Positions 1 to 64,000 of a DNA stretch of 64,000 bases are shown piece by piece. Positions within the stretch are counted from its first letter, which is position 1. Every line of letters begins with the position of its first letter. Below the pieces are notes generated by a model. That model was not told the DNA's origin, did not search any database, and was given only the letters and a program-made list of their open reading frames with translations. Both the position numbers and the translations under genes were made by a program. Origin of the DNA: Rebecca billardiae RCC1528 (taxonomy: Eukaryota; Protista; Haptophyta); contig OZ251227.1 in NCBI GenBank assembly GCA_965240325.2, positions 3,162,001 to 3,226,000 of the forward strand, in the 5' to 3' direction.

Positions 1-290
1 GCCTACGCGCCTCGGTCAGCTGCCAATAAGGCGCCACGGCCCACGCCGCAGCCGGTCCGGCGGACCGGCGAGCGCGCCCTTCGGCTTCCCTCCGTCGGGC
101 GTATGCCGGGCGCCGCAGCCCCGGCGCTCGCGTCTTGCGGCCAGCGTCTACTGTGATGAAGAACACTGTGGTCGTCCACCGCCGGGCCTGGTCCACCCCC
201 GCCCCGTGTCGTGGTCGCCGCTGCATGTAGCGTGGCTGCATGTAGACATCCTCGGCTGCTGTGAGTGTGACGCAGGCGCTGCGTCCCGCG

Positions 291-1207
291 TCACAGCACT
301 GATGAGTGAGAAGCTGTGCTGCAGGGAGGGGCCCATGTTTGCGTCCAGCATCGCGGCTGAGCTGTCAGCTTGGAACACGCCACTTGATGGCATCTGCCTG
401 CAGTAGAGGAATCAATCAGTCGCGAAGAGCGTCGCCGCCCCTGCGCCCGTCGCAGGATCCGCTGGTGAGCCAGTCTGAGCGCATAGGCCGCACCACCACC
501 GAACACAAAAGCGACGAGCGCGGCGGTCAGCGCAACCGGCTGCCACGTGCGCTTCGCGCCAATCGACTGCAGGAAGGCGAACATGCCCGCCGTCCCTCCC
601 TTGTATGCTACCGACTGCCAAAGAGCCGCGAGGGAGCCCTTGGTGACGCCGGCCGTGCCGAAGCCCAGCAGTGGCACGGCGACTGCACCTGCCAACACCG
701 CGATCGCCACCACTGCGACGATAAGGGCAGGACACCAACCGGTGGCAGGCTGAGTGTGCTCGGCACTGTCGTACGAGATCAAGAAGTGCTCCCAGGACTG
801 CCGCACTGGCGCATGGGCAGTCACGCGGTCGCGGATGGTGCCGAGCCACTGGTGGCCATGGCAGGTCAGATAATAACCGTGCGCCGAGCGTAGCGCCCAC
901 TTGCCGTTGGCGCAGCGCTCGAGCGTCCACTGCTCAAACTCACCGAGCGTCTCGCGGTCGGCAAGCACATGGCCACTTGCAAACGCCGTCAGCCACTGAT
1001 CGTAATGGGAGCGTAGCCCGATGCGAGCCGAAGTCTCGGAGAGCCACTCGAGCACGTGCGCCACTGCTCAGACGTGTGACCGTCCCCAAAGTGATTGCAC
1101 TGCACCAAGCCCGACGGGTGGGCGCACAGGGCGGGATGGCCTCGATGGGAGAATGAGGTCCTAGCCGCGCGTATGTAGCAGGCGCGTGGCACTGGCCCGA
1201 GCTCCAT
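291..1207 (-). CDS. Fascin-like beta-trefoil + ISG12/IFI27-like membrane protein; apparent frameshift near 1062 (pseudogene or sequence error)
   Basis: Fascin-type repeats IGLRSHYDQWLTA..EFEQWTLE and WALRSAHGYYLTC..WEHFLI in ORF 291-1064. A matching first repeat (YIRAA..LCAHPSGLVQCN..SEQW) lies in the ATG-1207 frame. A hydrophobic segment follows, then GFGTAGVTKGSLAALWQS..FAFLQSIGA (Ifi-6-16 motif). Confidence 0.6.
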
Positions 1208-1783
1208 TCCGGCTTAGCCTCGAGCGTGGATGAGGCGCTCCGAGCGGACGTGATCGGACCCGCCGGTCGGCCGGAGATGCTTGACCTTGTCCTTGAACCG
1301 GCGCGCGGGCGTGACCCCCCCGTTTGTTACCAAATCACTGGTATTGCTGACAGTTAATGACTGTGTCGCTGTGAGACGACAGACGTCATCTGATTCACTG
1401 ATCAATGCCCATTCTCAGATTCTGCTCGTACTGTCTACTGACTACTTCGGAGTAACAGTGAGAGCTTATAGAACTGACTGAGGGTCCGACTCACACCTCC
1501 AGCAACTGTCCGCTCTCGGACGCGGTGCTAAGAGCCGACGTAAGCCCGCGGACCCGGCGGTGGCCGGTCCCGGAGCCGGTGCCGCATTCGCAACGCGGCA
1601 CTCGATTTCGGCATGAGTGCCTTGTGAGTTGTGGCCCGGCGGCCCGTGCCAGCCCGCATGCACCGATTCGGCACGGTGGCAGAGGTGCCCACTGCCCAGT
1701 CCGGACAACGGACAAGGTGGCGCCGCGCGCGACCCCGAGCCCTGGCACCGCGGCTCGGCCGGGCAGCGCATCGCAGCGCCCGA

Positions 1784-3188
1784 TCAGAACGGCACGAACT
1801 CCTTGTCGATGATGTGCTTGTGCGAGCCCATCTTGCCGTGCGCGACCATCGAGCCGAGCGCGTCGACGATGATCCGGAGCGCCATCAGGCTGGTGATGTC
1901 GGAGACGTCGTACGGCGGCGAGACCTCGACGATCTCCATCCCGCACAGGCCCTCCTTCGCCACGAGCCCGACCAGCTTCAGCGCCTCGCGCGGCAGCAGG
2001 CCGCCCGGCTCGGGCCAGCCCGTGCCCGGCACGAACGCGGCCTCGAGTGAATCGATGTCGTAGCTGAGGTACACTGCGTCCGTGCCGTCCCACGCGCGCT
2101 CGAGCGCCATCTCGGCGACCTTGTCGATGCCGAGCTCCTCGACGTCGTCCATCGTGAAGACGTTCGTCCGCCTGTTCACAATCTCCTCGACCGCCGGGCG
2201 CGGCACCTGCCACCCGCCGATCCCGATCTGCACGAGGTTGAGCGGCGAGACGTTGGGCAGGTTGGTCGCGTGGAACCACGGCGTCGTGTGCATGCGCTCG
2301 TCGAGGTCCTTCTCCTGGATGTCCGCGTGGCGGTCGACGTGGATGATGCCGATCTTCTTGGTGGTGACCGACGCGAGCCCGCGCACGGTGGGGAAGCCGA
2401 TCGAGTGGTCGCCACCCTGCGAGCCGACGCGCCGTGCGGCGCGGCGCGGCGAGATGAGCGCTGGGGGCGCAGCGAGGGCAGGTGCGCGCGCGCGCGGCGC
2501 GCGCGTGCCATGATGATGGGGAGCGAGCCGGAGGCGGCGACGTGCGCGACCGCGTTGGAGATCTGGTCGAACGACTTCTCGAGGTTCGCCGGGATCGTGA
2601 ACACGTCGCCCGCGTCGCACAGCGTCATCTGCTCGCGCAGGTCGACGCCCATCTCGTAGTTGTACGGCGTGTAGAGAGCCGAGATGCGCCGGATGCCCTG
2701 CGGGCCGAAGCGGGTGCCCGAGCGGTAGGTGCAGCCGCCGTCGAACGGAACGCCAATCACCGTCGCGTCGTAGTCGCCGCACTTGTTCACGTCCTCGACT
2801 GGTCGCCGGCGGCGGCCGCGGCGAGCGCACGCGCCACACAGCGTCAGCGGGCGCGCGCATGCGGCGCGCGGAGGGAGCACGCGCGTCGGCGCGCGCGCGC
2901 GCGCGCACTGTAGGGCGCCTTCATGAAGCTGTTCAGGCCCGCAAAGTGCGGCAGCTCGCCGCGGCTGAAGGTTGGGATCGTCCTGTCCTCGATGCTCGAC
3001 GCGCCCGGCAGGCCGTACTCGAGGCCGCGCTTCAGCTCCTCCTCATACTTGGTCGTCGGGATCTCCGCCTCCTTCACGGCGGCCTTCCATCCCTTCGTCG
3101 ACGGCGCCGCCGGGTTCGGGTGATGCGGCCGCAGGCTGTCCCGGAGGACGCCGTTCGTCTTGCGCGAGAGCGGGACGAGGCGGCGCAT
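1784..3188 (-). CDS. gdmH: Ureohydrolase, guanidine hydrolase (GdmH)-type; exons 3188-2909, 2798-2509, 2416-1784
   Basis: Spliced product contains IPTFSRGELPHFAG, GTRFGPQGIRRISALYTPYNYEMGVDLREQ, GGDHSIGFP, DRHADIQEKDLDERMHTTPWFHATN, DIDS, PGTGWPEPGGLLPRE and EVSPPYD. These match, as recalled, the Synechocystis Sll1077/GdmH clade. Introns are 2908-2799 (GT-AG) and 2508-2417 (GC-AG). Confidence 0.88.
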
Positions 3189-3260
3189 GGCGAGACGCGC
3201 GTCGGGACGAAGGGAGGACGCCGCGGTGCGAGACGCGCGTTCAAACCTGGGACGACCAGA

Positions 3261-3295
3261 CGAAACCGGCTCGTACTTGTACAGCTACGGTTTCG
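3261..3295. promoter_or_regulatory. Dyad-symmetric element in the bidirectional promoter
   Basis: CGAAACCG-GCT-C-GTAC-TT-GTAC-AGC-TA-CGGTTTCG forms an imperfect 35-nt palindrome in the 248-bp gap between divergent ATGs at 3188 and 3437. Confidence 0.45.
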
Positions 3296-3436
3296 ACTTC
3301 AGGCTCGGCTTATTCCGCAAGGCGCCACCGTTGGCGTCGAGTCCGCCGCGCAAGGCCAGCGCACTGGCGGGCCGCGCGACCTTTGAAGGGCGACTCCGAT
3401 CGTCGTCCGCGAGGAAGCCGCCCCCGCCGCGCAAGC

Positions 3437-4399
3437 ATGGCCACGACGTCGACGGGCTCGGTGCTGTCGCGCGACGTGTGCATCGACGGCATCGCGGGCT
3501 GGGTGGCGGGCGCCGCCTCCATCTTCGCCAGCCAGCCGCTCGACACGGTCCTCACGCGGCTGCAGCAGGCGCCGCCGACCTCTCGGCCTGCGGCGGTCGC
3601 GCGCGAGGTGCGCGCGACGGGCGGCGTGCGCGCGCTGTGGCGCGGGGCGGCGCCGCTCGTCGGCGTCGTGCCGGTGCAGAACGCGATGCTCTTCGCGGGC
3701 TACGGCATGGGCGAGCGCTGCGCCAAGTACCTGACCCCGCCGCCTCCGGCGGGCGCGAGCGGCGCGGGCGCGCCTGCGGGCGGTCACTCGCTGCCCTACT
3801 TTGCGGCCGTGTTCGCCGGCGGCTGCTCGGGGGGCGTGATGCAGTCGTTCGTGGTCTCGCCGGTCGAGCTGGTCAAGGTGCAGCTGCAGCTCGGCCGCGG
3901 CACCGCCCAGCACGGCGGCGGCAGCGTGCTCGCGTGCGCGCACGAGGTGTACGCGACGGTCGGGGTGCCTGCGTTCTGGCGCGGGCTCTCCGCGACCCTC
4001 CTGCGCGACGGCGTGCCGCACGGCGTGTGGTTCGCGTCGTACGAGTGGTCGAAGCTCGGGCTGGAGGGCGCGAACCGGCGCGCCGGCGGGGCCGCGCCCG
4101 CGGACGCCGTGCCGCTCGTGTCGGGCGCGTTCGCCGCGACGGTCGCGTGGGCGGTCGGCTACCCGGCGGACATCATCAAGACTCGGATCCAGGGCGCGGC
4201 GATGCGCGCCGGCGGCGGCCCGGCGCCGAGCGTGCTCGGCACCGCGCGCGAGCTCGTGCGCGAGGCCGGGGGCAACGTGTGCGCCGCGCTGTACCGCGGC
4301 TTCGGCCTCAAGCTCGCGCGCGCCGTGCCGATGAACGCGCTCTCGTTTGTGGTGTACGAGCGCGTCAAGACGCAGCTCGAGCTGGCGTGGGCCGAGTAG
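3437..4399 (+). CDS. Mitochondrial carrier (SLC25), basic amino acid/carnitine-carrier-like
   Basis: Three carrier repeats (PLDTVLTRLQ, PVELVKVQLQ, PADIIKTRIQ) with LWRG/FWRG/LYRG motifs. Contact points LLRD and LARA are typical of amino-acid-type carriers. Confidence 0.9.
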   Translation: MATTSTGSVLSRDVCIDGIAGWVAGAASIFASQPLDTVLTRLQQAPPTSRPAAVAREVRATGGVRALWRGAAPLVGVVPVQNAMLFAGYGMGERCAKYLTPPPPAGASGAGAPAGGHSLPYFAAVFAGGCSGGVMQSFVVSPVELVKVQLQLGRGTAQHGGGSVLACAHEVYATVGVPAFWRGLSATLLRDGVPHGVWFASYEWSKLGLEGANRRAGGAAPADAVPLVSGAFAATVAWAVGYPADIIKTRIQGAAMRAGGGPAPSVLGTARELVREAGGNVCAALYRGFGLKLARAVPMNALSFVVYERVKTQLELAWAE

Positions 4400-4722
4400 T
4401 GACGGTCCCGGGGGCGCCCGGCTCCAGGGGCTGACAGTGTGCGCACCGTGCTCCGTGAGCGCCGAGACGCGACACACAACGGCGTGTCTCTTGCACTATG
4501 TAGTAATCGTGATGACCGTTGTCTAGGATCAGGCCGCTGTCAGTGTCGTGCTGAGCATTTTCTCAGCATCAGCACATATTCAAGCCCGCGGTTGAGCGGA
4601 GCGCCTCCTGATTGGACGATTTCTTTGATTCATGACCGATTGGACCACGACAGGCCGACGACGAAACTCGGCCGGTCGGGGCGCAGCAGGGCCGGCGGCA
4701 CTTGTTTGTATTCCCTCCAGCC

Positions 4723-6148
4723 ATGCTGAAGGGCCTCTTCGGCGGCGAGCCGCCCAAGCAGAAGGAGAAGAAGGGGAAGAGCGTGTCCTTCCGCGAGGAC
4801 CTCACGACGACGAGCGAGACAGCCGATCCGCCCGTCGGCCGGCGCCCGGCGCCACCGGCCCACCACGATGGCGACGGTCCGAACCTCGCGCCGCTCTCGC
4901 GCGACCTGCTCTCGGGCGGGTCCGAGCCGACGCTCAAGAAGCTGCGCACGGTGATGACGGACACTTCGGCGCTCATACCGATCAGCCAGCTCGAACTACT
5001 CGTGCTCATCGGCGAGGGCAACAACGACTTCGTCTGGAAGTGCAAGTGGAGCGGGCCGAACGCGCCGGCGTCGGTCGGCGCGACGGGCGGGCTCGTCGCG
5101 CTCAAGCAGCGCAAGGTGGTGGTCCGGCCGCACTCCGGCGGCAGCGCGGCGTCGGACAAGGCGCTGGGCGACCGCGAGCTCGCCGCGTTCGCCAAGGAGC
5201 TCCTCGTCCTCAAGTCGCTCTCGCACCCCAACATTGTCGCGTACATGGGGGCGACGCTTCTGAAGGCGGAGGACGGCCACGACGAGATCGCGATCGTGCA
5301 GGAGTTCGCGCCGTACGGCACGCTGCGCCCGCTGATCTACGAGCAGGCGAGCGTGATGCGCAGCTTCTCCGTCACCGACGGCGTGCGCTGGGCCCACCAG
5401 ATCGCGCTGGGCATGACCTTCCTCCACTCGTGCACGCCGCCGATTATTCACCGGAATCTCAAGCCTGAGAACATTCTCCTCGGCGCGCCCAACGGCACCG
5501 CCAAGATCGCCGACTTCGGGCTGATCACGTTCGAGAGCGAGTCGGCGCGGAAGCCCGCGCCGACGAGCGCCGCGTCGGAGGACCAGGTCTCCTCCAGCTT
5601 CGGCTCGCTGCACTACCTCGCGCCCGAGGTCTACCGCGGCGAGGGCTCGACACACAAGGCGGATGTGTACTCGTTCGGTGCGGGGGCCCGCGCGCGCGCG
5701 CGTGTGCTGCGTGGGCGTGCGCCGCGGGTGGTGGCGTGCGTGCGCGCGCACCGCGGCTGACGCGCGTCGGTTGGCGCCGCGCACCCTCTCCTCTCGCCTG
5801 TCCGCAGGCATGCTGCTCTTCGAGCTGCTGATGCGCCGCCCGGCGTTCCACGGCATGCTCGAGGGCGAGAACGTCGCGCACGGCGCGGCGCACGACGCGC
5901 TGCGGCCACCGATGCCGCACAACTGGCCGCTGCCCGTCAAGCAGACGGTGAAGCGCGCGTGGGATCCGTACCCGGCGACGCGCGCCGAGTTCGAAACAAT
6001 CTGCGAGGAGCTCGAGCGCTGGCTCGAGCCGGGGTCGGAGATCCTGAAGAAGCTGATCAGCTCGTCGCCCAAGACGCCGCTCGAGTACCTCGGCCACTAC
6101 TCGCTCTTCGGCAAGCATAACACCGACCGCAACCCGGGGAGCGGCTAG
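4723..6148 (+). CDS. TKL-family protein kinase (HRN catalytic loop, probable pseudokinase); intron 5678-5807
   Basis: VALK, HPNIV, IIHRNLKPENILL, KIADFG, YLAPE, ADVYSFG|MLLFELL, RP..WD..RAEF. Confidence 0.85.
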
Positions 6149-6574
6149 GCGGCTGTGCGCGGGCAGTGGCCGCGCGACGTTGGGCCAGGGCAGCTGATTG
6201 GTGATAGATTGAGCCGTGCACCCGGGCTGCTCAGCCGTGAGGCCCTGGTAGTGCGCTCGCCCCCCCCCCGCTCTATCGCCGCTGCCACCCGTGCGGGGCC
6301 GAGCCGCGGCACGGCGGACCGGCGTCGAGTCGGACCGCGGTCGACGATCTGCTTTCAAATTCAGCATCGTGTTTCTTCGTCGGAGCTTGACGATGACTGA
6401 TGTCGACTGATGACTACTGCTACGCCCGCGGGGCGTTCGGTAGTGGCACGCCAAACGCCCCCGGCCCCGGGCCCCCGGGCCCGGCGGGGCCGGCGGCCCG
6501 GCGGCGCGGGCGCCAAGCCGACTCTTCTCACTATCTCAGTAGTGATGACGACTCATCAGTAGCAGTCAGTTCAT

Positions 6575-7031
6575 AGAGAGAGAGAGAGAGAGACTGTCAG
6601 AGCCCCACTGGGGGGTGCGTGGCCCAAAATCGAACTTCCTGTCGTCTTGAGATGAGGCTCTCAAACTGTTCGGGATGTCAATCAATCAATATTCGCCTGA
6701 AATGAGCTGGGGTCACGCTGACAAGTTTTGCGAAAAAATGTCACATACTGGAGATATACGACCTCAATCTCGACGCGATCTCGGCAACATTAGTAGGGGA
6801 GATACACGATCTCCAAGGTGATCTCGCTACTTGCACCAGAATCGCACCGTCTAGATCACATTTTGGCAGTCTGAAATTGGCACAGGCGGATTCACTACAC
6901 CCTGGAATTAAGCCTAAACGAACTTAAACGGACTCAAACAGTTACAAACCGAGGAGATATTTCATATTTCGAGATTTCGGGAGATTGTGTCACTCGGGAG
7001 TGTAACGGTCGGAGCTCTGACCCCACCCCAC

Positions 7032-7085
<54 letters not shown>
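6575..7085. mobile_element. Possible MITE-like low-GC insert flanked by (GA)n tracts
   Basis: (GA)n at ~6575-6592 and ~7033-7085. Short inverted ends GTCAGAGCCCC (~6596) and GGAGCTCTGAC (~7011). The interior is much lower in GC than the genes. No clear TSD. Confidence 0.3.
7033..7085. repeat. (AG)n microsatellite
   Basis: About 26 AG units. Confidence 0.95.
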
Positions 7086-7086
<1 letters not shown>

Positions 7087-7389
7087 TGATGTTGATCTGT
7101 CGTGAGGCTGTGTCACATCATGAACAGTATAGCGTCACGTTCATCACCGTCTCACGTCCGCGTCCGTTCACGCGCCAGCTCGGAGTCGTCAGTGATGACT
7201 CTCTCACTCTCCGACAGAGTGCTAGACTGAGAGTGAGTGAGCTGTGAGAGTACTCTCGGACTGAGTACAGACTCCGTGATGATGATGACCGGACATTCGA
7301 CAGAGCAGTATAGTCGCTGCCTGACCGTTGGCGTCGCGTATTACTTAATACGACTACTACTTTCGCTGCTGGACCGCCGCTAGGAGTAT

Positions 7390-8970
7390 CTACTGCCAGG
7401 CTGCTGCCACGTCTGCAGCCCAAATACACCACGGGCGGTGCGTATGCCAGTCGCGCCGCTGGCACTCCGCGCTATGACGATATATATCCGCCGCCCCGGT
7501 CAGGACGCATATGGGACACGCACGATCGGACAGGCCGGGCACGCACGGCGCAGGGCACGCGTCAGTATCGAGGTCGTACGCCAGTTGCACAGCGCGCACA
7601 CGGCACTCGCGCGCCGCCGCATCGCCGCACCTGCAGTACAACACGGCCTTGCATTGCCCGCACCGACGGCCGCCACAGCCGCCGAACGCGGCGCACGCAC
7701 GCGTGTCTCGATGCAGCGGAGCGTGCCCGCGCTCGACAGCGTGCGGCAGCACGTGCTCCACCCACAGCTGCTGCACCGCGCCCGATTGCACGCCGCCGAA
7801 GCGCCCGTCCGCGGCAAGCTCGTACCCCAGCGGCAGCAGCTCCACAGCGCGCGCGCGCGCGGGCGCTGGGAAGAGGTGGTGGGTCTTGGGGCTCCACGGG
7901 CCAGCTGCGGCGACCATGGCCGCCGCGGCGCCGTGGTGCGGATCGAGGGCGAGCGTGGCGTAGGCCAGAGCGAGGGGCGACGACTTGCCATCGGCGTTGA
8001 GGGCGTTGGCGTCTGTGAGCGCGCGCAGCTGCGCCACCGCCTCCGCCTCGCTCAGCAGCTCGACGTGCTGCAGGGCCGTGCGCCAGCGCGACGCGCGGTC
8101 GAGCCAGGCAGAGATCTCGTTATCGGTCACCCGACTGGTCTCGCTATCGGTCACCCGACTGGTCTCGCACATAATTGCGCGCTCACCGAGATCGACCGTG
8201 CGCATCCCGCGCAGCGCTTGGGCCTTGCACAGCAGCTGCACCACCTGCAGCCGCTCAGCGGGCGTGGCGTCAGTGCGATTCGTGGGTATGCAGGCCGCGA
8301 AGGCCAGCAGAGGCATAGGACGCTCTGAGTGCGCGTAAGTCTGCGCAAGGACGTCAGTACTTGCACGCGCGCCGAGCAGCAGCTGCACGCAGGGTGCGTG
8401 CAGCTCGCGCACCGCAGACACGATCGGCGCCTGCGCGCCTTCCTCTCCGTTGATGCGGTTGACGTTTGCGCGCGCGTCGATCAGCAGCTGCACGCACTCG
8501 GCGTGGCCCTTTGCGCAGGCGACAGAAAGTGGACGGATCTTAAGGAGAGCATGCTGATCGACGCTTGCGCCTGCGTCGAGCAGGACGCGCACGCACTCCG
8601 CATGGCCATAATTGGACGCGATGTGGAGGGCCGCCATCATCGTGGGGCCGGCGATGGCATCCGTGTCGGCGTTCGCCTCGAGGAGAAGCTGCGCGCAAGC
8701 TGCATGACCGTCTATACATGCATGATGCAACGCGTTGGCTTGAAGCATGCTGTGCCCGTCCTTGACGTGAATGTCAGCGCCCGCCTCGAGGAGCAGCCGC
8801 GCGCACTCAGCCTGTCCGTTCCCGCATGCGCAGATGAGAGCGGTGCATCCGTCTGCGTCGAGGCGGTCGAGATTGCCGCCCAGTGCCAGGAGCGACTCGA
8901 GCTGATGCACATCGCCTGTAATGCACGCGTCCGCCATGTCCTGCGCTTGCGTCAGCTCCTCGCGAGTCAT
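7390..8970 (-). CDS. Ankyrin-repeat protein with C-terminal MYND zinc finger; intron 7630-7472
   Basis: About five ankyrin repeats (G.TALICAC.NG.AECARLLLEAGAD). Splicing restores CGQCKAVLYC|SAECQRRDWHTHRPWC. Contains a tandem 21-bp duplication (ETSRVTD x2). Confidence 0.85.
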   Translation of the reverse strand: MTREELTQAQDMADACITGDVHQLESLLALGGNLDRLDADGCTALICACGNGQAECARLLLEAGADIHVKDGHSMLQANALHHACIDGHAACAQLLLEANADTDAIAGPTMMAALHIASNYGHAECVRVLLDAGASVDQHALLKIRPLSVACAKGHAECVQLLIDARANVNRINGEEGAQAPIVSAVRELHAPCVQLLLGARASTDVLAQTYAHSERPMPLLAFAACIPTNRTDATPAERLQVVQLLCKAQALRGMRTVDLGERAIMCETSRVTDSETSRVTDNEISAWLDRASRWRTALQHVELLSEAEAVAQLRALTDANALNADGKSSPLALAYATLALDPHHGAAAAMVAAAGPWSPKTHHLFPAPARARAVELLPLGYELAADGRFGGVQSGAVQQLWVEHVLPHAVERGHAPLHRDTRACAAFGGCGGRRCGQCKAVLYCRCGDAAARECRVRAVQLAYDLDTDACPAPCVPGLSDRACPICVLTGAADIYRHSAECQRRDWHTHRPWCIWAADVAAAWQ

Positions 8971-9144
8971 TGCCTCCGGGCAGAGCCGCCGCTGCACGGC
9001 GCGCGTCGCGGGGTCGCGGCGCCACGCTTTTGGCGGGAAGGCGTCCCGACTTGGCGCCTTCGACCTCCGTCCGCAGCCGGACGCCCGTGGCCGGGACCGG
9101 TGACTAGAGCTAATGTAGCGTACCGGTACAGTATGTGTCTGTGA

Positions 9145-9587
9145 CAGGGCTCAAAGATCCGGTGCTCGGTACGCGTACCGGTGCACCGGCGCCGCAGGCG
9201 CCGGTGTACCGGTACACCGGTGCGCGCACCGCGGGGGGGTCCGGGGGGGTGTCCCCCCCGGTGCCCCGCCGGCCCGAGGCGTAAGAAAATTTTTGGGCCG
9301 TATTTACTGATAGAAACAGCCCAATTATTGGACGATGATCGGCCGGCGTCCCTTCCCTGAGTGGCACGGGCTGAGAGTGCCAGCAGTGACTCCGACCTCG
9401 GACACTGACAAGTGACAGCTCCGTGTAGTCCGTACTCGCGGGTGCTGTGGTCCGGGCGCATACGACCCCTCCCGGACTCTCACCGGACACCGGTGCGCGG
9501 CAGTAGTTGTGGCGGTGCATACCGGTACGCACCGGTACGCACCGGTACGGTATTTACCGGTGTCCGGTGTACCGTCTTGGAGCCCTG
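9145..9587. mobile_element. Non-autonomous hAT-type MITE (443 bp)
   Basis: TIRs CAGGGCTCAAAGA / TCTTGGAGCCCTG (12/13 match). Perfect 8-bp TSD GTCTGTGA at 9137-9144 and 9588-9595. Subterminal ACCGGT(A/G)C repeats. Confidence 0.9.
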
Positions 9588-9830
9588 GTCTGTGACATGG
9601 AACCTGCCAGGAACTCCAGCATACTGTCCAGTAAGGATTATAAGCCACACGACATTGGGCAGCGGCTGACGGGCAGGCCCGGGCCGCCGGCCCCAGCACG
9701 ACCGCGGACCGAGACCGAGCGGCGCGAGCGGCGAGCAGACGCGACTCACTCGCGAGTCGCCAGTCGCCAGTAGTGCGCCGCCAGTCTGCCAGGCTGTCGA
9801 TCTGGCGCGTCGCCGAGCAGCCGACTATCA

Positions 9831-11237
9831 CTATGGCACGCGGTCCCACCAGCCTGGCCCGGTCTCGAGCACGTCATAGTGCGAGCCCCCGCTGTACAGC
9901 ACGTTGATGATGGTCGTGGCGGGCGGCTTGGGCGGCGCGGGCGCCTGCTCCGCGTCGCCGACGCCGCCGCCCGCGTCGAACTGCGTGATCAGCCTGAACG
10001 TGCGCGCGCTCGCCTCCGAGCGCTCGTACACGCGCACGACGGCGCGCCGCACGTGCGCGACGACCGCCATCTCGATCGCGCCGCCCCAGGCGGACATGGT
10101 GCGCATGCGCGCGGCGTACGCGCGGACGTCGAGGCCCGAGTCCCACAGCACCCAGTCCCGCAGCGGCGCGTCGGCGAGCTCGACCTCCGCCGACGCCTCG
10201 ACGAAGTCCGCCACCTCGCGCCGCAGCGCCTTGGCCTTGGCAAGCCCAAGCCCGAGCCCGTGGCACAGCGAGTGAAAGAGACACGAGCCGTCTCCCGGCT
10301 GCGGCACGACGCGCGCGTCGACGAGCTCGGAGGCGTCGTCGGCGTCCGGCTCGGCGCGCGCCGCCGCCTCCGCCTCGATGGCCTCCTGCGACTTGCCCAC
10401 GTTGAGCCACGCGTCGCGGTGCTCGTCGCGCGACTGCGGGAAGTGTGGGCAGCGCGCCGTGTCGTGAGGGCCGTCGCACTTGGCGCAAGGCCCCGGCGTG
10501 TTGCGCGCGGCGGCGGCGCGCGCCTGCTGCGCGTGCGTGGGGCGCGAGAGCGCGGAGAGCAGCGCGCGCTGCGGCTCGGCCACCTCCGCGCGCGGCGGCA
10601 GCTGCGTCGTCGCGTGCGCCGCCTCGAGCAACGTCGCGCGCTCGGCGGCCGCGGCCGCCGCCACTTCCTCCGCGCTCGGCGGCGGCGGCTCCGGCTCGTG
10701 GCCGTCCTCGCCGTCGTCCGCGGCGGGCGCCGCGGCGGGCGAGCCGTCGACGGGCGCGCCGGGCGCGTCGAGGCCGGCCTCGCCCGTGGCACCGCCGCCG
10801 CCGCCGACGCGGAGTCTGTCGGCGCGCTCGGCCCGCGCGCCCGCCACCGCGTCGCGCGCCGCCTTCTGAAAGGAGCCCGAGCCGTCCTCCGACGCTTTGC
10901 GCTCGCCGACGAGCTTGAAGGTGACGGTGTACTTGCCGTTGCGGCGCTGCGCCTGGTCGAGCGCGCGGATGAGGGCGGGGCCCTGCAGCCGCTTCCCGTC
11001 GACCGCGACGCACCGCCAGCCGCGGCGCACCGAGCTACTCTCGCTCGCGATCACGACGTGGCCGCGCTTGCCGCCGAGCGCGAACGCGGCGGGCGTCGGG
11101 TAGCCGCGCAGCTCGACGTCTCGCTCGGGCGCGTCGGTCTCCCAGTCGGACACGTGCTGCGACGCGGGCGAGATCCGCTGCTTCAGGCCCTTGTGGGGCT
11201 CGGCGCCCGCCGGCCGCCGGGCGGCGTCCGTCGCCAT
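9831..11237 (-). CDS. OTU-family deubiquitinase with CCHC zinc knuckle
   Basis: PGDGSCLFHSL (Cys loop), WGGAIEM, LYSGGSHYDVL (His loop), and CAKCDGPHDTARC. Confidence 0.88.
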   Translation of the reverse strand: MATDAARRPAGAEPHKGLKQRISPASQHVSDWETDAPERDVELRGYPTPAAFALGGKRGHVVIASESSSVRRGWRCVAVDGKRLQGPALIRALDQAQRRNGKYTVTFKLVGERKASEDGSGSFQKAARDAVAGARAERADRLRVGGGGGATGEAGLDAPGAPVDGSPAAAPAADDGEDGHEPEPPPPSAEEVAAAAAAERATLLEAAHATTQLPPRAEVAEPQRALLSALSRPTHAQQARAAAARNTPGPCAKCDGPHDTARCPHFPQSRDEHRDAWLNVGKSQEAIEAEAAARAEPDADDASELVDARVVPQPGDGSCLFHSLCHGLGLGLAKAKALRREVADFVEASAEVELADAPLRDWVLWDSGLDVRAYAARMRTMSAWGGAIEMAVVAHVRRAVVRVYERSEASARTFRLITQFDAGGGVGDAEQAPAPPKPPATTIINVLYSGGSHYDVLETGPGWWDRVP

Positions 11238-11497
11238 TGGGTGGGTCGCTCGGCTGCCTGTGCAGTCGTTCGGCCACTCACTCCGCAGACGGCCAGTCGC
11301 GCGCCGCCGGGGACGAAATCCGGTTACGTACGTATGAAACGTCGTCACATACCAAGTCCGGGCAGGCCGCGACGAGGTTGTTACCGCCAGTTGCGAGTGG
11401 CGCACGCTCGGCGCGACACAGTGGCATCAAGCGGGGCGATGGTGATGCGCCCGCAGCGGTGGTGAACTGCTCGCTGCCACGCCCCACGTCTCCCCCG

Positions 11498-14400
11498 ATG
11501 AGCTCGCCGGAGGAGGCGGCCATCGAGCTCGCGAAGGCGGCGAACGAGTGGCTCGGCCTCGTGCGCAGCCTCGTCCAGCGCAACGCCGACCTCAGCCCGC
11601 TCGCCGCCGAGACTGAGCTTGACGAGCGCGCGGCGCGCGCGTGGCCGCGGCTCGCGCAGGCGATCGCGTCCGTGCGCGAGGCGCTGCTGCGCGAGGCGAG
11701 CGCGGCGTCCGCGCGGATCGCGGTGGACGCGATCAACGACGCCACCGTCGACCGCCTCTCCGGCTACGTCGGCGGCGAGCACAAGGCGGATGCGCGGCAC
11801 GCCATCATCGACATGACCGTCACGTGCGAGGCTGTCGTCCGAGCGCTCGAGGGGTACAGCCCGCCGCCGCCGCCGTCGGCGGCGGAGGCCCCCGCCGAGC
11901 CGACGGTGCCCGAGCTGCCCTCCGCGCAGCTCGACTACGTCGACTCGCCCATCGGCATCGGCGCGCTCTCGCCCGAGCCCGCCGAGGTGCGGGACGAAGA
12001 TGAGACGCTGCTCGGCGCCGGCCCGGAGGCGGAGCTGCCGCCGCCGGCGCGCGCCGAGGCGGCGGGCGGCGCGCGCGGCGGCGGTGGCGGCGGGGCGGAG
12101 GAGGTGCCCGTGGACGAGGCGCCGCCCACGCCGCACAGCCAGCGCCACGCGCGCCCGCTCAGCCCCGCGCCCAGCGTGCCAGATGAGCGGCTCCCGCCGC
12201 CGGAGCCAAAGCCACCGCCGCCGCCGCCGGCCGCCGCGCCCGCGCCGCCGGCCGGCGGCGGCGGTGGCGCGAGCGGCGCGGCCGGCGCGGCGGCGCCGCC
12301 GTCTCGCGGGCTGCAGATCAGCGTGGTGCAGGACGAGCGCACGGCGACGAAGCGCGCGCTGCCGGGCGGAGGTGCGAACACGGCAGGCGGCGCCCGCCGC
12401 CGCCGCCCGCCGCCGGTCGCCGGCCTGCCAACCATGTGGCAGCTGGCGGGCGAGGTGGCGGAGGGGGTGGTGCCCGCCGAGACGGCCGCTGAGGTTGAAG
12501 CCCGGCGCGCGGGGCTGCGCGAGCTGCAGACGGTGCTGTACGAGCTGGACGGCGAGGCGCTGCGCGGCATGTGCGCGTGGCTGCGCGCCGCCGACGCCGC
12601 CGCCGTACTTGTCCCCCTCATCTGCGACGACGACGCCGCGATCGCCGAGGCCGCGACGCACATCACGGCCAACCTGCTCTCGGCCGAGTGCGACTCGGCC
12701 GAGGGGGTCCGGGCCTCCCGGACCGAGCTGCTCGGCGCGGGGCTGGTCGACGCGCTGTGCGCGCGGATGGCTCCACTCGCGCGCGCGGCCGACACGCCGC
12801 CGCGCACGCGCGGCGCACCGGGCGCGGCCGGCCTCGCCGCGGCGGGCATGCAGGCGGCGATGTATGCGTGCTATGCCCTGCACAACACGGCGTCCCTCGA
12901 CAGCGCGGGCGCGGACGCGGTGCGCGCGTCGGCCGCGGCGGAGGCGCAGCTGGCGAACGCGGCGCTGGGCGGCGAGGGCGCGGCCGCGGTGCTCGAGTCT
13001 CGCGGCGAGAATTCTGCCGCCGAGGCGGCGCGCATGGCCGCGCGCCTCGCGCTGAGCACGCTGTCGAACGTGGCCGCGCGCTCGTCGCTGCGCGCGCCGG
13101 ACGCGCGCGCGCTCGGCCTCGACGAGAGCTCGCACGCGGACCTTCTCTCGCGCCTCGGCGCGCTGCGAGCGTCGGTGGGCGGCGCGGAGGGGGAGGAGGC
13201 GGCGGAGCGGCGGCGCATTCAACCGCCCTTTCTTGAACTGCCGACCATCTGGGAGCTGGCCGGAGAGGTGGGCGAGGGCGTCGCGCCCGCGCCGAGCGCG
13301 GCGGAGCTCGAGGCGCGGCGCGCGCGGCTGCACACGCTGCGCGCCGCGCTGCAGGCGGTGAGCGGCGACGACTCGGCCGCAATCTGCATGTGGCTGCGCG
13401 GCGCCGACGCCGTGAGCGTACTCGTGACGTTAGCCGGTGGCACCGACGCGGAGCTAGCCGAAGGCGCGGCGCACGTGCTCGTGCTGCTGCTCTCGTCGCA
13501 CGCCGACGGGCCGGAGGGCGTGCGCGCGTCGCGCCGCGCGATGCTGGCCGCCGGCGTCGTCCGCGCGCTCGCGAGGCCGCTGCGCGCGCTCGCGGCGGAG
13601 GGCGGCGAGGAGGAGGAGGACAATCAGGACGGCGGCGGCGGCGGCGCGGGCGGCGGCGGCGGCGCGGGCGGCGGCGGCGGCGCGGGCGGCGGCGGCGGCG
13701 CGGGCGGCGGCGGCGGCACGATGCAAGCGTGTCTGCACGCGGCGAGCGTGCTGCACGGCCTCACCGCGGACCGCGCCGACCCCGACGAGCCGTCCGCCGC
13801 CGAGGGCGCCGACGCCGTGCGCTCGACTCTCACCGAGGGCCCTCTGGCATCACTAGTGCTCAACGCATCTGACGCCGCCGAGGAACTTGACGCTGAGGGC
13901 GACGGCGTGGCGGCGGAGTGCGCGCGCGGCGCGGCGCAGCTCGCGCTGCGCACGCTGCGCCACGTGCACGAGCGCGCGACGCTGCCGCCGCCGGGCGCCG
14001 CGGAGCTCGGGGCGCACGCCGAGGCGTACACGCTCGTCGTCGAGACGCGCTTCTCAGAGGGCGGCGGCCGCGGCGGCCGCTCGTCGTACTATGCCGAGCA
14101 GGGCGGCGCGGAGCAGGGCGGCGCGGCGGGCGGCGGCGGCGCGGCCGCGGCGGCGCTCGCGATCGTCGACGGCCCGCCGGGCGGCGCCGCGCGCGCCGCC
14201 GAGCTCCAGCCGGGCGCGGACGACGCCGACGCCGACGCGGACGAACCCGACGCCGACGCGGACGCGGATTATGCGCGTTGGCTCGGCGCGCCGCTGCCGC
14301 CCCCGGGCGACACGTGGGCGCGGCGCCGGCTTCGGCCGCCCTTTGCCGAGCTTCCGAGCGTGTTTGCGTTGGCGGGCGAGACTGCGCTCGGCGTGAACCC

Positions 14401-14732
14401 GGTCGAGTCGGACGAGGAGCTGGAGGAGCGGCGGGGCCTGATGCGCGCCGTGCAGGCGGCCATGTTCGACGCGTCGCCGGCCGACGTGCGCGCGATGTGC
14501 GCGTGGCTGCGCGCGGCCGACGGCCTCCCAGTTCTGCTCGAGATTTCGTCAGAGCCTGACGCTGAGGCGGCCGAGGCGGCGATGCAAATGCTCGCCGCCG
14601 CACTCTCCACCGACTCCGACTCGGCGGCGGGCGTGCGCGCGGCGCGCAGGCAGCTGCTCGGCGCCGGCCTCGTCGGGATGTTGGAGCGGCGCCTCGCGCC
14701 CCTCACCTACGCGGGGAGCGCCGTCGCCGCGC

Positions 14733-14764
<32 letters not shown>

Positions 14765-16115
14765 GAGGGCGAGGGCGGCGCCGACGACGACGCTCTTGAC
14801 GCGCTCGCTGCTTCGATCCAGGGCTCGCTGTACGCCATCGTCACCGCGCACAACCTCTCGGCGGGGCAGTCGGAGGGCGCGGACGCGGTGCGCGCCGCCG
14901 ACTTGCTCGAGGCCCAGCTGTCTGCCGTGGTGCTCTCGGGGCCGTTGCTCTCGCGCCAGCTCGCGGCGCGCGGCGACACGGCCGCGGCGGACGCGGCCGC
15001 GATCGGCGCGCGGCTCGCGCTCGGCGCGCTGAGTAACCTGGAGGAATATTGTACGCTGCCGCCGCCGGGCGCGGGCGCGCTCACGCGCGGCGACGAGGCC
15101 GCGGGCGCGGCGGAGCTGCACGAGCAACACGCCGCGCTGCGCGCGCGGATCGACCGGCAGCTCAGCGACAAGATGGCCGCCCGCGTACGCCTGCGCCATG
15201 CCGCACGCGTCATTCAGCGCGCCGCACGCGAGTACATTGGCGCGCGCTCGCGCGCGCGCGCCGACGCTTCGGAGCGCGACGCGCGGCGCGCGGAGCGGGA
15301 CGGGCGCGCGAGGGAGGCGGCGGCGACGCGGCTGGGCGCCGCGGCGCGCGGCCGGCTCGCGCGGCGCGCGGACGGGCCGGCTGCGCGCAGGCGCGACGCG
15401 CGCGACGCCGCCGCGGCGGCGGCGGCCGCCGCGGCGAGGGCGGCGGCCGAGGCGGCGGCGGCGGCGGCGGCGGCGCGCGAGCAGGCGACGCGCCAGCGCG
15501 CGTCGGTCCGCATTCAGGCCGCGACGCGCGGCCGTCTCGAGCGCCGGCCGGGCGGGACGATCGCGCAGCGCCGCGCCGCCGGCCTCGCCGCCTCGCGTGA
15601 GCGCGCCGCCGCGCGCATCCAGGCGACGGTTCGCGCGCGCAAAGCTCGGCGACCTGGCGGCGAGATCGCGCGTCGGCGCGCGGCGGGCGCGCAGCGCCGC
15701 CGCGCGCGCGCCGCGACCACGATCCAGGCGCACGCGCGCGGGCGGCGCGAGCGGAAGCCGGGCGGCACGATCGCGCGGCGGCGCGCGGCGCGCGCGCTGC
15801 GGCAGCGCCATGCCTCGGCGCGGCAGATCCAGCGCGTCGCGAGGGGTCGGCTCGGCAGGCGGCGCGCGCTCGAGCGGCGCGCGGCGGTGGCGGCGGACGT
15901 GGAGGCTGCGGCGGCGCGCGCGGCGCACGCCGCCGCGTCCGAGGCGGCGGCGGCAGAGGCGGCGGCGCAGGCGGCCGAAGCGCGCGCGGACGCGATGCGC
16001 GAGGCCTCCTCCGGCCAGCAGCCGACCAGCGCAATCCCCGCGCTCCCGCCGCTGCCGGGCGCGCGAACCGACGGCGCCGAAGGCGCGGGCAGCGCGGGCG
16101 ACGGCGGCGGCGTCG

Positions 16116-16147
<32 letters not shown>

Positions 16148-17665
16148 CGCGACAGCCAGCCGTGGACAGCCGACTCGAGCCTGCCCGACGCTCCTGGCCC
16201 GGCGGCGCACGGCGCGTTCGGCTTCGGCGTGGGCGCGGGCCCGGCGGCGCACGTCGCCGCCCACGCCACACAGACGGAGGACGAGGAAGACTTAGGCGTC
16301 GACGGCGGTCGTCCGCGCGCGAACCGCCGCCCGCTGCTACGCGACGCTATCGTCGGCCCGGACATGCCCGGCACCCCCGTGCTCGCGTACAAGACACCCG
16401 GCCGCGCGCCGCGCGAGGCGCGCGGGCAGCAGACGCTCTCGTCGTACCTCGGCCGCGTCGGCGGGCTCCCCGCAGACGCGGAGCACGGCGCGGCGGACGC
16501 GCGCGCCGCGCACGCCGAGTTGGCTGAGGCATCGCATGAGCTGCTTGCCGCGCGCGCGCGCACTCTGTCGCACGCGCGCGCGCAGCAGGAGGCGCGCGGG
16601 CGCGGCGGCGGGTACGAGCCTGCCGGCGGCGGGTACGGCGCCGACGCCGAGCAGCGCCGGCGGCAGCGGCTCTCCGGCGGCGCCGGCGGCATGGCGGCGC
16701 GCGGCCGACACGAGCGGAGGGTCTCTCCCAAAGCGGGGCTGCCGGCTGTTGTCAGGCTTAGGCCCGGAGCTGACGAATCGCCGCTGGCGGCGCCGAGCCG
16801 GCCGCGCGGCCGGCCCTCGCCGCCGCGCGCGCGCTCGATCGGCCGCGTGCCGCCCGGCGCCGTGTACATCCCGTGGGCGTCGGACGCGCGCGTGCCCGTG
16901 TCCGAGCCGCGCCGCGCGGCGCGCGCGCGCGGCGCGCCCCGCGCCGATCGCGAGCGGCGTCCGTGGCGTGACGACGCGCGGCGCGGCGGCGGCGCGGTCG
17001 ACGCGGCGGCGGCGGGCTGGGAGGGCGCGGACGAGTATGAAGACGACGACGGCGCCGCCGAAGACGATGGCGGCTGGGGCTACGACTCGCGCCGCGGGAG
17101 CTACGATGACGGAGCCGCCGCCGACCCCCTCCGCCGCTCCTACCCGCCGCCGCGCCGCGCGCCGCCCGCCGCCGCCGCGACGCGCGCGCACGCTCTCAGC
17201 TACACGCACGCGGCGCCTGGCTACTACGACGAGCCGCCGCGGCGGCGCGTGCCGCTGACCGAGGCGCCGGCGCCGAGGCACGCGCGCCGACGCCCGTCGA
17301 ACGAGCGCGGATCGCTCGTGATGGACCTGCGCTCCCGCAGCTACCCGGCGCCGGCGCACGCGGCGGCGGGCTACGGTGACAGAGGCGGCGGCCGCGGACG
17401 AGAGCAGCCGCAGCGGCTGCCGCGGCTCAGCGCCGCGCAGCAGCAGGCGCAGCGGCGCGCGTCGCGCGACCCGCACTCGCGCGCGTTCCGAGCGCACGTC
17501 GCCGAGATGCTCAGGTACCAGGACGAGAACGGGCGGCTGCCGCCGCCCTCGCAGGCGGTGAACCGCTGGACAGGCGCGGGCGGCGGCGCGGGCGCGGGCG
17601 GCGGCGGGCTGGCGCCGCGCGCCGCGCACGCGCAGCACCGCGGCCGCCCGACGATGTATGCCTAG
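11498..17665 (+). CDS. Large protein with three ARM-like helical modules and an IQ calmodulin-binding motif array
   Basis: Three modules begin RRR.PP...LP..(W/F).LAGE and contain C.WLR.AD and GADAVR. At least five IQ motifs follow (IQRAAR, IQAATRG, IQATVR, IQAHARG, IQRVARG). Confidence 0.75.
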
Positions 17666-17988
17666 CTTGCAGCAGCATAACTGCATTATAAGCAGCAGTA
17701 GCATACAGTTGTCGTCGTCATCTGAGGAGCAGCAATCAGCAGCAGTAGAAACGCATCGTCATGAAGTGCAGTAGCGTGTCGTCCCGCGGTCCGGGACCGC
17801 GGACACCGCCACCGGTCATGGCGGTCATCGACTCCTCCGTCCTCGAGACTGAGTGACAGCAGCACTCAGTCTCAGACAGAGTGACTGACAGAGTCGTCGA
17901 TGAGAGTCGAGGAGGCCTGCTGATCAATAGGCCGACGACGCGACGACTCGGCTGATGACGATGCCGCCGTCAGTCCGTGATCGTGAGT

Positions 17989-19682
17989 GACAGGTTGCAC
18001 GGGAAACTGACCTTGGTGTTACATTCGGCCCGCCTTTGGAGCATGGCTGCCCGCCCACGGTGCCCTCGCGGGTGCGGCCGTTGCTGCCGCGCCATGTACG
18101 ACTCAATGAGTCTTGCGCACGGTTTAGGCCGTGACTACTGACGCACATGTAGCAGACCGAGCCCTCCTCCCAAGCTCGCCAAGGGCCCGACCGCGTCATT
18201 TGAAGAGCAGCCGCCACGAGCGTCATCCACTCGACTCGGTCGGCACGATACGTGCGAGACGAGGTTGCGACGGCGCGCAACTCCTCGTCATCGTCAGGAG
18301 TCAGCCAGCGAGCACCCTGCGGCCGCACCTCGGCGACCTAGCACACGCAAGGCAGACTCGACCTTGGGCGAGCCCTGGAGACCTCCGCCTCGAGCTGGAT
18401 GCCACGCGTAGCAGCCTGAGTCGACGTCGTGGAAAGGCACACGCATGCATAGAGCATCAGACAGTGCGCCGCATCTGCCTGCCGGAGTGTACCATCACCG
18501 CGCCCGCGCGGCCGGGTTGAAGAAGAAGTCGTCAACGAAGAGCGAGCCGGCGTCCAGCGGAACGGGCGGTGCAGCCGGCGCCGCGCTGTGCGAACATGGT
18601 GGAAGCCGACCGCTGCCGCGCGCGACGTGAGCGAGCTGGCGCACGCCAGTCAGCTGCGGATGATGCGGCGAAGAGGCGCGCTACCACCTACTCCACCTCG
18701 CGCGACTTAGTCTTGCTGCCGTGATCACACACGCGCGCGACCAATGACATACTCAACGTCGAGCGCCTGAGTGCTGTCTCGAAAGGTGCCTTCCCCCTCG
18801 CTCAGGGCGTGCCTGTCGGCGTGGTCGAGCGCCGCGCTCGTCGCCTCGGCCTGCTGAGCGTCAGCGAGGCGCTTGTCAAGGATCGCCTGCTTGCTGCGTC
18901 ACGGCGCGCGAGTGCGCCACGCGCACGACCAAATGTGTGCGTTTCCGATACTTTTTGCCGGCGGCAAAGGCAGACTGCCCAGAGTTCGCCTGCTTGTCCG
19001 AGGACCCCGCGCCAGACGCCTGCACGGCCGGAGCAGCGGCCCGAGCTGCAACAGCAGAGGCCGCGCGCGCCGTAGCAAGCTTCGCCCTCGCGCGCTGCAC
19101 GCGTTTGGCGAGCATCTCCTTCTGCTTCCTTAGCGCACTACGGTTGCCCGCCTTCTTCTACGAAGGCCTCGTGAGGCGAGCTCCACAAGCACTCGCGTGT
19201 GTGGTCCGAGTCACCTCTGCCACCTCGCACGGTTGCGCGCTCGTGCGTACGGTATGAGCAGTGCAGCAGGAGACCAGCACACGTTCGTGCAAAGGTGCAC
19301 GCGCATACCGCAAGCGACGCATCCTGCTCGTTCGCGAGAGCAGCCTCCTTGAAGGCTCTATCTACCACCTGTATCCAGGTCCCAGTTGTGCTTCTTCCCG
19401 ACGCGCTTCGGCTTCGCGCCACTGCCGACGCGGGAGTGAGAGGAACTGGGCACCAGACTGCGGTACCGATTGCGGGCGAACGGGGAGGCGGGCCGTGGCG
19501 GCGAAGGTCGGAAACCACCGGCATTCGTGTGCTCCGTGGTTTCCAAGCACTCGCGCCACGCGCCGGCCGCCATGGGACGGGCGCGATGTACCGAAAGACG
19601 GGTGGACAGGTCGCGTGACTCGCGTCCACTGTGAATGTAACATCTGTCAGTCGCGGGCGGTCATTTCTCCGTGCAACCTGTC
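17989..19682. mobile_element. Non-autonomous TIR DNA transposon, copy A (1694 bp)
   Basis: TIRs GACAGGTTGCACGG / CCGTGCAACCTGTC. 4-bp TSD GAGT at 17985-17988 and 19683-19686. Ends are shared with the copy at 56301. Confidence 0.85.
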
Positions 19683-20573
19683 GAGTAGTACGTCGTGCTA
19701 ACGTTGCCAGCAGTGCCATCGCAGTCGACGAATATCGATCGTCGATATCATCATCACCGCCGCTCGAGTCGATGTATGATGAGCAGCGCAGGCCGAGTCG
19801 CTCCATCAGTCAGTCGTCGCCCGTGATGTCTGATGACTGCTGGCAGTCTGGCTGGGCGGACCGATGACCTGTCTGCTGTGATGCCGGTCATCCTGTAGTC
19901 AATTGGCTGCGTCATCGTAGTTTAATAGTAGTTAGTGAAAACCACACTTCTACAGTAATGATGTGCTGGTCGCGTCCGCTGATCCGCCCAGCTTCCGATA
20001 CGATGACGACGCGGTCACCTACCGCCAGTGACTAAATTGTATACGCGTACTCCAATCATCCTATATTAATTATATATTTAACGACGTGGCAGCATCGGAC
20101 AAGCGTCAGGCTCAAGAGTGCAACAGACACATAGAATGCGTCCGCGCCTTTAATATATATATGTAATAAGCGTAAAGCGGCACTGCTACTGTCTGCCTGA
20201 GACTCTGTGTGCGTCTCTTATTCGATCTTAGTAAATAACTGCTGTACTGCTACCCGGCGCGCGGCGCGGCGGACGAATATACTTTTATACATGGCGCGTG
20301 ACGACGCCAGCCGTCACTGGGAGCCTATATACTTATTATTATATAGGAGGGGTCGTCAGGGACAGGCGCGGCTGACTTGTCGGGGTCTGCTACTGGCGGA
20401 CGACGGTCCATCAGTCATCATCACCGCTCCACGACTCACTCAAGACCCGCGTACTCTCCGCGACCGCAGCAGTCCGCAGACTCACCGCCGGCCACGCCGC
20501 CACGCGAACTCACCGCGCCGCCTGAACACAGGCATCAGCACTCAGCAGTCGTCTCAGTGAGCAGTACTAGTGC

Positions 20574-21878
20574 TCAGTTCAAGTTGCCCAGGGCAAGTAT
20601 TAGCAGCAGCATCAGATCGACGAAGAAGTCGATGACGATGTCGCCCAGTAGCAGCAGCAGCCGGCGCGCGGCACGCCACAGCGGTGCCAGGCAATAACGC
20701 CACAGCGCAGTCGCGGCGTATCCGAGCAGGACCATCTCGCTGATGATGCGGGTGCGGATGAGGAGCGAGCACGCGCACGCCAGCTCCGCGATGGTCGCGC
20801 ACGCCGAGATTAGTCGCTCCTCGCGCTCTGCGGCCGCGGCCGCGGCAGCGGCGGTGAGTGGCGCGGAACGACCGCGCATGCACCACAGGCGCGCCAGGCA
20901 CATGCCCAGATACCTTGCACCTGCGAGCGCCTTGAGTGTGATCACCATCTCGGGCAGCGAGATCAGCAGCTGCTCAACCAGCCAGTCCGCGCCGAGCAGC
21001 GGCAGCAGCCCGGGCCCCAGCCCGTGGCTTAGCGACCCGAGCACCGTCCGGCAGAGCTTCGCACTCGGCCCAATCAGCATGCACGCCAGGGGCGAGACGT
21101 GAAGGCGGGTGCTCAGCTCCTGCCACAGCAGAGCACATGCGCTCGGCGTTGGGAGGCGGACACCCAGGGCGACGTAGAGCATCAGCCCGCGTTGCAGCAG
21201 CGGGAGGACGAGAAGCGGCAAGCTGAGCCGCATGAGCACCCTGTCGCCCACGTTCCGCGTTAGCTCCGCGCGCGCGAATGGGCAGTTCTCGACGAGGTCG
21301 GCGCTGAGCAGAGACGCGGGCGATGGCTCGAGCAGCTGGTAGAAAGGAATGAGCGCGAGCGCGGCCGTGAGGGCGTGGATGAGCGCCAACTCGACGAGCT
21401 TGCCGGGCGACGAGCACACGAGCCGATGCCCCACAAACCAGTGGCAGCGCTGGCACTGTGGCGAGCAGTATCGCGCCGCCCGGCAGCGCTTGCACTTCAG
21501 CCTCGCGCGCTGCACGCAGCCGGGCGCGGCGCACGCTTTACACGCCAACGGGCATGCGTCCGTGTGCGAACGCAGCTGGCCAACAGGGACCAGCTCGGCG
21601 CAGCCGAGGGGCGCGTAGTCGCACGCGATGTGCAGCCGTTTGAGCGCCCTGGCCAGTTTGCGGCCGACCGGCGGCGTGGCCAGCAGAGTCTCGACGTCGA
21701 TCGTCGTGTCGTCGTCGCACGCCGGACATGAGCCGCGCTCGAGTGCGCACGCCGTGCAGAGCGCGTGCGCGCGAGCGCCGCAGAGGACGGGCTCGCGGAG
21801 CACCGCCGCGCAGATGGGGCAGATGAGCGCCTGTGGCGGTGCCTCGGCGAAGCGCTCCACGGCGTACCCGCCAGGCAT
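20574..21878 (-). CDS. RING + TRAF/SIAH-type Zn finger + MYND + hydrophobic C-terminal domain (putative membrane E3 ligase)
   Basis: CPIC..C..H..CTAC..CPAC (C3HC4), HIAC..GC..H..C, and CAAPGC..CKRC..YCSPQCQ..HW..H..C (MYND), followed by several hydrophobic segments. Confidence 0.82.
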   Translation of the reverse strand: MPGGYAVERFAEAPPQALICPICAAVLREPVLCGARAHALCTACALERGSCPACDDDTTIDVETLLATPPVGRKLARALKRLHIACDYAPLGCAELVPVGQLRSHTDACPLACKACAAPGCVQRARLKCKRCRAARYCSPQCQRCHWFVGHRLVCSSPGKLVELALIHALTAALALIPFYQLLEPSPASLLSADLVENCPFARAELTRNVGDRVLMRLSLPLLVLPLLQRGLMLYVALGVRLPTPSACALLWQELSTRLHVSPLACMLIGPSAKLCRTVLGSLSHGLGPGLLPLLGADWLVEQLLISLPEMVITLKALAGARYLGMCLARLWCMRGRSAPLTAAAAAAAAEREERLISACATIAELACACSLLIRTRIISEMVLLGYAATALWRYCLAPLWRAARRLLLLLGDIVIDFFVDLMLLLILALGNLN

Positions 21879-22114
21879 GCCGGCGGCGTTGAAGCGAGCG
21901 TGCAGCCACCGAGCGGGCGGAGAGGCGCGGTTGCGCGAGCGTCAGCGGCTCAGCGCACGCAAAGCTCGCGCGCGCCGCGCGGCGGCACCGGTGCCGCTCG
22001 CGAGATCCAGGGGCGTTCCCCGCGCGGGTCATGCGCCAATAAAAACTCACGCGCGAAAACAAAGCGCGGAAAATGAAAACGCGCTTGGCGCCGAAGGCGC
22101 GCTGGCGTCGATGG

Positions 22115-23016
22115 GCGCTTGGCGCGCGCGCGGCGCGGCGCGCTGCGGCCGTCGAGTTGCCATGCGAAGGCGGCGCGTTGCGTGCGTGGCATCGGAACGC
22201 TGCCGTGCTCCGCATTGCGCCCCGCAGCTCGCTCCTCGTCGACTTTGCTGCGCCTACGATCAGCGCGCACGCGAGCGTCGCCTCGGAATGAGCAGCCCGC
22301 GCCGGCCTCAGCCGTGAGCACCCGCCTGGCGCGCGATGCGATCAACTCGGAGCACGAGCTGCGGCTGAGCGAGGAAGCATGTGCCTGCGCGCAAGCCGCG
22401 CCGCCTTGAGACATCGATCGTGCGCGTTGATGCAGCTTCAGACGGCTGTCGACGAATGCCCATCAGCCTGCACGAGCCTTGCATGCAGTGGAGATGAAAC
22501 AACAGACCGTGAGCGCCCTGAAGCGATGAATAGGAGTCTTCGGGTTGCGTGTGCGCGCAGTGACTCGTGTACATCCATGCATCGCCTGCGCGCGTGGCTG
22601 CCGTCATGCCTTGCTTAAGTAGTTGCTCTGATAAGGAGTCCTTTCAAGGACACCGCGACAATGCGCAAGGGCAAGAAGAATAGTTGCGTGCAAGGTGCGT
22701 GCCCTGCTCACGATCGGTGTCTCAAGGCGGCGCGGCTTGCGCGCAGGCACATGCTTCCTCGCCCAGCCGCAGCTCGTGCCCCGAGTTGATCGCATCGCGC
22801 GCCAGGCGGGCGCTCACGGCTGAGGCCGGCGCGGGCTGCTCATTCCGAGGCGACGCTGGCGTGCGCGCTGATCGTAGGCGCAGCAAAGTCGACGAGGAGC
22901 GAGCTGCGGGGCGCAATGCGGAGCACGGCAGCGTTCCGATGCCACGCACGCAACGCGCCGCCTTCGCATGGCAACTCGACGGCCGCAGCGCGCCGCGCCG
23001 CGCGCGCGCCAAGCGC
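22115..23016. repeat. Long inverted repeat (arms ~22115-22425 and ~22706-23016), foldback-like
   Basis: Arms of about 310 bp are near-perfect reverse complements around a ~280-bp spacer. The ORF track shows mirrored peptides. No TSD seen. Confidence 0.9.
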
Positions 23017-24004
23017 TGTTGCGCCGCAGTCCGGGTTGGCGGCCGCCACTGCCGCAGCGCCAGTCCGGAAGGCAAAGCCCCCGCAGCGGGGGCTTTGCTT
23101 TTCAGGAGCGTGTGGCAGGATCCCGGGAACGCCCTTGTTCGCCTATGGTAGTGCGCGCCTGATGAAGCATTTTGATTGAAGCATTTTAACCGTCCGGACG
23201 ACCGCTAACGAGTCCAACCGCCATTCCGCCAACAAACATTTGAGTCCGGTGTCCGGCGCCTCTCCAGTCTCCTCTCGCCTGACGGCCTGAGCTACATACG
23301 GTATGCCTACGGCCCTTGCATATGCGTCTATCAGACTGATCTTTCTTAGTACGAGGCTGTTCAGTACTGACTAGGCTGTAGGCTGCTCCCACGGCTTCTG
23401 ACGTACGATTATCACAAGGCTCAGGCACGAACCGTCGTCACGAAGGTCCGAGCACCGCGCTCCATGAACCGATCGACAGTAGTACTGTCTGATGAGTAGT
23501 CGTCAATACAGTTGTACTAGTACTACTACTAGTGGACTACTCGAGGCTGTCGCCGTTCGGCAGTCGCGGCGAGCTTATTCCGCGCCAATAGTCATTATAT
23601 TAAATTCAGCAGATCGATTAATAATGCGCGCTGAGACTCTAGCTGTCTCGATCATCAGGCCAAGCCTGAGTTCATTCACTCGTCCGAGTCACGTCGGAGT
23701 GGCGACACAACTGGCGCAGCTGAGTAGTCACGAGTGGCAGCGTGGCGGAAGGCCCGCCTGGAAGGGCTGGCCACCGAACTCTACAAGTACAAGTCACCCG
23801 GGGCCCACCGGGTCGCGGGCAGTGTCACACGTTCACAAGACACAAGCTGATGAGGCAGTGGCTTACGAGGTTCGGCTGCTGCCAACCAACTACCAAGGGC
23901 AAGTACCGACCAGTATAACGACAACTACGTCAACGGTCAGGCGAGCAACCGCCAATGGTCGTCGGCGGAGCAGTCCGCCGTTACTCGTTAGGTCTGTCTC
24001 AAAG

Positions 24005-26236
24005 TCACCCGACCGGCCCCGCCGGCACGTCGCCCGCGAGCTCGCTCAGCGTGGGCGGGCGCTCGCGCAGCGCGGGGCGCAGGTTGCGCGTGAAGCCGAC
24101 CGGGGCGTCCGGTTCGGCGGTCGTCTCGAACGAGAAGTGCAGCAGCGCGCGCTCGTCGTGTTCGCTCGCGTTCGCGCCGCCCGCGTGCATCACGCGCGTG
24201 TCGAGCAGCAGCGCGTCGCCCGCGCGCAGCGTGGCCTGCACGGGCGCGTGCGCCTCGTAGTACCCGTCCACCGGCCCGAGCATCCGCGGCTTGTAGAACT
24301 CGCAGAAGTACGCCGAGTGCGTACCCGGCCAGAGAAGCGTCGGCCCCATACGAGGGTCGACATCCTGAAGCGCGACGAACGTCGTGTAGATGCGGCGCGC
24401 GCTCTCGCAGAAGTCCACGTCGGCGTGGATCGTCTGACGCTCGGCGCCAGGGTGCGAGGTGATCACGCCCAGCTCGACGAGCGGCGCCTCGGGTGGCAGC
24501 AGGGCGCGGTACACCTCGGCGTACGCGCCGCGCAGCACGGCGCGCAGCGCGCGCCGCACGCGCCTGCCCACGTCGTCGTCGTCGCCGCGCGCCGCCGCCG
24601 CCGCCGCCGCCGGCTCGGCGTCCGCGGACGCGCTCGCGTCGTCGTCGTCGTCATGCGCGGCGTCGCGCGCGAGCGGCAGGTGCAGGTCATGCCGCCGCGC
24701 GCGCGTGTTCACGCGCGCGAACGGGCTCTCGCCGCCCGCGAGCGCGCCGCTCGCCTCCGCCGCCAGCGCCGCCTCGAGCTCGCGCGCGAGCGCGGCGCGC
24801 AGCGCGCCCGCGCTCGCTGGCGTCAACGCGCCATGCAGTATGACGAAACCGTCGTCCTCGAGGCGCTCGAGGCAGAGCGCGCACGAGGGCGGCGGCGCGA
24901 GCGGCGCGCACGCGAGCGGCGGCGGCTCGGCCGCCCAGCACGCCGCCGCGCCCGACGCGTACTCCTCGTACGGCACGGCCAGCTGCGAGTGCGGCAGCAG
25001 CGCCGCGCACGTGCCCGCGTCCTCGTCAATGTCGCACTCGGCGAGCGCGGCGGCGACCCCCGCGGCCGCGCCGTCGCGCAGGCCCATCGTGCGCAGGTCG
25101 GCGAGGGCACGCTCGGCGTTGTGCTCGTCGACGAAGTTGCCCGCGTAGCTCACCGCCGCCGTCAGGTTCTCCACGTGGTGCGGCGTGCCGGCCGGCACGA
25201 AAAGCACCTCACCCGCCCGCACCGTCAGCACGCACCGGCGCGCGGCGCTGCGCTCGAGCTCGCGGAGCGGTGGGAACGAGGGCGCGAGCACGCCCGGCCG
25301 CCAGCGGGGCGCGAGCAGGTGCAGGTCGTCCGGGTGGAAGAGGGTCCAGCGCTTCGCGCCGGAGACCATCACCATCCAGAAGTGCGTGCTCGCCTGGTCC
25401 ACGTGCAGCTCAGAGGCGGTGCCGGCCGCGCCGACAAACAGCGACGGCCACGCGCCGCGCCACGCGTGCGGCGCGCGCGTGCGCGCGAGATGGTCGTGCG
25501 CAAAGTAGCGCGGGATGCGCAGCTGCTCGAGCAGGCCGGGCAGCGAGCGCGGAATGGACACGTCGTACAGGTATAGGCCCTCACCCGCGCCGCCTTCGCC
25601 GCCGACGTCACCGCCGCCGCCGTCGCCGCCGCCTCCGACGGCCGACCACAGCTCGCCAACCGTCATGAGCCGGCGGGCCGGCTGGGCGTCGCGGTGCGTG
25701 GAGCGCTCGGCGACGGGCACGACCTTGCTCGCGATGCACGCCAGCCACTCGCCGGCGCCGCCCGGGTGCACCAGGTCCGAACCCAGTCCGGTGATCACCG
25801 CCGGGCGCGCCGGTCTCACAAACTCCGAACGAAAGCGCGCGAGCGAGAGCTCACTCGCGCGCAGCCGGGCGACCTCGAACGGGCGGGCAGCGGCGTCGGC
25901 CGCGCGGGCACACGCAACCGCGCGCGCCACGCGCGCGCGCTCGAACTCGACCGCGTCGCTCGGCGCGGCCGACGAGCCGAAGCGGCGCAGCAGCGCGTGC
26001 GCGCCCTCCAGATTCCCGTCCGCCTCGCGCGCGAGCGCGAGGAGGAGGAGGAGGTCGGGCTCGTCGTCGTCGACGCGTCGGCCGCTGGCGAGGGCGGCCT
26101 CGAGCCGCGCGACGAGCGCGGGGACCGCGCCCGCCGCCTCGTCTGCGCGCTCGTCCGACGCGGCGGGCCGCGTCCAGGCCAGCGCGCGGCGCGCGAGCTC
26201 GTCGTGCATCGTGTGTCCGGGCGCAAACAGGGGCAT
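24005..26236 (-). CDS. JmjC (cupin_8) + PhyH-like Fe(II)/2OG dioxygenase fusion
   Basis: JmjC motifs: PAVITG, LHVD..KRWTLF, GEVLFVPAG.PHHVENL, GNFV. PhyH motifs: LEDDGFVIL, QTIHAD, FVALQD...MGPT, AGDALLLD.RVMHAGGAN, R.LLHFSF. An alternative start lies at 26209. Confidence 0.85.
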   Translation of the reverse strand: MPLFAPGHTMHDELARRALAWTRPAASDERADEAAGAVPALVARLEAALASGRRVDDDEPDLLLLLALAREADGNLEGAHALLRRFGSSAAPSDAVEFERARVARAVACARAADAAARPFEVARLRASELSLARFRSEFVRPARPAVITGLGSDLVHPGGAGEWLACIASKVVPVAERSTHRDAQPARRLMTVGELWSAVGGGGDGGGGDVGGEGGAGEGLYLYDVSIPRSLPGLLEQLRIPRYFAHDHLARTRAPHAWRGAWPSLFVGAAGTASELHVDQASTHFWMVMVSGAKRWTLFHPDDLHLLAPRWRPGVLAPSFPPLRELERSAARRCVLTVRAGEVLFVPAGTPHHVENLTAAVSYAGNFVDEHNAERALADLRTMGLRDGAAAGVAAALAECDIDEDAGTCAALLPHSQLAVPYEEYASGAAACWAAEPPPLACAPLAPPPSCALCLERLEDDGFVILHGALTPASAGALRAALARELEAALAAEASGALAGGESPFARVNTRARRHDLHLPLARDAAHDDDDDASASADAEPAAAAAAARGDDDDVGRRVRRALRAVLRGAYAEVYRALLPPEAPLVELGVITSHPGAERQTIHADVDFCESARRIYTTFVALQDVDPRMGPTLLWPGTHSAYFCEFYKPRMLGPVDGYYEAHAPVQATLRAGDALLLDTRVMHAGGANASEHDERALLHFSFETTAEPDAPVGFTRNLRPALRERPPTLSELAGDVPAGPVG

Positions 26237-26318
26237 GCATTTCCGCCTTCGCCCTTCCGGCCACGGCGCCCACGTTCTCGGCGCACATTGACATGCAGCA
26301 CACTCGGATGATGCGCAA

Positions 26319-28196
26319 ATGATGGCCGCGCCGTTCCCGCAAGCCGCCCTGCTGCTCGTGGCCGCGCTGCTCGTGCGCGCGCCCGCGGCGCAGCCCGTCG
26401 TAGGCGCGTACGATCGCGTGTGCGGCACTCGGGACCGCGCCCTAGTGCACCTGCTCGACCTCCCCACCTTCTGGATCAATCTGGACACGCGGCCGACGCA
26501 GCGCCGGTGGATGGAGATGCATCTGCGCGCGCGCCTCGCGACCGGCGTGTGCGCGACGCGGGTGCCGGCGGTGCCGACGTCGGCTTTGCGGCAGGTGCTG
26601 CACGGACACGTGGGCGAGCGCCTCGCCGAGATCGTCGAGCACGCCATCATGGCCTCGCACCTCAAGGCGGCGCGCGTCGCGCTCGCCGCCGAGCCAGCCG
26701 CGCCCGGATTCGTCATTCTGGAGGACGACGTCGACTTCGCGCCGCTCGCGCACTTCCACGGGCTGCTCCGCGCCGCGTCGGCGGCGGGCCCGCTGCCGGA
26801 GCCACGGCTGCACACGCGCGCCGGCAGCTCGCTGCGCGCGCTGCTGCCCAGCCTGCGCGCTGATTGGGCGATCGTGCAGCTCGAAGCAAAATGCACGCAC
26901 ATGCGGTGGACTGAGCTGGAGCGCACGTGGTGGGCGCAGGGCCTGCCGCCCGCGCTGGACAAGGAGCACCTGATGCTGCGCGCGCCGAGCGGCGCGCCCT
27001 GCGCCATGAGCGCCATGCCCTGGTCCACGACGGCGTACGTGCTCTCGCCGCGCGCCGCGCGCGAGCTCGTCGAGCGCCGCTGGCCGGTCACACTGGACAG
27101 CTCGGCGCCCGGGGGCGTGCGGATCCACGTGGAGCGCTCGTGCTACCACCCGCGCTTCAAGTGGAAGAAGGAGTGCAGCGAGCGCAGGTTCCGCGCCGCG
27201 CAGGAGCAGCTGGGCGGCGCGAACCGCACCATCTGGCATGCGGACTGGTGCCTCGTCAACTCTGTGCTCTTCGGCCCGCCGCTCACCGCGGCCGCGCTGC
27301 ACCGCACGCAGGTGCAGGCGCGCTTGCTGGCGCGCGAGGAGCGTTTAGCGCAGGCGCGCGCCAACGCGCCAGGCGGCGGCGGGCCGCACGGGGCGCAGCC
27401 GCAGGCGCGCTTGCACGCGCGCGCCAACGCGCCAGGCGGCAGCGTCGCGCCGCCGCCTGTGTCCGGCTCAGGCTGGCGCGAGTACGTGGCCATGCCGCCC
27501 TGGTTCACAGAGTGCTCGGCGCTTGGAGAGCCCGGCGGTGCGCACGCGACCAACCCGACTTCGGTGAAGCACCACTGCTGGGCGAAAATCGGCGCGTTCG
27601 CTTTTTACCGCCGCCTCTGCGTGCTCATGCACGGCATGACCGCGGCCACGAACAAGTCGGACGTCAACGCGATCATCCAACACTCCTGCGGCCAGCGGAG
27701 CCCGCTCCAGATGCTAAATAGCTTCCTTGGAGCGTACATGCACGACGGCCTCGTGATCACGCGGACGCTGCGGCCCCCGGCGCCGCGCCTCGGCCTCGTG
27801 GTCTTGCCGGCCCACGTGAAGGAGAAGCTGTATCGCGACAGCAAGCAGCGGGGCTGCGTGCGCCCCACGACACTGTACGACGCGGTCGGGAAGTACCTGA
27901 ATGGCAGCAGCTCGATGAGCGTGCACTCGGCGTGCAGGCTGCCGCCATACGACATCCCGAAACGGGCCGTGAAGGCCCGAGCGCCGTTGAAGACGACCGA
28001 TCCGACCGTCGGAGTGATCAACGTGAGGGTCACGCAGCCAGAGCCGCAGCCGCTGGCTGGCGAGCGCGCGGCCTCTGCTGTCGTCGGACTCGGAGCGCGC
28101 CGCCCCGAGTCTGGGCGCGGTGCCTCTGGCGGCGGCGGCGAGCGCGGAGGGACGGGCGAGCACAAGGGCGCCGGAGACGCGCGCGCGGCCGGCTGA
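26319..28196 (+). CDS. Glycosyltransferase family 25-like, with signal peptide/anchor
   Basis: Hydrophobic N-terminus, FWINLD...RR..M, ASHLKA, VILEDDV, and STTAYVLS..AARELV. Confidence 0.72.
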   Translation: MMAAPFPQAALLLVAALLVRAPAAQPVVGAYDRVCGTRDRALVHLLDLPTFWINLDTRPTQRRWMEMHLRARLATGVCATRVPAVPTSALRQVLHGHVGERLAEIVEHAIMASHLKAARVALAAEPAAPGFVILEDDVDFAPLAHFHGLLRAASAAGPLPEPRLHTRAGSSLRALLPSLRADWAIVQLEAKCTHMRWTELERTWWAQGLPPALDKEHLMLRAPSGAPCAMSAMPWSTTAYVLSPRAARELVERRWPVTLDSSAPGGVRIHVERSCYHPRFKWKKECSERRFRAAQEQLGGANRTIWHADWCLVNSVLFGPPLTAAALHRTQVQARLLAREERLAQARANAPGGGGPHGAQPQARLHARANAPGGSVAPPPVSGSGWREYVAMPPWFTECSALGEPGGAHATNPTSVKHHCWAKIGAFAFYRRLCVLMHGMTAATNKSDVNAIIQHSCGQRSPLQMLNSFLGAYMHDGLVITRTLRPPAPRLGLVVLPAHVKEKLYRDSKQRGCVRPTTLYDAVGKYLNGSSSMSVHSACRLPPYDIPKRAVKARAPLKTTDPTVGVINVRVTQPEPQPLAGERAASAVVGLGARRPESGRGASGGGGERGGTGEHKGAGDARAAG

Positions 28197-28682
28197 GCGC
28201 GCGCCGAATCAGCAGGCGACGCGCCGCAGCGCGCGCGGCGGCAGCAGCATCATGATCGTCACGCCGCCGTCGCCGTCGGCGGCGCGAAATTCGTCGTCTA
28301 CGCTCTGACATAGTACGTCTGATGACTACCGCGTTATTCATCGACATCGCCTCATCGGATTCAGATGGGCCGGACCGCTACCCGGTGACTCCGACGACGC
28401 CGACTGCTGTTGCGAAGCCGAATGACTGCTGACGAATAAGATCATATCGTCATCAATATAATCGCGATGATCATACACGACTCATACGTACAGCATAGTC
28501 GTAGTGCGCTTTGCTGATCGCGTCAGTCGTCTGAATCAACAGTCGTGACGCCGCGCGTCGCGCGGGCCTCGTCGTCCGATAAGCACGACTCGACTGCGGA
28601 CTGATCATCATCTGCTGCGCTGACTTCGTTCTGCTCGGCGGATCCCAGATGACGACGCAACGACACATCATACATCATATCT

Positions 28683-30128
28683 TCACAAGGTTTGAGACAC
28701 GCTCGGCGGCGCGACCGCGAAGCGCGCGTGGCGCCTGCCGCTGTCGACGGCGCCGCCGCCGTCGGCACCGGTACTCCGCTGCGACGAGCCGCCGGATTCA
28801 TCGGCATCGGAGGCCTCGGCCGGGGCGCTTGGGTCGTGGCGCGGCAGCAGCGGCGCGCGCATGCGCGCCTCGCGCCGCGCCGCGCGCGCGCGCCTCGCCG
28901 CGCGCAGCGCGAGCAGCGCGCAGAAGAGGACAGCCAGCGCCGCGTTCGGCGCGAGCAGGCCGTAGACCAAGGCGACCGGACCGTGCCGGCTCATCAGCAG
29001 CCCGATGGCCCACGGCGCAAAGTTGGCGCCGGCGTTGATGCCGAGGGAGAGGATGGACATCGCCACGCCGCTGGGCACGGCGTGCGACGAGTAGAGCGCG
29101 CTGCAGAACCCCACCGCCGGCGCGGCGAAGAAGCCGTAGCACGCGATCGCGACGTACCCCGCTATTACTGACTCCAGTGTCGTCAGCCATAGGACGACGC
29201 TTCCGACGGCGAGCACAAGGTGCGCGCTCGTGAGGCGGAGGAGGTCGAAGCGGTGCTGGAAGTGCGCGACGACGAGGCAGCCCACGGTGGACGCGCCCTG
29301 GAACGCCGACATCAGCATCGGCGCGTGCCGCCCCTGCGACCACTCGAGCGTGCCGAACGAGACCACCCAACCGGTGAGACCAGCGATGGAGCCCTGCAGA
29401 AGCGCCTGAGCGCACGCGATCGCGATCGCGAGCGCGATGGCGCGCGAGCCCGAGGCGCGGCGCGGCGCGAGGTGGGCGCCGCCCGCTGGCGCCGCCCCGG
29501 CAGCGCGGCCCCTCGCGCCGCGCGCACCCGGCGGCGGCGAGGCCATCGGCCGGAGCGGTGCCTCGGACACCCACAGAAGGGCGAGCGCGGGCGCGGCCGC
29601 CGCCGACACGAGCAGGTACTGCGCGGGCAGCGAGGTGCGCACGGGCGCGAGGAGGAAGGGCAGCGTGGCGGCGGAGATGCCGAAGGCTGCCGCCGCTCGC
29701 GAGAACACCGGGCCCACGTCGCCGCCGGGGAACGCCCAGCACGCGCTCGTGCTCGTGCAGACGACAAGCGCCGAGCCCGCGAGGCCGACGACAAAGAAGA
29801 CGGCCGTGAGCGCGGTGCAGGTGGTCGCGAGCGGCACGCTGGCGACGGCGGCAGCGGAGAGGCCGATGAAGCCGCCCACCACCTGCTTGATCGGCAGGCG
29901 GTCGCACAGCACGCCGCCGAGCAGCGTGCCCGTGAGCGCGCCCACGCCGCGGCCCACGAACAAGGATCGCACGTCGGTCAGGCTGGCGGCGCGGGTGTGT
30001 CGCGCGAGCTGCTCGAGCGTGAGGCCGACGACCGTGACAGTGAGCGCGACGTAGCTGATCGCCGCGTACGTCGTCCACGCGCGCACGCGGCTGCGCATGC
30101 TCAGCATGCGCGGCCGTGACACGGGCAT
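28683..30128 (-). CDS. MFS transporter (MFSD4/FucP-like)
   Basis: About 12 hydrophobic segments in two halves, with GTLLGGVLCDRL matching MFS motif A. The start could be 30257. Confidence 0.8.
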   Translation of the reverse strand: MPVSRPRMLSMRSRVRAWTTYAAISYVALTVTVVGLTLEQLARHTRAASLTDVRSLFVGRGVGALTGTLLGGVLCDRLPIKQVVGGFIGLSAAAVASVPLATTCTALTAVFFVVGLAGSALVVCTSTSACWAFPGGDVGPVFSRAAAAFGISAATLPFLLAPVRTSLPAQYLLVSAAAAPALALLWVSEAPLRPMASPPPGARGARGRAAGAAPAGGAHLAPRRASGSRAIALAIAIACAQALLQGSIAGLTGWVVSFGTLEWSQGRHAPMLMSAFQGASTVGCLVVAHFQHRFDLLRLTSAHLVLAVGSVVLWLTTLESVIAGYVAIACYGFFAAPAVGFCSALYSSHAVPSGVAMSILSLGINAGANFAPWAIGLLMSRHGPVALVYGLLAPNAALAVLFCALLALRAARRARAARREARMRAPLLPRHDPSAPAEASDADESGGSSQRSTGADGGGAVDSGRRHARFAVAPPSVSQTL

Positions 30129-30745
30129 TGCTGCTGCTTGCGCCCGGCCGTGCACGCGCCGGTTCCGCCCGATCGTTTTGCTTTGCCGAAGACTTCCGCT
30201 GCGACGCGCCCGTGATTCGTCATTCTCGTCAGCGAACGTCGTAGTTATTTTGCGCATCTTTGATCAGAATCTCGTGGAGCCAGCGGTGCAATAAAAATAG
30301 TTGACGGTCCGCCCTCGTCGGCCAGTTGAACGGCCAGTTGAACAGACGCGGTAGTCCCAGGCGGTCGCCCGGGTACCAACGGTGGATGGACACATATCGT
30401 CTACCATACGTTACTGCAACATGTTACGGATGTGAAGCCTGAACGGTAGGTACATGTAGTCACACTCTGCGCGGTCCGGCGGCCGCGTGGCCGTGCGGCG
30501 TGCCGCCACTCGCGCTGCGACGATGTCGGTGGCCGCCCGGCGCCGCCCGAGCCGACCGCTCCCCGGCACGAGGCGCCTAGCGGCCCCATCACAGCTAGGC
30601 ATGCTAGGCTGCTACGGGGCGCGGACCTTCGCCCGCCCCGCGGCGCGCTGCGCCCCGCGTGTCCTCCGCCCCGGCTCGCGCCGCGATGCGGTGGCGGCCG
30701 CACTCGCGCCGTACGCAGCCGAGCCGCGCGCCGCGCGCTCAGCGC

Positions 30746-31838
30746 TCAGAGGTCCTCGTCCTCGTCGGGCAGCGGCACGGCGCTGACCTCCTGCAGCTCC
30801 TTCTCGTACTGCGCGATCTGGTTCGGATCGACCGCGATCTCTGGGGGCTTGAGCGCAGGTGACTCGACAAAGGCCAGGTTGGGGTCGCTGCGCGCCAAGA
30901 GAGAGTGCAGGCGTGTCGCGCGTCGCGTGGTCAGCGGCGGCGGCGGCGGCGCGCGTGAGCGCCGAGCCCGCGGCGCGCGGCGGCGGCGCGGCGCGCGGGG
31001 GGCGGCGCGTGTCGCGCACCCGACGAGCTTGCGCGCGAGCCAGAGGAACGGCTTCTCAAAATTATAGTTGGATTTGGCCGAGATGTCATAGTACTGCAGG
31101 TTCTTCTTACGGTGGAAGGTGATCTGCTTCGCCTTCACCTTGCGCTCTTTCACGTCCACCTTGTTGCCCACGAGCACGATCGGGATCGCCTCGCACACGC
31201 GCACCAGGTCGCGGTGCCAGTTGGGCACGTTTTTGTACGTGATGCGCGACGTGACGTCGAACATGATGATCGCGCATTGCCCCTGGATGTAGTACCCATC
31301 GCGCAGCCCGCCGAATTTCTCCTGGCCGGCGGTGTCCCACACGTTGAAGACGATCTGTCCGCGGTTCGTGTGGAACGCGAGCGGGTGCACCTCCACGCCG
31401 AGCGTCGCTGCGCGCCACACCGGCCGCGGCGCGCGCGCGCGTCAGCGGCGGATGCGAGCGCGCGGCGCGCGGCGCGCGGGCGAGCGGCCGCGCGCGCGGC
31501 GCGCACCGACATAGCGCTTCTCGAACTCGCCGGTCAGGTGGCGCTTCACAAATGTCGTCTTACCCACACCGCCATCGCCGACAAGCACCAGCTTGAACGT
31601 CGGCACCGTCTGCGCCTGCGCATGTGCGCGGCGTGGGCGGCCGGGCCGACGCGGGCGCGGGCGCACGCGCGCGCGCGCGGAGGCGGGCGGGCGCGGCGGC
31701 GCGGCGGCGAGACGAGCGCGGGTGAGCGCGATGCACGGACCGTGCGAGCCCGCGCGGCGCGGCCGTGCGCGCGCCGGCAGCCCTCCGGCCGCGCGCGGGC
31801 CGCGGCGCGCGGCGCGCGGCGGAGGGCTTAGCTACCAT
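30746..31838 (-). CDS. RAN: Ran GTPase; exons 31838-31836, 31615-31507, 31407-31020, 30887-30746
   Basis: [62 protein letters not shown] and acidic tail DEDEDL. GT-AG introns restore the frame. The first micro-exon is tentative. Confidence 0.97.
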
Positions 31839-32222
31839 GGCTGCCCGTGCACGCACGCGCGCGCAGCGTCAAGCGCGCTGTTCTCAAGCGTGCCACCCGT
31901 CGAGACGCACGCACTGAGCACCGGACGCGTCCGGCGTGGAGCGTGGCGCGCGACAGGCCGACAGCCGGCAGTCTGCAGACCCGGACCTACGCCCCTCGGC
32001 CGGGGGGTTGGTCCGGTACGGTCCGGCTGCAGAGTGCGACAGCCGGCTCAAAAACAAGGAAACTGGAATTCATGAAAAACGGGTTCGACTTTTCATCGCG
32101 CGACTGGGACGACAGTTTTTCATTTTCGGCAAAGCTCAAAAAAAGCCAGAGCAACGCCGGCCATTGCCCGAAACGAACGCCCCAGCGGGTGGGGTGAGGG
32201 CGCGCGCCTCCAGGGCCAGGCC

Positions 32223-35200
32223 ATGCCCTCGCCGGAGGTGCTCCCCGAGGCATGGGCGACCGACGCGGATGGCTCCGAGCTCCGCGTCGTGCTCGACGAC
32301 ACGAAGGACCGCATGGCCGCGCTCGAGCACCAGATGCGCACCGCCAACCCGGCGCTGGCCGAGCAGGTGCGCATCGGGCCGGCGCGTGCGCGCGCGCGCG
32401 CGCGCGAGCCGCGCCGCGCGCGGGATGCGTGACCGCGAGTGGCCTGCTCGGCTCCCCACCCCACCCGCTCGCTCCGCTCCGCCCGCCCGCCGCGCAGTTC
32501 CTCCCGCCCGCGCCGGTCGACCCGCGGCTGACGCGCGCGGACGCAGCTCCGAGTGTGCCCGCGGCCATGCCGTTCCCCGAGCTCGCGGTGCGGCGCGAGC
32601 TCGAGGCGCGCGGCGCGCTGCGGCCGAGGCGGCGCGCGAGTGGGATGGCGAGCACGCTGCCCGAGCTCCTCGGCCAGCCGCTCCCCGCCGCGCCGGGCGG
32701 CGGCGTGCCGCACTCGCATCCGCCGCCCATGGCACCGCCGCCGCCCGCTGCCGACGCGGGCGGCGGCGAGCTGGGCGGCGCGGCGGCGGCGGCGGCCGCG
32801 GCGGCGGCGGCGGCGGCGGCGGCGGCCATGAGCGGCAACATCGGCGCGGCATGGCCCGCGCTCGCGCGCTCCGCCTCGGGCGCCTCCGCCGCCTCCGCCT
32901 CCGCCGCGGCCGCGGCCGCCGGCTGGGAGGCGGCGGCCATCCTTGAGAATGAGCGCAGCCGCGCGCGCGCCACGCCTTCGTCCGGCTCGGCGTGCGGGTA
33001 CGTGTACGGCGGGCGGGGGCAGCTGTCGTCCGCGGGGGCGGACTCGCTCGACAGCGCCGCCGCCGCCGCCGACCCCGGCGCGTCGGTCGCCGCGCAGCTC
33101 CACGCCGTCGGTGCCGAGCTGCGGCGGCGCCGCCGCGCCTTCTCGCTGGCGGCGGGCGCGCGCCATTCGGCCGCGCACGCGCCGCCGCCGCTGCCGCCGC
33201 GCGCGGCGGGCGGCGAGGGGCTGGGCGGGTACGGCGGGGCGTGGGCGGGCCGCTCGCGTGGCGGCTCCCTCGCGCCGGTGGGCACGGCGCCGCTCTCGCT
33301 CACGCGCGCGCGCACGCTGCCGTCCCTGGCTGCGCCGCCGTCGACCGCCGGCGCCGCGCTCACGCGCGCGCGTGCCGCGCACCCTTTGGAGGCGGCGCGG
33401 ATGGACGCGGCGCTGGCGGCGTCGTCGTCGGTGTTCCTCGCGGAGTTCAAGCGGGCGTCGCGGCTCGTCCCCGCCGCGATCCTCGTGCAGCGCCGCTTCC
33501 GCGCCTCTCGCCTTCCCAAGCGGCTGCACAACGCCCTCGCGCGCCGGCGGCGCGGCGTCGCGCTCGCCTTCCAACCGTGGGCCGTGCTCACCGCCGCGCG
33601 CCGGCACTCGCGGCGCGCGCAGTGCCGCCGCGCGCTGGGCGGGTGGCGCGCGGTGCTCGCGGAGGCGAACCTGGTGTACTCCGAGCTCGCGCGCTGCCTC
33701 CACGCCTCCGCCATCGGCGTCTCCGCCGGCTACGCCCGCTGGCGCGAGCTGCTCGAGGCGCGCGGTGCGGCGGTGCGGCGCGCGCGCTTAATGCTCGCAC
33801 CATCCGACCGCGACGACGGCCTGTCGGTGCTGCTGCCCGGGGGCGAGCTGTCGCTCGAGGCGATCCTGCGCGCGGCGCTGCTGCAGAACACGTTCGTCGC
33901 CGCGTGCCGCGCGTGGCGCCGCCTCGCCGCCGCCGGCCGCGGCCGCCGCGCGCTCGCCGCGGCTCGGCTGCACGCGGTGGCTCGCGATTATTACGGCGCG
34001 GCGCTCGCGCGCTGGCCGGCAGAGGTGGCAGCGCTCTGCTTCGTGATGTGGTCGCGGCACGCGCTCACGCGCGCGGCGGAGCGCGCGGGGCTGCCGCCGC
34101 CGCACTTCCGCCAGCCCGTGTGGCAGTGGGACCGGCTGCAGGCCGTGCGCGCGCAGCGCGCCGAGCAGGCCGACGCCGCGGCCGCGCGGCATGACCGTGC
34201 TTTTAAACGGCGCATGCTGCGGCGGTGGCGCGGCGTGCGCGCGGCGCGGCTGCAGCACGAGTCGACGGTGGCGCGGCTGCACGCGGTCTCGCTGCACACG
34301 GTGGCGCAGCCCGCGTTCGACGGCTGGGCGCGCGTCACGCGCGGCCGCCGCGCGCGCCGCGGCTTCCTCCGCGTCCTCATCCGCGCGTGGCGCGCGTGGA
34401 CGACACGAGTGCTGCGCGCCGTGGCCGCGGCCGACACGGCTTCGGGCGCGCGCAACGAAGCGCTGGTGCGCGCGGTGCTGCGCTCGCTGCGCTCGGCGAC
34501 GACGGAGGGGCGGCTGCTCTCGACCGCGGCGGCGGACGTGCTGCACAGCGAGCACACGCCCGCCGCCGCCGCCGCGCTCGCGCTCACCCGCGCCGCGCCG
34601 CCCCACCACGTCGTCTTCGAGCTGTGTTGGCGCGCGTGGTCGCGGCGCGCGCGCGGCGCGCTGCGCCTCCGCCGATTCAAGCTGTGGCATCATTCTGCGT
34701 ATGCGCGCGCGCTGCTCGACGCGGTGGTGGCGTCGTGGCACGTGGTGTGCTACATCGACTTCGCGCTGGCGGACGGCGACGCGAACGCCGCGTTCGGCGA
34801 GGGCGCCGCAGACCGCTTCGGCAGGGACGACGAGGTGACGGCGCGCATGCTCGAATACATAGCGCGCCAAACTACCCGGTTGTTACCCGCGCCGGTCGCG
34901 GCGCGGCGCGACGCGGCCGTGCGCGCGCTCCGCGCCGCGGCGGCGCCGGACGAGGCGCTGGACGCGTGGCGCGCGGTGCAGCCGACGGCGGCGGGCGGCG
35001 TCGCGCGCGTCGCCGTCCCCTCGCACATGGGCGCCACGCTCGCGCCCACGCCGCCCGAAGCCGAGGCCTACATCCGCGACGCGCGCGCGCGCGCGCGTCG
35101 GCGCTATCGCGCGGAAGCCGCTTACGCGGCCGCGCTCGCCGCGGCCGGCTCGGGCGAGGTGGCGCTGTCGCACGCGCCCGGCGGCGGTGCGGGCGCGCCC

Positions 35201-35947
35201 GCGGGGTCGGAGCCGCGCGACCGCGACCTCTTCGACGGCCTCGGCCTCTCGCCCGACGGCCCCGACGCCGCGCCCGCCGACGTGCGCACACGCTCGCTGC
35301 ACGAGCGCCTTCGGCTGCGCGCGCACGAGCAGACGCGACCGACGAGCCGTCGCGCGCACGTGCAGCTGCTGGCGCGCGTGGTGCAGCTGACGCGCGCGCG
35401 GCCGTACGACACGGGCGCGGGCGGGCTCGCGGCGGCGGTGCGCCCCGCGCCGCCCATGCTCGAGCGCGCCAAGCGCCTGGCCCTCGTCGAGCGCCACGGC
35501 GGGCTGACCAGCGCGGCGGCGGCGCGTGCCGCGCGCGGCTGGCGGCTGTTGCATCGGTTCGGGCTGCAGCGGTTCGACCCCGAATTCGAGCGGAAGCTGC
35601 GGCAGCTGGCGGAGTCGCAGGCGCACGACATCGCGCGGATGCGCGCGGGGCGGCTCGCGCTGCGCGAGCGCCACCGCGTCCTCGACCTCCGCCGCGTCGA
35701 GCTCGAGTGCGTAAGCGCACTCGCCCGCGCCGTGCCGGCGTTCGCTCGACCGGCGCGGCGCGGCTCCGGCGCGGGCGCGCTCCCGCCGCCGACGACGACG
35801 GCAGGGGGCGGGAAGGCGCGGGCGCGGCGCGCGCGCACGCCCGCGCGCGCGAGCCCGAGCTCGCGACGACGCGCGCGCACCGCCGCGGACGGCGGCGCGC
35901 GGCGCGGCGGCGGCGGCGCGCGCGGCGGCGGCGGCGGCGCGGCCGGC

Positions 35948-35978
<31 letters not shown>

Positions 35979-38900
35979 CCGCCGCCGCCGGCTCGGATGC
36001 GGAGGCGGGCACGGGCTCGGACTCCGACGAGGAGCGTCGGCTGCTGCTGCTGCAGGACTCGTCCGCGTCCGACTCGGACGACGGCCGCGGCGCGCGCCGC
36101 GCCGACGCCCTCCTGCTCGGCGGAACCCTCGACGGGCTCGGCCCGGGCGGGCGGCCGCAGTCGCGCGAGGCGCTGCGCGCGGCGCGGCGCGCGCACACGG
36201 CCGAGGCCGCGGCCGCGCGGCGCGCAGTGGACGAGGAGCTGCGCGGCGAGGGCCCGCTGAGCGCGGCGGGCGCGGCGGTGGGCGCGGAGGCGCGGCTGCG
36301 CCTCGGCGGCATGCGCCCCGCCGCCGTCGGCGTCACCACCGAGCGCCTGCCGCACGACGGACCGAAAGCGCTTCGCACGCTACGGCACGGCATGGGCGCG
36401 CGCGCGAGCGACGCGCGCGCGCGCGACCGGCTGCGCGCGCTCACCGCGGTGGTGGTGCACGCGCCGCTGATCACCGCGACGCTGCTGTGGCGCGTGGGCC
36501 GCGCGCACGCCGCCGCGGCCAAGGCGCGCGCCGCCGCGCGCGGCGAGGCCGCCGCCGACGACGCCGAAGCCTACGAGCTTGAGGGAGGGACCCCGCGAGA
36601 CGACAGACACAGGGCGCCGCCGGCGCCGGGCGGGCTGCTGGCGCCCGCGGCGCTGCTGTCGGCGGCGCAGCAGCACGGGCTCGAGCCGATCGCGGCGCTG
36701 CGCGCGCTCGCCGACGCGGCGCGCGCCGACGCGGCCGAGGCCGACGCCGACGCCTCCGACGCGCCCACGCCCGCCGAGTCGGCGGCGGCCGATCTCGCGG
36801 CCGCGAGATCGCGCGCGCTCGAGCTCGAGGTTGAGAATGTTCTCAAGGCGTGCCTCGCCGCGCTGGAGAAGGGCGGGATGGCGGACGCGGAGGCGGCGCG
36901 CGCGGCGCTGCGCGAGGCGGAGCTGCTCGGCCGCGCCGCCGCCGACGAGGTCGCCGCCGTCGCCGCGGCGAAGGACGCGAGGGCGCGCGAGGCCGCGGCG
37001 GCGCGAGATGCTAAGGCCAAGGTGGCCTCGGCCGCGCGCGCGCAAATGACGGACGCCGACGCGGCGGAGGAGACGGCGGAGGCGGCGGTGCGCGCGGCGG
37101 ACGCGCGGCTCGACGTGCCCGCGGCGCGCGCGCACCTCTCCGCCGCCGTCGCGCAGTCCTCCGCCGCGCTCGGCGAGAAGGCCGGCGCGCTCGTCGGCGC
37201 ATGGGCCGCTAAGACCGATTCGCTGCTTGGCGCGATTGCGCCGGGCGACGGCGGCGGCGGCGGCGGCGGCGGCGCGGCGCCCGCGGCGGCGGGCGCGGAG
37301 AGCGCGGAGGGCGAGGACCGGCGCGGCGCGCGGCGCGCGCGGTTCGCGCTGCCCGACGCGCCGCCCGCCGCCGACGCGCCCGCCGCCGACGAGCTCGACG
37401 AGGACGAGCAGCGTGAGGCGCGGCTGGCGGCGGTCGGAGTAACTTCTCGGCTTGGTCCGGATGAGCAGCCGTCCGACGCGGGGCTTGGCGGTCTGGTGCG
37501 CATCCTGCCGTGGTGGGCGCAGGGCGACGTGCCGACGGAGGCGGTGCCGGCGACGTGGCTGCAGCGCGCCGCGACCGGCGCGCCCGCCTCCGCCGACGCC
37601 GCGCCCGACTCCGCCGTCTCCGCGCGCGTCGAGGCCGATCCCTATCATTCGCTCCCGGAGGCGGAGCGGGCGGGCGTGCTTCAATCGCTCTACGCGCTCG
37701 CCGCGCAGGCGAACGAGGACCAGGTGGGCGGGAGCGAGGCGAAGGAGTTCGCCGTGGAGATCGGCACGGCGGCGCTCGAGGGGCGCCGGCGCAAGAACGT
37801 CTTCGACGCCGCCGAGCTCGAGGCCGGCGGCTGGGACCCGTATGCGAAGCGACGAAACAATGATGGCGACGGCGCGCCCGCGGTCGCGATGCAGAGCGCC
37901 GCGGACGAGGCGGCGGCCGCGGCGGCGAGCGCGTCGGAGGCGGCGCGGAGCGTGGCGGCGGCGCACTCGGCGGACGCGGAGGACGCGCCCGCCGCGCCGC
38001 CGCCCGCCGAGGCGCCCGCCGCCGCCCCCGCCGCCCCGCCCGAGGCCGACGGCGGCGCGGGCGCGGCGGCGGCGGCCGCACCCGGCGCCGACAGCGCCGA
38101 CGCCGACGCCGACGCGGCCGCGCCCGCGCCCGCGCCCGCGCCGCCGCCGCTGCTCGCTCGGAACTCGGAGATCCTCGCGATCGAGGCGGCGCTCGAGGAC
38201 GCGATCGACTATGAGGCCTTCTTCGCGCGCTCCGCCGCGGGCACGCTCATCGAGGACATCCGGCGCGAGGCCGCGGCTTCTTCAAAGGTTCTCACTCGGG
38301 AGGAGCGTAAGCGCAAGTCCAAGCGCACCGTGCTCGAGCGCGAGGCCGCGGCGCGGCGCGAGGCGATGGAGCGCGAGCGGCAGGAGAAGCTGGCCGAGGC
38401 GGAGGCGGAGGCGCTGCAGCGCGAGGGCGTCAAGCGCCTCGGCGGCGCCGCCGAGCTCGACCTGGACGATGCGATGGTGAGCGCCGCCGACGACGCCGCC
38501 GCCGCCTTGGCCGAGGCCGCCGCCGCCGCGCAGCCCAGGAAGCCGGCCATTGTGGACCGCAAGGCGGCCGCGCGCCAGTCGATGCTCGAGCTGAGCAAGG
38601 CGGTCCCGGCTGGCTTGGCGCCCGCGACGGACGAGGCGGCGCCCGCGTCCGCCGACGCCGCCGAGCCGGACGCCGAGCCGGACGCCGAGCCACTAGCCGA
38701 CTTGGACGGCACCGCGCAAGGCAAGCTGAGCGTGTTGGATCGGCTGCTGGCGGCGAAGCGCGGCTCTCGCGAGCAGGACGGGTCGGAGTCGCCGCGGTCC
38801 GGCCGGCGCGGCGGCGGTGGTGGCGGTGGCGTCGACGCGTCGGGCTCGCGCGACTCGCTCGGGCCGGAGGACGGCGCCGAGCTGGGCGGCGGCGCGGACG

Positions 38901-40199
38901 CGGACGCGGACGCGCCGACTGGCTGGTCATCCGGCGGCGCTTCTCTCGACGCCGCGCTCAGCTTACGCTCGTCAACGGGCAGTGCGCGCTCGCCGACGGC
39001 GGGGGCGCGCAGCTCGAGCACGCGGATCTCCGGCGCGGGCCAGCCGCCGCCGCCCTCCGCGCGCACCTCCGCCGCGGCGATGGCCGACGACGCGGCGCCG
39101 GTCGTGCCGGTCGGCGACAGCCGGCTCGACGGCGTCGCGATCCGATCATACGACGACGCGCAATATGACAACGAGCAGAATTTGGCCAAACTGCGCGCGG
39201 CGGGTCTCGCGGTGCGCACGGGCGCGGCGACGCGCGGCGCGACGCCGATCGCCGCGCCCAAGCTGCCGCCCGAGCGCCCGCCCTTCGGCCGCCGCTCCAC
39301 CGGCTCGCTCGTGCCCGGCTCGCCCGACGGTCTCGAGGGCCCGACCGGGTTTGGCCCTGGCGGCGGCGCGCGCGCGCTACAGCGGCAGCCCTCCGGCCCG
39401 TCGCTGCTTGCGGCGGGCGTGAAGCTGCGCGGCGCGGAGATGCCTGGGTCGGGCGCGACGCGCGCGAGCATCGGCGGCCTCGGCGGCGGCGGGCGGCCCT
39501 CCGGCTCGCTCCTCGACGCGCCGCTCATCGAGGCGGGCGACGAGGAGGACGAGGAGGCGGACTGGCGCGCCAACGCGGACGCGAGCCGCGCCGCGACGCG
39601 CGGCGACGCGTCGCGCGCGCTCGTCGCCTCGCTGGTGGAGCGGCCGCAGAAGCGCTCGGCGGCGGTGTCGGCGCTGATCGCGTCGGTGCAGGCGGGCACG
39701 GCGCGCCGCTCGCGCAAGGACGCGCTGCTCGCCGAGTCCGAGCGGATGGACGGCCAGGCGAGCGCGGCCGACGGAGGCGTGGCGGTGCAACGGCCGGGTC
39801 AGCTTCTCGGCGCGCCGAGCGGCGGCGCACTCCGCGTCCGGAGCCCGCCCGGCGGCGGCGGCGGCGGCGAGCGGCCGGCCGAGCCGCCCTCGCCGTCGCG
39901 GGCGGGGCAGGACACGCGCTCGCTCGACGACCGCATCCGCGCCGCGGCGGGCGAGGACTCTTCGGACGACGACGGCGGCCCGAAGCGCGCGCGTTCGCGT
40001 CTGGGCGATGTGGCGAGTGCGGCAGTTGGGGTCGTTCGCACGTCGAGCCGGCGGACGGGCGCGGTGGCGGTGTCGTCCGCGAGCGGCGCGGCGGCGGCGG
40101 CGGCGGCGGCCATCTCGGACGCCTCGCCGCCCTCCTCCTTCTCGCGCAAGCCGGCGGAGCCGACCTCGCCGCCCAGAGCGCCCTCCTCGCGCAAGACGC

Positions 40200-40255
<56 letters not shown>

Positions 40256-43200
40256 TCGGCGAGGCGGCGTGGCGGTGGTACGGGGAGCGCCGGGGCGTCC
40301 AGCGCGGCGTCGCGGCGCGAGAAGGCGGCCGAGGCGGCGGCGAAGCTCGTGGGCGGCGCCGCACCGCCGACGGGCGGCCGTCCCTCCACCGGGCCGGCGG
40401 CCGGCTCGGGCGGCGGCGGCGGCGGCGGCGGCGGCGGCTCTACCCGCGAGCGCTCGGGATCGCAAGGGTCGGCCAAGTCGGCTCGGTCGGCCAAGTCGGC
40501 GGGGGGCAAGGCGTCGGCGCGCGAGCGCTCGGGCTCGGGCGGCTCCGCCGGCGCCGTCGGCCTCACCGACCCCGCGCGCAGCGGCGCCGACTCACGCTCC
40601 TCCTCCATCACGTCAGACCTCCGAGGCGGGTCGATGGGTCCAAGCGGCGCTGGGCGCAAAAGACGGTCCGGCGACAGCCGGAAGTCCGGGGAGCTGTCGA
40701 AGCGCAACTCGTTCTCGCAGCGCTCCGCCGCGGCGTCCGAGTCGTCCGACGACGCCGAGGGCGGCGAGGACGGCTCCGGCCGCCGCCTCTCGCGCACGCC
40801 GTCGTCGCTCGCGCGCCGAACAAGTCGAAGCTCGCGCGCCCGCGCGCCGAGCAGGCGCGAGTCGGGCGCTTCGCGCACGTCGCGCCCCGGCTCGGCCGCG
40901 TCGCAGCGGGGCGCGGCGCAGCGCAAGTCGTCGAACCAGTCGTCCGCCGAGTCGTTCAGCTCGCGCACGAGCAACCGCGGCCGCGGCGGCCGGCTCGGCG
41001 CCGCCGTCCTCGCCACCCTCGGCTCCTCCGCCGCCGGGCGGCTGACCGACGCGCAACTTGCCGACCTCGCGGCCGGCTGGCTCGAGCTGCCCGTGGCGCC
41101 CAACGGCTGCTGCGGCCCGCTGCCGGTGTACGCGCCGGACGGCTCGTTCGAGCCCGCCACCGTCGAGTCGGTCTACGAGTCGCAGGACCCGAGCGCCGCC
41201 GCCGCGGCGCGCGGCGGCGCGCGGCGGCACCGCGGCGTGATCATGCGCGAAGGCCCGCCGGCACCCAAACGAAGGCTGTCGCTGGCCTCGGAGATGGAGG
41301 AGAAGCGCGTGGAGCGCGAGAAGCAGAAGGCGCGCGAGGACGAGCGGCTCCGGATGCTGCGCGAGGGGCTCGCGCCGCCCTCCGCCGCGGGCGCGCCCGC
41401 CGACGCCGCGCCCGCCGACGACGACGCCGACGGCGGCGGCGACGACGACGGCGCCAAGCGCGGCGTCGGCTGGTCGTCCACTGTGTCCGTGCTTCGGGAC
41501 AAAGTCACGGCCTCGCGCTCGGGCGGGCAGAAGGTGGAGTCGCAGAAGCTCACCGCGCCCGCGGAGCGCTCGGTGCTCGCGATCCTGCGCCAGCTCGACG
41601 AGGACGAGCGCGACGCCGACGACGCGCTCACCTCCGCTTTCGGAGCGGCGGTCGAGCCGGAGAAGCGCGCGACGACGCCCAACCGACCGATCGGAGCGGG
41701 CGACGCGGCGCCGGCGACGTCGTCGTCGCGCCGCTTCGCCGGGCGGCTCTCGCGCTTCTCGTTCGACCCGCGCGACGCGGCGCGGCGCGCGCCGCCCAAG
41801 CCGCCCACCGCCTTCTGCAACGCCGCGCGCGCGCACGACGAGCAGGTGCGCTGGAAGCAGCAGCGGCGCGCGGCGCGCGTCGAGGCCGCTGCGACTGAGC
41901 GCGACGCGCGGCTCACGGCCGCGGCGCACGCTTCGCTCGAGGCGCAGCTGCAGCGCGAGTCGCGCGTGGACGTGCGCGCGCTGATCGCGGAGCAGGGCGG
42001 CGCGTTCGCCGCCACGCCGCAGACGCGCGCCACGCGCGACGGCTCCGCGCTCGCGCAGAGCTCGCTGCCGCTCGGCTCGCCGCCGCTGCCGCCGCGCGCC
42101 GCGCGCACCGCGCCCGCGGCGGGCGGCGCGCGCGCGTCCGCCTCCGCCGTCTCCTTCGAGCCGTCGGACGGCGGCGGGCGCTCGCCGTTCGTCACCGAGC
42201 GCGTGCCGCCGGAGGACGACTCGTTCCTCGCCGGCGCCTCCGCCGACGGCAGCGGGCTGCGCGCCGAGTGGTCGGCCGAGGGCTCGGCGGCGGCCGAGGG
42301 CTCGGCGGCGGCCGGCGGCGGCAGCGGCGGCGGCGGCGGATTCGGCGGATTCGGCTGCGGGTGCGGCGGCGGCGCGGCCGCCGAGCTCTCGCAGTTCGAC
42401 TCGCCTGGCGGCTCGGCGGCGCCGTCCGCGCAGGGCTCGGCCGTGCTCGAGCAGCGCGCGGCCGAGCCCCCCGGAGCCGCCGCCGCGCCCGCCGTCGACG
42501 CCCTTCTTGGCTCTGTGGAGTCGCCCCGCTCACGCGCAGCCGCCGCGGCCGCGGCGGCGGCGGCCGCCGCCGCCGCGGCCGCCGCCGTCGCCGCCACTGC
42601 CGGTGGCGCAGCCGGAGCCGCGAGCGCGCCCGCCGCCGCCGCCGCGTCGGCCACCGTCTCGGCCGAGTCCTCGCTCGTCTCGGCCGCGTCGGCGGGCGGC
42701 GGGGTGGCGGCCGCGCCCGACGAGGTCGCACCATCCTCGCGGTCGACGCGCGCCGCGCGCAACCGCGCGCGCGCCGCGCGCGCCTCGCCGCCGCCTCGGC
42801 GCTCGGCCTCGCCCTCGCACGTGACGGCGTCCCCGCCGCGCAGCCGCGGCGGCGCGGGCGTCTCCCGATCGTCGTCGTTCGGCGGCGGCGGCGGCCTCGA
42901 CGGCGCGCAGCCGAGCGAGCTGTCCTCCTCCGACCTCGCGCTCGGACCTGACCACAACTGGTCGGAACTCGCAGACGACTCGGAGGCCGTGGCGCGCGCG
43001 CGCGCCGCGCTCGGCAGGCCCGCGTGCGCGGCGGCGGCGCGGGCCGACGGCGGCGCGCGCGGCGCGACGGCGAGCGCCGGGCTCGCCGCCGTGTCCGGCC
43101 GGCCGGTGGGCGCGCGCGCGCAGACCGCCGCGGAGGTCTACGCCGCGCGGCGCGCGCGCGCGCCGCTCGTTCCGTTCAGCAACGCGCGAGAGCCGCCGCC

Positions 43201-44965
43201 TGCGCTCGCCGCTGCGGCGGTGCAGCAGGCGCTCGGCGCGGCGGGCGCCGCGCCCGAGGTCGCGGACGGCTCGGCACGGGTCGGGATGCTCGGCTCGCTC
43301 GCGTACGGGCCGACGCCGCTCACGGCGCGCGCGGCGCAGCGCGCGCGCGAGCGGCACGAGAGCGGCGTGGCCCAACACGAGTCCTCGGCCGCGCACGCGT
43401 CGCTAGCCCTCGGGCCGGCGCCGGGGCAGACGCTGGCCTCCGACCGCGCCGACGGCGGCGCGGTGGCGGCGGGCGGTGGCAGCCCGGCGCGGTGGCGGCC
43501 AGGCGCGAGCGCCGCCGCGCGCAACCCGCACACCCGCGCCGCGACCGCGGCGCGCGCAGCGGCGGAGCAGGCGTCGATGGATGACGAGGGTGCGGCGGCG
43601 CCGCGCGAGGCCGCGGCGCGCGCCGCGCCGCCGCACGCCGGCGCCGACGCCTCCGGAGTGCTCGGCGCGAGCGTCGAGCCGGGCGCGCCGCCGGCGCTCG
43701 CGCTGCCAGCCACGTCGGCCGCGGCGGACGCGGACGCCGCCGCGCTCGAGGCGCGCGGCGCGCATCTCCCGCTCGGCGCGCGCCCGTCGCCGCGGCAGCG
43801 CGAGGCGCGCGACGTCGCGCGCGCCGAGCAGACACGCGAATTCGCCTCGGTCGCGCCGCGGCACGACGAGCCGCCGCTCCAGGCCCTGCGCGCGCTCGCG
43901 GGCCTGCTCGGCACGCCGGAGGCGCCGCCGCCGCCGCCGCCCAAGACGGGCGCGTCCGCGGCCAAGCGCGCCGCCGCGCGCCGCTCGCCGCCGCGACGCG
44001 CGTCGACGGGTGCGGCGCGGCGCGGCGCGTCGGCGTCGCCGCCGCCCGCCGCGCGCGCCGACGCGCCGGAGGGCGCTCTGGCAGATCTTGCCCTCGGCGC
44101 CCTCGGCGCCGACGCGGCGCCCGCCTCCGCCTCGCCCGCCGCCGAGGGCGACGCGACGGCGCTCCTCGCACGGCTGTCAGACGCCGAGCTCGCCGCCGAT
44201 GGCGCGGAGTCCGCCGCGGAGCCCGAGGCGCTCGCAGGCCGTCTGCTGGCGGACTCAGTACGACAAGAGGGCGCGGAGGCGGCGGAGGCGGTGCGCGCTC
44301 GAGAGGTGCGCGTGGCCGAGGCGAAGGCTCGCAAGGCCGCACTCGCCGCGGAGGCGGAGGAGGCCGCGCGGCGCGAGGAGGAGGCGGAGGCGGCCGCCGC
44401 GCGCGAGGCCGGCGGCTTCGACGGCGACGGCGGCGACGGCGGCGACGACGACGGCGGCGCGACTGCCGGCGGGAGCGATGAGGGTCGCGGCGGCGGCGGC
44501 GCGGGCGGCGGCGGCGCGGGCGGCGCGCCGCCGGCAGCGGACGGCGGCGCCGACGACGGCGCGCCCGCGCCCGCGCCCGCGCACGCCGACGGCGCGCCCG
44601 CTGGCGCCGAGGGCGCGCGGCCGGCGCCGGCGCGGCGGCCCGAGGCGCGCGTGTCTCGCGCCGTCGTCGGCGGCCTCGCCGACGCCTTCGGCGACAGTGT
44701 CGAGGGTGCCTTTGCGGAGGCGCGGCGCGCGCTCAGAGCTTCGGTGGCGGAGGCGGAGCGCGCGGCGACGGCCGATGCGGCCGAGCGCGCGCGCCGCGCG
44801 CCCCGCGCCGGCGGCGCGCCGCACGACGCGCCTCGCGCCACGACTGCGGCGCCGACCGCGCACACCGCGCGCACGCCACCGTGGGATCAGCACAACGTGG
44901 GCCCAGGCACGGCGGGCGCCCTTGCCGCGCTGCGAGCGCACGCGGAGTCAAGCCTGGCGCCGCCC

Positions 44966-45007
<42 letters not shown>

Positions 45008-46840
45008 GGCGCCGGCGCCGGCACGGCTGATATCCTCACGATCGAGCGAGCGTCAGACGACGGCGACGGCGGCGCGGACGGCGGCGCGGCCGGCTCGCGC
45101 GCCGGCGACTCGGAGTCGGAGCTCGGGATCGATCGCTCGCTGCTGCTGTCCTACTCGTCGGAGGAGGAGGGCGGCGGCGACGGCGGCGACGGCGGCGACG
45201 GCGGCGACGGCGGCGACGGCGGTGCGCCGGGCGCAGCGGAGGAGGCCGCGGCTGCCGCCGCCGCCGCCGCGCTGGAGGCCGGGGATGTGGGCTGGTGCGC
45301 GCGCCGCGCCGCGCGCCCGCGCACGCACGCCGCATGCGCCGCGCGCGCCCCGCGCGGCGGCCTCGCCCAGGCCGTGTGCAGCGCAGCGCGTGTTGTTTTC
45401 GCATTTCTTTTCCCAGGCCGTTTTTTTTTCCACAGCGCGGCGCAGCGCTGCGCGTGCTCACGCGCGCGTGCGCCCGCCGCCGCTTGCGCGCGCCGTGTGT
45501 GTGTGTGCCTCGCGCGCAGGCCGAGCCGCCGGCCGCCGACCGCGGGTGTGCTTGAGCGGCTCGCCGCGCAGGAGGCTGCGCGCGCGGACGCCCCCTGGTC
45601 CGCCGAGCGGCACGCGCGCGCCGAGGCGCGGCGGCAGCGACGGCTGCGCGCGACCGAGCGCGGAGACCTGGAGCTGGCGGAGGCGCTGCGCGCCGCGGAC
45701 GAGCCGGCGGCGGTGGCGCGCGTGCGCAAGCCCGAGGATGAGCTGCTCGACTTCACGGACGCGGAGGAGGTGCGTGCCGGCACTGCCCTGCGTTCCGCGC
45801 GCGGCGCGGCGTGCCGTGTGAGAGCGCGCGCGTGTGTGCCGCGCTGTGCGCGCGTGTCCCGAGTCGTGTGGTTACACGCGGCGGTTACGCATGCCCGTTA
45901 CACGCGGCGGTTACGCATGCCCGTTACACGCGGCGCTTACGCATGCCCGTTACACGCGGCGGTTACACTGGGGCGGACGGCGGGGGGCGCCCCGCTGCCT
46001 GCTGGGCTGGGCTGTGCACGGGCCTGCTGGATACGCGCTGCGGCGCGGCTGCGGCTGCGGCTGCGGCTGCGGCTGCGGCTGCGGCTGCGGCTGCGGCTGC
46101 GGCTGCGGCTGCGGCTGCGGCTGCGGCTGCGGCTGCGGCTGCGGCTGCGGCGGGGAGCGCGCGTGTGGTGTGCCGCGGCTCGAGCGCTTCAGCTGCTGAC
46201 CGCCACCCGCCACGCCGCCGCGCGCCGCGCGCCGCGCGCGCAGGTGGGGCGCATCGACTCGGCGTTCGAGCACATGGAGGCGCGCAAGGCCGCGATGACG
46301 GGCGCCGAGGTTCGCGACCCGCTCAGCCGCCAGCTGCGGGTGGCGCTAGCCACCGAGAGACTGGCGGAGCCGCTGTCGGCGGAGCTGGAGGAAGGAGGTG
46401 GGAGCCCCTCCGGCCGGCCGCCGCTGTCGCCGGTGAAGATCCGGCTTGGCGACACGAGCGGCGCGCACGCGCGCTCGACGCTGCCGCCGGTGGGCGGCGG
46501 GATCAAGATCGCGCCGCCGCCAGAGGTCGCGGAGGCGCTGCTCGCGCCGGGCGACGCTCGGATCCCGCGCGGCCGCAAGGGCAAGCGACCGACTGGCCTG
46601 CGGCGCGCGAGCCTGCTGGGCGGCGGCGGCGCGCAGGCGGCCGCCGCCGCTGCCGCGTCGGACAGCTCCGACTTTGGCGGCGGGGGCGGCAGCAGCGACG
46701 GCAGCGACGGCAGCGACGACGAGCAGGGCCCCGACCCCGTCGCGCTCGCAGCCTCTCTCAATACTCCCTCGGCACGGGGCCATGTGGCCGATAGCGCGCA
46801 GCGCCGCCGCGCCGCTGGCGTGCGCCCGCGCGGCGAGTAG
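32223..46840 (+). CDS. Giant (~4600 aa) protein with Sfi1-like centrin-binding repeats and a long low-complexity tail; introns 32367-32497, 45295-45519, 45770-46243
   Basis: Periodic (F/L)xxW(R/K)-like repeats (AFQPW, LGGWR, CRAWR, FVMWS, LRRWR, FDGWA, IRAWR, WRAWS, VASWH) at ~33560-34750. The ORF runs uninterrupted and the GT-AG sites keep the frame. Confidence 0.6.
40201..40255. repeat. (GGC)n trinucleotide tract encoding poly-Gly
   Basis: About 18 GGC units. Confidence 0.9.
45871..45968. repeat. 26-bp intronic minisatellite (~3.75 copies)
   Basis: Unit GTTACACGCGGCGGTTACGCATGCCC, built from two related 13-mers. Confidence 0.9.
46045..46150. repeat. (GCGGCT)n intronic microsatellite
   Basis: About 17 hexamer units. 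Confidence 0.95.
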
Positions 46841-47163
46841 CGGGACACGGCAAGTGGCGGTGGCCGAGGCGCTCGAGCTGGTGCGCGCTGCGTACAGTAC
46901 TGAGAGCTAGGAGTCAGACTACTCGGCTGCGAGTAGCCATTCAGACATACTACTACTTAACTACTTCGTCGAGTCACTGACTCACTGACTGTGCCTGGTG
47001 CAGCCACTGGAGTTTCGTCATCCAATGTCCGACGTGAACTGTGCGAACTGCGAACGGGCGCGGCCCTGCGAACACTCACGGCCGTGGGGTATCAGCGCGC
47101 TACTCCTTGGGCACGTCTCCTGCCGCCGGCCGCAGCGCATCGACGAGCGTCCGCCGCGCCGAC

Positions 47164-48843
47164 ATGGGGACGGCGCCAGCGGGCAAGCGCGGGCTGGACG
47201 CGGGCGAGTCGGAGGCGCAGCGCAAGGAGAGAAAGCGTAGGAAGAAGGAGGCGCGCAAGGCCGCGGCCCTCGCCGCTGCGGGCGCTCCTGCGCCGACCGC
47301 GCTCGCGGCGACGGCGCCTGCCGCCGCGCCCGAGGCTGAGGCGCGCGGCGCGCGCAAGGGCAAGGGCAAGGAGAAGGGCGAGAAGCAGCGGCGGAAGGGA
47401 AAGGACGGCGACCGGGCGGCGAGCGCCACGGCGGGCGCGCACCACGCGCACGGGGATGACACGCTCTCGGCGCCGCGCGCGGCCACATCGGCGCCGGCAG
47501 ACGCGCGCGCCGAGCTGGATCGACGCTACCGCGCGGAGCACGAGATCAGCGCGGGCGAGGGCGCGAGCGCGGACGAGCTGCCGCCGTGCGTGCGCTCCTT
47601 CGACGACGCGCCCTTCGCCGCGCCGCTCGTCGCGCGGCTGCGCGCCGCCGGCTTTGCGCAGCCGACGCCCATTCAGGCACAGGGGTGGCCTGTGGTTGCG
47701 TCGGGCGCCGACCTGATCGCCGTGGCGAAGACGGGCTCGGGCAAGACGCTCGCCTTCCTGCTGCCCGCGCTGCACGCGCTCGGCGCGCACGACGCGCCCC
47801 GAGCCGACGCCGCCGGCCCGCCCGCGCCGCGCGCGCTCGTGCTCGCGCCGACGCGCGAGCTTGCTCAACAGACGTCCGTCGCTGCCGAGCAGTACGGCGG
47901 CGCCGTCGGCCTGCGCTCGGTGTGCGTGTACGGCGGCGTGCCCACGGGGCCGCAGCGCGCCGCGCTCGCCGCGCAGCGCCCGCACGTCCTCCTCGCCACG
48001 CCCGGCCGCCTCGTCGACCTGCTCGGCGCGCGCGCGCTCTCGCTCGGCGCCATTTTATTTTTTATTCTGGACGAGGCCGATCGCATGCTTGATATGGGCT
48101 TCGAGCCGCAGCTGCGCGAGGTGCTCGGCGCGCTGCCCGGCGCGCGGCAGACGCTGTGCTTCTCCGCGACGTGGCCGCGCGCCGTGCGCAAGCTCGCCGC
48201 CGCCTTCCTCCGCGCCGCCGCGACCGTTACGCTTTTCCTCGGCGGCGGCGCGGACGCCGAGCTCGAGGCGAACCGCGCGGTCTCGCAGGCGTTTGTGCAC
48301 GCGACGGACGACGAGAAGGAGAAGAAATTGTACGAGTACCTGTGCGGGCTGGGGGAGGGCTCGCGCGTGGTGGTGTTCGCCAACACGAAGCGCCGCGCCG
48401 AGGCCCTCGCCACGCGCTTCTGGCACGAGGGCTTCGGCACCTGCGCCATCCACGGCGACAAGCGGCAACAGGAGCGCGACGCGGCGCTCGCAAAGTTTGT
48501 CGCACAAGAGTGCCCGCTCATGTTCGCGACCGACGTCGCGGCGCGCGGCCTCGACATCAAGGGGGTGAGCCACGTGGTGAACTTCGACATGGCGAAGGAC
48601 GTCGCGTCGTACGTCCACCGCATCGGCCGCACCGGCCGCGCGGGCGAGCTCGGCGCCGCGCTCACCTTCTGGAACCCGGACTACGACAAGGAGTGCGCGC
48701 CCGCGCTCGTGCGGATCGCGCGCGACGCGGGCCAGCCGGTGCCGGACTGGCTCGCAAAGTTCGAGAAGGCCAGGCCGAGCAAGCAGTGGAAGGTGGACGA
48801 CGCGTCGATCGCGACGCTCGGCGCCACTCCTGCGCCGGCGTGA
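47164..48843 (+). CDS. DEAD-box RNA helicase (DBP2/DBP3/DDX5-like)
   Basis: Q motif GF..PTPIQ, AKTGSGKT, PTRELA, TPGRL, DEAD, SAT, ARGLD and HRIGRTGR, plus a Lys-rich N-terminus. Confidence 0.95.
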   Translation: MGTAPAGKRGLDAGESEAQRKERKRRKKEARKAAALAAAGAPAPTALAATAPAAAPEAEARGARKGKGKEKGEKQRRKGKDGDRAASATAGAHHAHGDDTLSAPRAATSAPADARAELDRRYRAEHEISAGEGASADELPPCVRSFDDAPFAAPLVARLRAAGFAQPTPIQAQGWPVVASGADLIAVAKTGSGKTLAFLLPALHALGAHDAPRADAAGPPAPRALVLAPTRELAQQTSVAAEQYGGAVGLRSVCVYGGVPTGPQRAALAAQRPHVLLATPGRLVDLLGARALSLGAILFFILDEADRMLDMGFEPQLREVLGALPGARQTLCFSATWPRAVRKLAAAFLRAAATVTLFLGGGADAELEANRAVSQAFVHATDDEKEKKLYEYLCGLGEGSRVVVFANTKRRAEALATRFWHEGFGTCAIHGDKRQQERDAALAKFVAQECPLMFATDVAARGLDIKGVSHVVNFDMAKDVASYVHRIGRTGRAGELGAALTFWNPDYDKECAPALVRIARDAGQPVPDWLAKFEKARPSKQWKVDDASIATLGATPAPA

Positions 48844-49395
48844 GCCGTTGACGGCGCCGCACGCGCAGCATTATTGATGACGACGCGATAGATGATATCA
48901 TGCTCATGCTCTGGCTAGTTCAGACCCGCCGCTCCTTTTGGGAGGCCGCTCCGCGGGCCCGCGGAGCGCTCCGCACGGAGCAATTTATTGTTCGTGGGTA
49001 CGACCACGAAACGGCTGGGTCTGAACCAGCCAGGCTCATGCTGCATGCAGCAGCAGCGCATATCGCTCATCATCACTACTGTACTATGACGATATGATGA
49101 GTATTGAGTTACTCACTCAGACTGTCTGAGAGTGATGAGTTGATGCTGATGATCGACGCCGGATATGATAATGCGCTGATGCTATAGTGCATGCGCTGAC
49201 ATGATGATCAGCTGAAGTTATTGTTAACAGTCGCGCGACTACCGACGACAGCAGTCGGCTAGCGCTGCCACTGGGCGGCGGCTGCCACCACAGCAACAGG
49301 CGTCGCAGCGGGCGCAGCGGCCAGCCCACCGCCTGGCCGCCCGCCCGCACTGCCGAGAGGCGCGGGAGGGGGACCCTGGCGGGTGCGGTTCGGGC

Positions 49396-50739
49396 TCACG
49401 CCGCGGCCTTCTCGGCGGCCTCCGCCTCGGCGACGGCGCGCTTGCGCCGCGTGAGCGGGCCGAACCAGTCCACGAGCCGCCGGCGCGTCGAGTTCCGCTG
49501 CTCACGCTCCGCGTCCCGCGCCCTAAGCTTCTCAATCGCCCGCTCCGTTGCCTCGGAGCGAGCGCGCGCGCTCGCCTGCCGTTGCATGGCGGAGGCGCGC
49601 GCAGCGTCGGCGGCCTGGCGCAGCGAGGCCTCGGCCTGCTGCGCCAGCGCGGCGGCGGCGGGGCTGGGCGCGTCCTCGCCGATCCCGCGGAGGATCGAGC
49701 GCTCCGCAGCGCCGAACGCGCGCGCGCCGCCCGCGCCCGCCGCGAGCGCCGCAAGGGCGCCGCATGCGCGCTCCGCTGGCGGTGGGTGCGGGCTGCACGC
49801 GGCGGTGAGGAGTGCCGAGACCAGCTGCGGGCGGAGCAGCCACGGGTGGCAGCGCTCGTCCGCCGCGAGCCGCTCCATCACCGTCGCCGCCGCGAGCAGC
49901 AGCCCCTGCGCCTCCTCGCCACCGCCCTCGTCCGAGCCGCGGTCTACCAGTGTCGTCAGCAGCCGATCGGCGCGCGTGCTCAGAAGCGAACGGAGTGCGC
50001 TGTCGTCGGCGCGGCCCTCGGCCGGGACGAGGGCGAGCAGAGCGGCGGCGGCGTGGACGAGCGCGGCGGGCACGTCCGACTCGAGCGCCTCCGCGCGCCG
50101 ACCCGCCGCCTCCGCCGCCTCCGCGCCGCCGCAAGCGCGCTCGATGGCGCGCAGACGCGGCGGCGCGTCAGACGGATCAAAGCACGCGGCAGCGAGCAGC
50201 CGAAGCGCACCGCGCTCGGCGCGGAGGAGCTGGGCGGAGGAGGGGCGCAGCGACTCGGCGAGGTCGAGGACGGGCTGCGCCCACGGCGCCGCCGCGTGCG
50301 CGAGCGCGAGCGCGCGCGAGAGCAGCCCGCCGCTTTCCTTGGCGCGCGCGCGCTCGCGCGCGAGCAGAAATGCGATCGCCGTGTCGTCGAGAGTGTCGAG
50401 CATGCCGGAGTGGAGGATGGCGTACCCGCCGGGGAGCGCGAGCACGCGGCTCTCCTCCGACTGCACCAGCGCGAACTCCCACGCCGCCGAGCCCTCGTCC
50501 CGCGCCTCGGCGGCCGCGAGCCGCTCGTCCGCGCGCGCGACGCGCTTGTAGCTGGCCTCGCCTTGCCCGATCAGCATCCGCTCTGCCTGCTCGACGCGGC
50601 GGTCGAAGCAGGCCTTGCCGAGCTGGCGCTCGTACTGGCCGCCTACCGCCTGCACCGTGAGCACGCCCACGGCGACAGAGCCGCCGAGCGCGAGCCCCGC
50701 GCCGCGGAGGACGCGCGCGAGCGACGTGGCGTGAGCCAT
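49396..50739 (-). CDS. OMA1/M48 peptidase-like protein lacking HExxH, with a helical C-terminal region
   Basis: WEFALV..LALPGG..LHSGML..LDD.AIAFLLA-RERAR (HExxH position) and GALRLLAAACFDP resemble OMA1. There is an N-terminal TM segment. Confidence 0.65.
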   Translation of the reverse strand: MAHATSLARVLRGAGLALGGSVAVGVLTVQAVGGQYERQLGKACFDRRVEQAERMLIGQGEASYKRVARADERLAAAEARDEGSAAWEFALVQSEESRVLALPGGYAILHSGMLDTLDDTAIAFLLARERARAKESGGLLSRALALAHAAAPWAQPVLDLAESLRPSSAQLLRAERGALRLLAAACFDPSDAPPRLRAIERACGGAEAAEAAGRRAEALESDVPAALVHAAAALLALVPAEGRADDSALRSLLSTRADRLLTTLVDRGSDEGGGEEAQGLLLAAATVMERLAADERCHPWLLRPQLVSALLTAACSPHPPPAERACGALAALAAGAGGARAFGAAERSILRGIGEDAPSPAAAALAQQAEASLRQAADAARASAMQRQASARARSEATERAIEKLRARDAEREQRNSTRRRLVDWFGPLTRRKRAVAEAEAAEKAAA

Positions 50740-50892
50740 GGCGGTCCAAGGGCGTGCACCACGCGAGAGCGCCAAGCCGTGCATCCGCGTCACGTGCTGC
50801 CGCTCAGACTGTGCCGCCGATAGGGCCGCGCCCGCCATCATCAGTTTCGTCGCGAATACTTGTTGTACTGAGGTCGTCACGAACTGGTCCTG

Positions 50893-52089
50893 ATGGCGGC
50901 GCGCCGCACGCGGTGGCGCGCGGCGGTACTGATCATCGTCGCAGGCACGCCACCGTCGCCCTGCGTGGGCGCTCCTGCACTGGTGGTGCACGGCGTCGGG
51001 CGGCCCCTCGCCACGGTCCACATTGGTCCGATGAAGACGGGGACGAGCACGATTCAGCGCATGCTGCTGAGCAACACGACGCGGCTGCAGCGCATCGCCG
51101 AGGCTGAGGACGGCCTCGGCACGCCCGTCGGCACGACGCAATACGCAGGGCATGTGTCCCTTGCCGTCGCGCTACACAAGCCCTGGCAGCTTGTGCCCGG
51201 GCGCCGCGCCCCGCGCGCTTGGCGCGACCTGCTGCGCATCGTCGACTCGGTGCCGCGCGCGCTCCTCCTCTCGTCGGAGGTGTTCAGTCTCCCGGGCGTG
51301 CATGCGCGGCCGCTCCTGCAGGCGCTTGCACCGACGTTCGACGTGCACGTCGTCATCGCGTACCGTCGCGTCTTCGACTGGCTCGTCTCGATGCACCACC
51401 AGCTCTTCCGGACCGACGGCAACAACTACCGGACTCCGCTTGACCTCGTGCGCGCAGCGCGCATGCACCTCACGCTCGGCGAGTGGCTTGGCGCGAGGAC
51501 GAGGCCGTCGGCGCGGGCCGAGTTCAATCGCTCGTACACGAGCCGTGCGTACGAGGCGTGGACGCGCGAGGGCGCGCGCGTGGCGATCTTCAACCTGCAC
51601 GAGAGTCCGGAGGTCCCGCTGCTGGAGCGCTTTGTGTGCGGGCACATGCGCGTGCCGCATGCGTGCGCGTGGCTGCGCGACAGCGCGGAGGGCCGCGCGC
51701 TCGCGCTCGAGCGCGTGAACGACGCCGAGCCGGCCGCACGCAGGTACGTCGCCGACATCGCCCTCACCGCCGTGCGGGACGGCAGCGTGCCTGCCGCCGC
51801 AGTCAACGGCACCGCCACGAAGCAATTTGTGGACCGCTTGGTGGCTGCGCATGCGGCGGGGCGCGTGAGCGGGGCGCTGCCCGTGGCGTGTGCGCCCGAG
51901 GCTGAGCTCGAGTGGGTGTGGAGCCTGAGCGTGCGCGAGGAGGCGCGCCTCGTGCCGGAGTGGCACGAGGTCGCGCGGCTGCGCAGCGCGTACGAGGCGG
52001 CGCTCAACTCGACGGCCGTATTCTGCTGGGCGGACACCGCAGCAGCGCTGAGCCAAGGAGGCGCGTGGCTCGCCGCCCTTGAGGCTTGA
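50893..52089 (+). CDS. Sulfotransferase-like (P-loop fold) protein
   Basis: VHIGPMKTGTSTIQ (5'-PSB-like), LLSSE.F and VVIAYRR..DWL.S, plus an N-terminal hydrophobic stretch. Confidence 0.7.
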   Translation: MAARRTRWRAAVLIIVAGTPPSPCVGAPALVVHGVGRPLATVHIGPMKTGTSTIQRMLLSNTTRLQRIAEAEDGLGTPVGTTQYAGHVSLAVALHKPWQLVPGRRAPRAWRDLLRIVDSVPRALLLSSEVFSLPGVHARPLLQALAPTFDVHVVIAYRRVFDWLVSMHHQLFRTDGNNYRTPLDLVRAARMHLTLGEWLGARTRPSARAEFNRSYTSRAYEAWTREGARVAIFNLHESPEVPLLERFVCGHMRVPHACAWLRDSAEGRALALERVNDAEPAARRYVADIALTAVRDGSVPAAAVNGTATKQFVDRLVAAHAAGRVSGALPVACAPEAELEWVWSLSVREEARLVPEWHEVARLRSAYEAALNSTAVFCWADTAAALSQGGAWLAALEA

Positions 52090-52387
52090 GCCTGAGCCGA
52101 CGAGCCTCGCCACTAGCGATAACAACAGCATCAGCTAGCAGCAGTCGTACGTACGTAGGCACGACTGCTCGCCTGCTGCCATATCGTCCGCGCCGCCATT
52201 GGCTACTATAGCGCACTTAGCACTGCTAGCAGTATACAGCATCACAGCAAGCAGTATCAAGTATGTATATGCATGCTGCTGATGACACTGACTCCCAGGA
52301 CGAGACTGACGACGTCCGCCGGCTTGTTGGCCCATATATAACTGCTGATATATATGCGCGTGCGCATGATGCGCGTGATGCCGGCCG

Positions 52388-55114
52388 TTACTTGTTAGCA
52401 GCAGCAGCCTCGTCCGTAGCGGGCGGAGAGCCCACGGCCACGGCTGATGCGGCAGCGAGCCCCACGCGATCGCCTGCTGAGGCATCATTCTCAGTCACAG
52501 TGCAGCCTGCGCGCGCGCCTGCTGCACCCTGCGCCGCACAAGCTGGCGGCGCGGATCCGCCGGCATGCGGCGCCAGCTTACGCGGGAGGCGCGGCTGTGC
52601 TCCCACGAAGCCTGCTGCCATGCCCGCAGGCGCGACGGCGCGCGGCGCGGGGCGAATCCGGCCGTCCGGCGGTGCCGGGTCCGTAGCTGCCGGCGCGCCG
52701 CCCGCGCCCGCGCCGCCCGCTCCTGCGCCGTCCACCGCGTGTCCAGCAGCGCTCGGCGCCGCCGGCGCGCGCTTGAGGTCGACCTTCGAGCGCACCACCT
52801 GCAGCGCTGGCGTGACCCACGCGCCGCACGAGCACTGCAGCCCGGCCCAGGCGAAGGAGCCGAGGCGCGCGCCGCACGCGCACAGCAGCTTGGGCCCGGC
52901 GCGCACGAGCGCGGGGCCACCGCCACCGCCGCGGCCGCGCTCGCGCGCGGAAGGGGCGTCGACGGGGTCGTCCAGCTCGGCGAGCTCGACCACATCCAAA
53001 TCCAGGAACACGCTGGTGCACGCCGCGCCGCCGCCGATGTGCTGGCCGCCGATGCCACCGCCGCCGCCGCGCCGCCCGAACGCCAGGTACGGCTGCGGCT
53101 GCGCCGCCCTGGCCGCGTGCGGCAGCACAGCTGTCGCCTCGAACAGCGGAGTGCGGCATCGGCCGCACATGTACCGGCTCGGCGCGGGCGGCGAGGCGAC
53201 AGGCGGCTGGAGCGGCGGGCGCGGCGCGCTTGATTCGCAGGCGGGCGCGGCTGCGGCTGCGGCTGCTGCGGCGGCTGCGGCGGCGGCGGGCGCAGCAGCG
53301 GCGGCGGTGGTGGCGGCGGCGGCGGTATCGGCATCGGCGGCCGACGCCAGATCGGAATCTGGGCCAGCCGCGGCCGCGCAGGCAGGCGCGCTCGCGTGCG
53401 CGGCGGGGCGCAGCGGGGCGCCCTGGCCAGCCGTGGCGTCGTCCGCCCGCGGCGGCGCACGCGCGCCAGCGCCCGCCGGCGCGGCTGCGCCAGCTCGGCC
53501 GCTCTCGCCCTCCGCGGCCGCAAGTCCCCGGCCACCAGTGCCGCGCGTGGCGGGTGCGCTACGCGGCGCGCTCATGCGCCGCAGCTCGATGCCGGCCGCG
53601 AGCACGCGGAGCGCGCCCAAGGACGGCGAGGGCGCGGCCGCGGCCGACGGCACTCGCTTGGGCGCGTGCGCGCGTGCGTGCCACTGGGCCTCAGCCAGGA
53701 GCTGGGCCGAGAGGGTGGGCACTGCCGCAGCCGGCGGCCCCGTGATAGTTGGCACTGCCGGCGCGTGCCACTGGGCCTCAGCCAGGAGCTCGGCCGAGAG
53801 GGTGGGCACTGCCGCAGCCGGCGGCCCAGCGGCAGTTGGCACTGCCGGCGCGCGCTCCGCCGGCGGCGCGCGCGTGCCGTCGCCGTCAGCGGAGCCCACG
53901 TCAGGCGGCGGCGGCGGCGCGGCCGAGACTGCAAAGGCGGCCGGCTGCAGCTGCGAGATGGCTGCACACGCCTCGGCGAGGTCAAGCGGCCGTGCGTCGC
54001 GGTCGACGCCGATCGCCAGCGCGGCCGCGACGCACGGCCCAGGCGGAAGCGCGGCCGGGGGACCCTGCAGGACCGCGCACGGCCGTGCGGCGCCCGCGCC
54101 CTCGGCACTCGGTGGCGAGATAGGGCTAGGGTTAGCGACGGGGAGCGCGCTGCCGACGGCGAGCACCGTGACGTCCGCTGTGAGCGCCGAGCGCGCGAAG
54201 AGCGCGCACGCCGCCATCGAGAGAGCGAGGTCGTCCGCTGCCTCGCCCGCCGCGGCTGCATCGGCGGCCGTGAGCGCGGCCGCGGCGCGCGCGGGCGCCG
54301 CGCCGCCCTGCCGCTGCGGCTGCGCCGGCTGTGCCGCCGCCGGCGGCGGCGGCGCAGCGGCCGGCAGGCTGACAGCCAGGTGAGCTCCCAGAGCGACACT
54401 CGCGCGCGCGGCGGCGCGCGTGTGCGCGGGCGCGAGGCAGAGCACCCGGCGCACACCCAGCGCGCCGAGCAGCTCCAGGTCGAGCAGCGCGAGCGGCTGC
54501 GCCACGAAGAGCTGCGAGTCGGCCACGCGCCGCGGCACGCACGCGCGCAGCGCGCGCTCGTCGCCTGTCGCGGCCGCAGCGCTGAGCAGCTGCCTGAGTG
54601 GAACGAGTGCGGCACAGGCGTCGAGCGCGCGCGAGAGCGCGGCCGAGGCGTGCCGTTCGTCGCGCGCGCCCTCGTCAAGCGCGCCGTCCCCGAGCGCCGA
54701 CTCGAGCAGCTCGCTCAGCGGGAGCCACACGAAGTCGGGCGCGTGCGTGGCCGCCTCCTCTGGGGACGAGCCCTGCGCGGGCGCGCGCGCGCTCGGCAGC
54801 GGCAGCGGCAGCGGCTTGACGGGCACGGCGAGCACGGCGTGCACGCCGTCCGCGGCGCGCGAGCATGTGACGCCACGCCCGGCCGCGAGCTTGTCGCGGA
54901 GGTACGCCGTCGCGCCGGCGGCCCCGTCCGCAAAGCAGGCGGCGATCGGAGCAGCGCGCGCGAAAACGCGCGCGGCCGCTGCATGCAATTCCGCGTCGTC
55001 CGGCGCGGGCGGCAGCTCGAGCGCATGCGTGCCGTCGCGCCCGGTACGCGCGAGCAGCACGCACAGCTCGCCGCCGGGCAGCCGCGAGTACGGCAGCAGC
55101 ACGCTCGCATGCAT
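52388..55114 (-). CDS. DUSP12/YVH1-like zinc-binding-domain protein with a degenerate phosphatase domain
   Basis: YMCGRCRTPLF..H..C..KLLCACGARLGSFAWAGLQCSCGAWVTPALQV..SKVD. A DSP-like entry (RVADSQLFV..LGVRRVLCL) is present but there is no HCx5R. An 87-bp tandem duplication lies at ~53676-53850. Confidence 0.75.
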   Translation of the reverse strand: MHASVLLPYSRLPGGELCVLLARTGRDGTHALELPPAPDDAELHAAAARVFARAAPIAACFADGAAGATAYLRDKLAAGRGVTCSRAADGVHAVLAVPVKPLPLPLPSARAPAQGSSPEEAATHAPDFVWLPLSELLESALGDGALDEGARDERHASAALSRALDACAALVPLRQLLSAAAATGDERALRACVPRRVADSQLFVAQPLALLDLELLGALGVRRVLCLAPAHTRAAARASVALGAHLAVSLPAAAPPPPAAAQPAQPQRQGGAAPARAAAALTAADAAAAGEAADDLALSMAACALFARSALTADVTVLAVGSALPVANPSPISPPSAEGAGAARPCAVLQGPPAALPPGPCVAAALAIGVDRDARPLDLAEACAAISQLQPAAFAVSAAPPPPPDVGSADGDGTRAPPAERAPAVPTAAGPPAAAVPTLSAELLAEAQWHAPAVPTITGPPAAAVPTLSAQLLAEAQWHARAHAPKRVPSAAAAPSPSLGALRVLAAGIELRRMSAPRSAPATRGTGGRGLAAAEGESGRAGAAAPAGAGARAPPRADDATAGQGAPLRPAAHASAPACAAAAGPDSDLASAADADTAAAATTAAAAAPAAAAAAAAAAAAAAPACESSAPRPPLQPPVASPPAPSRYMCGRCRTPLFEATAVLPHAARAAQPQPYLAFGRRGGGGGIGGQHIGGGAACTSVFLDLDVVELAELDDPVDAPSARERGRGGGGGPALVRAGPKLLCACGARLGSFAWAGLQCSCGAWVTPALQVVRSKVDLKRAPAAPSAAGHAVDGAGAGGAGAGGAPAATDPAPPDGRIRPAPRAVAPAGMAAGFVGAQPRLPRKLAPHAGGSAPPACAAQGAAGARAGCTVTENDASAGDRVGLAAASAVAVGSPPATDEAAAANK

Positions 55115-55284
55115 GACGGGCTCAGCTGACGACGCGCGCACTCGCGTCCGCGGGCGCCATCGTTGGCTGAGCAAGCCGCCCGCTCTGCGACGCGCAGGTC
55201 CGGTGCTTCCACCTGCAGTGAAGAACTGAGCGCGATCGCGGCATCGTGCGCCTCGGCGTGCCGTCCGCCTCGCCGGTGACGGCG

Positions 55285-56016
55285 ATGCTGTACGAGGACT
55301 TCCGGGGCGAGCTGGAGCTCGACCATCTGATCGGCGCTGACGATGTCGACGACAACGTGCGCCTCCGAGGCGCGCCGCTCGGCCCTGACGGCACGCCGCT
55401 CCCGCTGCCCAAGAATTGGCGGCGGAGTGTGTGCCGGCATTGGCTCCGCGGCCTGTGCAAGAAGGGCGACGAGTGCGAGTACCTGCACATCTACGACCCG
55501 TCGCGCATGCCCGTCTGCCACTTCTACGCCACGCACGGCGAGTGCAACGACAAGGACTGCATCTTTGCGCACAGGCAGACGGAGAGCGGCGCCGAATCGT
55601 GCCCGCACTACGCGCGCGGCTTCTGCCGCCACGGCACCAGCTGCCGGCAGAAGCACGTGTTCCGCGAGCCGTGCCCGCTGTACCTGCAGGGCTTCTGCCC
55701 GGACGGGCCCGAGTGCCCGTACGGCCACCCCAAGTTCGAGCTGCCCGAGTTCAACGACGAGCACGGCGCGCGCGGCCCCCCGCCCCCGCCGGAGACGGTG
55801 CGGCGCACGCGCCCGCGCGCGCCGCACGCACGCGCCGCGCCGCGACATCACCCTGCCCCGCCGCTGGCGCCCTCCGCGCCCGCGCTCGCGCCGCAGATCC
55901 CCGGCCGATCGCTTGACCACGTGACGTGCTACCGCTGCTGGCGCCGAGGGCACTACGCGACCTCGTGCACGAGCCGGCGCATCCCGCAGCCGCCGCCGGC
56001 GCTGCTCGGCAGATGA
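55285..56016 (+). CDS. CPSF4: CPSF30/YTH1 (cleavage and polyadenylation specificity factor 4); intron 55798-55896
   Basis: VCRHWLRGLCKKGDECEYLH.YD.SRMP.C, CPHYARGFCRHG and CPLYLQGFCPDGPEC.YGHPKFELP, followed by the CCHC knuckle CYRC...GHYA..C. Confidence 0.92.
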   Translation: MLYEDFRGELELDHLIGADDVDDNVRLRGAPLGPDGTPLPLPKNWRRSVCRHWLRGLCKKGDECEYLHIYDPSRMPVCHFYATHGECNDKDCIFAHRQTESGAESCPHYARGFCRHGTSCRQKHVFREPCPLYLQGFCPDGPECPYGHPKFELPEFNDEHGARGPPPPPETVRRTRPRAPHARAAPRHHPAPPLAPSAPALAPQIPGRSLDHVTCYRCWRRGHYATSCTSRRIPQPPPALLGR

Positions 56017-56082
56017 CATCATGCGCAGCTCTTCATCTTGATTCTCATCATCGCGCCATCATCATTGCATGCGTTGCCAGTG

Positions 56083-56292
56083 ATACATACATACATACAT
56101 ACATACATACATACATACATACATACATACATACTGATACATACATACTGATACATACATACATATATACATACCGATACATATATATACTATGATGCCG
56201 CTCGGCGCTCCCGGATCGGCAATGATCTACCCGTTCAGACCCTGACGATGATCTGTATATATATATATTATCAATATATATATATATATATG
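56083..56292. repeat. (TACA)n and (TA)n microsatellites
   Basis: Direct inspection. Confidence 0.9.
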
Positions 56293-56300
56293 TATTCTCA

Positions 56301-57991
56301 GACAGGTTGCACAGGAAACTGTCCTTGGTGTTACATTTCTCAGAGACGGCGCCTCTGAAGGATGGCGCCCGCCCACTCGCCGCTCGTGGGTGGCGCGCGC
56401 CTCGCGTGTCGATGCAGCCCCGCATGATGACTAGCTGAATGCGCGTGTCGTCAGGACTTGTCCGCGTGCGCTACATCCCTTGAGCTAGCACAGCCGGGAC
56501 ACCCTCGCCGTCGGCAGTGACTGTCATCATCCCAGCACACGTCGCGTGATGAGACGGCAAAGCCACAGCAGCATCACCCTCTCGACCAGGATCATCAGGC
56601 AGCTGGAGACAGTCCTCCCTTCGACGCGTCTCGGAGCGAGCGCACACGCCCGGCTCTATCTGCTTCACACCGCCCGCGCCATCCGCCTCGAGCCCGCCAA
56701 CGCCCGTCACCACGCGCAGTATGGCAAACCGTCATGATCGGACCGAGCTCGTCGACGAGTGCAGCCTTCGCCAGCAGTGCCGCGCGCGAGCATTCGAGTT
56801 CGACAGTAAGTCGTCAGCGACTTGTGGGCCGGCGGGGAGATCCACGCGTGGCATGATAGCATGTAGGTCGTCAGCTCCTGCTCCGTGTACGCACGCGCTC
56901 TGCATCTGAACACTCGATAGAAGCTTTCGATGATCACCATCGAGCTGTCTACGTGAGCCTGTGCGACCGTCTGCGCAACACCTCGCGCCTCACCCTTGGT
57001 GCTGCGCTCACGCGAGACAAAGAAGGCTATGTAGGGCTCACTGACCATTCGTACAGTAAGAGCGTCCTTGCCGCAGCGAGTGACAGCTTCCTTCGCCCGC
57101 TCCTTAGCACTCGCCCTGCTGTTCTTGGGCGTGAGTGAGGCGTGGTGCCTCGTCAGCCTGCCGAGCAGTTCTTGTCGATGCGTGTCACAGCGCGGAAGCA
57201 CGTGTGCGTTCGAGAGGCGTCGTGCGTGGATGCCGTTCTTCATGCTGACGACATAGACGGACTGCGTAGCGGCCATCTCCTCATCCAAGAGCCTCGAGCA
57301 TGCCACGACTCTGACACTTCAGCGCTCCGGCCGGCGCGCATGCACCATCAAGTGCAACCGAGCGATTGAGAGGTAGCCGCCGCCAGCTTTTCGACCCTCA
57401 CCAACACGCGCTGGATGAACATTGCAAGGTTGTCGCATTCTATGAGTGTCGCGTGTCTCCCCCCGCGACTGTTGCTGCGCAACGTGATGTGCAAGACCAG
57501 TCGCGCGCGCGCTCCATCCAATGCATGCACAGCTGATGCATGGACGTGGCCGAGCGCAAGCACGCACGCGCGAGTCGTAGGCTGCGAACGTCGTGTGCGG
57601 CCAGACTGCGATGTGCATGGCACGTATCCACCTTGCATTGCTACCTCTCTTCACACCGGGCCTGGAACTCTTCCAGGCTGAGACGGCCTGCTCTGCTGCC
57701 CTCTGCGACTCAGATGCCACGTGAACGTGCCGCGCGGCTGCGCGATGTCGCGATTGGAGCTCAAGGGTGGTTGACTTTCGGTACATGCTACTCAAGCAGG
57801 AAGAGGCCGATCGAGGCGCGGAGTGGCGCGCTGCACCCGCAACAGCGGGCATCGTGCAGCGCGCGAGAGCGCGCGCCGCTTCCGAGCGCACGGCGACGGC
57901 GCCATGTACCGAAAGACGGGTGGACAGGTCGCGTCCACTGGGAATGTAACATCTGTCAGTCGCGGGCGGTCATTTTTCCGTGCAACCTGTC
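56301..57991. mobile_element. Non-autonomous TIR DNA transposon, copy B (1691 bp)
   Basis: TIRs GACAGGTTGCAC / GTGCAACCTGTC. 4-bp TSD CTCA at 56297-56300 and 57992-57995. Terminal regions are shared with copy A. Confidence 0.85.
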
Positions 57992-58047
57992 CTCATCACG
58001 ATGATGATCCGAGTCGTCAAGCACGCGCGCGCGCACCGCCTTCGCGG

Positions 58048-58670
58048 TCACGCAGCTACCGCAGGAGTGCGCGCAGTCGGGCACCCGTATCGCCCTCCGG
58101 CGCCGCCCAGCGCCCTGTCAGCGCAGCCGCCAGCGGCAGACTCAGAGGTTGGTGGTGCTCTGACGGCATCACCAACAACGGGCAACATATTCGGGGAAAA
58201 AATCCCCACCCGAAATTCCTGCGCCCAGTGGACACGCGACGGCGTCGAGACGACGCTGGAGAGCTGTGACCAGCTGCGGCAGCTGCGATGATCGCGGCCG
58301 CCGCGGTGCCACGCAACGTCCGGAGCAGTGGCTGTGCTGCTGGCGCGCTTCCGCTGTCGCTTGGCGGCGCTCATCACATGGTTGGGGCTCTTCAACTTGA
58401 TGCAGCCCTCGCTTGTGCCCACAACTCCGAAGTCGCTTCATGCCGGCCAGCTTGTGCGCCGAGCACCGGCTGGCGCGCGCGTCGCCCGGTATGCCGAATG
58501 AAGGCACCATGGTGCAGCCCGTGTGATCGCACTTGCGGTGCTGCAGGTCGACCATGCCGGCCAGCTTGTGCGCAGCGCACCGGCTGGCGCGCGCGTCACC
58601 CGGCAGGCCGAATGAAGGCACCATGGTGCAGCCCGTGTGATCGCACTTGCGGTGGCTGCAGGTCGACCAT
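58048..58670 (-). pseudogene. EsV-1-7 repeat gene copy 1 (2 repeats, two frameshifts)
   Basis: KCDHTGCTMVPSFG..RC..HKLAGM x2. There is a +1 base near 58655 and a second shift near 58398 relative to copies 2 and 3. Confidence 0.7.
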
Positions 58671-59527
58671 GCCGGCCAGCTTGGCTGGGAAGGCGACCAC
58701 GGCCCTGGCCACGCCCGCCCACGCGCGCGCCTCGAGATGAGCAGCACCAAGTTGGCGCAACGCGGCCGAGGCTCACTCATCGCGAGGTCGCCGCTCGCCA
58801 GTGGCACTCGCCCGCCCCGGCCGCCGTCGGCCGTGCACGGCTGCGGGGCCGCTCGCGCCGTGCGCTCCTGCGGCCGTCGGGTCGGGCTGCGGAGGCGGCG
58901 CGGGGCTTCAGCCGTGGCAGAGCCGCCCAGCGCCCCTCGCTGCGCCGCGCGCCTTCCTCGTCCTCGCCTCCTCCGCTCCTTGAAGCAGCACGCACATGCG
59001 CGGCGCCGCCACAAATGACAAAAGTAGCCCAGGCGCTCGCGCGTGCAAGCGCGCGCGCAGCGCGCGACGGGCTCGACTCGGGGCTCGAGGCGCTGCGGGG
59101 GCACGCAGCACCATCGCATGCGTGCGCACGGACCCTCACCCTCGGCAAGGGACCCACCTCCCTTGGAGGCCGAGCCTCCGCCGCGCTGCGCATTGGCTGT
59201 TGGACTCATCATGAGTGTTGCGCGGATCGGCCTGCCGTGCCGGACCCTCACCCTGGACACCGCCTTGAGTTGAGCAGTACAGTCGTAGAGGCTACCTGAA
59301 CCTCGACAGTCGTCGATATCGCCGCGTCGCTCCGGCAGCTCGCCGTGAAGTCCTCCGGCATCTAAGAGACTCGGCAGTAGACGAGGCCTTATTAGTTGCC
59401 TTACGGCGCCCGCTTCGCGCCTTCGCCTTCGGCCGTCATAACGCCCGTCACGGACGACAGCTTGTAAGTGTAACACGGGACTCCAGAGTTCTGACCTGAC
59501 GACGACGCACGGCTGTGATGCTGCTGC

Positions 59528-60469
59528 TCAGGCCCGGCTCCCCCAAGTCGCACGCCTGGCCATCACCACGGGTCGTACACACGACGGCGTCGATACGACG
59601 CTGGCTGTGACCAGCTGCGGCAGCTGCGATGATCGCGGCCGCCGCGGTGCCACAACGTCCGGAGCAGTGGCTGTGCTGCTGGCGCGCTTCCGCTGTCGCT
59701 TGGCGGCGCTCGTCACTTCGTTGGGGCTCTTCATGTCTTGCTGCAGCGCGCGTTTGTGCCGACCTGAACTCCGAAGGCTCTTCATGCCGGCCAGCTTGTG
59801 CGCAGCGCACCGGCTCGCGCGCGCGTCACCCGGCATGCCAAATGAAGGCTCCTTGGTGCAGCCCGTGTGATCGCACTTGGGGTGCTTCACGTCGACCATG
59901 CCGGCCAGCTTGTGCGTAGCGCACCGGCTGGCACGCGCGTCGCCCGGCATGCCGAAGTGAGGCTGCGTGGTGCAGCCCGTGTGATCGCACTTGGGGTTCT
60001 TCAGGTCGACCATGCCAGCCAGCTTGTGCGCAGCGCACCGGCTGGCGCGCGCGTCGCCCGGCATGCCGAATGAAGGCTCCTTGGTGCAGCCCGTGTGATC
60101 GCACTTGCGGCTCTTCCGGGCGACCATGCCGGCCAGCTTGTGCGCAGCGCACCGGCTGGCGCGCGCGTCGCCCGGTATGCCGTAGGAAGGCCGCGTGGTG
60201 CAGCCCGTGTGATCGCACTTGGGGCTCTTCAGGTCGACCATGCCGGCCAGCTTGTGCGCAGCGCACCGGCTGGCACGCGCGTCGCCCGGCATGCCGTAGG
60301 AAGGCTGCGTGGTGCAGCCCGTGTGATCGCACTTGCGGCTCTTCACGTCGACCATGCCGGCCAGCTTGTGCGCAGCGCACCGGCTCGCGCGCGCGTCGCC
60401 CGGTATGCCGAAGTGAGGCCGCGTGGTGCAGCCCGTGTGATCGCACTTGCGGCTCTTCAGGCCGACCAT
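59528..60469 (-). CDS. EsV-1-7 cysteine-rich repeat protein copy 2 (6 x 38 aa, NLS-like tail)
   Basis: 114-bp units encode C-x4-C-x16-C-x2-H (KCDHTGCT..P..G.PGDARASRCAAHKLAGMV), followed by AAKRQRKR. Confidence 0.8.
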   Translation of the reverse strand: MVGLKSRKCDHTGCTTRPHFGIPGDARASRCAAHKLAGMVDVKSRKCDHTGCTTQPSYGMPGDARASRCAAHKLAGMVDLKSPKCDHTGCTTRPSYGIPGDARASRCAAHKLAGMVARKSRKCDHTGCTKEPSFGMPGDARASRCAAHKLAGMVDLKNPKCDHTGCTTQPHFGMPGDARASRCATHKLAGMVDVKHPKCDHTGCTKEPSFGMPGDARASRCAAHKLAGMKSLRSSGRHKRALQQDMKSPNEVTSAAKRQRKRASSTATAPDVVAPRRPRSSQLPQLVTASVVSTPSCVRPVVMARRATWGSRA

Positions 60470-60828
60470 GCCGGCCAGCTTGGCTGGGAAGGCGACCACG
60501 ACCCTGGCCGCGCCCGCCGTCGCGCGCGCCTCGAGTTGACGGAGCACCCACGCCGACGCCTTTCAGACTCGAACGTCACTTCCCTGTACTGTGGCGGTGT
60601 CTTTGTGCAGTGTTGGATGGCGTCATCACGCCATACCAAGCGTGCACGTTAAAACATAGTAAACTGTAGTTTACTAAGGGCACGTTAAAACATGGCCAGC
60701 ACCGTGTCCGTGTCCGTAAAGGTCCTTCGGTGAGAGACTCATAGGGAAGTTGACAGCCCTACCTGACCGGGTTAACGGTGCCGGGTGCCCTTGCCGTCCT
60801 GACGACGACGCAGCTGTGATGCTGCTGC

Positions 60829-61653
60829 TCAGGCCCGGCTCCCCCCGGTCACACGCCTGGCCATCACCACGGGTCGTACACACGACGGCGTCGAGACGAC
60901 GCTGGCTGTGACCAGCTGCGGCAGCTGCGATGATCGCGGCCGCCGCGGTGCCACAACGTCCGGAGCAGTGGCTGTGCTGCTGGCGCGCTTCCGCTGTCGC
61001 TTGGCGGCGCTCATCACTTGGTTGGGGCTCTTCATGTCTTGCTGCAGCCCGCGTTTGTGCGCACCACTCCGAAGGCTCTTCATGCCGGCCAGCTTGTGCA
61101 CCGAGCAACGGCTTGCGCGCGCGTCGCCCGCCATGCCGAACGAAGGCCACTTGGTGCAGCCCGTGTGATCGCACTTGGGGTGCTTCAGGTCGACCATGCC
61201 AGCCAGCTTGTGCGCAGCGCACCGGCTGGCGCACGCGTCGCCCGGCATGCCGAATGAAGGCCACTTGGTGCAGCCCGTGTGATCGCACTTGGGGCTCTTC
61301 AGGTCGACCATGCCGACCAGCTTGTGCGCAGCGCACCGGCTGGCGCGCGCGTCGCCCGGCATGCCGTAGGAAGGCCGCGTGGTGCAGCCCGTGTGATCGC
61401 ACTTGGGGCTCTTCAGGTCGACCATGCCGACCAGCTTGTGCGCAGCGCACCGGCTGGCACGCGCGTCGCCCGGCATGCCGTAGGAAGGCTGCGTGGTGCA
61501 GCCCGTGTGATCGCACTTGCGGCTCTTCACGTCGACCATGCCGGCCAGCTTGTGCGCAGCGCACCGGCTCGCGCGCGCGTCGCCCGGTATGCCGAAGTGA
61601 GGCCGCGTGGTGCAGCCCGTGTGATCGCACTTGCGGCTCTTCAGGCCGACCAT
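60829..61653 (-). CDS. EsV-1-7 cysteine-rich repeat protein copy 3 (5 x 38 aa, NLS-like tail)
   Basis: Same unit and flanks as copy 2. The duplicated blocks are ~59495-60589 and ~60798-61773. Confidence 0.8.
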   Translation of the reverse strand: MVGLKSRKCDHTGCTTRPHFGIPGDARASRCAAHKLAGMVDVKSRKCDHTGCTTQPSYGMPGDARASRCAAHKLVGMVDLKSPKCDHTGCTTRPSYGMPGDARASRCAAHKLVGMVDLKSPKCDHTGCTKWPSFGMPGDACASRCAAHKLAGMVDLKHPKCDHTGCTKWPSFGMAGDARASRCSVHKLAGMKSLRSGAHKRGLQQDMKSPNQVMSAAKRQRKRASSTATAPDVVAPRRPRSSQLPQLVTASVVSTPSCVRPVVMARRVTGGSRA

Positions 61654-61967
61654 GCCGGCCAGCTTGGCTGGGAAGGCGACCACGACCCTGGCCGCGCCCG
61701 CCGTCGCGCGCGCCTCGAGTTGACGGAGCACCCACGCCGACGCCTTTCAGACTCGAACGTCACTTCCCTGTACAGTTTACTATGATTTAACGTGCACACT
61801 TGGTTTAAGGCGTGATTTTAACGCCATCCAACACTGCACAAAGACACCGCCACAAAACAGACCGGCGCAGGCAGGTGAGTGGTACTGTCGCCTGCCTGAG
61901 CTGTGTGCGTCTCTTATTCTTAGTAAACTGTGGCTAGGCTGTCCGACTCTACACTGCTGTGTAGAGG

Positions 61968-63930
61968 CTGCCGAAAGTCTGCTCTAGCGGGACCCCCGCG
62001 CACTGGGGTCGTTCCGGGCGCGAGCTCGGCGGGGACGTGGCGAGCGGGTCGGCGCGCGCCGTGGGCTGGGTGTGCGATTTTACCAACGTATCGGTCGACC
62101 TGACCCTCCCCGTCGCGCCGCTCTTGCCCTCGTGGCCTCTCTTCCCCCCAACACGGGTGCGCGCAGCCGCTTGAACAGCCTGGCTGCAGGTCGTTCACAG
62201 ACGGCAGGCCGCGTGCAACCTGCGCGGGTGAAGAGGGGTGGCTTGTTGCGTGGTTACGCGGCTGACGCCCGTGTGTGGCCTTGCGAGCCTTTGTGTGCGA
62301 GGTTACTTGCCCACATCTGCTCTCGCGTGTCATGCGCGCGTGCAACGAACACTATGCCGTATGCGACCCGCCTTGCAGCAGCCGAGGCCACTGCCACTGG
62401 CTTTCCACGTCGCGCGCGAGATCGTCGACATTCTGACGGGCTCGCATCCATGCGAGTGCAAGTGCGCGCGCTGCGTTACGTTCCTCCCGTCCACTGGAGG
62501 TGTGCACTGTGAAGCGGAGTCCAGCAGCCAAAACGACATGGGCATCTGACTCGTCATTCGTGTCAACCTGTGACGACGGGCATCGCGCCAGGCTGAGAGG
62601 CCAGTGCCCAGGATAGCTCGGGTGATGGGGCACCGCACGTCTGATCATCGGATGGCAGATGAAGTCAGCAACGTACTAGATCAAGCGTCGGCTTGTCCAC
62701 GTCGCCGGCGCGGTGTGCGCACTCTCCTGCTGCCGCTGCTGCACTACAGCGCTACTGTACTCTGACAATTCTAGGATTTAAAGACACATCAGGTATGAGG
62801 ACGCCGCAGCTCTCCTGATTCGTCTGTCGAAGTACTGATTGGAGGCGGAGGATGTGAGCGCGTTAGCCGCGGATGAGGGAGTCGTCGCCGATGCTGATCA
62901 CTGAGATGCCGCGCGCTGTGACTTGCAGTCGTCGGTCGTCACGCCGTTGCCGCCGTCGGACGGTCGGTCCCGGCTGACGAGTGACGGTCCGAGTTGATGC
63001 AGTAAGCTAGTGAGAGTAGTCTGCGTGGATGCTCACGCCAGCCGCCGGTGCGGTCGGGGATGGCGCTCACCCTAGCCGTGTGGGAGGTAGTCGGCCTGGC
63101 CGGCGGGCGGGGTTGCTCAATATTCGTTTCTTTTAATATTTTATTCATCGCCGTGGATTTAATTTTAAACCCGGCCACGCTAACGACATGACCTTGTGGC
63201 GCGTTGCGTCGGAGAACGGGACGGCAGCCTGCCCGCTCGGAGCGTGCTTGTACGCCACAAGCATGCGGGCGACGATGCTTGATGATTCCCACTCTCGCAC
63301 CGGAGCTGTGAGTCTGTGTAACACAGTGACGCGGGAGCCGAGGGTGACTCGACGGGCAACTTCAGGAATGCACCTGCCAGAAGCACTGCCTTCAATATCA
63401 AGCACGCAGATGGCAAAGACGAAGGCCACAAGCATGCGACAGAACATGTCAACGATATGGCGTCACCGTCTTAGTGCCTGCAGTGGCCCCACGCTGGCCC
63501 AGCTGGCAGCAGGTGGACAAGCGCAAGCGCAGCGGAGATCCGATGGTGTACGTTACACGCGCGCATGACACGCGAGAGCGGATGTGGGCAAGTAATCTCG
63601 CACACAAAGGCTCGCAAGGCCACATATGAGCGTCAGCCACGCAACCACGCAACAAGCCACCCCTCTTCACCCGCGCAGGTTGCACGCGGCCCGCCGTCTG
63701 TGAACGACCTGCAGCCAGGCTGTTCAAGCGGCTGCGCGCACCCGTGTTGGGGGGAAGAGAGGCCACGAGGGCAAGAGCGGCGCGACGGGGAGGGTCAGGT
63801 CGACCGATACGTTGGTAAAATCGAGCACCCAGCCCGCGGCGCGCACCGACCCGCTCGCCACGTCCCCGCCGAGCTCGCGCCCAGTGCAGCCCCAGTGCGC
63901 GGGGGTCCCGCTAGAGCAGACTTTCGGCAG
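61968..63930. mobile_element. Long-TIR/foldback element (arms ~61968-62352 and ~63546-63930)
   Basis: Arms of about 385 bp are reverse complements (CTGCCGAAAGTCTGCTCTAGCGGGACC... / ...GGTCCCGCTAGAGCAGACTTTCGGCAG) around a ~1.2-kb spacer. No TSD or transposase seen. Confidence 0.7.
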
Positions 63931-64000
63931 GCCCCCCGTAGCCAGCGGCGGAGGGGGGCCGGACAGGCTATCCCCTTACCGCAGGTTGCTTCTATACGAA

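What the first reader, a model, noticed from the sequence alone, without database searches (positions are those of the whole stretch)
1784..4399. Candidate eukaryotic mitochondrial guanidine-assimilation module: GdmH-type hydrolase head-to-head with an SLC25 carrier
Seen: an intron-containing ureohydrolase with the N-terminal extension (GLEYGL..SI.DRTIPTFSRGELPH), DLDERMHTTPW in place of the usual HGT, and GTGWPEPGG. Its first residues (MRRLVPLSRKTNGVLR) are basic and non-acidic, like a mitochondrial presequence. An amino-acid-type mitochondrial carrier starts 248 bp away on the opposite strand. Known: bacterial GdmH is a Ni2+-dependent arginase-family enzyme that converts guanidine to urea and ammonia, usually with transporters and guanidine riboswitches. 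Inference: a bacterial-derived, domesticated guanidinase works in mitochondria, and a co-regulated carrier imports guanidinium as a nitrogen source. Caveats: head-to-head pairs are common in this window, algal homologues may already be noted, and no HypA/HypB-like nickel chaperones are present here.
Basis: partly seen in the sequence, partly recalled or inferred. Interest (0 to 1): 0.82.

Follow-up and report, generated by a model that had tools for sequence, protein, structure and literature searches.

The report
Algal guanidine hydrolase paired with carrier
A haptophyte alga carries a close copy of the bacterial nickel enzyme that splits guanidine into urea and ammonium, back to back with a mitochondrial-type transporter, and this pairing recurs in green picoalgae and diatoms, which suggests that marine algae can feed on guanidine.

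Summary
A three-exon gene on the minus strand (1784-3188) encodes a 400-aa arginase-family protein. Its start codon lies 248 bp from that of a 320-aa SLC25 carrier (3437-4399, plus strand).

The enzyme is an orthologue of the characterised guanidine hydrolase GdmH, not an agmatinase:
- It scores about three times higher against the two solved guanidinases than against any other ureohydrolase.
- It keeps the metal ligands and the two specificity residues, Thr97 and Trp305 in Synechocystis numbering.
- In 14 of 16 loci of its closest bacterial relatives, a guanidine-I riboswitch lies upstream.

The pairing is not chance. Orthologues of this carrier lie beside GdmH in Micromonas-type contigs, Bathycoccus, Chaetoceros and Seminavis. 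A Fuseless-family membrane protein and a sodium:solute symporter usually lie there too, and Bathycoccus adds a nickel-permease-like gene.

Several points remain open:
- Mitochondrial location is likely but not shown, because bacterial orthologues have similar basic N-termini.
- The carrier's substrate is unknown, and its binding-site motifs look amino-acid-like.
- There are no expression data; no RNA run was listed.

No held paper mentions a eukaryotic GdmH; algal copies are annotated as agmatinase. The scan had not noted this elsewhere.

The parts
1784..2416 (-). GdmH exon 3 with the TGA stop at 1786-1784. It holds the catalytic core: GGDHS, HVDRHAD, ERMHTTPW, SYDIDS, GTGWPEPGG and MEIVEV.
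   Evidence: Pfam arginase family E 2.7e-52. Scores 275.7 and 274.2 bits against solved guanidinases 7esr/7oi1 and 9fek, versus 102 bits for the next family. Motif positions.
2417..2508 (-). Intron 2, 92 nt, GC..AG.
   Evidence: The junction IIM|GGDHS is collinear with homologues.
2509..2798 (-). GdmH exon 2. It includes the GGCTYR motif with the Thr117 specificity residue.
   Evidence: Pfam arginase family E 2.4e-18; motif positions.
2799..2908 (-). Intron 1, 110 nt, GT..AG, phase 1.
   Evidence: The junction KAPY-I-EDVNK is collinear with P0017 and P0012.
2909..3188 (-). GdmH exon 1. It holds the basic N-terminus (21 aa before the conserved HHPNP) and the GdmH-specific N-terminal loop (GLEYGL...IPTFSRGELPH).
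   Evidence: In the Diacronema orthologue this region aligns with residues 7 onward of the Synechocystis GdmH chain. N-terminal comparison.
3189..3436 (.). 248-bp region between the two divergent start codons. It presumably holds the 5' UTRs and a shared promoter.
   Evidence: No Rfam match, and no guanidine riboswitch, in window 1-8000. Promoter sharing is inferred, not shown.
3437..4399 (+). Single-exon gene for a 320-aa SLC25 carrier of the SLC25A20/29-like (carnitine / basic amino acid) type.
   Evidence: Three Mito_carr repeats. The best database hits are algal proteins that JGI labels SLC25A20/29. Orthologues lie beside GdmH in other algae.

Best explanation
The minus-strand gene encodes a eukaryotic orthologue of the nickel-dependent guanidine hydrolase GdmH, which converts guanidine to urea and ammonium. 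It is transcribed divergently from a gene for an SLC25A20/29-like carrier, across a 248-bp region.

The pair is the local remnant of a gene neighbourhood conserved in marine algae: GdmH, this carrier, a Fuseless-family membrane protein and a sodium:solute symporter, plus a nickel-permease-like gene in Bathycoccus. The most likely working is a nitrogen-scavenging route:
1. Guanidine is taken up, or released inside the cell.
2. It reaches an organelle, probably the mitochondrial matrix, with the help of the carrier.
3. GdmH hydrolyses it there.
4. Urea and ammonium pass on to urease and to nitrogen assimilation.

Shown here: the gene model, orthology to GdmH including the specificity and metal residues, guanidine-riboswitch control of the nearest bacterial relatives, and conserved linkage to the carrier.

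Inferred: activity on guanidine, use of nickel, the compartment, co-regulation, and what the carrier moves.
For: Enzyme identity:
- Exon 3 scores 275.7 and 274.2 bits against Synechocystis GdmH (7esr/7oi1) and N. inopinata guanidinase (9fek). The next families score 102 bits (proclavaminate amidinohydrolase), then 93 and 86 bits (guanidinopropionase, guanidinobutyrase) and 82-74 bits (metformin hydrolase subunits, agmatinases).
- The full-length Diacronema orthologue scores 524 bits against GdmH versus 170 for the next family.
- The residues reported to set guanidine specificity, Thr97 and Trp305 (PMC11410670, read), correspond to T117 and W324 here. The Glu that aligns with Glu344 of the N. 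inopinata enzyme, named in that paper's figure legend, and all six metal ligands are also kept.
- Bacterial orthologues are 67-76% identical over the full length. In 14 of 16 such loci tested, a Guanidine-I riboswitch lies upstream on the same strand.
- Some of those loci also hold ABC importer genes, HupE/UreJ or UreH-like nickel permease genes, or urease genes.

Link to the carrier:
- The orthologous carrier (40-66% identical) is head-to-head with GdmH in Micromonas-type contigs (L086, L088-L094) and in Seminavis robusta (L171).
- It lies one or two genes away in Bathycoccus-type contigs (L103 and others), Chaetoceros tenuissimus (L087), and diatom-like contigs L124 and L126.
- Those same neighbouring carriers are among the best hits to the window's carrier in a 5.8-billion-protein database.

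Compartment:
- The partner is an SLC25-family protein.
- Eukaryotic GdmH N-termini are basic, nearly free of acidic residues, lack a signal-peptide-like hydrophobic core, and reach 40-60 aa in diatoms and Mamiellophyceae.
Against: - No enzyme assay, no localisation and no expression data exist; no RNA run was listed for this stretch.
- The 21-residue basic N-terminus is matched by 12-37-residue basic segments in proteobacterial orthologues (start codons there are my own calls). It need not be an added presequence.
- The pair is unlinked in the nearest sequenced relative Diacronema lutheri, in Pavlovales sp. CCMP2436 as seen from the carrier side and in Vitrella.
- The carrier has R-D on helix 4 and R on helix 6. 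From what I recall of the contact-point scheme, these mark carriers of amino-acid-like substrates with a carboxylate, which guanidinium lacks.
- No symporter, Fuseless, nickel-permease, urease or UreG gene lies in the 64-kb window.
- SLC25 proteins are not always mitochondrial.
Confidence: 0.6

Rival explanations
1. The enzyme is a guanidine hydrolase, but the carrier does not move guanidinium. It moves an amino-acid-like compound (arginine, homoarginine, ornithine, citrulline or a guanidino acid). The module would then be part of arginine / urea-cycle catabolism, in which guanidine arises inside the organelle and is detoxified or recycled.
For: The carrier belongs to the SLC25A20/29-like group by its database neighbours. 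It shows R-D on helix 4 (LLRDGVPHG) and R on helix 6 (LARAVPMNA), which by my recollection is the amino-acid carrier pattern. Guanidine is produced from homoarginine or arginine by 2-ODD-C23 hydroxylases in plants and algae (PMC11018352). In Phaeodactylum a gene annotated 'agmatinase' (Phatr3_J40880) is upregulated at night together with urease (PMC5156380); I did not check that gene's orthology to this one.
Against: A plasma-membrane-type sodium:solute symporter sits in the same cluster in many algae, which points to uptake from outside. Relatives of this carrier clade are reported to carry cationic substrates without a carboxylate; this is from my own knowledge and was not checked here.
Confidence: 0.25
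2. The enzyme works in the cytosol. The carrier neighbour reflects co-regulation of a pathway that crosses compartments, for example passing urea-cycle intermediates or ammonium-derived products into mitochondria.
For: The N-terminal basic segment is no longer than in bacterial orthologues. No targeting predictor could be run.
Against: Diatom, Bathycoccus and Micromonas-type orthologues have 40-60-residue basic N-termini, well beyond the bacterial ones. The Fuseless-family neighbour in L086 also starts with an Arg/Ser/Ala-rich stretch.
Confidence: 0.3
3. The gene is what databases call it: an agmatinase, or a hydrolase of another substituted guanidine, acting in polyamine or urea-cycle metabolism.
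For: Every source that gives this family a functional name calls it agmatinase. Diatom urea-cycle papers draw an agmatinase step (PMC7542463). N. inopinata guanidinase has a high Km for guanidine, and its authors raise the possibility of another substrate.
Against: Scores against solved agmatinases are about a third of those against the guanidinases. Thr97 and Trp305 equivalents are kept. NCBIfam agmatinase models are hit far below their cut-offs: 125 bits against a cut-off of 302, and 96 against 174. The nearest bacterial relatives are under guanidine-I riboswitches.
Confidence: 0.07
4. The head-to-head arrangement is a chance neighbour pair in a compact genome, with no functional meaning.
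For: The pair is not kept in Diacronema, Pavlovales sp. CCMP2436 or Vitrella.
Against: The same orthologous carrier lies beside GdmH in three distant algal groups: this haptophyte, Mamiellophyceae and diatoms. It often has the same head-to-head orientation, and the same further partners are present. For one particular gene among some ten thousand, repeated placement within about 10 kb is very unlikely by chance.
Confidence: 0.04

Closest known systems
Synechocystis sp. PCC 6803 GdmH (Sll1077; PDB 7OI1, 7ESR), a Ni2+-dependent guanidine hydrolase
   Same: It has the arginase fold with the extra N-terminal loop, all metal ligands, and the Thr97 and Trp305 equivalents. Both have the DLDERMH(T/C)xPW stretch where other family members have HG(T/S)P. 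Exon 3 gives a very high score (2.6e-81).
   Different: The window gene is nuclear, with two introns, no riboswitch and no GhaA/GhaB-type chaperone gene nearby. It has an extra HHPNP-containing N-terminal segment and a different C-terminal tail. Its neighbour is an SLC25 carrier instead of an ABC importer.
Nitrospira inopinata guanidinase (PDB 9FEK)
   Same: Same clade and same key residues, with a nearly equal score (274 bits). It has an N-terminal extension relative to the cyanobacterial enzyme, and its genome has no dedicated nickel chaperone. So the lack of HypA/HypB here is not disqualifying.
   Different: It is bacterial, riboswitch-controlled, and paired with an APC permease.
Riboswitch-controlled gdmH operons of Alpha- and Gammaproteobacteria (loci L002-L080)
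   Same: These are the closest non-eukaryotic relatives: 67-76% identity over the full length, with the shared HHP motif near the N-terminus.
   Different: They are operons with a Guanidine-I riboswitch and an NMT1-type ABC importer. Some also carry HupE/UreJ or UreH-like permease genes or urease genes. None of these is in the window.
Agmatinase (SpeB, human AGMAT), guanidinobutyrase, guanidinopropionase, metformin hydrolase
   Same: Same superfamily, with the same binuclear metal site.
   Different: Scores are about one third of those to GdmH. NCBIfam agmatinase models are hit far below their cut-offs. According to the paper read, guanidine specificity depends on the Thr/Trp pair.
SLC25A20 / SLC25A29-type mitochondrial carriers (carnitine-acylcarnitine and basic amino acid carriers)
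   Same: Three Mito_carr repeats. JGI labels the orthologues SLC25A20/29. Helix-4 and helix-6 motifs are TLLRD..P and RAVP.NA (the comparison with those carriers is from memory).
   Different: This is a separate algal orthologue group. Among the 120 hits listed it appears only in groups that the GdmH search also found (haptophytes, Tetraselmis, Mamiellophyceae, diatoms). The first signature motif reads PLDTVLTR, with Leu in place of the usual Lys/Arg. The substrate is unknown.
Nitrate- and urea-assimilation gene clusters of Mamiellophyceae and diatoms
   Same: The principle is the same: a nitrogen-source enzyme is clustered with its transporters in compact algal genomes. This comparison rests on my own knowledge and was not checked here.
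   Different: The gene set differs (GdmH, SLC25 carrier, Fuseless-family protein, SSS symporter). I found no paper that describes it.

Membership tests
GdmH (guanidine hydrolase clade of the ureohydrolase superfamily) | Arginase/ureohydrolase fold | tested here: met
   Pfam PF00491 matches exons 2 and 3 at E 2.4e-18 and 2.7e-52, covering profile positions 2-277 of 280.
GdmH (guanidine hydrolase clade of the ureohydrolase superfamily) | Six His/Asp ligands of the binuclear metal site | tested here: met
   H194 (GGDHS), D218/H220/D222 (HVDRHAD) and D310/D312 (SYDIDS) align with the conserved motifs of solved family members.
GdmH (guanidine hydrolase clade of the ureohydrolase superfamily) | Specificity residues Thr97 and Trp305 (Synechocystis numbering) | tested here: met
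   The paper read names these two residues. PDB chain numbering is native + 2, since Trp sits at chain position 307. The equivalents here are T117 (GGCTYR) and W324 (GTGWPEPGG). The first Thr of the bacterial TTY is Cys here, but that position is not Thr97.
GdmH (guanidine hydrolase clade of the ureohydrolase superfamily) | Closer to characterised guanidinases than to any other characterised ureohydrolase | tested here: met
   275.7 and 274.2 bits versus 102 for exon 3; 524 versus 170 bits for the full-length orthologue P0017.
GdmH (guanidine hydrolase clade of the ureohydrolase superfamily) | N-terminal loop of about 60 residues that is absent from ordinary arginases | tested here: met
   Residues 25 onward of P0017 align with residues 7 onward of the 7esr chain. 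The loop is described in PMC10927577. Pfam finds nothing in exon 1.
GdmH (guanidine hydrolase clade of the ureohydrolase superfamily) | Hydrolyses free guanidine and needs Ni2+ | not testable with these tools
   This needs an enzyme assay. Indirect support comes from guanidine riboswitches (14 of 16 loci) and nickel-permease genes next to close bacterial orthologues.
GdmH (guanidine hydrolase clade of the ureohydrolase superfamily) | Accessory nickel-insertion genes (GhaA/GhaB, HypA/HypB-like) nearby | tested here: inconclusive
   The window shows no UreG-like hit. HypA/HypB sequences were not at hand for a search. This is not a strict criterion, because N. inopinata has no such genes.
SLC25 mitochondrial carrier family | Three tandem repeats of about 100 residues, each with a Px[DE]xx[KR]x[KR]-type signature | tested here: met
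   Three Mito_carr stretches, E 2.3e-51. The signatures are PLDTVLTR, PVELVKVQ and PADIIKTR; the first two each depart from the consensus at one basic position.
SLC25 mitochondrial carrier family | Location in the inner mitochondrial membrane | not testable with these tools
   Assumed from family membership; some members sit in other organelles.
Conserved algal GdmH gene neighbourhood (defined here) | An orthologous SLC25 carrier within a few kb of GdmH | tested here: met
   248 bp here. The same holds in L086, L088-L094, L103-type contigs, L121/L122, L087, L124, L126 and L171.
Conserved algal GdmH gene neighbourhood (defined here) | A Fuseless-family protein and an SSS symporter adjacent | tested here: not met
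   tblastn finds neither in the 64-kb window. They may lie elsewhere in this genome.

The most novel reading that the evidence does not exclude
Abundant eukaryotic phytoplankton (Micromonas, Bathycoccus, diatoms, pavlovophyte haptophytes) share a dedicated guanidine-utilisation gene set. It comprises a GdmH enzyme working in mitochondria, its own SLC25 carrier, a Fuseless-family membrane protein of unknown role, a sodium:solute symporter for uptake and, in Bathycoccus, a nickel permease. If so, guanidine is an overlooked nitrogen source for eukaryotic primary producers. The 'agmatinase' drawn in algal urea-cycle schemes would be mis-assigned, and this SLC25 group and the Fuseless family would gain their first functional context.
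Probability: 0.45. Interest if true: 0.8.

Novelty: new variant of a known kind. Interest (0 to 1): 0.68.

Why it matters
Guanidine hydrolysis by GdmH has so far been described only in bacteria: cyanobacteria, comammox Nitrospira, and by inference marine Synechococcus and Prochlorococcus. The reviews I read treat eukaryotes only as producers of guanidine.

A highly conserved eukaryotic orthologue (80-90% identity across algal phyla over exon 3), embedded in a conserved transporter cluster, would add eukaryotic phytoplankton to the consumers of this nitrogen-rich compound. It would also change the annotation of a gene used in diatom urea-cycle models.

It gives simple tests: growth on guanidine, 15N uptake and enzyme assays. 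It supplies candidate functions for three uncharacterised membrane proteins, including an SLC25 carrier group and the Fuseless family. It also raises the question of how nickel is delivered to an organellar ureohydrolase in eukaryotes.

Tried and rejected
- **RNA evidence.** The look-up of sequencing runs listed no run for window:1500-4600. Splicing and co-expression rest on homology alone.
- **Riboswitch in the window.** None was found at E up to 1, as expected for a eukaryote.
- **Tree root and donor.** The only outgroup at hand, a paralogue in L167, gave a branch of length 10, and no cyanobacterial sequence was among the fetched loci. The tree shows only that the window groups with Diacronema-type sequences (support 95) and that the proteobacteria form one clade (99). 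It does not show who gave the gene to whom.
- **Carrier binding-site mapping.** The HMMER alignments to solved carriers were shifted by one repeat. I read the motifs by eye instead and mark that as memory-based.
- **The Bathycoccus 464-aa ORF.** Pfam and NCBIfam gave only sub-threshold HupE/UreJ hits. A phmmer search against ORFs of the bacterial gdmH loci gave a better but still modest link (E 4.2e-5).
- **Other pathway genes in the window.** Urease, UreG, Fuseless, SSS symporter and nickel-permease queries found nothing in the window.
- **Literature.** Funck et al. 2022 (Nature) is not held, so I cannot exclude that it mentions algal homologues. Nine searches and fourteen papers gave no mention of a eukaryotic GdmH. 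One broad search and a gene-ID search were wasted.
- **Presequence.** A simple charge and amphipathicity count did not separate the pavlovophyte N-termini from the bacterial ones.
Full report
**Observation.** The stretch 1784-4399 holds two divergent genes. On the minus strand, exons 3188-2909, 2798-2509 and 2416-1784 join into an open 1203-nt reading frame of 400 codons plus TGA. The introns are 110 nt (GT..AG) and 92 nt (GC..AG). It is collinear at 82-84% identity over 399-400 residues with an intronless metagenomic homologue (P0012) and with the annotated Diacronema lutheri protein (P0017), which fixes both splice junctions. Pfam places exons 2 and 3 in the arginase family and finds nothing in exon 1. 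On the plus strand, 3437-4399 is a single-exon gene for a 320-aa protein with three Mito_carr repeats. This exact protein is on record (P0202). The start codons are 248 bp apart. The window is 59-84% G+C. Notes by other agents call the genome a GC-rich pavlovophyte haptophyte. This fits my tree, where the window's enzyme groups with Diacronema (support 95), and it fits the carrier's best named hits: Chrysoculter rhomboideus at 85% and Diacronema at 65%.

**What the enzyme is.** Exon 3 alone scores 275.7 bits against Synechocystis Sll1077 (7esr/7oi1) and 274.2 bits against chain 9fek. One search identifies 9fek as the Nitrospira inopinata guanidinase. The next best solved protein scores 102 bits; guanidinopropionase, guanidinobutyrase, metformin hydrolase and agmatinases score 93-74 bits. 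For the full-length Diacronema orthologue the figures are 524 and 509 bits against 170. That alignment includes the N-terminal loop that sets GdmH apart from ordinary arginases. NCBIfam agmatinase models are hit far below their cut-offs.

Palatinszky et al. (PMC11410670) state that guanidine specificity in the Synechocystis enzyme depends on Thr97 and Trp305, and that the Nitrospira enzyme keeps both. In the printed alignments the only Trp of GTGWPEPGG lies at chain position 307, so chain numbering is native plus two. Thr97 is then the Thr directly before Tyr in TTYR. The window protein has T117 in GGCTYR and W324 in GTGWPEPGG. It also has the Glu of MEIVEV and the six metal ligands H194, D218, H220, D222, D310 and D312. 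I therefore file it as a member of the GdmH clade. Catalysis and metal use are still untested.

**Bacterial relatives.** A scan of one genome per prokaryotic species found the closest relatives in Alpha- and Gammaproteobacteria: 72-80% identity over exon 3 and 67-76% over the full length. I ran Rfam on 16 of these loci. Fourteen have a Guanidine-I riboswitch upstream on the same strand as the gene. In L004 the riboswitch is followed by an NMT1-type binding protein, a permease, an ABC ATPase and then the hydrolase. In L022, L150 and L148 a true HupE/UreJ nickel permease gene follows the hydrolase directly (E 1e-45 to 1e-54). In gammaproteobacterial loci a DsbD_2 (UreH-like) membrane gene does. 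In Acidithiobacillus ferrianus, ORFs that by their sequence look like ureC and ureG follow it. So the nearest relatives are guanidine-induced and sit beside nickel and urea functions.

In the tree the proteobacteria form one clade (support 99), and all eukaryotic sequences lie on the other side. The outgroup branch is far too long and no cyanobacterial sequence was in the set, so the donor and the direction of transfer stay open.

**Spread in eukaryotes.** The word-index search returned orthologues at 75-90% identity over exon 3. They come from diatoms (Chaetoceros, Fistulifera, Fragilaria, Seminavis, Cyclotella and others), Diacronema, Tetraselmis, Vitrella and Phaeothamnion, and from many marine metagenome clusters. 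Every functional name given is 'agmatinase'. One large metagenome cluster contains a Bathycoccus prasinos protein.

I fetched the surroundings of the orthologues and searched them with the window's carrier and with neighbours found along the way.

- **Head-to-head with GdmH.** An orthologue of the carrier has this arrangement in contigs L086/L092, L088/L089, L090/L091/L094 and L093 (GC 0.57-0.67), in L121/L122, and in the pennate diatom Seminavis robusta (L171). The L094 carrier is 93% identical to a Micromonas pusilla protein.
- **One or two genes away.** This holds in the Bathycoccus-type contigs (L097, L103, L105-L107, L110-L113, L115), in Chaetoceros tenuissimus (L087), and in the diatom-like contigs L124 and L126.
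- **Orthology.** These neighbouring carriers are among the best hits to the window's carrier in the whole protein collection.
- **Two further genes recur.** One is a small Fuseless-family (PF15993) membrane protein. The other is a 700-aa sodium:solute symporter, which lies head-to-head with GdmH in Chaetoceros and in the pavlovophyte-like contig L082.
- **Bathycoccus extra gene.** A 464-aa membrane ORF lies between the carrier and GdmH. It has sub-threshold HupE/UreJ hits at an H-x5-DH motif. Its C-terminal part matches the UreH-like genes of the bacterial gdmH loci (best E 4.2e-5).
- **Not universal.** Diacronema, Pavlovales sp. CCMP2436 and Vitrella have the genes apart. Fistulifera keeps only the Fuseless gene beside GdmH.

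Finding one particular orthologue group beside GdmH in a haptophyte, in Mamiellophyceae and in diatoms cannot reasonably be chance. The window holds only the carrier-GdmH pair; no symporter, Fuseless, permease, urease or UreG gene is found in its 64 kb.

**Compartment.** The eukaryotic proteins start with a segment that is basic and almost free of acidic residues, and that has no long hydrophobic run. This argues against a signal peptide, and so against plastid import in algae with complex plastids. In diatoms, Bathycoccus and Micromonas-type sequences the segment is 40-60 residues long.

In the window protein, however, it is only 21 residues before a conserved HHP(N/D)P motif. Proteobacterial orthologues have 12-37 equally basic residues at that place (their start codons are my own calls). 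The main argument for mitochondria is the conserved SLC25 partner. An unchecked note from the scan says that urease and UreG of this genome also have presequence-like N-termini. I put mitochondrial location at roughly 55-60%.

**What the carrier moves.** JGI labels the orthologues SLC25A20/29. The helix-4 motif TLLRD and the helix-6 motif RAVP.NA are, as I recall the contact-point scheme, those of carriers for amino-acid-like or carnitine-like substrates. That fits import of a cationic nitrogen compound, but it does not point to bare guanidinium. Arginine, homoarginine, ornithine, citrulline or guanidino acids are equally possible, and I list that as the main rival. Alignments to solved carriers were out of register and did not help.

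**Literature.** Reviews and primary papers on guanidine metabolism describe GdmH only in bacteria, and mention plants and algae only as producers of guanidine. Papers on the diatom urea cycle draw an agmatinase step; I did not test whether the genes they mean are orthologues of this one. The original Nature paper on GdmH is not held, so an earlier remark on algal homologues cannot be excluded. I found no description of the gene cluster. The scan's own notes hold nothing on guanidine or agmatinase.

**Verdict.** The enzyme assignment is right as far as sequence can show. The functional link to the carrier is real and wider than proposed. Compartment, substrate of the carrier, co-expression and origin remain to be shown. 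No RNA run was listed for this stretch.

Noticed in passing
L103:7662-9053 (minus strand), Bathycoccus-type metagenome contig; the same gene is in L105-L115: A 464-aa membrane ORF lies between the carrier and GdmH. It has an H-x5-DH motif (AHVLSGPDH), long acidic and Ser-rich loops, sub-threshold HupE/UreJ Pfam hits (E 0.012-0.018), and phmmer similarity to UreH-like genes of bacterial gdmH loci (E 4.2e-5). It is probably a nickel permease embedded in a eukaryotic GdmH cluster.
   Followed up: partly
L086:3360-4139, L087:9807-10436, L169:6625-7343, L103:5523-6434 and others: A small Fuseless-family (PF15993) membrane protein with two WRG.W..(M/W)D repeats is the most constant neighbour of algal GdmH. 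It is present even where the carrier is absent (Fistulifera). Its function is unknown, and it is not found in this window.
   Followed up: partly
L087:4737-7130, L103:3025-5154, L082:6310-7344, also L088, L090, L093, L122, L124, L125: A sodium:solute symporter of about 700 aa (PF00474) recurs next to algal GdmH. It is head-to-head with GdmH in Chaetoceros tenuissimus and in the pavlovophyte-like contig L082. It is a candidate uptake system for guanidine or urea. Its nearest solved relatives are choline transporters, and only weakly so.
   Followed up: partly
window 3111-3125 (residues 22-26, HHPNP) and the same place in loci L002-L080: A His-His-Pro motif preceded by Arg is conserved near the N-terminus of eukaryotic and proteobacterial GdmH. 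It does not appear in the aligned part of the Synechocystis chain. It could be structural or metal-related.
   Followed up: no
L002:6623-7042, L004:6643-7071, L075:6668-7123, L003 and L127:3128-3538: In alphaproteobacterial loci a 140-150-aa ORF with no Pfam match follows gdmH directly. In four of these loci (not checked in L004) it has a His-rich H.HGHDH stretch. It could be an undescribed nickel-handling helper.
   Followed up: no
L001 (JANNWD010000271.1, 1556 bp, labelled Bacteroidota MAG): The match to exon 3 spans 759 nt for 210 residues, so it is probably interrupted. This short contig may be eukaryotic DNA binned into a bacterial genome.
   Followed up: no
L081:12662-13723 (Diacronema lutheri): Two genes downstream of the Diacronema GdmH lies an AstE/AspA-family gene (succinylglutamate desuccinylase / aspartoacylase). 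This is another arginine-catabolism-type enzyme.
   Followed up: no
window 4723-6150, plus strand: The next gene downstream of the carrier looks like a protein kinase (HRNLKPENILL, DFG). It appears to be interrupted by a GC-rich intron at about 5680-5810.
   Followed up: no
window 2417-2508: Intron 2 of the GdmH gene uses a GC donor (GC..AG). Both introns are almost pure G+C with GCGCGC runs.
   Followed up: partly
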